Positions 1 through 64,000 of a stretch of DNA of 64,000 nt are shown here, piece by piece. Position numbers and translations under genes: made by a program. Location of the stretch: the NCBI RefSeq assembly GCF_038025025.1, contig NW_027117344.1, positions 434,001 through 498,000 of the forward strand, in the 5' to 3' direction. Numbering within the stretch: the first letter of the stretch is position 1; every line of letters starts with the position of its first letter. The stretch comes from Phyllosticta citribraziliensis. Its lineage: Eukaryota. The notes under the pieces were generated by a model, which did not search any database, was not told the DNA's origin, and was given only the letters and a program-made list of their open reading frames with translations.

Positions 1-1080
1 TTGACGCCTCACGAAGACTTGATGAATATTGACCATTACGGGCAACGTGCGCCGTCTTTTTTTGAAAGACCTTGGACGCTTTTACACAATCGCATCACAC
101 GAGGGATGAAATTTTGAGGCGGCTGCTTTATGCGGCCTCGCCTGATTGAATTGATGGGCTTGTACTTATTGCGACATTGGTGTTTCTCGGATCGAGCGCT
201 TTTCAGCATTTGAGCGAGTCCTCAGTTGTTTTCTTTCAAACAGCAAAGCGCATGGATTTTTTTGCTTCCCTTTTTTTGCCCCGTCCTGTTTTTGCAGCAT
301 TATCTGGCCATGCGGAGTCGGGAAAGGCCGGCCGGTCAGAGCCTCATCCAATGTATTATCTTAGGTTTTCCTTTTTCTTCTCTTCCCCTTTCCAAAAAAG
401 CATGGGCATGCGTTGGTTGCTGTTCCCTTTCCCATAACAAGTTCACACACTCTCAACATGTCCATCTTGATCCTCCCACAACCAAATTTCCGCGGGCTTA
501 TTTCTGATGTCTGGCGGATGGGTTTGGAGAGCGAGTCGGCAGGCAGGATACGGTCTGTACCGGACGGACAGACTCCCTTGCACGATATAAACATCCAGGC
601 GACCACCGATCCATCCATCGCATCCCACCATGATCGCGTCCCATCCCTCCTGCGTATCCTGCGACGTCGATTGCCGAGATCTGCTGTCAGTATGGATGGT
701 GGGTGGGCCGCCTCCTCCGCTCCATGATCAAACAAGAGCAACGGATACGGCCAGCAGCTGGGCTGGCTCATGTCGTCTCTGCAAGGGTTGGAATTGGGTT
801 TGACATGGGACGTCTCAGCCTCTCACCTCTCTCCCACGCACCCCCCGGTCAAGCTTCCTGGTCCTGGGCCCGGTTGCGTTCGGTTCGGTTGGGGCTGCGC
901 CTTGGCCCCGGCACCCCCCGGTCTCTGCGGCTGGACGTATCTTTGTTTTTCTTTTCTTTTCCTTTCTCGTGGCTGCTTGCCTGCCTGCCTTGTTCGCGCA
1001 AGCGCGCCTTTTTCTCTCCGGATCGTTCGTGCAGAGTCACGTACAGGGGCTGGTTGGAAGAAGCGCAGGCAGGCATCGCC

Positions 1081-1103
1081 TTTTTTTTTTTTTTTTTTTT
1101 TTT
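1081..1103. repeat. Poly(T) tract, 23 nt
   Basis: Read directly from the sequence. Confidence 0.95.
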
Positions 1104-4100
1104 GCAGCGGCGATGGGGAGGCTCAGTGGATAGACAGTGAAGCGATGGACTTCGGGACAGGCACGCGACAAGACAACGCACGGATTGGAACTTCTCAAGA
1201 AGCGATCCGACTGAGCAAGTGAGAGGAAGGGAATGAATCAACACAGCAAAAGCATCATGGTACACCAATGAACAATAGAGCTAGCTCTGCATACATAGAG
1301 CGAGCGAGCAAGCTAGCAAGACTCTTGCCCTCTCTCGCCCGCTTTTTGCGCTCACGCGTCAACCGAGTTCTTCTTGCCGCTCTCTTTCTTTCTTCATCTC
1401 ATCCTCTCTCTCTTCCACAATTCTGTACGTGAGTACGAGACGCCCGTTCAAAACCCAGCCGGCCCGCTCTTCCACCGCAGCGCAGCGCATTGCATCGTGC
1501 ACAAGGCGAGGCAAGGCACTACGGCGGGACGGGGTAGCCGTCTGGCCTGCCCTCGCCTCGCCTCGCCTTGCCTTGCACCGGACCGCCTTGCCTGCGTTGC
1601 TGCGCTGTGCCTTGCCGTAGTTGCCGTCTGTGCTGTACACACGCATACGTAGGTGTACTGTACTGTACTGTACGGTGTGAAGCGCTGCCGGTTCCGCTGC
1701 CGTTGCCGGTGCGGCACCCCCAAGTCAATCTATCCGGCGCACAAAGCGGGCCGGAGGAGGGCAGGGAGGGTGGAAGATGGACGGACGGAAGGGCAGACGG
1801 ACGGGTCAGCGGTACAGCGGGCGGGTGGGCATGGGGATGGAGATGGCAATTGTATCGTGACTTCATCTTTGCATCAGTACATCATGCATACATACATAGC
1901 TTCACAGTAAGTACATACATAGGAGAGAGCAGCACTCAGTGCGCCGCCATCATCCAGTCCGTTGTCGCGCCGCACAGAGCGTAAGTCCTGTATGCATGCG
2001 CGCTGCCGTCGACTACGTATGTGTATGTGGATACCGGATGCGTCTATCCTGGCGACGTACGGTACGGTGCTATTCATAGGTACCTCCTTAGCCAGCAGCA
2101 GCAACGACGGGGCGGCAGGATAGCCACAGCATCAGTGCGGGTAGTGGACTGTTGGCGTAATCGCGCAGGTATGTACGCACATAGCTGGCTAGTCTCTCTG
2201 CTCTGCTTTACGTTTCTTTTGCTCGCCAGCCGGCCGTTGGAGCAGTGCTTATTCCGGGGATTTTTCGTAGTTTCTGTTTTAGAAGAGGTACCTTATGCTT
2301 GCATGTGTTTTGTGCATGTACACACGCTACAAGTGTACAGTGTGAGCAAGACCTGCATTTCTTCGTCTTTGTCGTCCTTGTCATTCTTATACCTGCTACT
2401 TACACACTTACAATGCGCCTTGTACCCAAGTACCGATAGGTACCCACCCTTTGTCGTGTCCGGTGCGTCCTACAAGCCTCGACGTCGAACCCAAGATCGA
2501 GCAGCTTGATCCCATCTAGTCTGCCTGAATCTCGATGTGTTGTTAGGCAGACCGCCCGGCCGCGCCCGCGCGCGTGCGCCTGTCCGTTCGGTCCAGCTGA
2601 GCTGCTTGCCTGCCTGGGTGCCGCCGTCTGGCATGGATGCATGGTGTCGCATCCCGACAGCAACTCATCTCAGGCCAGCAAGCAGGCAAGCGGGCAGGCA
2701 AGGAAACGATGCAGCGGGCGGACAACAGGGAGCGCGGGCAAGGACAATGGTTGGTGTCGTCGTGGTCGGTAAAGCGGACCAGATGGAGAAGGGCGAAATG
2801 CCGATCTCTACGTACGATGGGCGGCGGCGGCGGGCGTGTGTCACACAGGAGGGAAATGTTGATCAGTACAGTGATGATGAAGATTGGGTGATGATGGTGA
2901 CCGGGGAATAAACAAGGCGGCGTGGTAAATGATCGCCTCGTCAATGGAGGCAATGGCGTGGTGCTGCTGTCGCTGTTGCTGTTGCTGCTTCCTGTACCGC
3001 GCAGGCGGGACGTCAGGGTCCGTGGTCCTCAGGGTCCTAAGGTTTGTTTGTTTGGGCCGGCCAGGTCTAGGTCTCGGTCTCGGTCTGGGTTAGGCATGAT
3101 GTAGGGATCCAGGAAGGGAACGGGTGTGGTGTGCAAGTAGGTTGAGTAGTGTGGTCCCTGTGGCGCTGGTGTTTCATGTTATTTTGTCGCAGAGAGGCCG
3201 TTATTGTTTTGGAAATTTGCCTTGGGGGTCTTGTGTCGAGTCGAACGCTTGTTTGTTCCCCGGGCCGGGTGTGTGGGTGTCTGTGTTGGTGGGTGGATGC
3301 TGTCCGTCTAGATAGCACCATGGCAAGCTTCTCCTTAGATTGGACGGGCAGGGAGGCCGCAGCGGAATAGATGGGAAGCGGTCACAATCCAGCGTCGACG
3401 GGAAGCTTGCTCTGTTGGTGTGGTGGGTGGGAAAGTGTGGCGGATGACCTCGCGGCTGCGTTTCAGCACCCACATGAAACTTTGACGTCATGGGCATGGC
3501 CGGCCGCTTGAAACTACCAAGCCGCTCCGCTGCTGCGTCCCCGCGGGTGCTGGCGTTCTCCGGTCACAACTCTTTTCTGCCGTGCCAATTGAAGCAGGAG
3601 GAAGAAAAGGGGTGCATCTCGCAAAAAGGATCCGGATGCAAAGGGAGTGCTTGTGGTGCCGGACCAACCCTCATTCGCACGTTTAACAGACGGTGAAACC
3701 CCGCGCTGAGCATCTGCCCGTGTTCCTTGCAGAGCTGAGCTGCACGAGAGAATCGCGGACCTGGACATGATCCACTGCTGCTGCGCCACAGATACCCATC
3801 AGACCCCACACTGCCGCCCTTGATGGTCCTTCGACATGGCTCTCAATCCCGCGGACCACACTCCTCCGTCCTCATCTTGCCCATCGGATCGACGAGACGA
3901 CGTGGGGGCGCTCGTGAATCCGATGGCTGCGCCGCGAGATAAATTAAACGGGCTGTGGAACGGCACATCGCAGACCACGTCGTCATGACATGACCTGCAG
4001 GACGAGAGAAAAGGGGGAGATCAAGGCAACAACGGAGGCTGCCTGTGAGTGGACTGACGGTGAGACCTCATTTAATTCAAGCGGCCAGAGTGCGACTGGC

Positions 4101-4972
4101 GTTGCACCGCCCATGTATGCTGTGCCAGATCCGGAGCCCTCATCCGAGCGTTGCTGCATTGGGCAAATGCTGGGGTGCGCGAGGTGGTTGGTCATCGGCG
4201 TCGTCGGCACCCCGACTTGTTTTTTGCCATGTCGTGATACGATGCATGGCCTTCCTTCTCAACCGTCCATGTGCAGATGCGAGTTAAAGTCCGAAGAAAA
4301 GGAATCAAAAGCCTCCGCCACCAGAATTCCTTTTTGCTATGCGTTGGCTGACAAGCGAGCTTCCAGCCACATGCTCGCACTGGCTGCCGGATGCCCACAA
4401 GGCGCACTTGGACGCGGCACCTCCTAACTCTTTTTTGGTACTTGCCAGTTTGGAATCCGTACGCAGCTCAAGGGCCATGGAAATACCCACTATCCACTGT
4501 CTTGCCCAGTGCAGAACTTCTGCATCTCGCTACATATGCAGCTTGCACTTTGCCATTACACGTTTGTTGTTGGCCTGCCGCATCCCTTCTATTGGTCAAT
4601 TCCGTCATCCCCACGTGGTCCCGGCTCGGTCCCACACATTCCTCCAACCTCACCTCACCTCGCCTTACGGCCTTAGCACCACCAAGCCCCAGTCCTTCCT
4701 TTGCACCATCAACTTCTCTTCTTATGATACACGATTCTCGTTCATTGACAGCCTGCCCGGGCATTTTTCTGCTGGTCAAACACTCGTCACGCAGTGCTGC
4801 ATAGCGCGAAACTGTCTCTAGTTTTGTGCCGTCCTTTTCTACTCCTCCTCCTCGACCAGATGACGTGTTGAAATAAAGCGCATCCGAACTTCTTCCACCA
4901 CTTCTTCCCTACATTGAGAAAAGAGCGCCACAGCATCACTCTTGAACCAAGACCTTGCCAATCCGCAGAACC

Positions 4973-7900
4973 ATGTCAGTCGCGCCCTCAGCCACAGACC
5001 CTGCTCTCAAGGGTCCGCCAAGCACCATCTACCGCGTCGAAGACTACCAGGCGCGTGCTTCGTACCAAACCAGCACAAATCGGGCAAACAAGTCGGCAAG
5101 CTCACAAGCAACGTCTTACACTTTCATTCCCGTTGCCATCATAGGCGCTGGTCTGTCCGGCATCGCGGCCGCTTGTCAGTTGAAAGAGCAGGTTGGCGGC
5201 TTCGACCAGTTCCGGGTCTTTGAACGACAGGCTGGCGTAGGAGGAACGTAAGTGATTCACTTTCATGTCTTTCTTTTTCCTTCCTAGCCTCGTGCCCCTT
5301 TTCACGTCAACGCCCTGCTTCGTCTGTCTTGTTGTCTCGCCTATTTTGCGCCATTGCTGCTGAACTTCCGATCTCGGTCTCATGGCGCAAATTCGGACCC
5401 TTTACTTTTTTGCCTTTGATCCCAGGCCTCACATCGGTGTTTGGTTTTATTTTTTCTGCCGTGCGGGGGAGGGGTAACCGCTCGGACTGAGTTACCGCGG
5501 CGCGGCTCTGGTCCCTCTTGGACGTCAACATTGACGCCTCTCACGTTACCTTCCGCGCGACCAAGATGCGCTACTTTCCGGCCAAACCCCTGGGCATTGA
5601 GCTGCATACGTCTCCGGTCAGCTGTTCGCTTCAAGAGGCTTGTCGAGTATTTGGCTTCCCGCCTTTTCAGCTCTCCAAGGACCCACCATCTCCTCGTGCA
5701 GCAACATGATTGGCCATCCATCTGTCTCCGGCGGAAAGAGCGGCGGTTGTTTTGTTCCCAGCCAGGACCTAGATTCTCTCCAACCACGGTACCAGACGAA
5801 CGAACGCGCTGTTTCTTTTGCGCGAGTTGTTGCGTCATGAACCTTGCCGCTTGCGCTTTCTTTGGCAACTTACACAGAACTGGGCATCAAAGTCACGTCC
5901 AACCTGCCCGCCCGCTTTGCGTGAGTGGCAGCAGATAAACTGCTGGTACGTGCACACAGGGACACGGGAAGATGCGCCGCAGGCGTTGCCTACGTGTGTG
6001 GGTGTGGTTGGAGGGGTTTTGCTAAGCAAAAAAAACCAAGTCGAGCGAAAAAGGTTGAGGTGAAAATGGGACGATGTTTACTCGGTACCAGCAATGGTAG
6101 GTTTGAACTTACGGCCGAAGACGGGCAGGGGAGGCTCGAAGGTACAGGGAAGCAAAGAGACTGAGCGAATACGCAGAGACTCGTGGCCTCAGGAATTGAC
6201 CTCTTCATCCCTCAGCAGCCCGGGCGAGACAACTGACGCAGAAGCAAAGTGGTCCCAAGCTGAGGCCGGGTCCAACAGACGAGGACTGGACACCTGCAGG
6301 TGTTCACTGCATTTCGAAAACAAACAAACCTTCCCGATACCAATCACTGAAACTTGTTATTCTTTTTATCCGTCGACTTCTTTTTGTTCTTCTGCAATTT
6401 CACAAATCAACACTCCGATGCCGAAGAGGCCTATGCTCACTATTCTTAAACCTGCAGATGGTGGATCAACCGCTACCCTGGCGTAGCCTGCGACATCCCG
6501 GCCCTCTTCTACTCATTCTCATTCGCGCAAAACCCCTACTGGTCAAGCGGTTGCCCCCCTGGCTCGGAAATCTTCGATTACCTAAACCGCGTGTGCAGCC
6601 GGTACCGCATCGTGGACAAGATTCAGCTCAACACGGACGTCGTGGGCTGCGTGTGGCTTGAAGATGAGCGGGTTTGGGAGCTGGAGCTGCGGCATCTGGT
6701 GCAAGGAATGGGAGACCTGAGCGTCAAGGAGCGAGGCAAGGTCATTGAAGAGGAGGGAGAGACTGCCGTGTTTTGTGGCCGAGAGGTGGTTCGGGCCAAG
6801 GTGGTGCTGAGTTGCGTCGGCGGGCTTGTCGAACCGAGGGGATGGCCAGACCATATCCCTGGCGAGAAGAAGTTTCAGGGTTCGATTTTCCATTCCGCTA
6901 GGTGGAACTATGACGTCGACTTGAAGGACAAGAACGTGGTCGTTGTGGGAACGGGTTGCAGTGCAGCTCAGTTCGTGCCCCTTTTGACAAAGAGCTTGGG
7001 GGCAAAGCGAGTGACGCAGATTATGCGTTCGCCTCCATGGGTGATCAAACGAGGGTCTTCTGCAGGGAACGAGACTTGGAACAAATGGGAACCGTGGCTC
7101 TTTGCTCACGTGCCAGGCTTTCAGAGGGCCCTCCGCACTTTGATGGCAGCAGCTCTGGAGTACAGCCTGCGTCTATTCCAGAACGGCGAGTGGAACCAAA
7201 AAGAGCGAGAAAAGGTCCAGGCGCGCCTGCTGGAGCACATGAAGAGGACGGTCCCAGAAAAATACCACGACATTCTCACTCCCGACTATGGTATTGGCTG
7301 CAAGCGTCGCATTTACGATGTGCACTGGTTTCCCGGCTTGCAAGACGAGCGCATGGAGTTGACGACGCAGCCGCTCACGAGCGTCGAAGAGAGGAGCGTC
7401 ACGTTAGGCCCAGGACGCATGTATCCCCCGATGAGCAACACCGAATCCAAGGCGCCGACAGAAAAACGAACTGTCCCCGCCGACGTCATCATCCTCGCCA
7501 ACGGCTTCGAAGCCACGCGCTGGCTGCACCCCCTTAAAGTGACTGGGCGCAACGGAACTGGCCTCGTCCAAGAAATGGACGCGCGCGGCGGTCCACAGGC
7601 CTATCTTGGCACGGCCATGGACGGCTTCCCCAACTTCTTCCTCATCTTCGGACCCAACACGGCGTCGGGCCACACGTCGGCCATCCTGGCCACCGAGAAC
7701 ATGGTGAGCCACGCGCTGCGGTTCGTCAAGCCCATCCTACGCGGCGACGTCGAGACGGTCGAGGTCAAGAAGTCGGCCGAGGTCGAGTACACGCGCGACA
7801 TCCAGGAGAGGCTGAAGAATACGGTCTGGATGAGTGGCGGCTGCTCGTCGTACTACTTTGACCATGAGACGAGGTGGAATTCGACCATGTACCCGTATAC

Positions 7901-8156
7901 GCAGATTTGGTTTACGCTGCGCTGCATGTTTCCGACGTACTCGGATTGGGACGTTAGGTACACGCGCAAGGGCCTGTTTAAGCTGTTCTTGTGGAAGGGC
8001 GTGAGAGCTTTGCTTTTGGCGGTTCTCCTGCTTGGTCTCTGGAGGGCCAGAAAGGGTGATGGGTGGCTTGCTGGTCTCTGGGCTCAGACGGGGATGTTCC
8101 TACAGCAGGTTGTGGGTATAGGGAGGCTGGTCGCCGGCCCTTGGAGAAGGCCGTAA
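4973..8156 (+). CDS. FAD/NADPH-dependent flavin monooxygenase (Baeyer-Villiger/FMO-like), 2 exons, ~657 aa
   Basis: Exon 1 4973-5247 carries the Rossmann motif IIGAGLSG and ERQAGVGGT. Intron 5248-6457 (GTAAGT...GCTCAC...CTGCAG). Exon 2 6458-8156 continues in frame as WWINRYPGVACDIP, giving the BVMO motif GGTWxxNRYPG across the junction, then FQGSIFHSARW (FxGxxxHxxxW), a second GTGCSA Rossmann motif, ANGF, and a hydrophobic C-terminal helix. Confidence 0.93.
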
Positions 8157-8676
8157 ACCCGATTGCTGAAAAAAGGACGCGCAAAGGACGGAATGACTGC
8201 CGGGATTTCAAGATACCTGGGAGCTGAAGCATTGAGCGTGCATGATTGTGGATTCATTCTTGTGTTCAATAAGCTCACGACATTAATACAAACACATTGT
8301 TCTCTCCCTAGCTTAACAGCTGAAGCTTGGGGAAATAAAGAAAAATCGCTTTTGGATGTGCACGGTTTGACTGATCGAGAATTGAATGCTTCGTACTTCG
8401 CACATTAGAGCCTCCAAGCCTGCAATTTGTATAGAAGCCCGATTAAGTGCTCTTGTCGTGTGGATTAAAATGGAAAAGAAAGTGTGCAAGACGCGAGGTT
8501 CCAGAGAGGTGGGGCTCCCGTCGGTTGGCGCTAGCGTTCTCCGCACCCAACGCAGATCCCCAGTCGGCTGCCACTCGTGTCCTCAACACCAGTCTATTCA
8601 TTCGCGCGCCGCCTGGTGCTCCCGCCGCGACTACTGCGCCTGCCGGCCCTGCTGCGCATCGAGCCCCAGCGATACC

Positions 8677-11287
8677 ATGTCTTCCAAGGACCTCTCGAAC
8701 AGTCCCAATGACGACGGGGCTACCCCCGACGGAGGTGCCGGCAACAAGCGCAAGAACCCTGACGGCTCAGACTTCGCGCCTCCCCAGCGAGCAAAGCGCA
8801 ACCGCTACATATCAATCGCATGCAATGAGTGCAAAAGGTCGGGCCCTCGGGAGTAATGTGGCAGCCGAGGCGAGCTGGGACTGATATGAGGACGTAGGCG
8901 GAAAATCAAATGCAACGGACAAAATCCATGCCAGCGATGCGGCCACCTGCAGTTGGAGTGTCTCTACGCGCCCAATTGCTGCAACAACTTCAAAGACTCC
9001 GAGTGCGACTACTAGCCAGCGTCCTCGAACGCGACTGCGGCTGACCCCGGTGATAGGGACTTTAAGCGCATGGACGCCCATATAGCCTCGTTGCAAGCCC
9101 AAGTCGATCAGCTCTACGAAAACCTCAACAACCTGCGGAACCATGTCGACGCGAGTATGCTCTCTCCCGGAAGCGGGCCCTTTCCAGCTGGACAGTACAA
9201 CGGCTCGATGCCGCCGCAACACGACCCCGCCATGTCTGGCAGCCGGCCCCGACGGCCGCAGAAGCATCCGCAGTTCCACGGCCCGACGAGCGTGACGTTC
9301 AATCTCGGGGTTGCCAAATCGAGCTTGCAATCGATGGGCATCACGGCTGGGGAGGAGCATCCCGAGGACGGGATGGGCACGGGAGATCCGACTCCCATGG
9401 GCAGCCCTCCGCTTGCTTCGCTGGCACCGACACCGAGTCCGCATGTCGGGACGCCGGTACTTCACAAGACCAAGGACCCCATGTGGGCTATCAATAAGGA
9501 AGAGGCGATAAGACTGTGCCATGTGTGGAATGAGGAAATGGGAACAATGTACCCCGTCCTGGAAGTCGAGGACCTTACGAAGCATGCGACGCTTTTGTAT
9601 ACGTTCATGGAAGCGGCTCATAGGACAAGACTGGTTGAAGTCGGCTTTCCTGGGGCAGACTCCATCAGCGATGACCAGACCATGCTCCTCAAGCTCGTAT
9701 TGTCCACGGCGCTCATTTTGGAGGGTAGCGGGACCAGCGAACTCGGGGCCGCCATGTACGAGAGCATCCGGAATCGGGTGGAGGGAACTCTATCGGCGTC
9801 GGCTACGGTCAAAGCGGTGCAGATGCTGGCAATAGCAGTAAGTTGAACTTGGGTGTTGTGTTGAACAGCGAGTAACTCGAGCAGGGGATGTACCACTTCC
9901 ACCGAGATGCGGAAGCCCTGGCTGGCCGATTTTCGACCGTTGCGGCTCGACTGTGCTTGGAGCTTGGGCTGCATCGCAGCGAGACATACGGTACCTTGTT
10001 TACGGAAGAAAAGGAGCGCAACGCCGTCCTCAGACTGTTCTGGTCTGTCTACGTCTTGGATCGGAGGTGGGCATTTGGGACGGGGTTGCCTTTCGCGCTC
10101 AACGACACCGACATTGATCCTCACTTGCCCAAGCCGGTTAGTTGATTTTATTTGCTGGACGAGGCCGTGTAGTTGACGTTGACATGATCAAGGATGATTC
10201 CACACCGTACCTGGACTGCATGATTGCGTATAGCCACATTGGGTCCAGAGTATGGAAGTCGGTGGCCAACAATGAGAGCAGTGCCATCAGCAAGGAAGAA
10301 ATAGGCTTCTTGGACTATCAGGTCCTGCAGTGGCACCGCGCCATCCCGCCGTCGCTCAAGTATGTGCATCCTTCGTCGGGACACACGCAGGACCAGGAAC
10401 AGGTCCCGCGCAGCCAACATCGATTTCGCATCCTGCTTTACCTACGGGCAAATCAAATGCGCATGCTGATCCATCGGCCCGTGCTGCACACGTCGGCGTC
10501 GATCACGGAGGACATGTCGGCAGCGCAGACGGTGGTGGACGTTGCCAAAGACACGATTGTGGTCCTGACGCACACGAACCAGACGACAGACCTGTACCGC
10601 AAGCACCAAGTAATGTTCAACTACTTTCTCATCTCGGCGCTGGCGATTTTGTTCCTGGCCGTGTGCCACGCGCCGGCGCAATTCAGCGAATGCTGCCGCG
10701 ACGAGTTTTACATGGCTGTCGACCTCGTGCGCGGCCTCTCGGCCAACTCGTACGTCAGCAAGCGGCTGTGGCGCACGGTCAAGATCCTCAAGGAGGTAGG
10801 ACCCAAGCTAGGCCTCAATGTGCGTCCCGCGGCGCAGCAGCAGCAGCAGCCAGCAGCCGGGCGGCCTGCGACTGTTGACACTTCGGACGCGCACTCGTCG
10901 GCGGCCGTGGCCATGGCCGGACTTGCAGGGCACCCGGTTGACGAAAGCTTCTTCCTGGGAAACCAGAATCGCAACAGCAGCGCGACGACGAACGGGCAGC
11001 GGCAGAGTCATGGCCAAGGAGCAACAGCGTCGGTATCTAGGGGCGGCCGAGGCCCCAATGGAGCAAGCACGACGACGGGCGAGAGCCCGAACGTCATGGC
11101 CAACGACCTGACGAGCCTGTTTGAAGCGGCGGGAGGGTTCGCGGCGAGCACGGGGTTTGCGCCGCAGAACGGATACCTGATTAGCGCGAGTGGAGGCGAA
11201 GGCGGGCCGCAGGCGATTGCGGGGATTGCGGGGGGAGCTTTTGGGCAGGATGAGGAGCTGGCGAGGATCCTGAGGGATCTATTTTGA
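8677..11287 (+). CDS. Zn(II)2Cys6 fungal transcription factor with middle-homology (Fungal_trans) domain, 5 exons, ~797 aa
   Basis: Exons 8677-8837, 8898-9002, 9057-9837, 9885-10136, 10193-11287 (all GT-AG, total length a multiple of 3). Spliced cluster ACNECKRRKIKCNGQNPCQRCGHLQLEC; Fungal_trans motifs LGLHR and RLFWSVYVLDRRWAFGTGLP. Confidence 0.92.
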
Positions 11288-12097
11288 GGGCAAGTGGGAG
11301 TTGTGGTGGTGGAAGAATGCTGTCATGTAAGGAAGGGAGAGCGGAAGGCTGGATGGATCGCGTGACGAAATGACATGTCGGGTGCTGACGATGACGTTGG
11401 TTCATGCTGTTTCTCCAGACAGACTTGGATGGTATGAGCTGCATGCGAGAGAATCGGGCCAACATCCGTCGTAGCAGGTCGATGACCGCAGTAGTGGAGA
11501 GTTGGAGTTGTGGGTGCCTCGAGACGGAGCGGAGCATCCCATGTCCCGCCTCCCGCGCACGCTACCCGACGGCTATTTACCTTGCGGTACCTACAGTACC
11601 AGTGACATGTGAAAGTATGAGAGCAGCACCGGCAGCGACAACGGCCCTCGTCCGCCCGGCTGCACCTCTCGTCCCCCACCACTCTGGAGAGCTTCATTTT
11701 GTTTCAGCCATCCCATCCCAGCTCTCTCACCCGACTCATGCCGGGGCCAAGCGTGCCCTTCTGCCGAATCTTGGCCATCATGCGCTAGAAGCCATGTCTT
11801 CACAAACCTCATCCACCTCCAACAAACACCTAACCGCCTCCCTCCGCGCCCTCAAATCCGTTGGGCGTGTCTCTCTCGAGGTCGCCTTCTTCTGGCAATT
11901 GGTGCGTGGCACTGAGTCATCGTTTTCCGCCTCGAGTCGCCGCCGTCTTTGTTTTTGATTTTGGTCTTGGTCCTTCGTCTGCTCTGCGTCCCTTGCTGCT
12001 ACCTACTGTTGTACTGCTACTGCTTATACCGCCGACGGTGCCCCTCCTCGTCCCCCTTTCACGCCCTCCCTCGACGAGCTGCCCGTTTGGCCACCGC

Positions 12098-13974
12098 ATG
12101 GCTAATGTCGTGAAGCGCCTCTACTCCTGGTGGGTGCAAAAGTCCCCTCGCGACGCTCTGCTCGAAACCCTGGCCGATGCCCGTCTGTTTGAGGAATGGG
12201 AAGCCTCGGCATACCAGCTCGACGAAGTGCTGGGATACGATCTATGGTAAGGAAACCTCTCGTCCCTTCGTCCCTTCGTCCCGCGTTGGCCCGAAACAAT
12301 CATCCCCGTAACCCTGCCCCCCATGATGTCATTGCCGAACTGGGAATCATGTCAACCGACAAGAAAGCTCACGTCCATGACCGCGCTCTGTCGTGGTCAA
12401 TCGCAGGCGCCAGAACCCCACCAGCAGATACTACGACTACCGTCTCATCTACGAGCGTCTACAGGCCATCATCGAGGCCCGCGAGGAGGATGACATTCTC
12501 GGCCTGGTGAACCTCCTGCGCTCGGGTCTCGTGAGAAATTTGGGCAATATCACCGCGGCGCGCCTGTTCAACCGCGCCTATGCAGGGACCAAGCTGCTCA
12601 TCGAGGACTACATTACCCAGGTTGCTCTAGCCATCGAGTATGTCACGACGTACCCCACGTCACCCGGCCGCGACTCGGGCCTGACGAACCAGGCCAAGCT
12701 GGACGTCTTGCACGACACCAGGCAAGCGTTTGGCCGGTCCGCCCTGGTGCTTCAGGGTGGTGCAATCTTCGGCCTGTGTCATTTGGGTGTGGTCAAAGCG
12801 CTGCATCTCCGCGGACTGTTGCCGCGCATCATCGCGGGGACGGCAACAGGGGCCCTCATTGCCGCCTTGGTAGGGGTGCACACCGAAGACGAGCTTTTGG
12901 ACTTCTTGACCGGCGAAGGTCTTGATCTTTCTGCATTTGCCGAGTCGCACAAGGACGAGGAGAAACAAGAGCTCCTGGATCCGTTTCTGCAAGAGGGGAC
13001 GTGGTGGGGCGCAACGCTGCTCAGACGAGCCTCGCGCCTTGTCCGTGAGGGCTACCTGTTAGACCTGCGGACGCTCGAGAGGTGTGTCCACGCAAATGTG
13101 GGCGATTTGACATTTGAAGAAGCCTACGCAAAGACGAAGCGCGTCCTCAACATTACAGTATCAACGTCCAGTGGCGGCATACCCAACGTCCTTAATTATC
13201 TTACAGCTCCGAACGTCGTAAGTCCTCTTAATCCAATCACTATATCCCCAGTCTAACCAAGCTCAGCTCATCTGGTCGGCGGCCATTGCATCCAACGCAT
13301 CCAACTCTTCTCCCGAGCACCCCGTACACCTCCTCTGCAAAGATGAATCCGGCAGCATAGTCCCCTGGGCCTCGACACAAGAGGTCGTCACCTTCCGGCC
13401 ATGGACACACACCTCATACACGGACCGCGAAGGCCCACTAAACCGCGTGTCGGAACTCTTCAACGTGAACCACTTCATCGTGAGCCAAGCACGGCCGTAT
13501 CTCGCGCCCTTTCTGCGCTCCGACCTGCACCACCCGAACCCGCGGCACGACGGCAAGTGGCGGTTCAGCATGCCCATCCTGCGGCTGGTCGTCATGGAGA
13601 TCCAGCACCGGCTCAACCAGCTTGACTCGGTGGGGCTGCTGCCGGCGGGCATCCGGCGCTTCCTGCTCGACGAGAACATCTCGGGCGCGAGCCTGACGCT
13701 CGTCCCCGAACTGACGGCGCGCGACTTTGTGCGCCTGCTCGAGAACCCGACGGTCGACTCGGTCGAGTACTGGATCCTCAAGGGCGAGCGGAGCGTGTGG
13801 CCCGCTGTCGGCTCGCTCAAGGTCAGGTGTGCGATTGAGGTCGAGCTGGATCGTGGGTACCAGGTCGTCCGCCGCAGGAAGCCCTTTGATGTTGTGCAGG
13901 GTAATGGTGGGAAGAAGGGACCTGAGGCTAGCTCTAGACGTGTGCGAGCTAGCAGCTTTGGCGGCGACGGGTAG
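12098..13974 (+). CDS. Patatin-like TGL3-family triacylglycerol lipase/phospholipase homolog, 3 exons, ~555 aa
   Basis: Exons 12098-12246, 12407-13217, 13267-13974. N-terminal DUF3336-like region (LLRSGLVRNLGNI), Gly-rich loop LQGGAIFGLCHLGVVKAL, and family motifs LTFEEAYAKTKRVLNITV, LNYLTAPNVLIWSA and ELFNVNHFIVSQARP. The nucleophile elbow reads GTATG rather than GxSxG. Confidence 0.9.
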
Positions 13975-16017
13975 AGCGAGAGAGTGCCTTTAGCCAGGAG
14001 TGTGAGCTTTGTGGTAATGGCGTCGTCTCCCGTGTGTATGACATGGCTCACTGGAGAAGCAATCACAGAAGCAGGAGTTGAAAGGAAGGCGGATCACAAG
14101 AGCAAGCGAGCGTTGGTTTGGTGTTGGTGTTAGTGTGAGCAGCAGGCGGAGAGAGGACAGCAGCAGCAACGAGAGCGAGGGCCACGCATGCATGTATCTA
14201 GTTTGGTTTGCATCGGTCGGAGTGTCTGTTCTCTGTGTCTGGCATCTGCTTCGGTTCGGTTCAAAAATGACATTTCGACCTTTTGCCTTTTCTACCCGCC
14301 CTGTACATGGTTATACAAGAAACTTTTGCGTTCGCAATGCATGGAGCGAGTAGGACGTCATCGTGTCTTCGACTGTGCCTGTGCTGATTGATAATAATGC
14401 CGCAATCCACCGTTGTTTGATGTTGGTGCTCAGCAGCAGCATACGCCAGTGAGGAGACAACGAGCCCGCAAGAGACCACCAGGCAAAGTCATGTTCACTT
14501 GGAGAAGCTCTTTTCGAAGCACGTTCGCGAAGTGCCTTGTCTGAATGGCGGAAGGGATGAGGGCGAGGACGGGGGATTTGCGTCTTTTGTGCTGACTGCA
14601 CTTGCGCTGGCTTCCTCTACGGGAGGTTGATCATAGGGAGGAGAGTCACAATCTAGACGCCTGTACCATCGCACGAGCGAGCGCTTTCGCAGGTAGGTCT
14701 TTGCGCGCGCGGTGGTGGCCAGGAGGCTGCGGTGCTCGGCTCGTGGCATCTGCGCCTACTAGCTCAGGGGTATAAAATGCCCACAGCCTCCCGCTCTCTT
14801 CGACGCTCGTCTACAGAGTCTGTTTTTCCAGCAGAACAGAAAGACTGGGAAAATACGAGCCTACTGTGGGGAAGACGCCCAGGAATAAAACCGTGGACTG
14901 GTTTGGCTTGTCTTTTTCGGCGGGCCTCGTTGAGACTGGCCTTAAGATCTGGGGTATGTACTGTGTTTGGCAGATGTTCGTTGACAGAGAATGATGCTGT
15001 GTTTCTCCATTGATCTACGGTGCTGATTAGGGGCGGCGTTGCGTGGTGGTGCTGCGTCGTCCTTGGAGAAACACAGGCGATGTCTGTCAAAGCAAAGGCA
15101 GATGAGCGGACGCAGGGACGCGCAAAAAGAAACAAAGTGCGTGTTGGCCTGCGCTTGAGATTCATCTGGGGCTCAAGGCGCCTGGCACAGCGAGTTGAAG
15201 CAGGGAGACAGCAAGAAAGCGGACGCTTTTATACTGCTGGCTCCGGCCCCTGCTCGTCAGTTGACGAATGAAAGGGGGCGAATCACTTCACGCGGCTGCT
15301 GCCTACTAAGTTGGCAGGTGATTAACCACATGCCCTTCGCTGGCTCGACGTTGCTCTGGTGTCTTCGCTGAGTATAAATTCTGCTCCTCTCCTCGCTCTT
15401 TTGCTTATTCACAACAGGAGCACCGCGGGCAGTTTGAAAGCCTGGCAAGACGAAATGCACTGCACTGCCATCCTCGCCGGACATCTTTGACTGTGGAGGA
15501 TGGGCTGTCTCTTTTTCCATTGTTTCTTTCCTCGCCAGACTTCTCAAGCTTCCAGTGTCAGTGTAGTAGGTGTGTCTGCATAGCGGAATAATGCTCCTCA
15601 TCAACATCTCGCAACGACAATGCACACCAACATTTCCAGCACGCAGTGCAAGCGCCCCAGATCTTCCCCGCCGCGTATTTCAGGCACGACTGGAGTAAAC
15701 CAGGCAGGGCAAACACAACCACACGAGAAGTACATGGGGTATTGCTCGGTTCCGTTGTAGTCATCTCCAATCTTCAAAACCTCCAGTCCATGGAGATGCT
15801 GTCGACAGCGTTCGCAGTGACGCGAGGTCATATACCTACCCCTCCACAACCACACCTCGCGCAAGAACGCTCCAAGCACGACACCACACACCGACATCCC
15901 CGTGCCCTCCCGCGCCACTGCGTGCCTCCTTCCCCTGCGGCTCCCTCCCTATTAAAGCAACCTCCCCGCACACCTTCGATCGACGCATCGTACCCTCCAC
16001 AGACAAGAGAACTCACG

Positions 16018-16132
16018 CTGGAGATTCTCGACTGCGGAGGAGACACAGTGGGAATTCTCGACTGTGGAGGTGGAGGCGCGGTGGAGAATTCACGATGGAA
16101 ACCGGACTTGGAGGTCCTGACTGCGGGAGGGG
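16018..16132. repeat. Degenerate ~30-bp minisatellite (3-4 units)
   Basis: GGAGATTCTCGACTGCGGAGG / GGGAATTCTCGACTGTGGAGG / GGAGAATTCACGATGG / GGAGGTCCTGACTGCGGGAGG. Confidence 0.6.
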
Positions 16133-18299
16133 TTTGTCTGTTCTGCTTTGGGTTATGGTAGAGATATGTGTTGGACTTCTTTATCTTGTGGTGGTGAAGG
16201 GATGTATTGATGTGGGGGGCTGGAAGTCTGGGTTTGCGGAGATGTTGTGCGTTGGTTTGTTGAAAGCATTTTCCAGAAGACAGACAGCGCAAACAGAGCA
16301 GCAGGGCAGTCGAAATTGGTTCGTGTGTTGGCGCTCATGTGGCCTTCTTCGGGCGCTGTCAGATGCAGAATTTCAGTCTTACTTGCAGTCTCTTAAATAC
16401 CCCTGGCAGTCCACCCACATGGAAAAAGAGACAGCGCAGACGACACGGTCACGCGCGTAGATTTCGAGGTCCCTCATGTGGCTCTGCTGATTGGTCCGGG
16501 TTTCCTGGGTCTCGAAATCTCCCTTCGGTCCTTCAGACCTGCGGGTATAAAACTTGCCAGATAGAGTGATGAGGGAGGCCAGTCAACCAACCCCTTTGAC
16601 AAGTCAAAAAGGCAAAGAAAATAGTGGCTTCGGTGTCTCGCGTTCTTGCGTTTCTTTGACTGTGGTGGTTGTGGTTTCTTCTCTCCCTCACTCGCCAGCT
16701 CTTCTCTCGTTTTCCTCTACCCCTGAAATGGGTGAATTTCATGACACGAAGATGATGGAACTTAGCAGTGCCTCTGTATCCTCACATCCAGCATTACCTT
16801 CAAACAACAACAGATTTCAATTCCAGAGGCTCGAAAGAGAGCGAAGTCGACATGGATGTTGCGTCGTTTGCAGAAAACAAGAGCCAGGACACACACAGTG
16901 TTGTTCATGAACTGAGTGAAGTTTCTCAAAACAAAAAGTGCTTCTGTCAGTTGCAGTTCCGATCCACCGCACTTCCGCCTCGACTTATATACCCGCAGAA
17001 CTCTCATTCGCACATGATAAGAGAGCACCTGCGTCTGCCTAGTCCCCGCTCACTTATCTCCGCCTTGTGACCATTCAGCTGTCAATCACAAGCCGCTCGG
17101 GCGTTTTCTTCGCCTACCCGTGCTCCTCCTCCCCTCCCCTCCACTCCACATATAAAAACCCCGCCCTTCTGCGCAGAACAATCAATCCTCCATCAAAAGC
17201 GCAGCAGCCTGAATCCAGCACACCACCAAAGGCTCACTGGTGCTGCGCTGTGAGATTTCCGCAGGAGGCGCAGTGCCCACTTTTCTTTTGCTTCGTCTTC
17301 GCCCTTGTCGCGCGCTAGTCTCACGAACACTTCACAGGCACGCGTTATTGGAAAACGACAAACTCTACTATTAGGAGCGTATGATGCTGTGGAGCATCAT
17401 TCTACCATACTACTCTACTGACGGGCCCTGAAAACCTTTCTAGCCCTCCTCGCCCAGTCGTTCCAGCGCAGGACCCTAGAAACCAGTATGTTCCATCCAG
17501 CGGGGAGAAGCGACGGGCCAAGTGAGACGTTGAAGTACTGTGTTCCCCTTCTGACAAAGAAGTGTTAGTTGGAGGGTGTGCAGGTCCGACTCCCCGGTTT
17601 ATATACCCGTAGATCTAGACGAGCACATGGCATGGCAGAGAGACGAAGAGAGGCATATGAACGCTTTCACGCGCTGCTCCTATAACTGGACCTTGTTCGT
17701 GCGTCTGACAGGCCAGTGATCAGCAGCGCATCAGATCTCGGGCCCCACGCCTTGCATGCCCTCTCTCCGCTCAGGTATAAATTTACGACTCCAAGTGTAG
17801 AAGCGTATGCAATTCTCAAGCGGGCTTGCTTTCTGTCGCAGCAAACAAAGAGTGAGACACGAATGGTGTGGCAACAACGACCGAGAAATACTTACTTCTT
17901 TGCCGGCCGGCGGCCAGCGCTCCTTGTTCCCTTTCACCGTGTCAGAAGGAAGCCACGGCAGGCCGAGTCCGTGCACACGATCATCATAGAGTAACAACGA
18001 TGAAGAACGCCGTCACTACTGATGTCCACGTCTGCCTGTCGGATTGGTATCTACAACCACACTCACTACCTATACAACCGCTCAACCCACCGCACGAAAA
18101 ACGCTGCGCTATAGACGCTACACTACACGACACATCACTGTACCAGACGCCGGGCCACGCTTCACCCCGCCCGCTCGCCAACAACGCTTACACACACACA
18201 AACCCTAGACAAACTATTACACACCCAACGCTCCACGCACAAAGCTACTCTGTACACACGCGCGCGCCACGGCTATCCCATATACCCCGCCTGCCTCAC

Positions 18300-21200
18300 T
18301 CAGGGCGGCAGCGCCTTCCCGTAATCGACGACGCCCGCAGCACCCGGGGAGCCTCTGGCCGGCGGCTCGCTGTCGCCCTCTCTCCTGACGCCATCGACGT
18401 CGCTGTAAGCGGCGGCCACCGCAGAAGGGGCCAGAGCAGCAGCAGGGGTAGCAGGAGTAGCAGCATGCTCCTTATCCAGCGGCGGGATCAAGGGCGGCAT
18501 GCCCGTGGCGCCTGGGACGCCGAGCTGGGCCTGCTGGCGGGGGCTCGACGGCGTGGAGCCAGCACCACCGTGCTGCTGCAGCTGGCGCAGCGACGACGCC
18601 GCCGACGAAGACGAGGGCGCGCCAACGCCAGCACCCGCAGCAGCACCAGGACTGCTTGCGGCGGCAGAAGAGGTCGCGGCGTGCTTGATCTCCTTGCGGC
18701 CGTTGGCGCGGTAGTACAGCAGGACGTCGCCGCCGCCGCGCCAGACGTGGGCGCGGATCGTGGCCAGCGTCATGGTGGGCGGGATGAGCTGGCCGTTGCA
18801 GTAGAGCTCGAGGTACTCCTCGGGCCGCATGGCGTCCGGGTCGGGCTGCTCGGGCGCCGGCTCGATGCGCTCGGCGACGTAGGCCATGATCTTGCGTGCG
18901 CGCAGCATGCGGTTGGCGTTGAGGCGGTTGTTGCCGTCGGTGGCGATGGGCGGCAGTTGTGGGGTTGATGCGTGTGGTTCGAGGATGAAGCTGACTTTGA
19001 CGATTTCTTTCAGGGGTGGCGAGTTCTGCGGGAACTAGGTTAGCTTTGGACAGGCCATGGCGAGCACGTTTTCAGGGGCCAGGGGAGAGATGGCTCTACT
19101 CACTCTCAAAAGAACCTCTCCCAACCATTTGGGCGCCACCTTTTCAATCAAATCTGCCTGCTGCGCAAGGCTGCCCACCTTGCCCTCAAACAAGTCAGCC
19201 ACACCACCCGCGTCCAACCTATCCTCCTGAATCAAAATCGTCGTGTTAAGCGGCGGCTTCAAAACAGGCGTCTCGTTAGCCAGACTAGGCGTAATGGCCG
19301 AAGTCAGAGCCTGCGCCCCCTCATTCACGTCGTCCTCATACTTGTGCCGAATGGTTTGCACAACGCCCAAGAAGCTGTCTTCAATGACGCGGTCTTCCGT
19401 TTTGGTGCTAGACCGCCCATCAGAGTCGCCTTCGTGGGTCGTCGGAGCCTTTTCGTCTGATCCGCCGTCGCTGCCAGTCTTATTGGTGTGGTTGTTACCC
19501 CCAGCGGCGGAGGCTTCGGCCGTAGGTGTGCGAGAAAGCTTGCGGCCCATGCCAAAGGACATTTTGAACTTGCGACCAAACATGGTGCCTTCTTTCCCGC
19601 CGTCCTTTTCCGTCGACGGTGATTGAGGAACCCCTTCGTCATGAGAATCTCGCGGAGTGGCGCTGACGCTGGGGCTGAGCGGTGGTGCTTGTTGCGAAAA
19701 GTAGTCGCCAGAGGCGCGGTCCTGGCTACCCCTGGATGTACTTTTTTCAAGATTCCCCCCTTCTTCTGCTGTTGGAGGTAGCGCCGTGGAATGCGAGGTC
19801 GGAAGCGGAGGAGCAGCTGCCGGTGTTGCGACGCCGATAGCCAGACCTGGAGTGTGAAGGGGGAGGCCGGCGCCGTTAGCACGAAGAGTAGTGGCCGAAG
19901 ACGGTGCAGATGCGTCCTTCCAGCCGTTCATCGTGGACTGCGGGATCTGAATCGTCCCTGGTGATTTTCCGCGTTGCTTCTTTTCGTTCAAAAGCCATTC
20001 CCTAAACGCCTCATCCCTTTTGATCTCCTCATCAATCAGGTTCGCAAAAAGATATCGCAAGATCCATTTTCCAAGGTTGACTGTCGACAGTTAGCGAAGC
20101 CCATCTTCGATGCGTTCCAGACTTACTCCGCTGGTCCTCTCGAAACTCAATCGGCTCCTCCAACTCCAACTCATCGGCGTACATTTCGGCGTCAAAGCAA
20201 TAGTTTTCTTCCAAAACGCACGTCAGGCTGCCCGTGCGAGTGTCTATGGCGCACCAGTGAGCCACGGTTTCTGTCGTGTTCACTTCCGGGGCGACGTCTT
20301 CCAAATGGCGTTTCCCAAACGATTTGATGGGTGCGCACTGTAGCAAGTCCCACAAGATAACCTCGCCGGCGGTGTCCAGGGTCAATACTCTTCTCCTGTC
20401 GTTCAACAAAACGTGTTTGATCAAGCCATTCTGGCCTTCAATGGAAAAATCTGGCAAGCCTCGCACCGGTGTCACGCCGTTTTCGTCCTCCATCAACGCT
20501 TCTGACGGCTTTCTGACGCTAAGTGAGGAGTGTACCGTCGAAGAATCGGGGTCGCGATGGTACAGGTGGAACGAAGCTGCGTTTGACATGCGCAACAACG
20601 CGCTCCGAGGAATCTTTTCCGTGGCCATTGACGACGCGGTCGGGGGCGGAGAGGTCGGGGAAGTCGGCGAAGGCAGTCGCGTCCTGTTTGTGGCAGAGCT
20701 TAACCGGTGATGTTTGTAGTCAGGCATTTGAACGTCAGCCTCGGTGTTGACATCATGCCAGCGGTTGATGCTCGAACTCGAAGTTCCAGTCCATAAATAG
20801 TTGCCCGCTGCCACAACCTTGTTGACACCCTCATGCTCCTGACAGACTCCGACTGACAGTCCCTCGTCCATCTCGATGCAGCCCCTGACGTCCGTCTTCG
20901 CAACCAGCCCTGAGCGGTCGCTCGAGTAAAACACCGACAGCTGCGGGTGATCCGAGTACAGGGACCACACGCTATCGTTGTGCATCGTCAGGGTGTACAT
21001 GCACCTCCCCGCAGTCATGGACCACACCTTGACTGTCTGGTCCGACGACGCCGTCATTATGGTATCACCCCCCTCGGCAATCATCACATCGCGAATGTTG
21101 TCCGTGTGTCCTACAAACTTGGTGATGCGCTTGCCGGACCGCGCATCCCAGACTCGGACTATGCTCTCTGGTCCACCGCCGGCGACCAGTGTATTTGTGG

Positions 21201-21936
21201 CAGCGAGCGCGTAGACGGAGCCTTTGGCGGCGCTTTCATCCTCGACGCCGATTTGCAGCGTTTGGCCTGCGCCATTGAGATCCCATAGATTTATCTTGCG
21301 ATCCAAGCCGCCAGAGGCGACCCAGTTGGCAGTCGGGCTAGGCGAGGCGAGGCACTTAACATAGTCGCTGTGCAGGCCGATGGTCTGAGGAGGGGTAGCT
21401 TCGTGGGCGGCGGGCCGCCATAGCTTGACCGAAATGTCGGAGGAGGCGGAGACAAGGGCTTCGTTGTTTTGGGCGAGGGTGATGTCGTTGATCCAGTGGG
21501 TATGTGCCTGGACCTGCTGGCGGAAGAGGGTGTCGGGGTTGGCGTGGGCGTCGTCGTCGAGGTTGTTGGACAGCGACGTGTAGTTCTCCTTGTCGCGCGG
21601 GGGGCGCAAGTCGAGGTTCAGGTCCCAGGCGCAAATGACGCCGTCTCTGCCGCCAGAGTAGCTGTCGCGCGGTCAGGGTGCGGGGCAAGACAGGTGAAGG
21701 GTGGGAGGTGGATGACGTGACGTACAGGATGGAGTTGTAGGGATCTACAGCCAGGCCGTTGACACCGAGGCGATGGCCGCCTGCGGAGTTGACCAGAGGC
21801 AAGACTGGTGGGTTGGCGTGAGCACAGAGTTGAGCTTTGCGAGTCCCTGCCTGGGTGTCCGTGTAACTCGAACAGGCAAGGGTTGGCGTTGAAGCAGCTT
21901 ACCGTACGAGATACGCTTGCGCGCGTTGCGCCCCAT
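18300..21936 (-). CDS. WDR48: WD40-repeat deubiquitinase cofactor WDR48/UAF1 (Duf1/Bun107 ortholog), 5 exons, ~1116 aa
   Basis: Exons (minus) 21936-21903, 21804-21726, 21661-20127, 20080-19104, 19025-18300. N-terminus [32 protein letters not shown] repeats ([23 protein letters not shown]), [12 protein letters not shown], and a C-terminal ubiquitin-like region [13 protein letters not shown]...[34 protein letters not shown]. Confidence 0.92.
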
Positions 21937-22070
21937 CCCACTTTGGTTGGTTGTTTAGCGGATCATAGGTCGGGCATGGGGTTACGGCTGACGGACGGGC
22001 GGCGACTTGTGGGTGGGAGAGGGCCGTCGGAGGGACGAAGGGAGGAGGCGCGAGGAGAGGAGGGGAGCTG

Positions 22071-22100
22071 GATTGGATTGGATTGGATTGGATTGGATTG
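22071..22100. repeat. (GATTG)6 microsatellite upstream of WDR48
   Basis: Read directly; it forms tandem CCAAT repeats on the gene's strand. Confidence 0.9.
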
Positions 22101-22912
22101 GGCTGGACGTGGACTCGAGCAGCAACGGCCCGAGGCAGCAATCGAAGACGGATGGTAAGTAGGTAGTATGTATGTATGTACAGAGGAGGGTTCACGTTGC
22201 AGCAGAATGGATGGATCAATGGAAATTGCCAAGTGCCGGCATACGACGTACCGCAGCTACGGACATGCCCTGGGCGACTCCAGGTCCCATCTCACTCGAA
22301 ATGACGCGGTCTCCGGACAAGCCAACGGGGAACGGCATCCTTCAGGCTCAGGCAGGCCAAAGGCACACGTCCCCAGGAACCTGAGCCAGCTGTCGCGCCC
22401 CACGCGCTGCCATGACCCGCCGATCGCCCAGCCACTACGTTACCTCGCGAGAGCCACCTCCCGTCGCGACTACAACCGCCGTCGCATTGCCTGCCTGTAT
22501 ACCACACCACCGATTACACGCTGACGGCAGCCTTTGGCACAGAAGGTGTCGACTCAGACATCACCAAAACTTCACACCGCCAAACACCAAGCCATGGCGC
22601 GTCCGCCAAGAAGATGCCTTGGTTCTCGGCTTGATCGTCTCTCATAAATCGCGCCGAGTGGCAGTCGCTCGCGCTTTTGTGCTCCCACAAGCTTCCCAAC
22701 TCCACGGCCACCAGACCCGCAATGAAACAATCAAACTCGCGAATCTATGTAAAGGCCGCAATCTAACCCGACCCAACCCAATCCGACCCAGTAACCAGAA
22801 TTCCGTGTCCCGCCCATGCCGTCAGCACAGTAAACCTTGACCCAAGTTTTTCCAGAAACCGCAGTATAAAAAGCAAAAGTCCACACCATCGCTTGACAAT
22901 CGAAGTTGATCA

Positions 22913-24357
22913 TCAACCGCTCAACAAATCCCTCACGCTCATCTTCCCCCTCACCGGAGCCCTCGCCTCCTGCACTGCCCCCCTGGCTGCCGCATCCACT
23001 CCCCTTCCATCCCATCGTCTGCGATCGCTGTTCAACATCAACAGAGCCGCCGTCGCCTCATGGTCCTCTCTCGAATCCGGCTGCGGGCCCAGCGCTGGAC
23101 TCGTCAGCGAAAAGCTGTGATTCCTCTCCGCGCTCATGCCCATGGCTCCCGGGCTCGGCAGGATGCTAGGGCTTGCCGTGTTGGAGTGGGAGCCCGTGGT
23201 TGAGAAGACGTAGTTCTGGTGCGCTCCTTGCGCCCCGTACATGGCCGGAGAAGTGATGATGGACGAGGGGCGTCGACTGCTGCCGCTAATGCTTGCATTG
23301 GACGGCGTAGGCCAAATTGCTGGCGATGTGGTCGCAGAAAAGGTAGGCCGGTCCCCCGAGTCGACTGGGTCAATCGACGGCGATGTTGTTGTGCTGTGGC
23401 TACCGGGGGCGGCGTGCATGGGCTGCGTGAAAGGAGCATTGGGTGTGTGCGAAGGCGAGATGTCGGACATTTTTTCATCCTGGTCATCCTCGTCTTCAGA
23501 GGGTGCGTCATCAAAGTCTTCCTGGGTTGGCTTTGAGGGATTTGGTGTAGGATAGTTGGACTCGCTCTGCAAAGCTCCTGCATCGGGCACATTCTGTTTG
23601 GATCGATTTGTCTTGAGTTCTGCGACACAGTGCTCGAGATATCGCATGTACTCGATGCTAGCCTGGTAAGCTGTCAGTCTACAGAATCAACGAGTGGACA
23701 ATGGGTCTCATCATAACTGACCTGGAGGATCGCAAGCTTGTGCATCTCTTGCCCGGCGCAGGCTGGAATCATGTCTTTAAGTGTGCCAAACTCTTCATTC
23801 ATCTTGGACCTTCGCCGACGTTCGATGAGACTGTGAGCAGTCTTTCGGGCAATCTTCCGGCCGGCAGCGGTCGATCCGTTGCCATTCTTTTTGCCTCGCC
23901 CATTGCCTCCCGCTGATGAAGTGTTGTTGCCCTTGGCTTTTGAAGTCCCTGGCGACGTGGAGAGAGCGGCGGCATCTTGAGTTGCGCTCGCACGCTCATC
24001 CTCGTCTTCCGGGCCCTTGGGCTTCATTTGGATAATCTTGCGCAGACGAGTCGGGGGTGGAGGGAGATTGTAGTCATCGTCTTTGGCAGAGGCAGCGCCG
24101 TTGGCGGCCGCGGGACGTTTTCTAGAGCTGGTGGGCGACGTGTGGGTGACGGGCGAGGTGGGATGATACGACGAGTCCGAGGCATTGCACGAAGCCACGC
24201 TCGAGGAGCTGACGCTGCCTCTACTGTTGCTTCGCTCGGCGGCGAGGGCGGCGGGAGGGAGGGTCCACGAAGGGTCGTGGGCGAGACCAGGGTCAGCTGG
24301 CTTGCCAGTGATGTCGGTCGAGGCGGCGGGCGTGGGCGGCAGGGCAGGGCGCGGCAT
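22913..24357 (-). CDS. bHLH transcription factor, 2 exons, ~461 aa
   Basis: Exons 24357-23722 and 23662-22913 (intron GTCAGT...CTGAC...CAG). Spliced bHLH: RKTAHSLIERRRRSKMNEEFGTLKDMIPAC..EMHKLAILQASIEYMRYLE. C-terminal motifs HEATAALLMLN and MSVRDLL. Confidence 0.9.
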
Positions 24358-24627
24358 TGTGGGCAAGCTGGGTCGACGAGGAGAAGAGGAAGATGGAGAG
24401 AAGTGAAGATGGACAGAGGCAAACGACGTCAAGTATTTGTTCTGTGCCGCTCTTTGGCATCTGAGGACGACATGGTGCACGCGACACCTCTGCGTGGTAT
24501 GATAGGCCTGTCGCGGCGCAATCGACGTCGAGGCAGCCTCCGCAACCCACGTTTCTGCCTCGCCCGTCTGATTGGCCGGCGCGCCAACTAAGCTCCTCTC
24601 TAGTCTTTACATGCTCCCTCCCTCTCC

Positions 24628-27033
24628 TTAGCTCCACATCCTGCACGTTCCGTCTGCCCCCGCGCTCACGCACCATGGCTGCCGCGGGTGCCAGTCGACA
24701 TCCAACACCCCCAGCTCCTTTTTGACCTGGTGACCCCGAAGCACCTTGAGCGGCACGATCGTCGCGTTCTCCATCAGATCCCCCACCACCTTGCCGTGGA
24801 AGATTTGAAGACTGCCGTCGTCGCTGGCGTCGGCAAACAGGGGCAGCCCGCCCTGATGGAACCGCACCGACCGAATCGCCTTGGAGTGATACCGCAGCGT
24901 CTTGTACGGCTTGTTTGATAGGTCCAGGTCGTGCCAGAGCAGCCGCTTGTCGTAGGAACCCACAATGAGATTGTCGCCACCGGGATGCAAGTCGAATGAC
25001 GATATCCACCTCGCTCCTGGCTGCAGAATCTTGAGCAGCTCTTGCTTGGAAAGGTCGTAGCTGCGGATCCACCGCTGAGTCGCCACGAAGAAGATGGGCT
25101 TCGAGGGGTGAAACTGTGCCGTTTGGGCGATGCCCTTGAGTTTGCGGAAGGGGAGCTGCGTCATGTGCTTGGACAACGTGTGAATTGCCACAGCACTGCT
25201 TTGGCCCTTGGGAGAAACCGTCGCAAAGTACTCTCCTCGTCTGTGCCAGTTGATGACCTTGATTGCCGACCTCACAGTTGCTTGCACAAGAACACCCTGT
25301 TCCTCCAATCGAGAGCCCGGCCGGCTCCACTTGGCCGGGGGTGCCTTGGGCAAGCCATCTGCAGTGGTAAGTCTTTGGGGGTTCTGGGCAGCATAACCCC
25401 AGCCAGCGTCGAGAATTTCTCGGCTGGCCTGCTCAATGTCCGGCGTGACGGAAGAAAGGCCGAACGGAACCATGAGGAAAACGTCTTCGCCAGCAGCTGC
25501 AGCAAGGACGACGGCTTCCTGGCCAGGCCGCCATCTCACGACATTGACGGCTTCCTCGTCGGAAAGCTTCACACTCCATTCCTGTCGCCCAGTGACAATG
25601 TTCCAAATCTTGACGCAGCCGTCGTCACCTGCACTTGCAATGAATCTGCCACTGGGATCGACCGACAAGCTGCGCACGCGACCTTCATGGCCGCGGAACA
25701 AGGTTGCGCAAGTCGTGGGGAAAGGTCGCAGCTCATCCGGACTGGGGAGCTTAGGAAGCAGAGATTCAGGGTCAATGTTGAGCTTGCTGCGACGGACGCG
25801 AGGTGCAAGATATAGATCCAGACATCTTTCAAACTTCTCCCGCAGGAACGAGTTGTATCCAGGAACCTTGCGTAGCGCGTCGTGATCTGTCGGCAGAAAT
25901 TCACGCTCGCGGTCCTCCTCGTCGGCAGTCTCCCAGGTGTCTTTTTCTTTCTTGCTTGGGAGATACTCGGGTGGTGGGTGGTAGCTCTCCTCATGGATTG
26001 GAGGGGGCAATTTCGGAGCAGGCAAGTGCATTGCGTGGTCGGCTCTGGGGGTCTCGTCTGCCCACAAGTCGTAGTTGTAAAACTTGATGTCGGAATCCTC
26101 CTCGTCCTGCTCCTGAGGAGGCTTGTACGGTTGGATGCGCCCTTCCTTGATTGCCTTGACAATCTTCATGACCCTCTTGGCCTCGTGCTTTGAGGGAACA
26201 AATCTTCTCTTTGGCTCCGGTGCCGCACTCAGTGGCATTAATTCCGTCTTCCCTGAGAAGTACTCAACCATGTCCGGGTATGGGTCGTAGCCCTCGCCAG
26301 CAGTTTCATTGCGAGTGACTTGCTTCAATACTTCCAACTCCTCCCGGCTCAGCTGCATCGGCTTGCCAGTCTCTGGGTCTGTCAATCCAGTCCATCCCTT
26401 GGGTATATCTATGCTTTCAAGCAGCGCGTCCAATGCCTCGCCCTTGGCGGGGCGCATAATTTTCTTTCCATTGATGTCGTAGCCGATGTGAGGGTAAGAT
26501 TCGTAAAACGAGAGGGGAATGTTTCCGATGGTGTTCTTCTGGCCAGAAGGTGCATCGGAATCGTCGGTGTCATATCCGGCTTCAATTTCCTGGTAAACGT
26601 AGCGAGGGTTGCCGTTCGCGTCCTCGGTGACTGTGTAGTTCTTCTCCAACTTTTCCCAACTGTATTCGGGGTCATTGTCTTCAGGCTCCTGCGACTCCAT
26701 GCGAACATCTCTATCTCCAGCATCTGCTGTTTGTGTGGTCGCCGACTTGCTCTTTAGATTCCGGATTTGTTCGCGAATGTCGTCGTCGTCGCCGTCCTCT
26801 TCTTCCGATGGAATCTCGTCGCTGTCAAGCTCCTCGTCCTCCTCCTCCGCATCATTGTCCCCGTCTTCACTGTCTAGCTCTTCCTCTTCCGCGCTGCTGT
26901 CTGAATCGTCGTCGCTCTGAGACAAGATTCCTTCAAGATGGCCGCCGTGAAATTCATCGCCGGAGGTGGCAGTCTCGGGGGCCGAGTCGCGAGTGACTGC
27001 CTTTCTTTTTCTGCTTTGCGTAGTCGAAGGCAT
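24628..27033 (-). CDS. ERB1: Ribosome biogenesis protein Erb1/BOP1 (PeBoW complex), single exon, 801 aa
   Basis: Acidic N-terminus, BOP1NT motifs ([57 protein letters not shown]) and a C-terminal WD40 propeller ending [12 protein letters not shown]. Confidence 0.97.
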
Positions 27034-27375
27034 GGCTACCTCTCAATCCAAGGTGGAAAAGTGTGTGCTGGGAATGTGCGGGAAAAAAACGCGCGACCAT
27101 CCGTGTCGCGGACAACTTTTTTGAAATGGCTTCGGTTCGTCTTCGGGAGACAGCTGAAAAGCGCGGGCCGTGGGGCGTCTTGCGCAGATCCCGCACAGAC
27201 CACATTTCAAGCTCGACCAGCAACCTAACGTCGTCTTGCATGTTGGCCATCCCAAACCAGCATCTCTGCCTTTGCCTCTGAAAACTTCGACATTGTCTTG
27301 GCCTGACTGCATACCTCCAATCGCTCTCCGAAGGCTCACACTTAGTACGGCTCGCAAGCCTTCTGGCCCGCAGAG
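27034..27375. promoter_or_regulatory. Compact bidirectional promoter between ERB1 and PRP5
   Basis: 342 bp between divergent start codons of two RNA-processing genes; contains A/T tracts and CGCG motifs. Confidence 0.6.
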
Positions 27376-30300
27376 ATGGCCAGGCCTAACACACGCTCAC
27401 CTACGCCCGCAGGAAGTTCATACTCCAAGCGAAGTCGCCGCGATGACTATTACTCGGGGGACCGCAGTAGGAGCGACAGATATCGTCGCGAGCGCTCGCG
27501 CAGTCCCAATGTACGTCGATAACTCTCAGCCAAAATCGAAATTTACTAACGTATGCCTGGTGTAGTACCGCTACCGCGACGATCGTGACCGCCGCAGAGA
27601 CAGATCCGTAGAGCGTCGCCACGACCGACGCGACGACAACACCTACAGACCCTCGCGCAGACGTTCCAAGGAGCGCTCCCCCGTCCGTGACAGCCGAGAC
27701 CGAGACTACCGCAGGCGGGACGGCTCCCGCGACTTTGAGCACCGTAGGCGAGATGACTCCCGCGATCGTGATTCCACCAGGAGAAGGCGTGAAGATTCGA
27801 CTGACTCAAGGCGCAACGCCAGGAGGGATCGTTCGCCAGCCAAAGCCCGAGACACCGGCAAGTCATCCGAGGTGAGTTCTATCCATCGGTTGTTGAGAAG
27901 GATGGCCAATGACTTTGATTCCCAGGTATCGACTCCCGCTCCATCGAACCAGACGGAAGAGGCAAAGCAGGCCGAGCGACGTGCGAAGCTAGAGCAATGG
28001 AAGGCCAAATTCTCAGCTAAGCAAAAAGAACAGCAGGAGAAACAGGGCTCTGCAGGAACTCGCGAGATCCTCGACGCCATAGACAAGAAGAGCACTACTG
28101 CATCGCCAGCAGCGGAGTCTCCAAAGTCTCCGGCTCCAGCTGCGGCTGCAGAGGCGGCGAAGGCTTTTGCTGGCAAGTTTGACCCCAAAGCCATCGCAAC
28201 CAAGGCTATTGCGAAAAAAGCAGCCGCACCCAGTTCTAATGGCGCTGGGGCGTTGGGTGGAGACATTGCTGTTCCAGTCAATGCGGCCGCTGTCAAGACG
28301 CCCTCTGTCGCTCCTCCGGCTAAAAAGTCGAACGGCAAGCTGAAAGCCTCGGGCGGCAACGTCAGCGGTTTTGGATTCGGTTCCAAGCCCGCCCCTGATA
28401 CCGAAAAGTCTGGCACGAAACGGGCGCTCGACTTTGAAGAGGAAGAATCTACTCGCAAAAAGCTGGAGAAGTTGCCGACACCACCGCTCGAGGAAACGGC
28501 CGCTCAAAACGACGCTCCCGCCCCTGATGACGAAGCCGAAGACGATAACGACGTCGACATGGCTGATGGCGACACTGAGGAGGAGGTGGCGGCCGCTGCC
28601 CGTGTTGCTGCGGAAAGACGCGAGGAACGCTTGCAACATGAGGACCAACAAGAGACAGTCGCCAACGGAGACGTAGCGATGGAAGACACGGAACAGAACG
28701 CCCAAGAACAGCCTGAGGAAGAAGACTTGGATCCTCTGGATGCCTTCATGTCTGATCTGCAGTCCAGTGAAGTCAAGAGGCAGTCGAGACCCGCCAAGGG
28801 CAAGAATGAGAAGAGAGAACCTATTGCTCTGTACGGGGAGGACGACCTTCAAGAAACTCCCAAGGATCTTGACGCTGAGGATCTTCTCGCCATTTCGAAA
28901 CAGAAAAAGGCTAGAGGCACCTTGCCTACAGTGGACCACAGTACCATGAACTACCAACCAGTGAGGTTTGCCTTTTACACCGAGCCTCTGGAGCTTGCTG
29001 AGCTGGATGAGGATGCAACTGCCGCCTTGCGCTTCGAGCTCGATGGAATTACTGCAAAGGGCCGTAATATTCCAAAGCCTGTGCGCGAGTTTGCCCAGTG
29101 CGGATTGCCGTTGAAGATTTTGGATGTGATTAGGCGACTTGGCTTCGAGAAGCCGACACCAATCCAGGCCCAAGCGATTCCCGCCATCATGAGTGGCCGC
29201 GATGTTGTAGGAGTTGCCAAGACAGGTTCCGGAAAAACGCTCTCTTTCCTGCTGCCCATGCTTAGACACATTCTGGACCAGGATCCTTTAGGCACACTCG
29301 ACGGCCCCATAGGACTGATTCTCGCCCCTACACGTGAGCTTGCAACTCAGATTTTCAAAGAGGCCAAGCCATTTGTAAAAGCACTGAACCTCCGCGCTGC
29401 TGTGTGTGGCGGTGGTGCGCCTATCAAGGACCAGATTGCAGAACTCAAAAAGGGCGCTGAGATAATGGTTGCGACCCCAGGCCGCCTCATTGAATTGCTG
29501 ACTTCCAACAACGGCCGAGTCACGAATCTCGCCCGAATCACCTATGTCGTGCTTGACGAGGCTGACAGAATGTTTGACATGGGTTTCTCCCCCCAGATCC
29601 AAAAGGTCATGTCGAACATTCGACCAAAACGGCAGACTGTCCTTTTCAGCGCCACCTTCCCGCCCAAGCTGCAGAACAGTGCCGAGCAGCAACTCAATGA
29701 TCCTGTCACTATCCTCGTCGGTGGAAGAGCAAATGTGCCCCCGGAGGTTACGCAGGTCATTGAGATTGTCGAGGACGACAAGAAGTTCAGTCGCCTGTTG
29801 GGTATTCTTGGCGAACAATACGAGAATGACGAGGATTCACGGTATGTCTCATTCCTGAAGCGCCTTGTACAATGCTAACTTTCCACCTCAGGACTCTCAT
29901 CTTCGTCGAGCGTCAAAACACGGCCGAAAATCTACTTTCAAAGCTGTTGAAAAAGATGTATCCCTGCAACAGCATCCACGGCGCCAAGGACCAGCAAGAC
30001 CGAGACTCTGCTCTTTCCGACTTCAAGAGTGGCGCGAACCCAATCCTGATTGCTACTAGCGTTGCTGCTCGTGGGCTGGATGTGAAGCAGCTCAAGCTCG
30101 TCATCAATTTCGACGTGCCAAACCATCTTGAAGACTACGTCCATCGCGCCGGACGAACTGGGCGTGCAGGAAACAAGGGTACTGCCATCACCTTCATCGA
30201 CCCTAGGGAGGGCGCCCAGGCCAAGGAAGTCGTAAAAGCTCTCAAAATGTCGGGGCAACCAGTTCCTGCGGAGCTCGAGGAAGTGGCGAAGACGGGCGCA

Positions 30301-31002
30301 CGCTTCAAAGCCAACCACGGCTTCAAGGGCGTGGGACTCGAGAACCTGGATCGCCTCCGTGACAGCGAACGCAAGGCACAACGAAAACAATTCAGCGTCG
30401 GTGATGACGAGGAAGAGGAGGAGGAAGAGGAAGAAGTTGTGGCTCCCAAGATTGTCAAGAACACAAACACTGAATTCAAGCCCACCGAGCCTCTCAAGGG
30501 CGTCCCGAAGGGTGTCGATCTGGATGGTCCCATCGTCGTGCACAAGACAGAAGTTCCAGTATCTGGAGGAGGCAAGTCCAACGATCCCATGGAGCGTGTC
30601 CGCGCCGCAGCCAGCAAAGTCGACAACCGGCTCACCCAGCGCAACCAATTGCGACCCGGGCAACCCATCGACAACAAGGGACCAGACGCGGGCGCATTCC
30701 ACGCCACGCTCGAAATCAACGACTTTCCTCAAAAGGCTCGTTGGGCCGTCACGAACCGCACCAACGTGGCCAAGATTCTGGAAGCTACTGGCACGTCAAT
30801 CACGACCAAGGGCAACTTCTATGCTCCTGGCAAGGATCCGGGCGAGGGCGAACAGCCCAAGCTATATATTCTGGTTGAGGGCGACACCGAGGTGGTGGTG
30901 CAGACGGCAATGAGGGAGCTGATGCGCTTGCTCAAGGAAGGCACGTTGGCTGCTGAGCAAGCAGAGACAAGGGCTCCTACGGGCAAGTACAGCGTGGTTT
31001 AA
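27376..31002 (+). CDS. PRP5: Pre-mRNA-processing DEAD-box RNA helicase Prp5 (DDX46), 4 exons, ~1155 aa
   Basis: Exons 27376-27510, 27566-27871, 27926-29841, 29892-31002. RS/RD-rich N-terminus, DPLDAFM motif, [31 protein letters not shown], and the KH-like C-terminus [16 protein letters not shown]. Confidence 0.95.
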
Positions 31003-31619
31003 GTCATTGGGACAGTGGGTAGAGCTGCACCGTCTACCAAGGGCTGTTGGTGCTTCATTTCTTAGAACCCACGCTATGGTTTGGCGGACCGGTAGAAGTG
31101 CCCACGCACTCCAGAAATACAGACACGAAGACTTCATGTCTAGTGCTTTTGGCTCAAGGTTGCTACCAAATTTTAGTCTCATCCAGACCATCGGTGTCTG
31201 TTTGCATAAGGGCCGCAATTTTGCCTGTTGCCTCCTAACCTTCCAAAAGTCTTGCGTCTCGTTGGTTGAGTTGCATCGGTCTTCGCCAAGGGCTTTAAGA
31301 ATGAGGCGAGCTCGCAGGACGTTCGCCATGCTTTTTCCGGCTGCATGAACAGAGCTCGTGCCTGTCAGCAAAGCTGCGAACGTCATATTATACAGGGATG
31401 ACAGCTGGTCCCGCGACGCGTAGTAGATTGACTACATGGATATACAACTCAAATGGAGAGTTTAATGTCGCGTGCAACTTCGCGCGGCATGTGACCCAAC
31501 CAGACCTTAAATAAACGCCAATATGAGAAACGGGTATCCAGCTTCAATTGTTCCTCCCAAATCCAACATGTTGAACAACCAAAGTGTCTTTTTGATTGTC
31601 TGTCCTTGAGACTTTGGAC

Positions 31620-32073
31620 TCAATTCCATGCCCGAGCATCGGCCATGGCGTCGGCATCTCGCTGTCTCCGCTCAGTGTAGCTCGCCTCCTCAAGCGTCGC
31701 GCGGTTTGTCTGTCTCTGTACCTTGGGCACCTTTGAGTTCGCAGCAGCAACTCGAGCCTGAAGGTGTGTCAGAAAATCGATCCAAAGCTCTCCAGACTCA
31801 CGCCTGGATCTGCAGCCTGGCCGAAGCTGCGGTACTACGCACCTCGGCAGCTTTTGCGGCGGCGCTCCGCGGGTCGTTTGCATCTGCGGCGCCCGCGGTC
31901 CCCAGCGTGCGGCCTTGTCCCTGTGTCGCCGGCTTGCTCTGTGTTGCGCCGTAGTTGTGCGGTCGAGCCGGGGGCAGCGTAGTGGCGTCTGAGCGGGCGG
32001 TGGGCGGCGCGGAGCCCAGAGTGCGGCCAGGGCCTGCGAAGTTGGGCGACTCCTTGCCGCAGCAGTTTCCCAT
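31620..32073 (-). CDS. Small lipid-anchored SVIP-like protein with Cdc48/p97-binding motifs, 2 exons, ~122 aa
   Basis: Exons 32073-31843 and 31757-31620 (intron GTGCGT...CTGAC...TTCAG). MGNCCG N-terminus (myristoylation/palmitoylation type), SHP-box-like FAGPGRTLG and QGQGRTLG, and a VIM-like RSAAAKAAEAR across the splice junction. Confidence 0.8.
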
Positions 32074-32529
32074 GATGGATGCGATGTGGTGGTGGACAGG
32101 GAGCGTTGTTGCGCGCGCCTGGACAAGGCGTGGACGTTGAGGTTATGACGATGGGCGAGTCAGCTACCTATACTGGACCGTGGGCTGGGCTGAGCAGCCA
32201 ATGGGGTGCTTAGTAAAAATCGGCCACGGATTCGCTGCGATGCGGTGCGGTGCGGTGCGCAGCCTTGCACCTCTCTCCCGACCTCCCACCACGACACGAC
32301 GACTCGCAGCCCTCGCGCTCGTTACCGTTGAATCTCGAGGCCGTCTGCAGGCTCGCGCTCCGTGACGATGATCAGGTAGTGCAGCTGCCCCGCTGTAAAA
32401 CCTGGTACCACACACGGCTCTGAGGTCAGTGACTCGGACTTTCGACACCTTGATGGCCAGCGTCTCCAGACTTCTCCCCCAACATCAACCCGCCCATTTG
32501 CCGTCGACACGACCCAGAACACAGCTGAC

Positions 32530-34643
32530 ATGGCCCAAGAACCGAAGCTCCTGCCCTTTATGATGACACCGCACTTTGCCATGCGGTCGCCGTCGCCGCA
32601 GCTGGCCGGCTCCAAGCGCGACTCTTCGGGCGAAATTCTGGGCGCCACCACCTGGAAGAAGCACATGGTGGAAAATTTCGGGTGCCAGATCGAGACGGCC
32701 GAGTGCCAGAACCCCATCTGCGTCAACCCCCAACACCTGCTGGTCAACAGCAACCTCCACAACGACCTCCATCGTCACTCGGCCTGCGTCCCGCCTTCTG
32801 CGACTTCTGCCGGCCACGTCCAGAGTTGCAAACGCCCCTCTGCCGCCTCCGTTTCCGACATTTGCACCGAGAAGGCCTGCTTATCAGGCGACCCCGAGAC
32901 CGACGCCAATTACTTTTGCGATGGCATCTTCCTAGACTCATGCTCGACTTCTCCAACCTGCACCGGCGACGAAGCCTGCACAATACCAGACTCGTGTTGT
33001 GTCGACCCAGACTGCGACTTGACAGATGTGTGCTGGGACAACCTCTGCACAGACGTCGACTGCGATCAGGCTCCCTGTCCAGATGGCCTCTGCCTGGTTG
33101 ACGAGGTCTGTTTTAAGGAGCCTTGCCCCCGGGCAAGCGCACCTGACCAAGCGTCGTGTGTGGCGCTGGAGGACCAACTTCGCCAGAGTTTGTGTAGTGC
33201 GCACGCTCACCCTCCTCATCTCATCCCCGGCGCCCATGGCGAACCAGCTCTGGCTTGTTCAGGGGCACACGGTCACTTTGGCCACGGCTCTCTCCACTAC
33301 CATGGCTGGATGTCCGCCGACGCTTCAATGTCCCATCAGCAAGCGCACTGCCTGAACAACGATGGGTCTTACGGCTGCCATGTACCTCACTTCCATATCA
33401 ATGGCAACTCGCACGCGCCAGCCTGCTACATGCCGACAAATATGAATGGGCAGCTATACATGGCGACATCGGCTTTGGAGCAGCTTAGCCAGTCGGCTCG
33501 TCACATGGCAAACAACCAAAATTCGAATAGAATCTTTGAGTGGCAGGCGGCTACTTCTCAATATGATTCTACACCGACTCTCGAGGGCAGCTTCTCAGGA
33601 AGCTCTTTGTCGTCTCCAGTGTCCAGTTTTCCTACGCACGGCAATTCCGATTTTTCTTTCAAGCACGCGGTCGATTCGGCACAGGGGACATTTATGAGAC
33701 CATCAAGTCCCTTAGGTCCGCCGGCGAAGAGATTCCACGATGATCTTTCTTATTCGCGATTCAACTTTGATACCCTGCCTTGTTCAACCAGAAATGATTT
33801 CGGCGTCGCTCGGTCGGTCGAGACTGCGGAGCATACGTGTTTGTGGACGATTCCTGTTAAGAGCGAGGACCAAATGCCAGTGCTTTGCAATAAAAAGTTT
33901 CGTTCGGCAAAAGATTTGGCAGACCACATGAAAGAAGAGCACACGGAGGGGATTGAAGGCAAGTATTGCTGCCAATGGCAAGGGTGCCCATCCAGCACCG
34001 ATTTTAAGCAGTCTGGCAAACTTGCTCGGCACTTTGCGATTCACTCTAAATGTAAGCCATTGCAAACAATTCGCACCGAGGGTTGACTGACAGTCATCTA
34101 GACAAGAGATTCCAATGCAAGTTTTGCGACAAGAGCTTCAACACGGCGCAAACTCTTGAAAACCACCACAATACACACACTGGTGAGCGTCCGCATATTT
34201 GTCATTATGAAGGATGTACGTATGCAGCAGCGACGGCGACGCAGCTCAAGGGGCACATCCAAGGCACCCACTTGAAGGAGAAGCGATTTCAGTGCAAGCT
34301 CTGCGACTTTTGCTGTACCGATTCATCCAATCTTACCAAGCATGAAAATGGAGTTCATGGGCGCAAAGAATACCGATGTCCCCACGCTGGATGCGATCAC
34401 CCCGTGACGGACGAGTGGAGTCAGATTAGGAAGCATTTCAAGGAGAGCGGGCATTGCCCCGAGCTGCTCGAAAGCAACTCGCAGGCGCAGAAGAGATACA
34501 AAAAGGCGGCGGTCGTCAAAGACCAGGCGACGGTAATGGCGAATGGGCGGCGAGCACCGATATCGAGGAATAGAACGAGGCGCAGTGAGACGGTGGAGCG
34601 CAAGGGGGAGAGTGAGTCTTCGATGGAACCAGTCTTTTGCTAG
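32530..34643 (+). CDS. C2H2 zinc-finger transcription factor with Cys/Asp-rich and His-rich N-terminal regions (Zap1/ZafA-like architecture), 2 exons, ~687 aa
   Basis: Exons 32530-34051 and 34102-34643 (intron GTAAGC...CTGAC...TAG). About six fingers, including a CxW tandem pair (CLW...CNKKF...HMKEEH; CQWQGC...HFAIH) and a HTGERP linker. The start codon is the first in-frame ATG and is less certain. Confidence 0.85.
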
Positions 34644-35142
34644 AACGTCAAGCTTGCAGGATCTGACATGGGCTGCACAAATATCAACATTGTTTTACTT
34701 TATTCTAAAGGGTCTGACCAAGTGAGGTAATGCTACAGGGGGCGGCAGGGGCCCTGGAGAAGGGAACCTACCTAACGGACGGGATTGCCGCGGGTCCGGG
34801 TGTTCAGCTCTCACGTGATCGGACCGACTGCGCCAGCGCCCAGCCTTCGCTTGAGTTGCACCACCAAAGCCGCCCCGCTATCACCGTTCTACGCCAGTAT
34901 CTGCCTCCCCAACCCTGCCTCAGACTCGCTCGCCATCTTCGACGTCCTGTGACGCCCATCGCCTGAACCTGCATCGATTGATGGCAACTGCCTCATGACG
35001 CGCTCCGTTCCGCACGCTCGCTGAGCCCTACCGCAGACACCTCGTCAGGCACTTGCCAGGCCTTTCGCTCCTCCAGCCCTACACGTAAACACACAACATC
35101 TCGTCTCCCGGCTCGGCTTGCACGCCCCCCACACCCACCGCC

Positions 35143-36345
35143 ATGTCGTCGTCCTCGCAGGTCGCCGAGTCATGGATCTCGTCCTTTTGCAACCTCCTCG
35201 GCCACGAGTACTTCGCCGAGGTATCGGAGGACTTTATCGAGGATGACTTCAACCTCACCGGCCTCCAGTCCCAGGTACCCATGTACAAGGAGGCCCTCGA
35301 AATGATTCTCGACGTGGAGCCCGAAGAGGATGACGAAGACGAAGAAGAGGAAGATGAAGACGAGGACGAGGACGAGATACTCGGCGACGAGAGGCCGCCT
35401 GGATACCGACGCGCCGACCGGCGCCATCAGCGCATGGCCAGCGACCTCAGCGTGATAGAAAGCTCGGCAGAACTCCTCTACGGCCTCATCCACCAACGAT
35501 ACATTACGTCGCGACCGGGCATGCAGCAAATGGCCGAGAAATACGAGCTGCAACACTTTGGCGTGTGCCCACGCGTACACTGCAACAGCGCCAAAGTCCT
35601 GCCCGTCGGCTGCAGTGACACGCCCGGCCAAGAGACGGTCAAACTCTTCTGCCCTTCCTGCCTCGACGTCTACACGCCGCCCAACTCGCGCTTCCAAACC
35701 GTCGACGGCGCCTTCTTCGGCACCACCTTTGGCTGCCTGTTCTTCATGACTTTCCCCGAACTCGACATTGGCACCCCCCGCAGTCTCACTAATCCTTCCG
35801 CCGCCGCCGCCGCCGCCACTGCCGCTGCTGCTGCACGCGGCGAAGATCATTCCATTCAGGACTCATCGAGCCAGACTTCGACGTCCAAGTCCCGCGCCTC
35901 CAGTTCATCCACCACGACACCCTCGCTGCCGCCGCAGCCGGCCCTCATCAATGGCGTCACGCCCGCCAACTTGGCGCCTGGCCTCGGCGACGGCAACATC
36001 TACGAACCGCGCATCTACGGCTTCCGCGTCAACGAGCGCAGCCGCACCGGACCGCGCATGAGGTGGCTGCGGTCGCGGCCAGCCGACGTCAACGAGCTGG
36101 ACGAGGCGCGCATATTCCACGAGCAACGACGGATAGCAGACGAGGCAGAAGGACAAGAAGAGGAGGGCGAGGACAGCACCATGATGGACGCGGGAATGGA
36201 GGGGGGCGGCGCCGCGGTGGGCGTGCCGATTCCGCGCAAGAAGGCCGTCGCGAGGAGGAGACGGGCTGCAGCAGCGAACGGGACCGCCGTCGTTGGCGGA
36301 AGAGGCTCTCCGATGAACACGAACGGTGTGGGCGAGGGCGGCTGA
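35143..36345 (+). CDS. CKB1: Casein kinase II regulatory subunit beta (Ckb1 type), 400 aa
   Basis: SWISSFC..GHEYFAEVSEDFIEDDFNLTGL, extended acidic loop, AELLYGLIHQRYI, zinc ribbon CPRVHC...VKLFCPSCLDVY, DGAFFGTTF, YEPRIYGF. Confidence 0.95.
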   Translation: MSSSSQVAESWISSFCNLLGHEYFAEVSEDFIEDDFNLTGLQSQVPMYKEALEMILDVEPEEDDEDEEEEDEDEDEDEILGDERPPGYRRADRRHQRMASDLSVIESSAELLYGLIHQRYITSRPGMQQMAEKYELQHFGVCPRVHCNSAKVLPVGCSDTPGQETVKLFCPSCLDVYTPPNSRFQTVDGAFFGTTFGCLFFMTFPELDIGTPRSLTNPSAAAAAATAAAAARGEDHSIQDSSSQTSTSKSRASSSSTTTPSLPPQPALINGVTPANLAPGLGDGNIYEPRIYGFRVNERSRTGPRMRWLRSRPADVNELDEARIFHEQRRIADEAEGQEEEGEDSTMMDAGMEGGGAAVGVPIPRKKAVARRRRAAAANGTAVVGGRGSPMNTNGVGEGG

Positions 36346-37539
36346 TTGACTCGACGTTTCGGAATCGCAACTTGCCATTGGCTTTGAGGGGCGTTTTTTT
36401 CTCCTCCCTTTTATCTAGTAGAGATGGACATGGGCTGCCTAGTGGAGTAAGAAGAAGAAGCAGACCTCTCTCTCTCTCTCTCTCCCTCTCTTCTTTGCAG
36501 CCGATTATTGGAGCGAAGGCAGGCTTGTTGGGTGGGTGGGGTTGACAAATTTGCTCGGAAATGGGATTGCTGCCGCCCTTTTTTCTTCTACCTGTACCTT
36601 GGCAGCGGCTGGTTCTACGTAGAAGAAGCGTGGTCGGACCACACAGAGCAGGCGGGGAAAGGGAAGGGAGGGAGGGAGCGGGCTGGCTGGCATGTTGAGC
36701 AATTGAACTGAAAGGAAAGAGCACGGCGGAAAGAAATAGCAAAGGGACGGGAGAGGGCTTCACGCACGGGTCTACGGGCTATGAATCAGCAGATGGACGC
36801 GACGGACGGACCGATGGATGGATGGATGGTTGGTTGGTTGGACTACTATCCGATGATGACTTTTTTCTCTTCTCTTCCTCTTGAGCCTCTCGATTCTCGT
36901 TTTTTCCCCTGGCTCCTCTCTTGATCTGATCCGGTAATGTTGACTTGGCTTGACTTGACTTGACTGCAGTGGTTAGTTACCTCCAGGCCCCCGTCGTCTC
37001 TTCTCTCATCTCATGTCTCCCTGCTTTCCTTCATTCTCGTTGGCACACTGCTCTCTCTCCCTCCCTTCCTCCCTGGCATGTGCCCTCTCTGTCTCTCCAG
37101 CCCATCTCTCTCCACCGGCCAAGCAATGGATCGCCCAGAGAGGAAGAAAGAGTTTCGGCAATGTGCGACGGTGCTGTTTTGCAGCCGTTACTCTCGGAGA
37201 AGATGCTTGCTATGACTAATGTAGCCCACTCAGACTGTCCGTATTAGACGGTAGAGCAGAGATGATGATGGACGGCTGAGGTACTCTGAGCCACATCGAT
37301 AACGTGGAGAAAGAGAGGCGACGATAGAGAGTGCCTGAGGCAGCCCGTATCAGTGAAGAGGTCGACGAGGAAGAGGAGGATAGCAGATCAGAGAGCAAAG
37401 CAGCGTACCTAGAGAGCAGACAGTCCAGGCAGCCAGCCAGCCAGACGGTACAGTGCCCTCCCCCCACCTTACCTTATCCTCCCTTCGCACGCACGCCCGC
37501 ACCCATCCATATAAGCCAAAAACGCGACATCCAAATCAC

Positions 37540-37714
37540 GGATCATCCAGAGTGGCAGAGTGGTAGTAGTCGTTGATTAGGGCCTGCCGTGAGGCAGACT
37601 ACTCCGGGCGCCGGCACCTTACAGAAAGGGCCCCTGTAAGGTGCTCGGGTTCACGCCCGGCACTGTAATAGGCCGTTGTTCGACTCCCGGTTGCTGCGCT
37701 GGGTGGTCCATTTT
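37540..37714 (+). ncRNA. Putative RNA polymerase III-transcribed structured ncRNA, copy 1 (~175 nt, family unidentified)
   Basis: TATAA 37510-37514, A box TGGCAGAGTGG 37553-37563, B box GTTCGACTCC 37678-37687, T-runs 37711-37730. Terminal stem GGATCATCCAG/CTGGGTGGTCC, AGTAGTC/GACTACT helix, CTGCC-GTGA-GGCAG hairpin, and a long hairpin CCGGGCG..GCACCTTACAG/CTGTAAGGTGC..CGCCCGG. Ends are inferred. Confidence 0.7.
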
Positions 37715-38187
37715 CTTTTTGCTCTTTTTTCGCTTTGGGGTTTGTTTGTTTTGCTTCGCGGGCGGGTGTGGGTTGGTGGTGGGAGGGAAGGAGGGAAGGC
37801 GGATAGAAACGCCATGCTCGCCGCTCGGATATCTGGAGTCTGCAAGACCTGCAGGGAGGCGGCCACAGCATACATATAGCAGAAGCACCCGCCCGTACGT
37901 ACTCAGATCTTCTTTTTGCCCCAGAAGCAAGTCATTCACAGTGAGGAGCACCGGCACCCGGCGCAATGCGCCTCAGTCAGCAATGCCTACCTACCTCAAC
38001 ACTCCACCCAAACCGCCAGAAGAGAGACACCTTGTCGAGGCTCCACGCATCACACTCATATGACAGACGGTCTACTGAAGCGTGGCATTACCAACGAGTA
38101 AACAATTAAACGAAGAAAGCAAGTGCAGTCCACCCGGCACCAACCACCCACATATATAACCCACAACCCCCGTCTCGCACCCAAACA

Positions 38188-38378
38188 ACCAGTCAGAGTA
38201 GCCGAGTGGTCGCAGTCGAAACCTCCAAGGACCAGCCGTGAGGCAGACTACTTCAAGACGCGACATTACCGCATTCGTGCGCGTGGTGATGGCCTGGCAG
38301 CCATTGCTGTCACGTCCTTCCTTGAACTGTCGTAAGGTCGTTGTTCGACTCCCGCTTGGTGTGGTCGCTCTCTTTTTT
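38188..38378 (+). ncRNA. Putative RNA polymerase III-transcribed structured ncRNA, copy 2 (~190 nt, paralog of copy 1)
   Basis: TATATAA 38153-38159, A box TAGCCGAGTGG 38199-38209, B box GTTCGACTCC 38343-38352, T6 38373-38378. Identical to copy 1 over GCCGTGAGGCAGACTACT (38235-38252) and CGTTGTTCGACTCCCG (38339-38354). Closing stem AGAGTAGCC/GGTCGCTCT; variable arm closed by TTCAAG/CTTGAA. Confidence 0.7.
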
Positions 38379-39024
38379 GATTTTTTGGGAGTTGTTGTTT
38401 TGGGGGTGTGGGAGGAACGGGCAGGGGCGTGGACGGCTTGGTGAGAAGGAAGAGGGAGAAGGCGGATACGTCGTCTTCTGCTGCCAACCAACACCATATA
38501 TGCGTCCCGAGGCAGCCGCACCTAGCAAAAGCCACGTGCTTTGGCCTGAGAGGGAATCATTCAGTGACACAAACGACACTCTGCACAACGCGCCTCAGTC
38601 AGTTCAGGACGTCCGTAGCAATTGACCAAAACCACCACGAGACAAAAGCACCCACCTACCTTGGCTCTTCAGACGGGGACAACAATGCCCTACCCCAATC
38701 AGTTAGCATGCTAAAGAAGATGGAGCACGCCGTGCAGCCAACTTTGAAGCCCTGATGCACAGAATCAGCAAGCACGCTGGAAGCAGTGAATGGGACATTC
38801 AATCTAGTACTTGATAGCCAGCGAAATAACCAAGCGCTAGGTCTTGAAGCTCGACGACAAGGGGGAGATTAGGTCTGGGGAACATGGACGGAAAAATGAT
38901 GGAAAAAAAGACGGTAGAACGCTAATACTCTCTCGACTGCAGGTCGACTACCAATTTGCCTCTCACCTCTCTCTCTCCCCCTCCATCTCTCTTTCAGGCT
39001 CCCAAACATGTTCGTATCCAAGCC

Positions 39025-40553
39025 TCATATCTTAGCCATGGCCTTACTCCCAGCCGCAGCACCACCCCTCCCCTGCCCCCTGACATCCCTCTCCCACCCC
39101 TCACTCATAAGCCACCTCAACTGCGCACCCACCAGCTTCAAATCCGGGGGCCCAAGAGCGCGAAACGTGGGGCTATGCTGCTGGGTGCGCTTGATCTGCC
39201 AGTCGACAAACGGGCTGACGATGTTGCGCTTGGCCAGGCTGTCGCTCTTGTCGCCGCGCCGCTGTTGCTCCCACAGGCCCCACACCGGCAGCAGCTTGAG
39301 CGGCGGGAACCGCTTCGTGTCCTGCGGCAGCGCGCGCAGCCGCGCCAGCCACTCCTGGTGCGGCACGATGTCGAAGGAGAGCCCCAGCTTGTGGAGCATG
39401 GGCAGCAGGTCTTCGGTCCAGAGGATCGGGTGCGGGCCCAGCAGGTGGAAGACGCCGCCGGGGACAGGCTTGCTGTTGTCGGGTGGTGGAAGGCTGAGGT
39501 CGGCAATGGTGCCGGCGCACCCGTCGACCGGCAGCATGCGCGTGTGGATCTCTTGGTCCGGTAGTGCGCCCACCAGCAGTGCCGTCTGCCACATGCGCGG
39601 GATGTTCTCGCGCGGGTTCCAGATGCCCGTCACGGCGTCGCCGACGACCTGCCCGATGCGGATCGCGCGCGTCGTCAGCGACGGGTTGGCCGCCACCGCG
39701 CGCTCGCACATGAACTCGGCAACCAGCTTGCTCTGGCCGTAGCCCTGGTTCGGGTCCGTCGTCGCCAGCGTCGGGGGCATGACTTCGGGGACGGAGATGA
39801 TGCCCGTGGTCGGGTCAGGGGGTATGAACATGGGCATCAGGGCGACGGAGCCGTACGAGGAAAGAAAGTTGAACGAGGCTGGTGTGGGGGAGCGCGTTGA
39901 GAGGCAGAGGTTGATGAGGTTCTGCGTGGCGGCGAGGTTTTCGGCGTAGGCCGTCAGAGGCAGCATGAAGTTGATGATCCAGGCGCCGTGGATCACACAC
40001 GTTACGGTTGATTTAAGCTCTTCGAGGACCTCTGGGCTGAGACCAAGGTCGGGCTTGGCCATGTCGGACGCAAATGCCTGAATCTTGTCCAGTGCTTTGG
40101 GGGAAAACTTGTCGTAGACTGCGCCGACGCGTCGAGCTTCGAGCTCGTCGAGGACACGCTGCCGTGCGTGCTTTGGCGAGTTGGCCCGGACTAGGCAGAA
40201 TACCTTTTTGACGTTGTCCCGGATGGCTAGCTGCGCAGCGACGTGTGACCCAATCCCTCCGGTCACGCCTGTGACGAGCTTCAAACGATTAGACAGTGGG
40301 TGGGCTGCGACGGACATGACAACTTACCACGTATTCGCCAGTGTAGGTCCGAGGTTGCGGGACATGTTTACCAAAAGAAGAGTACTTGTCAATGAGCTCT
40401 TGCATCTGTTTGACGTGGGGCATGTTTGCGGCCATGTTCTCCACATCCATGGGTGGGACGAGGTTGTTCTCTGTTGATTTGATTAGCATGGCTAGCTTGA
40501 AGACCCTGAGTGAGCACCATACCATCACGGGGAGCGTTCTTATTGTCAGGCAT
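39025..40553 (-). CDS. Stand-alone thioester reductase (NRPS-like/CAR R domain, extended SDR, NAD_binding_4), 3 exons, ~475 aa
   Basis: Proposed exons 40553-40523, 40470-40328, 40278-39025 (introns GTATGG..GCTAAT..CAG and GTAAGT..CTAAT..AAG). Motifs LVTGVTGGIG, VFCLVRA, IHGAWIINF, GYGQSKLVAE (YxxxK) and RIGQVVGD..TGIWN. The first exon is the least certain. Confidence 0.82.
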
Positions 40554-43293
40554 TGTACGGTGAGGAATGAAGACGTCTGTGATCTGTAGTCTCTGCAATC
40601 TTGTACAGGTATCTTCAAGCAGCCAAGGAATCTGGTATCAAAAGTATATTGAAAGTGGGGAGCAAGATGCTAGAGATGCCAGATAGTGAGCGGCAAAGAG
40701 TTGGCAACTCGGCTTCCACGCAGTAAGAACGAAACCTGAAACTTTGGGCTTTGTTTGGTCAGGATGTTTTGGCTCGAGAGTGAAGCGACGCGTTGAAGTT
40801 GGTTAATCGCGATGATGAGAGGGACATAAATCGAGAACTGATGTCCAAGTAATCCGCACCGATACCGAGGTCGCGGCAGACACCCGGCTGGCTAGTGTTG
40901 AGGGAGATGCCTCCGGAGACGTGTTGTCGGCGGCGACTGAATGCGCCCCGCAACGAAGCTTGTACAGCTTTCCGGCTGTATCCGCCTCGAAGCACATCTT
41001 GGCTCTCCGCCCTATTTTCTCCTCTTTGGAGTTGAAAACAGGGGACGACCAATCAGACTTTGCGATTGATATACCAGCAGCGCCAACGGGCGTAAGAGCC
41101 GCCCAACCTATTCAAAGTGAGTTGGCGACGGCGCCTATATCTACAAGCCATGATACTTGACTGTCCTTGTTTGGACAGCCGTCGCATCCGCAGAGCAAGA
41201 GGATTGACGCGAAGAAAACGTTGCGTCGACCTGGCGGTCAACGATGCAGCATAATAGCCGAGGGTAGAAGAGCAACAACCAATAGCCCGCTGTCGAAATG
41301 GCGGGCACCCTCGGCAGCGACGGCGTACTTAAGGTTTGCTGAGACGGAATGGAAAATCGCACTACTCCGTCGGGCCGCGTCGAAGCCAACCAGTGGGCAC
41401 GGGATGAGCCTCCGAGTGCCAATACCAACATGTCTTCCCGGACGTCGTTGTTGTCTCTAGACCCATCCCTTACCGCTCGACAGGTCAGATGTCACGGTTG
41501 CGTCAGCTCTAGCGCTTCGGTTTCGCCAAGTCCTGTGAAGAGAGGCCCTCTATTCTTGCGAATGGAGTTTTCATTCTCAGTCAATATTCCCAAAGCTCTT
41601 TTTCGCCGCAACGGGTCAAGTACGCCCAAGGCACTGTTGTGCAAGCTCGACCGCGAGTGCGCCTGAGATGCCGTGCTGCGATGCTGGACGACATGCGCGT
41701 TTGCTCAATGTGCCTTCCTCTTGCTTCTCCTTGTTCGTCCTGTCTCTTGTGTCCCTAGTTCAAATGCACCAACGGTCCAGAGTGTTGTTTTGGTCTCTTT
41801 CTTCAACGCATGCAAGTCAAAAGCTTGGAATGGCGGAATCATGACGAATCCAAGCACGCCAGTCGTGTCGATCTGCAAAAGTAGCCATTGAGCAGACGCG
41901 CCGGGCATGGCGACAATATGGCGAAGAGGCGGAAGGTAGACGGTTCCTTTGGCGAGGTCGGTGCCGGCCTGAACACGCACGGGACATGCGGCACACGACG
42001 AGCAGCAGCAGCAGGCACGCAGCGTTTTTGCGGGCAAATTGCCCGACTCTGCATGGCTGTATGAACGCAGAGGCCAATTGCGCATACATTGTACATGCGG
42101 CCGGTGTTACACACAAGGCAGGAGAAGGAGAGGATTGGAACGGGTAGACTGCCGGTAGCGTCAAGCGTCGGAGCGGGTGCCGGGTTTCGGCTACTGCGGC
42201 CTGTGCTGCGCTGGGCACGAAGACGAAGACGCGAGCAGAGCAGAGCAGCACGTGGGACAAGTTCGCAATGCGCAACAGCATGACGAGGACACGGCTTACC
42301 GTGCAGCAGAGGGTGCGAATGAAGGTGGGCGAAGAGCGCCATCCGCAGCGCAGGACGGGTGCTGGCGTAGGCGCTTGACGTGGACTCTTACAAGACAAGG
42401 GACCGGAGCAAAGAGACGGTGTGGAAGAGTCGCTGGAGGAGGATGGACGGACGGACAGATTGGCCAAAGCTCGTATAATGGGCGAGAAGAATGACTAGTA
42501 TCCAGGGACTCGGCCCTGGCCGTTCAGGCGCCCTGGGACCGAAGACGACGACGGCGACGGACGAGAGCAACGAATCCAGACGCGGGCGGGCAGGCTAAGA
42601 ATAGGCGGCGGACGAAGCGAAGCCCGTACTCGCTCGATGGTCGAGTAGCACCGCCATGTCGCAACCCAGCCACAGAGAAACGACGAGGAGAGGAGAAATG
42701 CGCGAGGTCGGCAGCAAAGGGGCTCTGCTCTCGTCGCCACTGGCCCAACAATGGAAAAGCAAAGCGCAATGGATGGCCAGGATCGCGCACTACTGCAGTC
42801 GACTGTCAAAGTTGGTGGATCGGCGGCGCCAGGGCGAGCTGGCCTGAGCTGCGGGCGTCTTCCCCATACGAGCCCATGCGCTCGCTGTGCGGTGCGGATG
42901 GAAGACGGCAGAAGTGTTGTTGGAGGAGTCGTCGTCGTCGAAATCCTTTGCGGGTGGAATGGATGGATTCAGTAGCGCATGAGGGGACAGGACAGGACAG
43001 CCAGGGTGACGTGACAGGCAGGTGGTGAGAGAGGAGAGAGGTGAGTGGAGAGGCATGTGGCATGCACCAAGGGAAAGAGTTCATCTCCACAGCCTCTGTG
43101 CTCCAGCGGCACAGCCAATTGGCGGCCCCGTCCCCCAAACATCCACCACCGCCAATATAAACCCCAGCTTCTCTGCTGCCCACGTCCACCTTTTGCCAAC
43201 CACCTCTTCTTCGCTCCTCTGCTCTCCTCTGCTCGGACCTCTGCTACACACACTCTCCACCACTCTACACTCGCTCTCATCCACGCTCTCAAA

Positions 43294-43931
43294 ATGAAGT
43301 CCTCCATCTTCTTCGCGACCTCCCTCGTCGCCACTGCCTTTGCGCAGTCGTCTGTGAGTAGACGCGTCTCAATCCCTCTCAACGCTTCTAACATGTCCCG
43401 TCCCAGGCCTCCAGCGAGACCGTCGCCGTCTCTTCTGCTCCCTCGGTCGCCTCGACCACCTCGACCTCGACCTACGTCTACAGCAACCCCTTCACCACCT
43501 TCCTCACCCAGACCAACTCTCTCGGCGTCGTGACCGGCCAGCCCGCCGCCGTCACCTCGCAGCCTAACGTCGCCACCATTCCGGCTCTGGGCACGGGCAC
43601 CTACACCATTGCCATTGGCAACGACACCGCCGTCGTCGTCACCGTCGGCTCCAGCACCACGGCCGTTGTCTCCGGCGACGCCGTCATCACCACCTCGGGC
43701 AGCTCCGTCTACGTCGCCGCCACCACTACCGGCGCCTCTGCTTCCGGCTCTGCTGCTTCCGGCTCTGCTTCTGGTTCCGACGCCTCTGCCACCGGCTCCG
43801 GCACTTCGCGCGAGTCGGGCTCGTCGGCCAGCGGTAGCGCCTCGGCCAGCTCTACCAACGCTGCCGCCAACATCAAGGCCGCCTCGGGTGCCCTCGTCGG
43901 CGCCGGTGCCCTCTTTGCTGCTTTCCTCTAA
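43294..43931 (+). CDS. Secreted Ser/Thr-rich, probably GPI-anchored cell-surface protein, 2 exons, ~194 aa
   Basis: Signal peptide MKSSIFFATSLVATAFA. Intron 43354-43406 (GTGAGT..CTAAC..CAG). Core FLTQTNSLGVVTGQP, S/T/A/G-rich stalk, and C-terminal STNAAANIKAASGALVGAGALFAAFL (omega site plus hydrophobic tail). TATAAA at 43156-43161; strong codon bias. Confidence 0.88.
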
Positions 43932-46657
43932 GCAACTCGAGTCCTTTGCGACTCACTTACTCTCTCTTCTTGCCTTCTACTGTACGACTTAATTTCTTGC
44001 ATGCACTTTATTACCCCCTTTCAACTTTACGACGGACACGCACGCAGGCATCGGATATTCTGATTAATGAAGTGGAGGAGAGGTCATGGACCGATGGCTG
44101 GAGGATTACCCAGACAGGGGCGGGAGCATCAGCAGGTGCTGGGGAGTAGCTAGGCGCAGCAGCAGCAGCAGCAGTACCTGAGCGACAGCTTGGTTGCCAG
44201 AAAAATGTTTCATCGTTGGACCGAGTGGCTTTTGTTTTTGGTTTTGAATTATTGGCTCCAACGGCGACGGCGACGACGACGCGCAGAGACACCCCAGCAG
44301 TCAAACAGACGAACAGACAGACGACGCATCCAGTAGCGGCAATAGTTCGACGGGTCCGCCGACAGGGCTGCCCACCAAACAAACTAATCGACCTACCTAC
44401 TTAATACCAACACTATGACTTGACCCTTTTGCCCGCTCGCGTTTCAATCGGCTGCTCGTCGCGTCCGACTAAGGTAACTTTTCAACGGCGTCGCGCTTTC
44501 CCTTTGCCGCGCCACCTACAGCGGCCCGCCGTTTTCATCCATCCGTCGCCGGCTTCCTCCCGAGCGGACGTTGTTGTTCCTGGATCCTCCCTCCCTTTTC
44601 AACTCATCCCTGGGTAGCAACTGCTCCGTCCCCTTGCAGTCTTTCTTGCTCAGTCGCGCACTCTGCTTTCACTCATTCTGCACTCGGGTCGAGCAAGAGC
44701 GCCCGCTCGCTCGGCTGCAAAGCGACAAGAGGCGTCCGTCGATGCATCCATCTGGCTGGCTGCATGTACGCAGCGGTTGCTGGGGCGATTGCCGGCATTC
44801 GTTGCCTCTTTCAGCCTACCTATTATTCTCTGCCGCAATGCACAAAGCACCTCTCTCTGCCTCTCTCTCCCCGCTTAAACAATCACGCAGTGTACCCTTT
44901 CAATAGAAACACTGCGCGCGTTTGGCCTCAAGTCATCTCGCCTCATCAAATGGCCGAACCTCGCGTGGCTTCTCGTCTCGTCTTGCCTTGTCTCAAAGCA
45001 TCGAGATGGCAGTTTGAAGTAGAGGCTGCGTGTATGTGTGCGATGCACCCCGCCCACCTTCGCACAACAATACTTCCTTCCTTCCTTTCGTCGTCGTCGT
45101 CAGTGTGGCTGTCAGTCGTCGTTCAAAGTTGCTCAAACACAGACAGGCGTCTCCCGGCTTCCTGTGCGCACTAAGCTAGGTAGGTAAGGCATGCAAGCTG
45201 CGCAGCTAGACGCGGGACGGCGCGACGCGACGCGTGGCCGCTTGGCTCCCCGGGAGGCAAGGTTCCCTCTCCTCCTTTTCTTCTCCTCATTCTCCTGGTG
45301 CGATGCTGGACGGACGCGATGGGACGGGTGGAATGGCGGCAGTGAGCAGAGGGCAGAGGTGAAGAATGATGCTTGCTTGCTTCCCTTTTGAGTGACGCAG
45401 ATGGGGAAGGATGGAGTTTTGCGAAAGCGCATCATACACATCATATTGCGACGCGGGCTGCGTGCATTCATGGTGGTGGTCGTGTGCTATAGTAAGAGGC
45501 TCCCCGCGTTTTGTGTTTTGTTTGAGGTTGATTCGTTCATCCGTTGATCTAGCCATCGGTGTCCTCCTCGTAGAAAGCTATGTAGCCAGTCGGCCACTAT
45601 TTCTCTCCTTCATTCTCCAGTCATACAATTATTCATCTCTTCCGCACCTTGCCACCCCCATCGACGCATGCAGACAGGCTTATCGGTTCTTCCTGGCAGT
45701 CTTGACACAAGAATCTGAACACAAGAAGCTGTTGTCGTTGCGCCGACGCGCGTCTCCTTTCCCGTCTTTGCTCTGTCATCTCGTCGTCTTTTCCGTCCGG
45801 TTTGCATCTTCCCCTCTATTCTGTGACTTGACGAGTCACTTTGTTTCTTGATTGCTCTTCGTCACCTTCGAGCGCTAGATTTCAAAGCGTCTCCGACAGT
45901 CTGATGCCGTCCAGGGAGTAATGCAAAATCAAAGACTTGCATTGATCACCTGAGACGGTTTTCCTCTGAGCACGAATTTCCCAAATTCTTCGACTTAGTC
46001 TGTCGTACATGCCGCAAGAATCGCCTGCATCCTGTGCGCCCGTCATCAATAAACGGCTAGTAGCGAGTGAGAGACAAGTAAGCTCTAAGCAGCTCAGGAG
46101 TTCCCTTAATGAAGTTTTATTAGTTGGTCATTTTCAACATTTCGCGATGAACTTGTATCCTAAAGATATTAAGGGTAAGACAATAGTGTGGAATGTACAT
46201 GTATCTACGCTGCTACCGCCTCAGCATGATATACTCTTCACTCTATAGGCTAGGTCGCGTAACGTCGTTTGAGCTGTTGTAGATCAATTTATCAATGGAA
46301 TAGGGAAGTAATCTCAGTATTTAGTTGTATCCGCTTAGAACTTTTTTCGAAATGTAAACTACGAGTTTGACAGGAACGCTTCTTGCGTGACTGTGGTTTT
46401 GTGTCAATATGTTTCATTCGTCCACTTGAACTTCGAAATCGTCGTTCAGAGACGCCATAGAGGAAGGGGTACAAGAACAGAAAAGAGCCATGCTATAGTC
46501 CGTAATTCGAAAGTTCGCTTTTAAGAGCTAATGCGTATACTTGATCCCTCAAATGTCGCTGCTATATCATGATGATTTCAATATTCTACATTTTTTACGA
46601 TCTTGATTGATAGGTAGTAAGTAACAGCGCAAGTAGAATTTGCACAAAAGTACCTTC

Positions 46658-46820
46658 CCGTAATTCTCTAGAGCTAAATTTCAAAGCGCATTGTGTATAG
46701 ACAATAATATCACACACAGATCCGTATGTGAGATCCGGATACCGTAATCCTCTAGAGCTGAATTTCAAAGCGCACTACCTATAAACAGGGACATTACAAA
46801 CAGTTCTGTGTGCAAGATCC
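46658..46820. repeat. Degenerate 84-bp direct repeat (two copies, plus partial related motifs near 46500 and 45875)
   Basis: CCGTAATTCTCTAGAGCTAAATTTCAAAGCGCA at 46658 versus CCGTAATCCTCTAGAGCTGAATTTCAAAGCGCA at 46742; both units end near AGATCCGG. Confidence 0.8.
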
Positions 46821-47018
46821 GGGGGCTCGATAGTAGAAAAGTTTACGGGGGAGTTCAAATAGAAAGACGGTCTTGTTTTTAGACTTCTCCTAACTTTTAA
46901 ATCGTACCTTGGCATCTTACTTCTACCGCATAAATGAAATAGACAAGGTCGTATACTCAATTAACTCATCTTATGAGAACTTTCGACACTCTCCTCTTTC
47001 AAACGAACCCCTGAATTC

Positions 47019-47464
47019 CAGGGTGGTCGTCAACGCAACGCAACGCAACAATTGCGTTGTGTTGAAGGCGTTGATGACGAATTTTATATTGTGTCAACAA
47101 CGGGTGGTCTACATTAGGTTGAAATGAATGAGGTTGAAAAATCTTGACCGCTAACTTAGGAGTCATTCAGTTATTGCAAAAAAAAAAATTTTTTCCAATA
47201 GCGCCTTGAGCCATTTACGCATAGTAGAGTAGTAGTGGTGGTGATGGTGGTGGTGGTGGTGTTAGGAGTGGTAAGTAGGTGCTATATACTAGGGAAAACC
47301 CCCTACTAACTACTAATCAATGATCATTAACCCAATTCAACGCAACGGGCACCACAAATCAGGTTGCGTTGATGAAGTAGAAGGCGCCGTTGCGTTGCGT
47401 TGATGTTGACGTTGTCAACGTCCGCTGTCAATCGTTGAAAGATTTTGAATTGACGACCGCCCTG
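47019..47464. mobile_element. Non-autonomous hAT-superfamily DNA transposon (MITE), 446 bp
   Basis: 15-bp TIRs CAGGGTGGTCGTCAA (47019-47033) and TTGACGACCGCCCTG (47450-47464), one mismatch. Perfect 8-bp target-site duplication CTGAATTC (47011-47018 and 47465-47472). Subterminal CAACG/CGTTG repeats; no transposase ORF. Confidence 0.9.
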
Positions 47465-50400
47465 CTGAATTCACTACCCCTGAAATCCCCATCGTTACTC
47501 CTCATCGCCAACTGATAAGAGAGCGCAGGGCGACATAGCTAACATTTTACAGTATCCGCAGTCCTTGGTGCTTAGAAGGAGGTCTAGGCACGTACGACGC
47601 AAGTTAAGTCTCCTAAGTAGAGTGAGACATTGATTTGCTCAAGAAAGATTGAAATCAGGAGTCCAATCTACGAGGAAGACAGACGTTTCGCCTGATACTG
47701 AAATAGTGGTGTATACACGCTATCCACCTTACAAAGCATGCCTAACCTAATAAAGTCCTCATACTTAGTCGCGTTCTCCTCACGAAGAGGCGGCGTTCGG
47801 CGCAGCGCCGCGGACGACGAATAGGCCAGAAGACAAAAAAAGCAGCGGCCAGACAAGCAAGCATCCAACGAGAAAGGAGCCTACACTTCATCCTACCCAC
47901 TCCCAAGACGAAGTCATACCCCACGCTTACTCCTATACATCCCTAAACATTAAAACTGTCGCTTTCCGCGCGCTGTGCAGCACAGGTAGAGTCGATGCCG
48001 CCGACTCATCGAGACATTTTTCGCCTCGCGCTAGACGGTAGACAGGAGAAAGGAGACGTGGGATGCGGAAGTAAGCCGTCGGACTCTCATGCCCCTTTCG
48101 AGGAAAACTGCATTGAGACTGGTCGAACCTGTTTTAGTTGATTTGGCGAGCGTTGATATTGGGTAGTGGAGAAAAGGACGCCGCCGAACTCGTTTAGAAA
48201 AGCGGAGGAGGCGAGGATGAGTGCGTGGATGCTGTGTGCGTGAGGAGAAGGAGAGGGAGCTTAGAGGGAGATTTTGCGCCGAACCCCTTTTTCCTGCGCG
48301 GTGAGTGGTGCGCAGCGCAGTGGGTAGAGGGACAGACGTATAGGGGAGCTGCGTATGTACAATATCCTCGCTAGCATAGTTGCGTGTTTTCATATATGGC
48401 AGCCAAGAGGCGGATGATAAAGTGAAGTGGTTGATGCGTGATGAGTGACAGCGTTGATCCGCGCGGCATATCATATGAGATCAAGGAGTCGTGTGCGGAG
48501 AGGAAAGATGTAGAGATGTGAATAGAGCGAGTGCATTTATACGATAGATGCACGTCGTGTCTGCGTGCACTATCCTTATGGGGACGCTATATAATAATTT
48601 CGGCGTCGTTACGTGCAAGTCTTTCGCGGGGTTTTTACGTATCCTGGATGGTAACCAGTTCAGTGGGCCGCCAGAAAAGTTCAACTCCAAGGATAAATAT
48701 ATGCGAGAGCTCTACTCTTACATCCTCAAGCCAACCACTTCGTCCTTTATCGTCGCGTCATCCAATAATCGAGAAATGAAGCGCAGCTCCAGCAGACGGA
48801 GAGATTTGACAAGCAACCACGACACAAATCAAGATGATCCAAATTCCTCCGTCCCATCCAAATAGCACAAAAACCCCTTGAATCGAGCAACCGAAGCCGC
48901 GTTAGTTGCCAACGTCCAGCAAAACAAGTCAGTGAAACGTTCGACAAAGTCATCAACGCATCGGCGGTGAAGATGAGCCGAGTCGGCGTAAGCAAGCAAG
49001 CAAGCAAGCTGTCAGTCAGCGGGGGAAGCTGGAGGAAGTGCTACACGACAGCTAGCTAGCTACGACGGCCCTACATCTGCAGCTTTCCAGTCACGCTTGC
49101 ATCAGCATTCGAGAGTAAGCTGGTGCTGAAGGGCTGGTAGAGCGTGTGTCAGCAAGACTCGTTTCTACAGCATTCTAGAAGAGCGCAGTGCAACGTCTCC
49201 CTGCAGGTCATCTTGATTGGTTACAGCAGCATCGCGCGTTTACCACAACCTCCCTCCCTACGTCGATGATTGCTTTTGCTGCGCAGACGAGCCGCCCCCA
49301 CCACCACCAAATCTACCACCATCGCAACCCAGCGCCACGCCATGCCATGCCATGGCATGCCACACTACGCCGCAGTTTAGGTTTGACTCGAGCTATCCGC
49401 CCGAGGGCGGACCGAACGGCTGGTTGGCTCGTTGGGGGGCTGCGACAAGCTAGATGCTTGCCCGCGGTGCAGCGATTCCCGCCCGTCCGCCCTCCCGCGG
49501 TTCATCTGAGACCTACCTCCCTGCCTGTCTGCCTGTCTGCCGATGGACAGTGGTTGCTTTGCAGTCTTTGCACGTGCGGCTGCGGAGAGTGTCGTGGTTG
49601 ACAGAATGTGTGACGCACGCAGCGAGATCACGCGCGCTGCGGCGGCGGTGGCGCACGTCTGTCTGTCTGTCTGTCAGTGAGTCTTCAGCCTGCTTGCTGC
49701 CTAGGCTTGCGTGCGTGCCGGTCCGGCGCGGTGCGGTGTGGTGGAATGCAGAGGAGGCAGCGAGGATGGGAGCAAGCCAGCAAGCCAGGGGAATCGACCA
49801 GTCGCCGTCGGGCGTGCATGAAGAGGAAGTGACGGAGCGAGCAAGCGGACGGCAAGCAAGCAAGGAACAACCGCAACTCGACATGTGGCTGACAGACATC
49901 AGGCGCGCAGAGGCGGTCGGCGTGCTGCTTCTGCTGCTGCTGCAAGGTGATGAACGGATGAAGTGAGGTCAGCGTACCTACCTATCAGCGACGAAAGACG
50001 AGTCGAGGGTCAAGATGACGGCCGCGGCCACACGGCGCCCAGATCCAAAAAAGCAAGCATCCATCCACCATCACGGGGAACTGACGACGCCTCAACAATC
50101 ACAGTGATGGCACCTCATCTGGTCAGCCTATCGCATCTCACCGCGGCCCCAAGACCCAGATCGGCCGGCTGGCATTCCTGATCTCTGGCCAGGCCGAAGC
50201 TCCAGCCGCCGCGGCGCGTCGATGGATCTTGAGCATTCTTCGCTTCTCGCACGCGTCTCGTCGGGACCCGTCTGTCTGCCTGCCTGCCTGCGCCTCCATT
50301 CCGCAGCGGCAGCAGCAGCATCGCCAACGGCCTTGGTGACCGCCTGCTGGGCCACGCACCACTGGCAAACCCCTGTCGAACCCGCGTGCGGCGCGGCGTT

Positions 50401-51582
50401 CCGAGGAATGAATCAAGGTTCTTTGCTCGGTTCCATGCCGACGACAGACAGGCAGTTGGGCAGGCAGAATGGCGCGTGGAAGTGTGCGCGTGTGCCGTTG
50501 AGCAGAGGAGCGGCATGGAGCGCTGCAGCGGCCGAACCAAACTCTCTTTTCTTCCCTGCATTTTTTCTCTTCTTCTTGCGGGTGGGCGCCAAGTTAGGGG
50601 TCCGCCGCGGCAGCAAAAAAAAGAAGAAGAAACTTGGCCACGCGGACAAGGAGGAGTTGACAAAGGTTGCTACCTACTCCACAACCGGACGCTCTGACCT
50701 AGGCAACGACATTCCAGCGCGTTCAGCTTTACAGTCAGAAGGGGGAAGAGGGTGTGTGGTAGTAGAGCCACCAATTTTTTTTCTGACTGCCGCCCCAGTC
50801 GGATGGGTCGACGAGCCCGATGGAGGTGTGAGTGAGATTCAGCAGCAGGCCCGGACAGGGGGCTCCCTGGACAGACAGACTCTCGTCTTCCTTGTCGTCG
50901 TCGGGCTCGTCCCGCTCGCCCAGGCAGGGAAGAAGCCAGCCCTTCACAAGCGTCCGTTTGCCGCCGCGGGTCAGCACTCAATTCTGACGGCATCCGGCCG
51001 GTCGGTGACATATTGGTGGTGGTGACGATGATGGTGTGGTGGTGCAGCAGCTGACCTCAGACGACGCGCCGGTCCTCGTCCATGGGCCGGTCAGAGGAGA
51101 CAAGGACACGGTCGGTGGTGCTGAGCTGTGCTGTGCTGCAAGGAAGCGAGCGAGTGAGGGTTGCGAGAGCAAGGGCTCACGACACCACCACCTCCGCTTC
51201 CTCAAGGCGGCCGCACAAACGGCCGCCCGGTTCGCCGGGTGCGGCGTGGGCGTGTGATGGGCGTTCCGCTGGCGCAGCTGCAGCCGAGCGAGCCAGCAGC
51301 CGTTTTGGCCCCGCCCCAGATTGCGGAGGCGCTCCGTGCGGCCTGAGATGCAGAGCCGGTGTGGTGTGGAGAAGAAGGCGGAAGAGTTGTTGTCTGATGG
51401 GTTGGATACGTGGACGAAAGGACCGAGTGCGTGGTGTTGATGATGGGATGGATCCTTCTGCGGCCGGAATAGAGGTCCAGAGGCCCGTTTGCGAAGAGCC
51501 ACACGCGCCAAACACTCAACACCATTTCTTCATTCCCTGTCACTGCAACGCGTTGAATGAGTGAGCGACAAACGGCGTCCCA

Positions 51583-51606
51583 CTGCTGCTGCTGCTGCTG
51601 CTGCTG
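51583..51606. repeat. (CTG)8 microsatellite
   Basis: Read directly from the sequence. Confidence 0.9.
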
Positions 51607-52748
51607 GCTGCAAACGCCAAACGCTCTCCCGCAGCGGACGGATGGCCGCCTCCACAGCACACCACACTGCGCGCCTGGCCTGGCCGCCTCTCTGTATGTA
51701 CGTGTAGGCAAACCAAGCCCTCCCTTGCTTCTCCCCCAGTACACACGGCAGTGGAGTCCCCACACGACGCATGCAAAGCTGGCTATGTACATGTCATGTA
51801 TGTACCGATGTAGGTACACGATGGGTGCCTTGCTTTAGCTGCCGGCGCTAAGGTACACGAAGCAATGAACCTGCGCCCGTTCGCAGTCTTCCACCTATCC
51901 AGGCCATGGTATGCCGTTTTCCATCTCTCACATCTCTCTCAAATCTCTCTACGCACCTCCATCCCGGCCCGCTCTCCACCACCACCTACGCCATCACTCC
52001 AACGTAGGTTCGCACACCCGCCTTCCGCCCGGGCCGCCCTACCACTCCTCGCTGTTCGCTAGGCCGCTGAGCAAGGATACCCGTTGTCGCCGCGCGCGGT
52101 TCGTTGCGGCATCCCGTCCGTCCGGCCGGCCGGCCGTCCCGAACGAACGAACGAACGAACGACCGTTCGTTTGTGCGTGCGGCGTGCAGCAGTTCGGCTG
52201 CCTGACTGACGGATAGCTGCGGCCGCGAGGGACGGGGATGGCGGTGGCGGTGCTGGCGGGATGGTGGTGTAAAGATGGAGAAGTAAGTAGAGAAAGGCAA
52301 GAAAGAAGACAAGAGAAAGAGAGAGGTTGCAATATCATCAATTTGCAATGTACATACGCCATCCGCAAATCTGCAGCAGGAGAGCGTAGTGTCTAAACGT
52401 ACACAAGCCCAAAAAAAGACAACAAAGCAAGGCACACTCACCACCCACACCACACGACATTCCTCGCCTCCCTCCCCTTAGATGCCTCCCTTCCCTTCCC
52501 TTCCTCTCGGCAGCTGCCGAAGCGAAATGAAACGGACGCGCGACTTAAGCGCGTGGCGCAGCGAGAGGCGTTCGTACATGTGTGTGATGTGGCGGATGCA
52601 CGCACGCACGCACGCACGCTCGGCAAGGGCGGAAGAACGGGAGTTTGGCGGGTAAGGTGGATGCCTATGTGCGGTAGATTTTGTGATGGGATGGATGGCG
52701 GCGGCAGCAGGGGTGCGTCCGTCCGTCCGTCCACTGTCTGTCTATGAC

Positions 52749-52773
52749 GAGATGAGATGAGATGAGATGAGAT
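52749..52773. repeat. (GAGAT)5 microsatellite
   Basis: Read directly from the sequence. Confidence 0.85.
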
Positions 52774-53796
52774 GGGGGCGGGCGGTAGACGGGCGGGCGG
52801 TAGGCGCCAAGGTGAAGTCGTAGGGAGGTCGTGAGGTCGCACAGAGAGCGAGAGAGGGAGCGTACCACATGAACACGCACCTACCTTAGGTAGCAGACAT
52901 GCAGCAGAGCAGCAGCAACATCATCACAGGCAGAGCAAAGGGCAGTTGGTTGAGTGGGGGTCCGCGCGAGCAGACAAGAGATTACGAGCTGTTCTGAGAT
53001 TCTAAACGGGCAGGGCAAAAGCAATAGCAAAAGCAGACAGCAAAGAAAGCGACCAAGGAAAAGGCAAGCAACTTCAGTTTCCCCCCTGCCCCAGCCACCC
53101 ACGCCCCCAAACGTACGGACGGACTAAACAACACGCAGAAAAAGCAAAGCAAAGCAGAAATGTAGCGAATGGCAGCAAGCAGGCAAGCAAGCAGGCAACT
53201 TTTTGTTTTCCCCCCAGCCCAGCCCCCCTCATCCAATTTCCCAGCGCAAGTGTGTCTCTGTGCGTGATGGTGGTGGTGTATCGATCAAGCAAGCGTGTGC
53301 TGGAACCAATGTCTGACCCGAGTAAGAGTGAGAAAGGGGGTGGTGGGCGGCAGATTCTCGTCGGTCACCGCTGAAACACAAAACAAAGAGAGAAGTAGCA
53401 GCAGCAACAACAGCAGCAGCGCCTTCAGAATGCCGCACCCGTGTCTGTCGTGTGTAAGAGTGGGAATGGAGCCACCCAATGCAGAAAAGAAAACCGAAAA
53501 GGCAGCAGCGCAAAAAAGGAGTCGAGTGTTGTACAGACAACGAGAATGGGAGAAAAAGGGAACTCATACAATCTACTAGCATTACAATCGAGGTGGAAAA
53601 CGGGAAAAGTGGTATCTTTCGCAGAAATCGACCAAGAGCAAAAGAAGAAGAAGAAAAGAAGGGAAAGCCGGGTATAATCTGGCCATGATTGCAAAGCAAA
53701 GAAAGGAAAAATCTCTCAAGTCTTCTCCAGGGGTTTGATGAGTCGTTCATGTGTGAGTCATGGCTCGTCGTCGTTCGTCGTCCTGTTCGCCACCAT

Positions 53797-55005
53797 CTAG
53801 GCAGAAGGATACTGCAAGATGTCGTCGCAGTTGGCGTCGAACCGCATGTTCCACAGCCGGATCCCAGTCATGATCTTTTCCGTGCGCTCCAACTCGCGAT
53901 CCCGGCCAAAGATGGAGTGCACAAACTCGCAGCCGCTGTTCTTGCCCATCGAGGCAGGCTTCTTGCCGCCTGCGTCGCGCCTGGCGGCCTTCCACATGTA
54001 CTCCTCGCAAATCTTGAGCAGCTTGTTGAAGCGCAGCCACAGGCGCTCGCCGCTGTCCAAAAAGTCTTCGACCATGTCTTTGCTCTCTTGCTTGCGAATC
54101 TTGGGGGCGCACTCCTCGGCCCGTCGAATCTTTCCCGCCAGCTGAATCAGAAGCAACCACAGCTCCCCCGCAATCTCGGACATGGGTGTCGTGGCCCCGT
54201 GAGAAAAGACGGTCCAGTCATAGATCCACTTGCCGAGCGAATTGGCGTCAAACACGGATCCCAGCAGCAGGATTGGCTCTTCGTTGGGATCCCAATTCTT
54301 GTACGAGAAGCCGGCCGGAATGCCTGCGCGACGGGCATCCGCGTCGGTGGCGACGGCCTTGGGGGGTGGCGACTTTTTCTTGGTCGACGCAGTGCGCTTG
54401 GGCGTCGGGGTCGCCGCGGGTCGCGCAGAGGTGGAGGCCCGGCGCGAGCGCGTCTTTGGAGTTTGCGGCTCCTTGTGCTCGTGGGTCTGGGGGTAAGAAT
54501 AAGTGTAAGTTTGCTTGTGGCCCTGATACGCCTCGTAGGGAGGCGGCGGAGTGCCAGAGGCGTCGTAGTCGTCGAAGACGTCGCCACTGCCGCCGGCCTT
54601 GTGGTAGGCATGTGTGCGAGCAGAGCGATTCTTCTCGCCACACTGGCAATTCTTGCAGGCGCAAGACTTTGCGCAGGGCACGGCATCCGAGTCGCGACGG
54701 CGTGCGCTGGAGCCACTTACTTGATAGTAGACGCGCTGAGGCGTCGAGTCGCGCGCGGCGTAGCGCGGCGACGAGGTAGAATAGTACTGAGGAGTGGCGC
54801 GAAAGGTGTAGACGGGCGGGTCCTGGTGGCTGGTCTGGCGCGTGTGGTACTTGGGAGAGGCGCGCGGAGACGGCGTCGCAGTCTGGACCTTGTAGCGAGG
54901 TGAATAGTAGTTTCCCGGCGAGGGCGAGACTGGAGGAGTGCGGTAGTAGGCGTCTTGAGGCATGGCGTAGGCCGGCGAAGACGCGTGATAGTGTGTCGAG
55001 TACAT
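53797..55005 (-). CDS. Conserved fungal hypothetical protein (Tyr/Pro/Ser-rich N-terminus, globular helical C-terminal domain), 402 aa
   Basis: Single-exon ORF with strong coding bias. The C-terminal block ATDADARRAGIPAGFSYKNWDPNEEPILLLGSVFDANSLGKWIYDWTV...IRLWNMRFDANC resembles a recurrent uncharacterised Pezizomycotina family. TATAAA on the minus strand at ~55090-55095. Confidence 0.88.
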   Translation of the reverse strand: MYSTHYHASSPAYAMPQDAYYRTPPVSPSPGNYYSPRYKVQTATPSPRASPKYHTRQTSHQDPPVYTFRATPQYYSTSSPRYAARDSTPQRVYYQVSGSSARRRDSDAVPCAKSCACKNCQCGEKNRSARTHAYHKAGGSGDVFDDYDASGTPPPPYEAYQGHKQTYTYSYPQTHEHKEPQTPKTRSRRASTSARPAATPTPKRTASTKKKSPPPKAVATDADARRAGIPAGFSYKNWDPNEEPILLLGSVFDANSLGKWIYDWTVFSHGATTPMSEIAGELWLLLIQLAGKIRRAEECAPKIRKQESKDMVEDFLDSGERLWLRFNKLLKICEEYMWKAARRDAGGKKPASMGKNSGCEFVHSIFGRDRELERTEKIMTGIRLWNMRFDANCDDILQYPSA

Positions 55006-56345
55006 TGATGGATGGCGGCGGGCGGAGCCGGAGGATGCAGAGAGTTGCGGAAAGGATTCGAGGGTCCAAGGTGAGAAGAGGCGAGTGAATTTATAGTCCT
55101 GAGCGTCACCGGGGCTGAGTTTCGCGGGCGGCGAGATTGGTCGCGTGGATGGCGAGGCAATTGGACCACGGGTGCGTTGGAGGGTGGGTCGCGGCGGGAG
55201 GTGAAGGAAAAGACAAAGCGGTGGATATGAACATTGATAGTCCTGGGTGGCGTCAGGACGGGGGAGCGTCGGGCGGGTTGGGCGACAGATGTGGGAGTGG
55301 GAGTGGGTGGTTTGTAATGTCGAAGGAGCAGAAGTCGGGAATGGGGACGTGGGCAGTGTTGGACTTTATTGTTCCAGGAACTTGAACTCAACGAGTCAAG
55401 GCGGCGGGCCCTCATATGGATGCCCCGGCCGTGCAGGCTGTGGCTGGGCTGGGCTGGGCTGGGCAGCAAAACGGTACAGTCTCTGTCAGCAGCACCACAT
55501 GGCTTTATGCGTCTTTCTCTCTCTCGCGCTGTCTCCGCTCCCGTCCCTCGTCAAACGCCGCGACGTCTCACCAGCCCTTGCACCACCAGCATCCGGATAC
55601 ATGTAGACATGGACATAAAAACATCACGTCAAGGCCATCGCAATCTCGGCCCTGGCTGCAAATTTTTGCATTCCCTCGCTCCCACCGCACGCCTGTCTCA
55701 CCCCAATGTATTCATGCCCTGTCCGCCTGCCATGCCATGCATCTCGCCAAAGCCTGCATTCAGCCCTTTTCGCTCCATTGGCCCTCGCCCGTCGCACCTC
55801 CGCTTCCACACGCCAACAACTCACCTTGCGCTATGTCATGTCTACAATGACTCTTTAGCATTCGACGTCATGCACAAACGCCCAAAGCCCCTCCACGCTG
55901 GGCCTCCCGCCCAACCGTCAACAAACCTCTGCTCTGTCCAAGCGCCTTGTCAAACCGCGTGTCGGTGTGACTGTGACTGCTCCCCCATGGCCATGGCTGA
56001 CGAGACCTGAGACCCACCCATCCAGACCCATCACTCCCAAAATTGCATTGCTTCTTTTTTTATCCCACTCCAGATTAACCTCGTCTCCGGTCAGATTTTT
56101 ATTTGCGTGCTGACCTAACCTCCATGTCAGACATCGTGACCCCTGCCCCAGCCTCAGCCATTGCATCACTTCCACTCCACCTACGCTCACACAAACACAG
56201 GAACCGCCGTCTTCAGGGGTCAAGCAAAGAGAAGCTGACCTCGCTTTTGCCCTCTGTGCCACGCCTCCAGGCGTACAAGATATCGCCCTTGGGACGAATA
56301 CGTGCAGCTGAATCTCTTCCCGGAAGCGCCTACATGAACCACTAG

Positions 56346-56363
56346 CCCCCCCCCCCCCCCCCC
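56346..56363. repeat. Poly(C) tract, 18 nt
   Basis: Read directly from the sequence. Confidence 0.9.
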
Positions 56364-58630
56364 ATGTCGTACCACGCCTGCCACAACACCAAAGCGCCCT
56401 CCCGCTGCACTCCTCGAGGGTCGGTCACGCTTCCGTTTGACAGACGCAAAAGCAATGCTCCGCGAGCCATGCCCTCGCCCTGCAGACGGACGCGCTTCGC
56501 CGCACCTCTGAAATGCGACATCCGTGTTACCACCTACAGTTTCATGCCACCAAAACGGGCTCGACTTCTCCAAGCAAGCTTTGCTGCTTTTGTCAACCCT
56601 CCTTCCTTTTCCTCTCGTCCCATTTGTTTGCCTGGACAATTCTCCGGCCGTGCGACCAGCCTCCCATCTCATGCCGACCGAAGCGTCCGAGACGCTCCCA
56701 AAACACTTTACCTTGGCTTCCTCATGCACTCGACTTTGTGAAACCCGCAAACATGAAAAACATGGCGGCCGGTGCGGGGCCAGCGGGAGGCTTTGACCAG
56801 ACGGACCACAGCTGATTGCTGTCGTGTCCAATGATGCGCATACTTTGCAAACTGTACATTTGCAGATGCATGGGCGAAAAGGTTGGCTAGCTGTGGGCGC
56901 GTCCCAGCCGCCCGACTAGTCCTCGCGTTGGACAAGAGCTGGGAAACGAGTGGACCAAAAGAGAGCAGTAAACAACCAGAAATCCGGATCATGAAAGGAC
57001 ATCCCAGTTTCTCCTCTGACGTATGCCATTGCAACCCTGTTGGCAGGTTGAGGCTCAAAAAACGCCTTCCGCGACTCCAGGGATCGTTGGCATCGTGAAA
57101 ACGCGGCTATCCCAGCTGGCGTCAGCCACATGGATCCCGACTTCGTCAGTGGCTCAGGCAACGACGACGGAGAATAAAAGACACGCGATCCTGGACAGAC
57201 GACGACCACCCACTGCGCCACTTCCGCCGTTGGTTGTTTTGCTCTCGATCAGCCACACAAAAGAGTCATCATTGCAGACATCCTACGTGTCTGCTCAATC
57301 GTGCCCAACGCCAAGCGCATCGCAGGATGAGCAACATCAGCACTGAGCAGCTAGCCTTGAAGGTCGTCAATTAGCTCGGCCGGCACTTCGATCAGGTGCT
57401 GGAGTCGCAACTCAATCAATCACAAAGCGAGTGTTGCTAACTTGGCTAGTGTGCCCGCTAACAATTCCCTATGACTGGGCAACTGCTCTGCAGCCTTATG
57501 ATGCAGTATGTTTACGCTTGACTGCAGATCTTTTTGGGCGTTTCTGCATCGAGTCGCTACGAGAAATGACGCACGCCGTCAGGTTGGCCTGCCCAAGATG
57601 ATTCAGTGCCGATATTCGACATGCTGCACTTTGCAATTTGCGATGCACTTGAAGACGGCACGAGAAGGCCATCAGCGTAAAGTCAACATGTGCACCAACC
57701 TTGTATTCGAACTGCATCTCCTTGATCTTGGATCAAGAATATACCATTTTTCTTCGAAGCCGCCCATTCGTAACAAATCTCACGTCAGTCCAGACCGCGA
57801 CGGACTGGAATCGCGCCCGCCATCCACGCGTCTCCAACGAACCCAACCCATCCTCCTCCACCAAGGCCCGTCATCTAACTTCGAATCGAGCTCGCTCGAT
57901 TCCATGTGCTCCAAAATTACCTCACAGGACGGCGCCAAAAGCATCCACCTACCTCATTCCGTCGCCAGCCCAGCGCACCACGCGACCCTTAAACGCTCTC
58001 CACGAGCCGAATCGGGCAGCGAGTCGATGCAAATCTCACGGTCCAAACCGCCACCCGCGTCTTCTCCCACGCGGCCCAACAGGGCTACATTGCGCCTCGC
58101 CCATTAGCCACCCGCTGTTTCGGTACCGGCCCGTCCCACGTCGTCGTCTCGTCTTGACCCTTTTTCCATCTAATCCGACAGAGAAGCGCAAGAGCCACGA
58201 GGCTGTTTGGCGCCGCCCCGGCCGCGCATTGCGCAAGCCAAAGTCTTGGGAGTCGACGACGACGAACTCGGCCGGGGCACCACTGCGGGATGGATGGGCG
58301 GCCCCACTGTGTCCCGTTGGATGTTGATATAGAGACGGATGCCGCCGTTTGTGGTTCGAGATGTACAACACTTGATCAGAAACATTTATACACACCCTTG
58401 ACCAACCAAGCAAATTGCATCGACTTGATTACTCTTGAAAGAGCAAGGGACATCTGCCACGAGCTATCAGGACAGAGTATTGGGTGAACTAGTACAAGGT
58501 ATGTGCTTTGACTCTGATTATTCTCTCACCTCCCTGCCCCCTTTCCCTCCCAACACACTGCTAACTCTGCCATCCAGCTACCTCACCAACCACCCACACC
58601 ACCAACAAACTCCCAAAACAACCCACAAAA

Positions 58631-59425
58631 ATGCCTCAACTCCGGATCCCCTACCCGACCATCTCCCTCGACACAACATCCCTCGTCGAGTCGCTGAAGC
58701 GAATCGACCCGCTGGTCGAAAGCGGCCACAAGATCCTCGGCGAAACGCCGCACATCTTCGTGTGCGGCTTCCTGGCGCTGGCCGGCGGCGCCGCGCTGTC
58801 GCTGTGGTCGTACGTGCTGCTGCACGTGTCGGCGGCGCTGGCGTGCGAGCACTCGTGGGCGCGCGCCGCCGTGACCGCCGTCGTGCTGGCCAGCGTCGCC
58901 GTCGAGTGCGTCCGCGGCCTGACGTGGTATGCGCAGTGGGTGCTGGCGGAGAACGGCGGCGCCGATTACAGCTACGCGCGCGTCACGGGGCTGGACAAGG
59001 TGGCGGCGAGGGCGGCAGCGGCTGCCGCTGTCAAGGAGGCCGCGCATGCGGCGGCGGAGACGGGCAGGCCGGCGCAGGCCACTGTTACGGTGTCGTCGAC
59101 GGCAGCCGCCGCGCCGAGTCTCAAGCCTGTCGTCGTCTCTTCGTCTACTACCTCCACATCGACAACGACGACGATGCCAGTGGCCGCACGACCCGCCACT
59201 CCTCGCCTCTCCTCTGCGCCCAAGTCGACCGTGGCGCGGGGCCGCGAGAGCATGCGCACCGGCTTCGGCATGAGCATGGCCGACTGGGACAGCGCCAGCG
59301 ACGAGGCAGCGTGTGCGTGGCGGCAGTGGGCCAGGGGGCTCAAGCTGGCGGCGCAGATCAACAAGGGCGTGCGGCAGGGCGTGCGCGGCGAGGGCGAGGA
59401 GAGGTGGATGACGTTGAAGTGGTAG
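58631..59425 (+). CDS. Hypothetical membrane protein (2-3 hydrophobic segments), 264 aa; 3' end uncertain
   Basis: AAAAATG context, GC3-rich codons, hydrophobic stretches IFVCGFLALAGGAALSLWSYVLL and AAVTAVVLASVAV. A canonical upstream intron 58499-58577 (GTATGT..GCTAAC..CAG) suggests a spliced 5'UTR. Confidence 0.6.
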   Translation: MPQLRIPYPTISLDTTSLVESLKRIDPLVESGHKILGETPHIFVCGFLALAGGAALSLWSYVLLHVSAALACEHSWARAAVTAVVLASVAVECVRGLTWYAQWVLAENGGADYSYARVTGLDKVAARAAAAAAVKEAAHAAAETGRPAQATVTVSSTAAAAPSLKPVVVSSSTTSTSTTTTMPVAARPATPRLSSAPKSTVARGRESMRTGFGMSMADWDSASDEAACAWRQWARGLKLAAQINKGVRQGVRGEGEERWMTLKW

Positions 59426-60810
59426 ACGCAGAGGAGGAAGAAGAAGAAGACGAAGTGGAGGATTCAAGCTTGCGTGTGTCTTTGGGAGTTTTTGGAGTTG
59501 GGGCGTTTGGGCCCATGGGCCTGGGGAGTTTGTGGAGTTTGTGTTTGAAGATACACGCGCAAGAGGATGGTGGAGCGAGAGGAAGAGGATGGGGTAGGAC
59601 ATGAGGTTACGGAGAGGAAGTGGATGGCCATCGCCATCCACGACACGACACGATACGATCTCACGACTCTGGTTCACCACCACCACCACCGCCGCCACAA
59701 CCACCACTACAACAACAACAAGAAAAAAAGAAGAACCCAACAGGGCAAGAGCCAAAACATCGATTACTCAATTACATAGTTCGACGATATCCCACCAATC
59801 AATCAATCACATTTTACACTTTACTACACAAGTCTCTCTCATATAACCTCTCACAACAACACCGCCGTAGCCCTTACCCACAGCAAACCCCCCTCCTCCA
59901 GCGTCGGCACCAGAAAGACGATGCTGGCAGTGACGTAACTCCAACTCTAGATGCAGAGTAGGAGCAAGAGTATGTAAGCCTCTCCCGTCCCTCGCCACCG
60001 CCAACCATCATCCCGCATCCCATCCCATCCCGCATCGACGGGCGCGCGCGGCGGACTGCGCAGTCAGCCTTACACGCATGCTATGCCATGCCATGCCGTG
60101 GCACAGAAGGTAGAAGGATGGATGGATGAATGACCTGAAGACTCCTCAGCCTTGTCGCTCCCGCGCTCGCGCCCAGCTACCACTGTCGACGGTGGTTCGT
60201 TTGCAGTTCATGTGATGTTGAGCAGCTGCAATGCAACTGACAGCCTTTGCAGAAGATGCGGACGGATGAGTAAGTGGAGAATGGGCTGTGGCGGCGCGCT
60301 GTGACTTGCAGGAGAACAAGTAAGAGGTAATTGAGCAAGTGAGGGAAGGGCAGCGGAATTCAGCGAGTGAGCGCTACGCCCAACTAAGCAAGTAGGTAAG
60401 AAAGGAAGGACGGAAGAGGAGCGCAGGAGGCGAAGGAGTGCGGCTTGCTGGCCCTACAAGGCCGGATAGTGGTGGATTGAGCCCGCTGGGTGCCTATGCC
60501 TTTGCCTTGTGGGATAGATTGATGGGGAGGCTGCAATCGCGTTCGAGGGCGTCAAACAAGTTTGATATCCAGTGCTCTCCTCTGTACCGTAGATTTGCTG
60601 AGACCGATAATTGTATATATACAAGTCAAGAAAGAAAGAAATAAGGGAGGAGAGTAGACGAGTCCGCTCTACTCTATCCGACTCCACCTCCTCCCTCAAC
60701 AACAAGACAAGACAAGACAAGCCATGCAAACGCGAAACGCTAAACACACTCCCCTGCCCTCTTCTTCCAGCCCCTCACCCCCTTAAAATCCTTCCCCAAC
60801 AAACACCCCC

Positions 60811-62010
60811 TTACGCACTACCCGCAACACACTGCGAGTAATAGTCATTCCAGCGCTGGCACGTCGCCCCACTCACACACGTCGTGCTCCCCTGGTAGTT
60901 AGAGCCACCACACTGTCCATAAACCTGCACCGCACCACCGCTGCTCGCGCCGGGCGTCGCGCCGGGCGTGTACACGGGCGTGTAGACGGGGCTGTAGGCC
61001 GCGGGCGTCGAGTACGCAGCGGGAGCAGAGTACGCGGGCGCCGAGTACGCCGCCGGCGTCGGCGTGCTGATGGGCGTCAGGGCCGCGGCGACGTTGACGG
61101 CGGACGTTGCGGCGGCCGCGGGAGTGGTGGCAGAGGGAGTGGCGGTGGCGGACGCGGCGGCGCTCTCGCCGACGAAGACGGCGGCGTGCGCTTCGCTGCC
61201 GGAGGGCCAGATGGCGGGGCCCGGCATGGTGTAGTTTGTGGGGACGGGGTAGTAGACTGGGGGGAGGAATGGTCAGTTGAGCGTGCTCATTCTCAACTCT
61301 AAGAAATCGCCAAAAGGAAAGAAGGGGTGAAAATGGTGCCAGGGGGCAGGTGAAGTGGGAGACGTACTGTTAAGCATAATGCCTGGCTCATTGCCCGTGT
61401 AGACGCCCGGAATCTTGGCCACAAAGTCGCCAGCCGGCGCGTCCGTCGCCGTGCCCTCGACGCTGATCTGCGCGCACGAAATGTAGAACTGCGCGCCGCC
61501 GTACGTGCTGGCGCCGTGCAGCGCGATGCTCTCCGCCCGCAGCAGGTACTCTCCCGACGGCAACTTCGCCGGCAGCGCAAACGTAAAGTTCGTGATCTGG
61601 TCCGTCGCCCACTGCAGCCCCTCATCGGTGATGTCGGACGTGCCGAGCTCGTAAATCTTGAACCACTCGCCAGCGCCGTCGTACTCCTTGGCGGTGGAGT
61701 CGGCCTTGGACATGTAGACCTGGATGGGGCCCGGGTGGCCGATGGCCGTGTCGAGGGCGAAGCCGACCGTGTCGCCGGCCTTGACGCTGTGAGTCTTGGT
61801 CGTGCTGCCCGTCAGCAGGCCGCCCGCGTTGCAGCGCAGGTCGGTCGAGTTGACGGCCGTCACGGGCGAGTTGGAGTTGTTGTTCTTGCGCACGTATTCG
61901 TACTCGCTGGTGATGTTGTCGTTGACGATCAGCCGGTTGAAGCAGTAGTGCGCCGAGGCCGAGTGCAGGAGGCCGGCCGTCGCCAGCAGCGTCGAGAGCG
62001 TAATCTTCAT
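60811..62010 (-). CDS. AA9 lytic polysaccharide monooxygenase with C-terminal CBM1, 2 exons, ~362 aa
   Basis: Signal peptide ending ASA then His1 (HYCF), second His in [30 protein letters not shown]. Intron 61367-61257, then [17 protein letters not shown], a linker, and CBM1 [33 protein letters not shown]. Confidence 0.96.
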
Positions 62011-62281
62011 CTTGCTTGTGCTTAAGGAATGGAACCGCCGGGGTTCAAAGTGAGTGAATGGGTCGAATCGACAAAGAGTGAAAAAGATGAATGAGTGACG
62101 CGCAGCGACCACCAAATGGAAAAAGAACGAAGCCAAAGAAGAGATCAGTGGAATGGAGTAGGGAAGAAAAAAATAGACGCCAGGAAGGACGTATGGCCAT
62201 TATATGCCTCTCCAGTCTCTGTCAATTCATCGCCGAGTTTCATGGGGCTTCGCTTAGGCCGAGCGCGCGTGGAGGCCATGA

Positions 62282-62340
62282 CTGGGGTGGTCGCGTGGAG
62301 CGATCGACCTCCCAAAACGGCAATTCGCGATGTGGCTAAA
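62282..62340. promoter_or_regulatory. Candidate CreA (CTGGGG) and XlnR (GGCTAAA) sites upstream of the AA9 gene
   Basis: CTGGGG 62282-62287 fits SYGGRG and GGCTAAA 62334-62340 fits the XlnR/Xyr1 consensus, about 270-330 bp upstream of the ATG. Such short motifs can occur by chance. Confidence 0.35.
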
Positions 62341-63839
62341 CGTCGGAGCAGCCCTCGCTCGCGTGCAAAGACGTTTCAAGTTGATGGTGGAAACATTTCT
62401 GCTGTTTCAATTGCGTGTGCTCTTCTCCACCAGCGCTGAAGACTTATGGATGTTGAGTGCTTTCGAGGATTGTATTGAAGGGATATCTTGTTCTTTGTGT
62501 TAGTCAAATGCAACAAAAAGAAATCGTTTGCCCGCCAAACTTACCATAGTTGGCAAATTTACAGAGTCCGTAGACGCCAGACACTGTATAGTAGTGACCC
62601 ACACGTCGGCAGCAACCGAGCTCCAAAATCCTCCCTTTGCCCCTGTCCATCTCGGTTCGACGCTCCAACGACGACGTCGGACCAGCACCCACCTGTGGTG
62701 ATGCAAGACCGGCAGACCGGACACCAAAGAACCAAGCTTCCAAACAAGCCTTTGGATCGGCAGAACGTGTAGTGTCAGCCTGAAGCGAACAGCCAGCCAG
62801 CAGCACAGGCGACCTAAAAAAGAACACTTCCACAAATCAGACGTGGTTGCTCAGAGCAAGGGGGACGATGTCTCTCGCTTTTACCTGCTTGCTTGCTTGC
62901 GTGCTTGCTCGCTCGTGCACCATCCGACGAGTGCCGCCCTTGGCAGACAGACGGTCCGCTCCCGTGGCAGGCAGGCTCTTTTTGGCATGAGTCGGCAAAT
63001 CAAACAAGCCCCTTTACCGCCATCTCACCGCCAGGAGAGACCGCTTCGAACGCTCACGTCAGCTCGTTTTGATTCTTCTTCTACTCGCATGCTCGGTACG
63101 CAGCCGCGCGCGTCCCCTTGCAGAGAGATTCCATTTTCATACGTACCAGCATTGGAATTGGGCTAGATGGGGCGTTTATATGAGCAGAAATAAAAGTGAC
63201 ACAAGACGACCAAGAAGAAGGGTGAGTCTAGTATTATGTGTCTCAGAAAGAGAACACAGCCGAGGAGGCAGTACAGCCCGTAAGGCCTTTCAAAGCTTCC
63301 AGGAAACGACAAGTCTCGCGTGCAAAGGAATTCGGACAGAGAGAAAGCAGCGTTTGTATTTGATCGAAGTAGCCACAGTTGTGCGGATAGCTGGCCACTC
63401 AGCCGACCAGCCATCTATCTCTCTCAAGCAAAGGAAACAAAAAGGAGAAGAGGCAAAAGGGGAAAGGGGTATGAGTCCTACATGCAGCAACAACACAGAC
63501 GGAAAACCAACCAAAAGGAGAAAATAGACAGGCACAAGAAGAGTTAAAAAGGAAATCGGGAGCAAAGGAGGGGAAGAAGGGTGAGGGGGCAAAGTGTAAA
63601 AAGGAAAAAAACACCTGCAAGTGCGCATCGTGTGACCCAAGCAATTTCCAGTCAGTCAGTCAGTCCAGTCCAGTCGTCAAGTCTTGAAAGGGAAAATTTC
63701 GAAAGAAAGAAAAAAAGGGTCGATTACAGTGCGACGAGAGGGGTGGGGAAAGAGGAAGAAGAGCGCCCAAAACACCTTGCCGGAGCAGCAACATGAAAAT
63801 GAGAATGCCGCCCCAGCCGTCCGACTTTTCTAATGCAGT

Positions 63840-64000
63840 TTAGAAGCAGTTCAACGCGCTCTTCTTCTTCTTCTTGTTGCTCTGGTTCAGCGCCGCCATG
63901 CGGGCCTCGAGGTGCGCACGCTCGGCCTCAACGCGCATGCGCGCGTTGCGCTCTTCCTCGACTGCTTGGAGCGAGTAGCGGTTCTTGCTCTGCTCCTGCC
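63840..64000 (-). CDS. 3' end of a coiled-coil protein (partial, continues beyond the window)
   Basis: Minus frame reads QEQSKNRYSLQAVEEERNARMRVEAERAHLEARMAALNQSNKKKKKSALNCF-stop with coding-like codon use. Not in the ORF track because the gene's own start lies beyond the window. Confidence 0.75.
   Translation of the reverse strand, partial: QEQSKNRYSLQAVEEERNARMRVEAERAHLEARMAALNQSNKKKKKSALNCF

Follow-up and report, generated by a model that had tools for sequence, protein, structure and literature searches.

Two tandem copies of a candidate Pol III RNA gene

In a 64,000-nt stretch of DNA (the window), we found two diverged tandem copies of a candidate RNA unit of about 180 nt, in the same orientation, between two ordinary genes. 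We give about an even chance to the reading that unit 1 and unit 2 are paralogous genes of an undescribed family of small tRNA-derived RNAs, with unit 1 intact and unit 2 partly eroded, and that they encode a candidate Pol III panhandle RNA. Type-2 Pol III signals are present in both units on the + strand: an internal A box and B box, and then a run of at least four Ts. Below, we describe these signals and the predicted fold, and we weigh other explanations.

The genes that border both units are convergent transcription units. An earlier reading of the letters by themselves (the sequence-only reading) located both units between CKB1 and a reductase gene.

Features of unit 1:
37510..37515, +, TATA-like box TATAAG, 30 nt upstream of the first base of the terminal helix
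37540..37720, +, predicted RNA of about 175-181 nt, from the 5' strand of P1 to the first T4/T5 runs
37540..37550, +, 5' strand of P1, GGAUCAUCCAG, which pairs with CUGGGUGGUCC at 37699-37709 (11 bp, including two U-G pairs)
37552..37563, +, A-box region, with GUGGCAG (37552-58) pairing with UUGCUGC (37691-97) to form P2; p 0.49-1.00 in the region
37553-37563, +, A box TGGCAGAGTGG, exact to TRGCNNAGTGG
37568..37572, +, AGUCG, which forms P3 with CGACU (37681-85) inside the B box; p 0.93-0.99
37581..37584, +, 5' strand of P4, GGCC, with GGCC at 37671-74; p 0.76-0.99
37586..37603, +, invariant 18-mer: hairpin GCC-GUGA-GGC (pairs at p 0.97-0.98) and then AGACUACU
37604..37660, +, variable arm with a 7-bp closing helix, CCGGGCG/CGCCCGG
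37662-37666, +, ACTGT
37674..37689, +, invariant 16-mer, which holds the B box TGTTCGACTCC (37677-37687; 10/11 match to the consensus)
37711..37730, +, cluster of T4, T5 and T6 runs, beginning 1 nt after P1

Features of unit 2:
38153..38159, +, TATA-like box TATATAA
38180..38378, +, predicted RNA of about 193-199 nt; core as in unit 1, terminal rod weak
38199..38209, +, A box TAGCCGAGTGG, exact to TRGCNNAGTGG
38235..38252, +, invariant 18-mer
38252..38326, +, variable arm with a 6-bp closing helix, UUCAAG/CUUGAA; branched, with a UUCG-capped stem and a second hairpin
38326-38330, +, ACTGT
38339..38354, +, invariant 16-mer with the B box (10/11 match)
38373..38386, +, T6 run, GA, and a second T6 run

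The elements that the sequence-only reading had listed for each unit (TATA, A box, 18-mer, ACTGT, 16-mer with the B box, and T-runs) are all present where it placed them. It had put the A-to-B spacing at about 115 and 134 nt, and we measured 113 nt (unit 1) and 132 nt (unit 2) from the end of the A box to the start of the B box, or 124 nt and 143 nt from start to start. In unit 1, the terminal helix extends from 30 nt past the TATA to 1 nt short of the T-run.

By itself, the A box is not above chance, with three matches to the consensus TRGCNNAGTGG in the 64-kb window versus 1.12 expected, and neither is the B-box match alone. The non-random part is the A box and the B box combined, in order, twice. 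The 18-mer has two matches in the window at up to 3 mismatches (0.10 expected; 0 of 100 shuffles reach two), and the 16-mer also has two (0.70 expected; 12 of 100 shuffles reach two). Scans with the 18-mer and the 16-mer found no copies of the unit in the window beyond the two tandem ones. An A-box match on the - strand (57210-57220) was considered as another unit and rejected, as it lacks a suitably placed B box or T-run.

The flanks of the tandem repeat have diverged to 30-55% identity, while the 18-mer and the 16-mer are still exact. The two repeats have 8 exact blocks of at least 9 nt in common, versus a mean of 1.45 across 300 shuffles. An 11-mer and a 13-mer that lie outside the units are also common to both repeats, so block conservation is not unique to the RNA. 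We also considered minus-strand coding across the units and rejected it: the likeness of the ORFs merely reflects the likeness of the DNA, and with displacements of 649, 665, 663, and 622 nt between the conserved blocks, a common frame is not maintained.

A shared predicted fold

When units 1 and 2 were folded separately (minimum free energy and partition function), the same helices were predicted for both. In this common architecture, a terminal rod made by pairing between the A-box and B-box regions leads into a three-way junction with the GUGA hairpin and the variable arm. All 23 homologous core pairs (P2, P3, the first four pairs of P4, and P5) have a probability of at least 0.45 in both units. 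The UGG at the end of the A box also pairs in both: in unit 1, UGG (37561-63) pairs with CCG (37687-89), and in unit 2, UGG pairs with CCG at 38352-54, next to the pairing of GCCGAG from the A box with CUUGGU (38355-60).

Two pairs show compensatory changes. In P2, A37557-U37692 of unit 1 corresponds to C38203-G38358 of unit 2 (A-U to C-G), and in P4, a G-C pair becomes A-U (GGCC/GGCC in unit 1 versus GACC/GGUC in unit 2). These are the only 2 covarying pairs between the window's copies. Most of the core pairs sit in invariant sequence and hence are uninformative for or against pairing.

The predicted fold of unit 1 is far more stable than those of shuffled sequences (-87.1 kcal/mol, z = -4.67; 0 of 200 shuffles were as good), while an adjoining control of 177 nt gave z = +0.37. 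The fold of unit 2 is less exceptional (-65.3 kcal/mol, z = -1.06; 28 of 200 shuffles were as good). In both units the fold of the + strand is favoured over that of the minus strand, at -87.1 versus -69.2 kcal/mol for unit 1 (minus strand z = -3.20) and -65.3 versus -58.5 kcal/mol for unit 2 (minus strand z = +0.11).

The structural claims of the sequence-only reading fared unevenly. The GUGA (GNRA) hairpin that it saw in the 18-mer is indeed predicted. Its proposed pairing of AGTC with the GACT of the 18-mer is absent from both ensembles; the partner of AGUCG there is CGACU in the B box (p = 0.93-1.00 across the two units). It also had the 5' and 3' strands of each unit pair, and this stands for unit 1, whose P1 duplex has a predicted energy of -29.3 kcal/mol (shuffle mean -15.7; 0 of 2,000 shuffles as good), but not for unit 2, whose end pairing of -10.7 kcal/mol is at chance level (1,845 of 2,000 shuffles do as well). 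Relative to unit 1, about 7 nt of the rod are absent 3' of the B box of unit 2. Given these missing nucleotides and its z of -1.06, unit 2 looks partly damaged. Finally, the helices that it described in the arms are present (CCGGGCG/CGCCCGG, UUCAAG/CUUGAA, and in unit 1 an 11-bp apical stem at 37614-24/37634-44), but the closing helices, considered one by one, exceed chance only modestly, being matched by 130 of 5,000 (p = 0.026) and 287 of 5,000 (p = 0.057) shuffles.

A consensus fold from RNAalifold on a MAFFT alignment of the two units was unusable because the unrelated arms were misaligned. RNAalifold also suggested a pairing of GAGUGGU with ACUACUY; its probability is 0.00 in the ensembles of both units, and we discarded it.

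We propose the following model. Judging from the motifs, both units are candidates for transcription by Pol III, with the A and B boxes serving as an internal promoter of type 2; the TATA at about -30 would assist this promoter, and the T-runs would terminate transcription. The predicted RNA of about 175-195 nt would form a rod rather than a cloverleaf, with its ends paired in P1. Next, an acceptor-like helix (P2) would be formed by the 5' half of the A box with the 7-8 nt directly 3' of the B box, and then the tail of the A box (UGG..G.AGUCG) would pair with the B box (CGACU.C.CCG). The three-way junction at the end of the rod would bear the invariant GCC-GUGA-GGC hairpin and the copy-specific arm. 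As modelled, the rod rests on folding, on covariation in the few available copies, and on conservation.

Conservation in close relatives and a third copy

For comparison we used contigs of organisms B and C, which come from two studies and are both close relatives of the source fungus. In organism B, the body of unit 1 has 4 substitutions in 177 nt (2.3%) versus 28 in 311 nt of flank (9.0%; p = 0.004), and in organism C it has 3 in 157 nt versus 5 in 46 nt of flank (p = 0.016). Thus, unit 1 is conserved about four times better than its flanks in both organisms. For organism B, these counts are of substitutions; the analysis covered 12 of its 46 indel rows, and there may be indels inside unit 1.

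The sole change in the arm in organisms B and C is C37644U, which turns a G-C pair into G-U and keeps the pair. The TATA of unit 1 stays TATA-like in both (G37515T gives TATAAT), while the surrounding positions 37505-08 change. In organism B, T37712C breaks the first T-run and leaves the T5 run intact.

Organism B also has a third, dispersed copy, on a contig of 2,013 nt. Its similarity to the window is confined to 38198-38354 (A box through B-box end), where it differs by 13 substitutions and 7 gap letters; its flanks have no likeness to those in the window. When the 30-letter loose ends were read by eye (and not computed), these flanks formed 8 bp of P2 and about 14 bp of P1. Because unrelated flanks still pair, the rod covaries. 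The sequence-only reading had described a family kept as two diverged paralogs: the two diverged tandem copies are there, but there is also the dispersed copy in organism B, and unit 2 may no longer be whole. Beyond these relatives, there were 0 matches in contigs of prokaryote genomes and 0 in viral contigs, and a metagenome locus that matches the 18-mer shares nothing else with the units, so we regard it as a chance match.

The third copy bears on the possibility that the units are relics of a tRNA-derived repeat (SINE-like, or a tRNA pseudogene) that have no RNA function and are at most TFIIIC-binding DNA, for example a boundary element between convergent genes. A and B boxes are the sequences read by TFIIIC, and the units carry this target, sit between convergent transcription units, and include an eroded-looking member. 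Like tRNA-derived SINEs, the units have a promoter head of the tRNA type and occur more than once, with one copy (in organism B) dispersed. Nevertheless, we think that this explanation is unlikely. The longest invariant block, the 18-mer, is no promoter element; the pairing is strand-specific and uses G-U pairs; there are two compensatory pairs in the window and a covarying rod in the third copy; and the unit 1 arm is conserved in the orthologues. Furthermore, the similarity of the third copy ends at the core, and no common 3' tail or poly(A) was seen among the copies. The units differ from SINEs in that the spacing of their boxes is about three times that in a tRNA head, in that every copy has flanks that are able to base-pair, and in that just two or three copies are known.

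Contig coverage and other possible kinds of transcript

The four runs that we compared with the window all consist of contigs, and none of them is recorded as RNA. Contigs from run X1 cover 37300-37766 and 38128-38582, and 37767-38127 is uncovered. Adapter letters are present at the contig ends, which in position match neither the predicted Pol III start nor the T-runs. The high mean depths of 2619 and 842 are not assignable to the units, the contigs show neither strand nor transcript ends, and we base no claim about expression on them.

These contigs raise the possibility that the units are structured elements within Pol II transcripts, with unit 1 in a long 3' UTR of CKB1 and unit 2 in, or opposite, the 3' end of a spliced minus-strand transcript. 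Indeed, one contig takes in unit 1, covering at least 37300-37766, and continues to the left for about 2.4 kb in the direction of CKB1. A second contig begins at 38128, passes through unit 2, and skips a 72-nt GT..AG intron of the minus strand, which implies that run X1 holds cDNA. We nonetheless consider this explanation improbable. The two units have the same orientation, yet one transcript would contain its unit in the sense direction and the other in the antisense direction; the structure is particular to the + strand; the third copy has other surroundings; and the TATA, A box, B box, and T-run are arranged as in a Pol III unit.

The units could also be Pol III-driven precursors of small RNAs, in which the rod carries the promoter and processing signals and the arm is cut out by Dicer or by RNase Z-type nucleases. 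The arm of unit 1 folds into one hairpin, about 21 bp long (7+3+11 bp). Such precursors would be akin to Neurospora milRNA precursors and to miRNAs that are linked to tRNAs. In Neurospora, the major precursors (pri-milRNAs) are short Pol III transcripts, about 170 nt long, with TATA-like elements, stem-loops, and T clusters at their ends, and one milRNA is cut by RNase Z from a tRNA-containing precursor (PMC3547838). The units resemble these precursors in being short, in their TATA-like elements, stem-loops and T-cluster ends, and in coming from a filamentous ascomycete. However, according to the same report, milR-1 has no A or B box, and milR-4 adjoins true tRNAs (PMC3547838), while in our units the promoter boxes belong to the conserved fold. 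A simple long hairpin is found in unit 1 only, as the arm of unit 2 is branched. The 18-mer and the junction strands are conserved beyond what a mere carrier would need, and the orthologues keep the whole body of unit 1 and not just the arm. These differences make a precursor role quite improbable.

tRNA genes and known RNA families

The sequence-only reading held that the units are not tRNAs, and our tests agree. ARAGORN found 0 tRNA genes in the 64,000 nt, and it found 0 at its default score in 37400-38500 when introns of up to 3,000 nt were allowed; with loosened thresholds (-ps80 and -ps70), it gave merely inconsistent calls elsewhere in the region, which we consider spurious. The units have no D stem, no 7-nt anticodon loop, no anticodon arm, and no T stem. 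Around UUCGACU, a T stem would be formed by CGUUG with CCCGG or CCCGC; just two of its five positions could pair in unit 1 and just one in unit 2, and the 3' strand of the would-be T stem pairs instead with UGG of the A-box region. tRNA genes do share with the units an A box, a B box with the T-loop sequence, a T-run terminator, and an acceptor-like helix of 7-8 bp, but they form a cloverleaf, while in the units the B box is the pairing partner of the A-box tail and a leader-trailer helix (P1) is added.

As for other known families, none of the 4,227 families in Rfam 15 matched the window at the gathering threshold, including Afu_*, Vault, Y_RNA, SRP, RNase P/MRP, U6, and the snoRNAs, in keeping with the failure of the sequence-only reading to find a known family. 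At E ≤ 10, 37400-38500 gave 3 chance matches of 14-17 bits (versus thresholds of 50-60), and the tRNA, Vault, and Y_RNA models had no match there. Although both units possess an exact A box, a B box that is nearly exact and includes the T-loop sequence, and an acceptor-like helix directly after the position of the T arm, it is very improbable, given the ARAGORN results, the absent stems, and the silence of the Rfam tRNA model, that these are aberrant or intron-bearing tRNA genes that the detectors missed.

Comparison with other panhandle RNAs

Our preferred reading, that the units are paralogous genes for a Pol III panhandle RNA, invites comparison with other RNAs of this shape. Vault RNAs, the viral VA and EBER RNAs, and nc886 are panhandle RNAs with paired 5' and 3' ends, a variable central domain, and several paralogues per genome. 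The 3' part of human vault RNA may resemble GUUGUUCGA..CCCG of the units. Vault RNAs associate with the vault particle (MVP, TEP1). They are described as small Pol III RNAs of 80-140 nt with internal A and B boxes (PMC7916137). The units share the internal boxes and differ in length (about 175-195 nt versus 80-140 nt), and the Rfam Vault model does not match them at E ≤ 10.

Vertebrate Y genes have type-3 promoters, bacterial YrlA has a tRNA-like domain, and Y RNAs bind Ro60 through a bulge in their conserved lower stem. [quoted passage not shown] As predicted, the units would resemble Y RNAs in these features. They differ in that no Ro-binding helix was recognised in them, and in that the Rfam Y_RNA model does not match. 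A scan of 18 ORFs from the window revealed no Ro60/TROVE gene.

Possible function and significance

If the units are indeed genes for a Pol III panhandle RNA, then their product would be stable and carry a short U-tail, with La as its probable binding partner. The invariant junction, the GNRA hairpin, and the ACUACU/ACUGU strands would serve as a protein-binding platform, and the variable arm would confer specificity on each paralogue. By analogy with vault, Y, VA, and EBER-type panhandle RNAs, such RNAs might act as RNP scaffolds or riboregulators; the scaffold function is suggested by this analogy.

The units probably descend from a tRNA gene. One could go further and propose that abundant Pol III panhandle RNAs form a whole class in fungi, of which these are the first members. 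A tRNA gene would then have retained its acceptor helix and T-loop sequence, and its remainder would have turned into a protein-binding three-way junction with an arm specific to each paralogue. We consider this larger claim to be speculative and unlikely.

To our knowledge, the Pol III transcripts of filamentous fungi are tRNAs, 5S, U6, SRP, and RNase P RNAs, and a few milRNA precursors. If our reading is true, then a conserved, structured RNA, about 180 nt long and driven by a type-2 promoter that belongs to it, would be a new RNA, and probably a new RNP, in fungal cells, and a concrete fungal candidate for the niche of vault or Y-type RNAs. It would also be an example of a tRNA gene that was rebuilt into another fold with its promoter boxes retained, and the rebuilding is visible because the boxes became the two strands of one helix.

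Neither invariant block was found printed in any paper that we searched, and the literature that we searched on Pol III or tRNA-like non-coding RNAs in filamentous fungi, and on fungal Y RNAs, describes no such RNA. In the available part of a comparative screen of fungal structured RNAs, Pol III or tRNA-like motifs are unmentioned (PMC5640933). Similarly, the accessible portion of a screen of intergenic regions in five fungi, including Neurospora crassa and Aspergillus fumigatus, terms nothing Pol III-type or tRNA-like (PMC8216456), and the silence of this portion fits with a narrow distribution of the family. The alignments of the latter screen, as far as that portion goes, include a 144-nt "intergenic structure 2" of Pezizomycotina (PMC8216456), and our units may be identical with it.

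Two tandem units in an old duplication

The two units (unit 1, 37540-37720; unit 2, 38180-38378; both on the plus strand) are housed in the 2.7-kb gap between two genes:

35143-36345, plus strand, casein kinase II beta gene (CKB1; CK_II_beta, E 1e-68)
39025-40317, minus strand, NAD_binding_4 reductase gene (E 1e-37)

The window is of filamentous-fungus origin, and other genes in it encode an AA9 lytic polysaccharide monooxygenase, a BOP1/Erb1-type protein, a DEAD-box helicase, and a flavin monooxygenase. The CKB1 ORF is open throughout (400 amino acids), with long acidic and Ala/Ser-rich stretches. The 182 positions of the CK_II_beta profile are stretched across residues 10-295 of this ORF, which implies that it contains insertions or in-frame introns left unspliced. 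Downstream of the CKB1 stop codon, more than 1 kb leading up to unit 1 (36350-37500) lacks a convincing ORF and contains many simple CT/GA and CCAGCC repeats; this stretch may represent a long 3' UTR or some other non-coding transcript.

Alignment places both units within a tandem duplication whose period is about 650-665 bp. The duplication is old, with flanks that are only 30-55% identical. The repeats have 8 exact blocks of at least 9 nt in common (mean of 1.45 and maximum of 7 in 300 shuffles), and the two longest are the 18-mer and 16-mer within the units. Exact blocks also occur outside the RNA units. GAAGGCGGATA (37795-37805 and 38458-38468), about 85-90 nt past each T-run, is unchanged in organism B (a relative seen in public run contigs), where the adjoining sequence has changed. 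GCGCCTCAGTCAG (37968-37980 and 38590-38602) forms, in the second repeat, the branch-site and 3' splice region of a minus-strand intron.

All of the sequence elements listed by an earlier sequence-only reading were found where it had placed them:

37510-37515 and 38153-38159, plus strand, TATA-like boxes, read from the sequence
37553-37563 and 38199-38209, plus strand, A-box strings, exact matches to the consensus
37586-37603 and 38235-38252, plus strand, 18-mer, in both units
37662-37666 and 38326-38330, plus strand, ACTGT, in both units
37674-37689 and 38339-38354, plus strand, 16-mer with a 10/11 B box, in both units

A T-run follows each unit. For the A box, we scored the units against the string that we take to be the consensus. 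Neither box is above chance singly in the window (A box, 3 matches vs. 1.12 expected; B box, 6 vs. 4.53). The 16-mer has 2 matches (0.70 expected), a number reached in 12 of 100 shuffles, while the 18-mer, with up to 3 mismatches, has 2 matches (0.10 expected), which none of 100 shuffles reached. The non-random signal is the ordered combination of A box and B box, occurring twice.

A predicted rod with a junction at its tip

Folded separately, units 1 and 2 give an identical set of helices, whose pairs are highly probable in both ensembles. Inside the terminal helix (P1), the folds predict, on the plus strand:

P2, 5' half of the A box with the 6-7 nt after the B box
P3, UGG / G / AGUCG (A-box tail) with CGACU / C / CCG (B box)
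P4, GGCC/GGCC in unit 1 and GACC/GGUC in unit 2
P5, GCC-GUGA-GGC hairpin
After P5, (G)AC/GU(C) and then the copy-specific variable arm

The RNA is therefore predicted to be a rod that ends in a three-way junction, and the A and B boxes would be opposite strands of this rod. The pairing of AGTC with GACT that had been proposed from the sequence is disfavoured, since the partner of AGUCG is the B box (p 0.93-1.00). The helices proposed to close the variable arms are present in both units. They are only modestly above chance (equalled in 130 and 287 of 5000 shuffles), and in the folds each arm closes exactly at the borders of the conserved blocks. Compensatory changes occur at two homologous pairs: A37557-U37692 in unit 1 vs. 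C38203-G38358 in unit 2, and G37582-C37673 in unit 1 vs. A38231-U38338 in unit 2. In UGGUAGUAGUCG / UGGUCGCAGUCG, both of the differing positions are predicted bulges.

The 11-bp terminal helix of unit 1 (37540-50 / 37699-709) begins 30 nt downstream of the TATA and stops 1 nt short of the T-run. As a duplex it has an energy of -29.3 kcal/mol (shuffle mean -15.7). The sequence-only reading had the ends of both units pairing; this is borne out for unit 1 (equalled by 0 of 2000 shuffles) and not for unit 2 (1845 of 2000). The whole-molecule fold of unit 1 has z -4.67 and is weaker by 18 kcal/mol on the minus strand; a neighbouring 177-nt control stretch has z +0.37. Unit 2 has z -1.06 (minus strand, +0.11). 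Relative to unit 1, it is missing about 7 nt directly after the B box, the expected site of the 3' strand of P2, so that its A box pairs with the equivalent of the P1 strand. Given the weak z, the chance-level end pairing and this loss, unit 2 looks like a partly eroded copy, which retains perfect boxes, the 18-mer, the TATA, and a T6 run.

A third copy and conservation in relatives

Nine public runs contain parts of the window, and we compared four of them (X1, X2, X7, and X9), all in the form of contigs. In organism B (run X7), a syntenic contig spans 37326-37874. The unit 1 body (177 nt) has 4 substitutions (37574, 37576, 37644, and 37712), and the flanks have 28 in 311 listable positions (2.3% vs. 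9.0%, Fisher p 0.004); this comparison is of substitutions, and as 12 of the 46 indel rows were listed, unit 1 may hold indels. C37644U changes a G-C pair in the arm to G-U, and T37712C breaks the first T4 run and leaves the T5 run intact. Organism C, another relative (run X9, from another study), has three of these four substitutions in common with organism B. It has 3 substitutions in 157 nt of the body vs. 5 in 46 nt upstream (p 0.016), and at most 2 gap letters across 37494-37696.

Organism B also has a third copy. A 2013-nt contig matches 38198-38354 only, a stretch that begins at the A box and stops precisely where the B box ends. The match contains 13 substitutions and 7 gap letters, and the contig continues with unlike sequence on both sides. 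Among the indels listed, all are in predicted loops or linkers. Flank pairing was read by eye, not computed, from the 30-letter loose ends listed. By this reading, the first 8 nt past the B box are perfectly complementary to the third copy's GUAGCCGA, and further outward the leader and trailer pair in three blocks of 5, 4, and 5 bp. This suggests that P2 and P1 are kept with different letters, and this apparent rod is the best covariation evidence of our analysis. Because the copies share no tail and each has its own complementary flanks, a SINE is argued against.

Neither a tRNA nor a known family

As the sequence-only reading had held, the units are not tRNAs: ARAGORN found none in the window, and none in the unit region with introns of up to 3000 nt. 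At loosened thresholds it made only inconsistent calls in the unit region, and with introns allowed it called a "tRNA-Met" with a 687-nt intron (52124-52898, minus strand) that is almost certainly spurious. In the predicted RNA, just 2 of 5 T-stem positions pair; the model retains an acceptor-like helix and the T-loop sequence and has lost the T stem, D stem, and anticodon arm.

The absence of a known family also held up, with no Rfam 15 family reaching its gathering score anywhere in the window. At E ≤ 10 there were three matches (14-17 bits), all to unrelated families, and none to the tRNA, Vault, Y_RNA, SRP, RNase P/MRP, U6, or Afu_* models. Scans of prokaryote and viral contigs gave no match. 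The metagenome scan gave one, which we take as chance: contig L001 (401-418, minus strand) matches the 18-mer exactly and lacks every other block of the units.

Neither invariant block was found in print in the literature searched, and we found no such RNA in the literature on Pol III or tRNA-like ncRNAs of filamentous fungi. Neither Pol III nor tRNA-like motifs are mentioned in the available portions of two comparative screens for structured RNAs in fungi. One of the two, an intergenic screen of five fungi that included N. crassa (PMC8216456), describes nothing there as Pol III-type or tRNA-like, which fits a narrow taxonomic range. The units may overlap its 144-nt "intergenic structure 2".

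Interpretation

We favour the view that the units form a genuine family of RNA genes, descended from a tRNA and predicted to be read by Pol III. Taken together, several observations point this way: the signals themselves, a helix whose ends coincide with TATA+30 and the T-run, a fold specific to one strand, the compensatory pairs, the rod that covaries in the third copy, and the degree to which unit 1 is conserved. The main rivals are that the units are a small-RNA precursor, resembling the Pol III pri-milRNAs of Neurospora (PMC3547838); a functionless tRNA-derived relic, at most a TFIIIC site; or a structured portion of Pol II transcripts.

If the units are such a gene family, the predicted architecture would group the RNA with panhandle Pol III RNAs of the type-2 kind. 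Vault RNAs measure 80-140 nt and contain A and B boxes internally (PMC7916137), and in Y RNAs both ends build a lower stem and La binds the U-tail (PMC7281143). The Rfam models of both families are silent on the units, which therefore probably belong to neither. By analogy, the RNA might be a stable RNP scaffold whose invariant junction would bind protein and whose arm would differ between paralogues.

An antisense transcript across unit 2

A contig from run X1 departs from the window at 38582 and resumes at about 38655. The 72 nt that are skipped (38583-38654) form a minus-strand GT..AG intron whose CTGAC branch site precedes the AG by about 20 nt. Thus run X1 contains cDNA, and unit 2 is overlapped in antisense by a spliced minus-strand transcript that apparently ends near 38128. 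This transcript probably represents the 3' portion of the reductase transcription unit. A 2890-nt contig from the same run covers 37300-37766, including unit 1, and reaches about 2.4 kb further towards CKB1; its mean word depth is 2619 (in a run of 95 million letters), and at 37766 it ends directly in adapter letters. A second X1 contig, with a mean depth of 842, begins at 38128, likewise directly in adapter letters.
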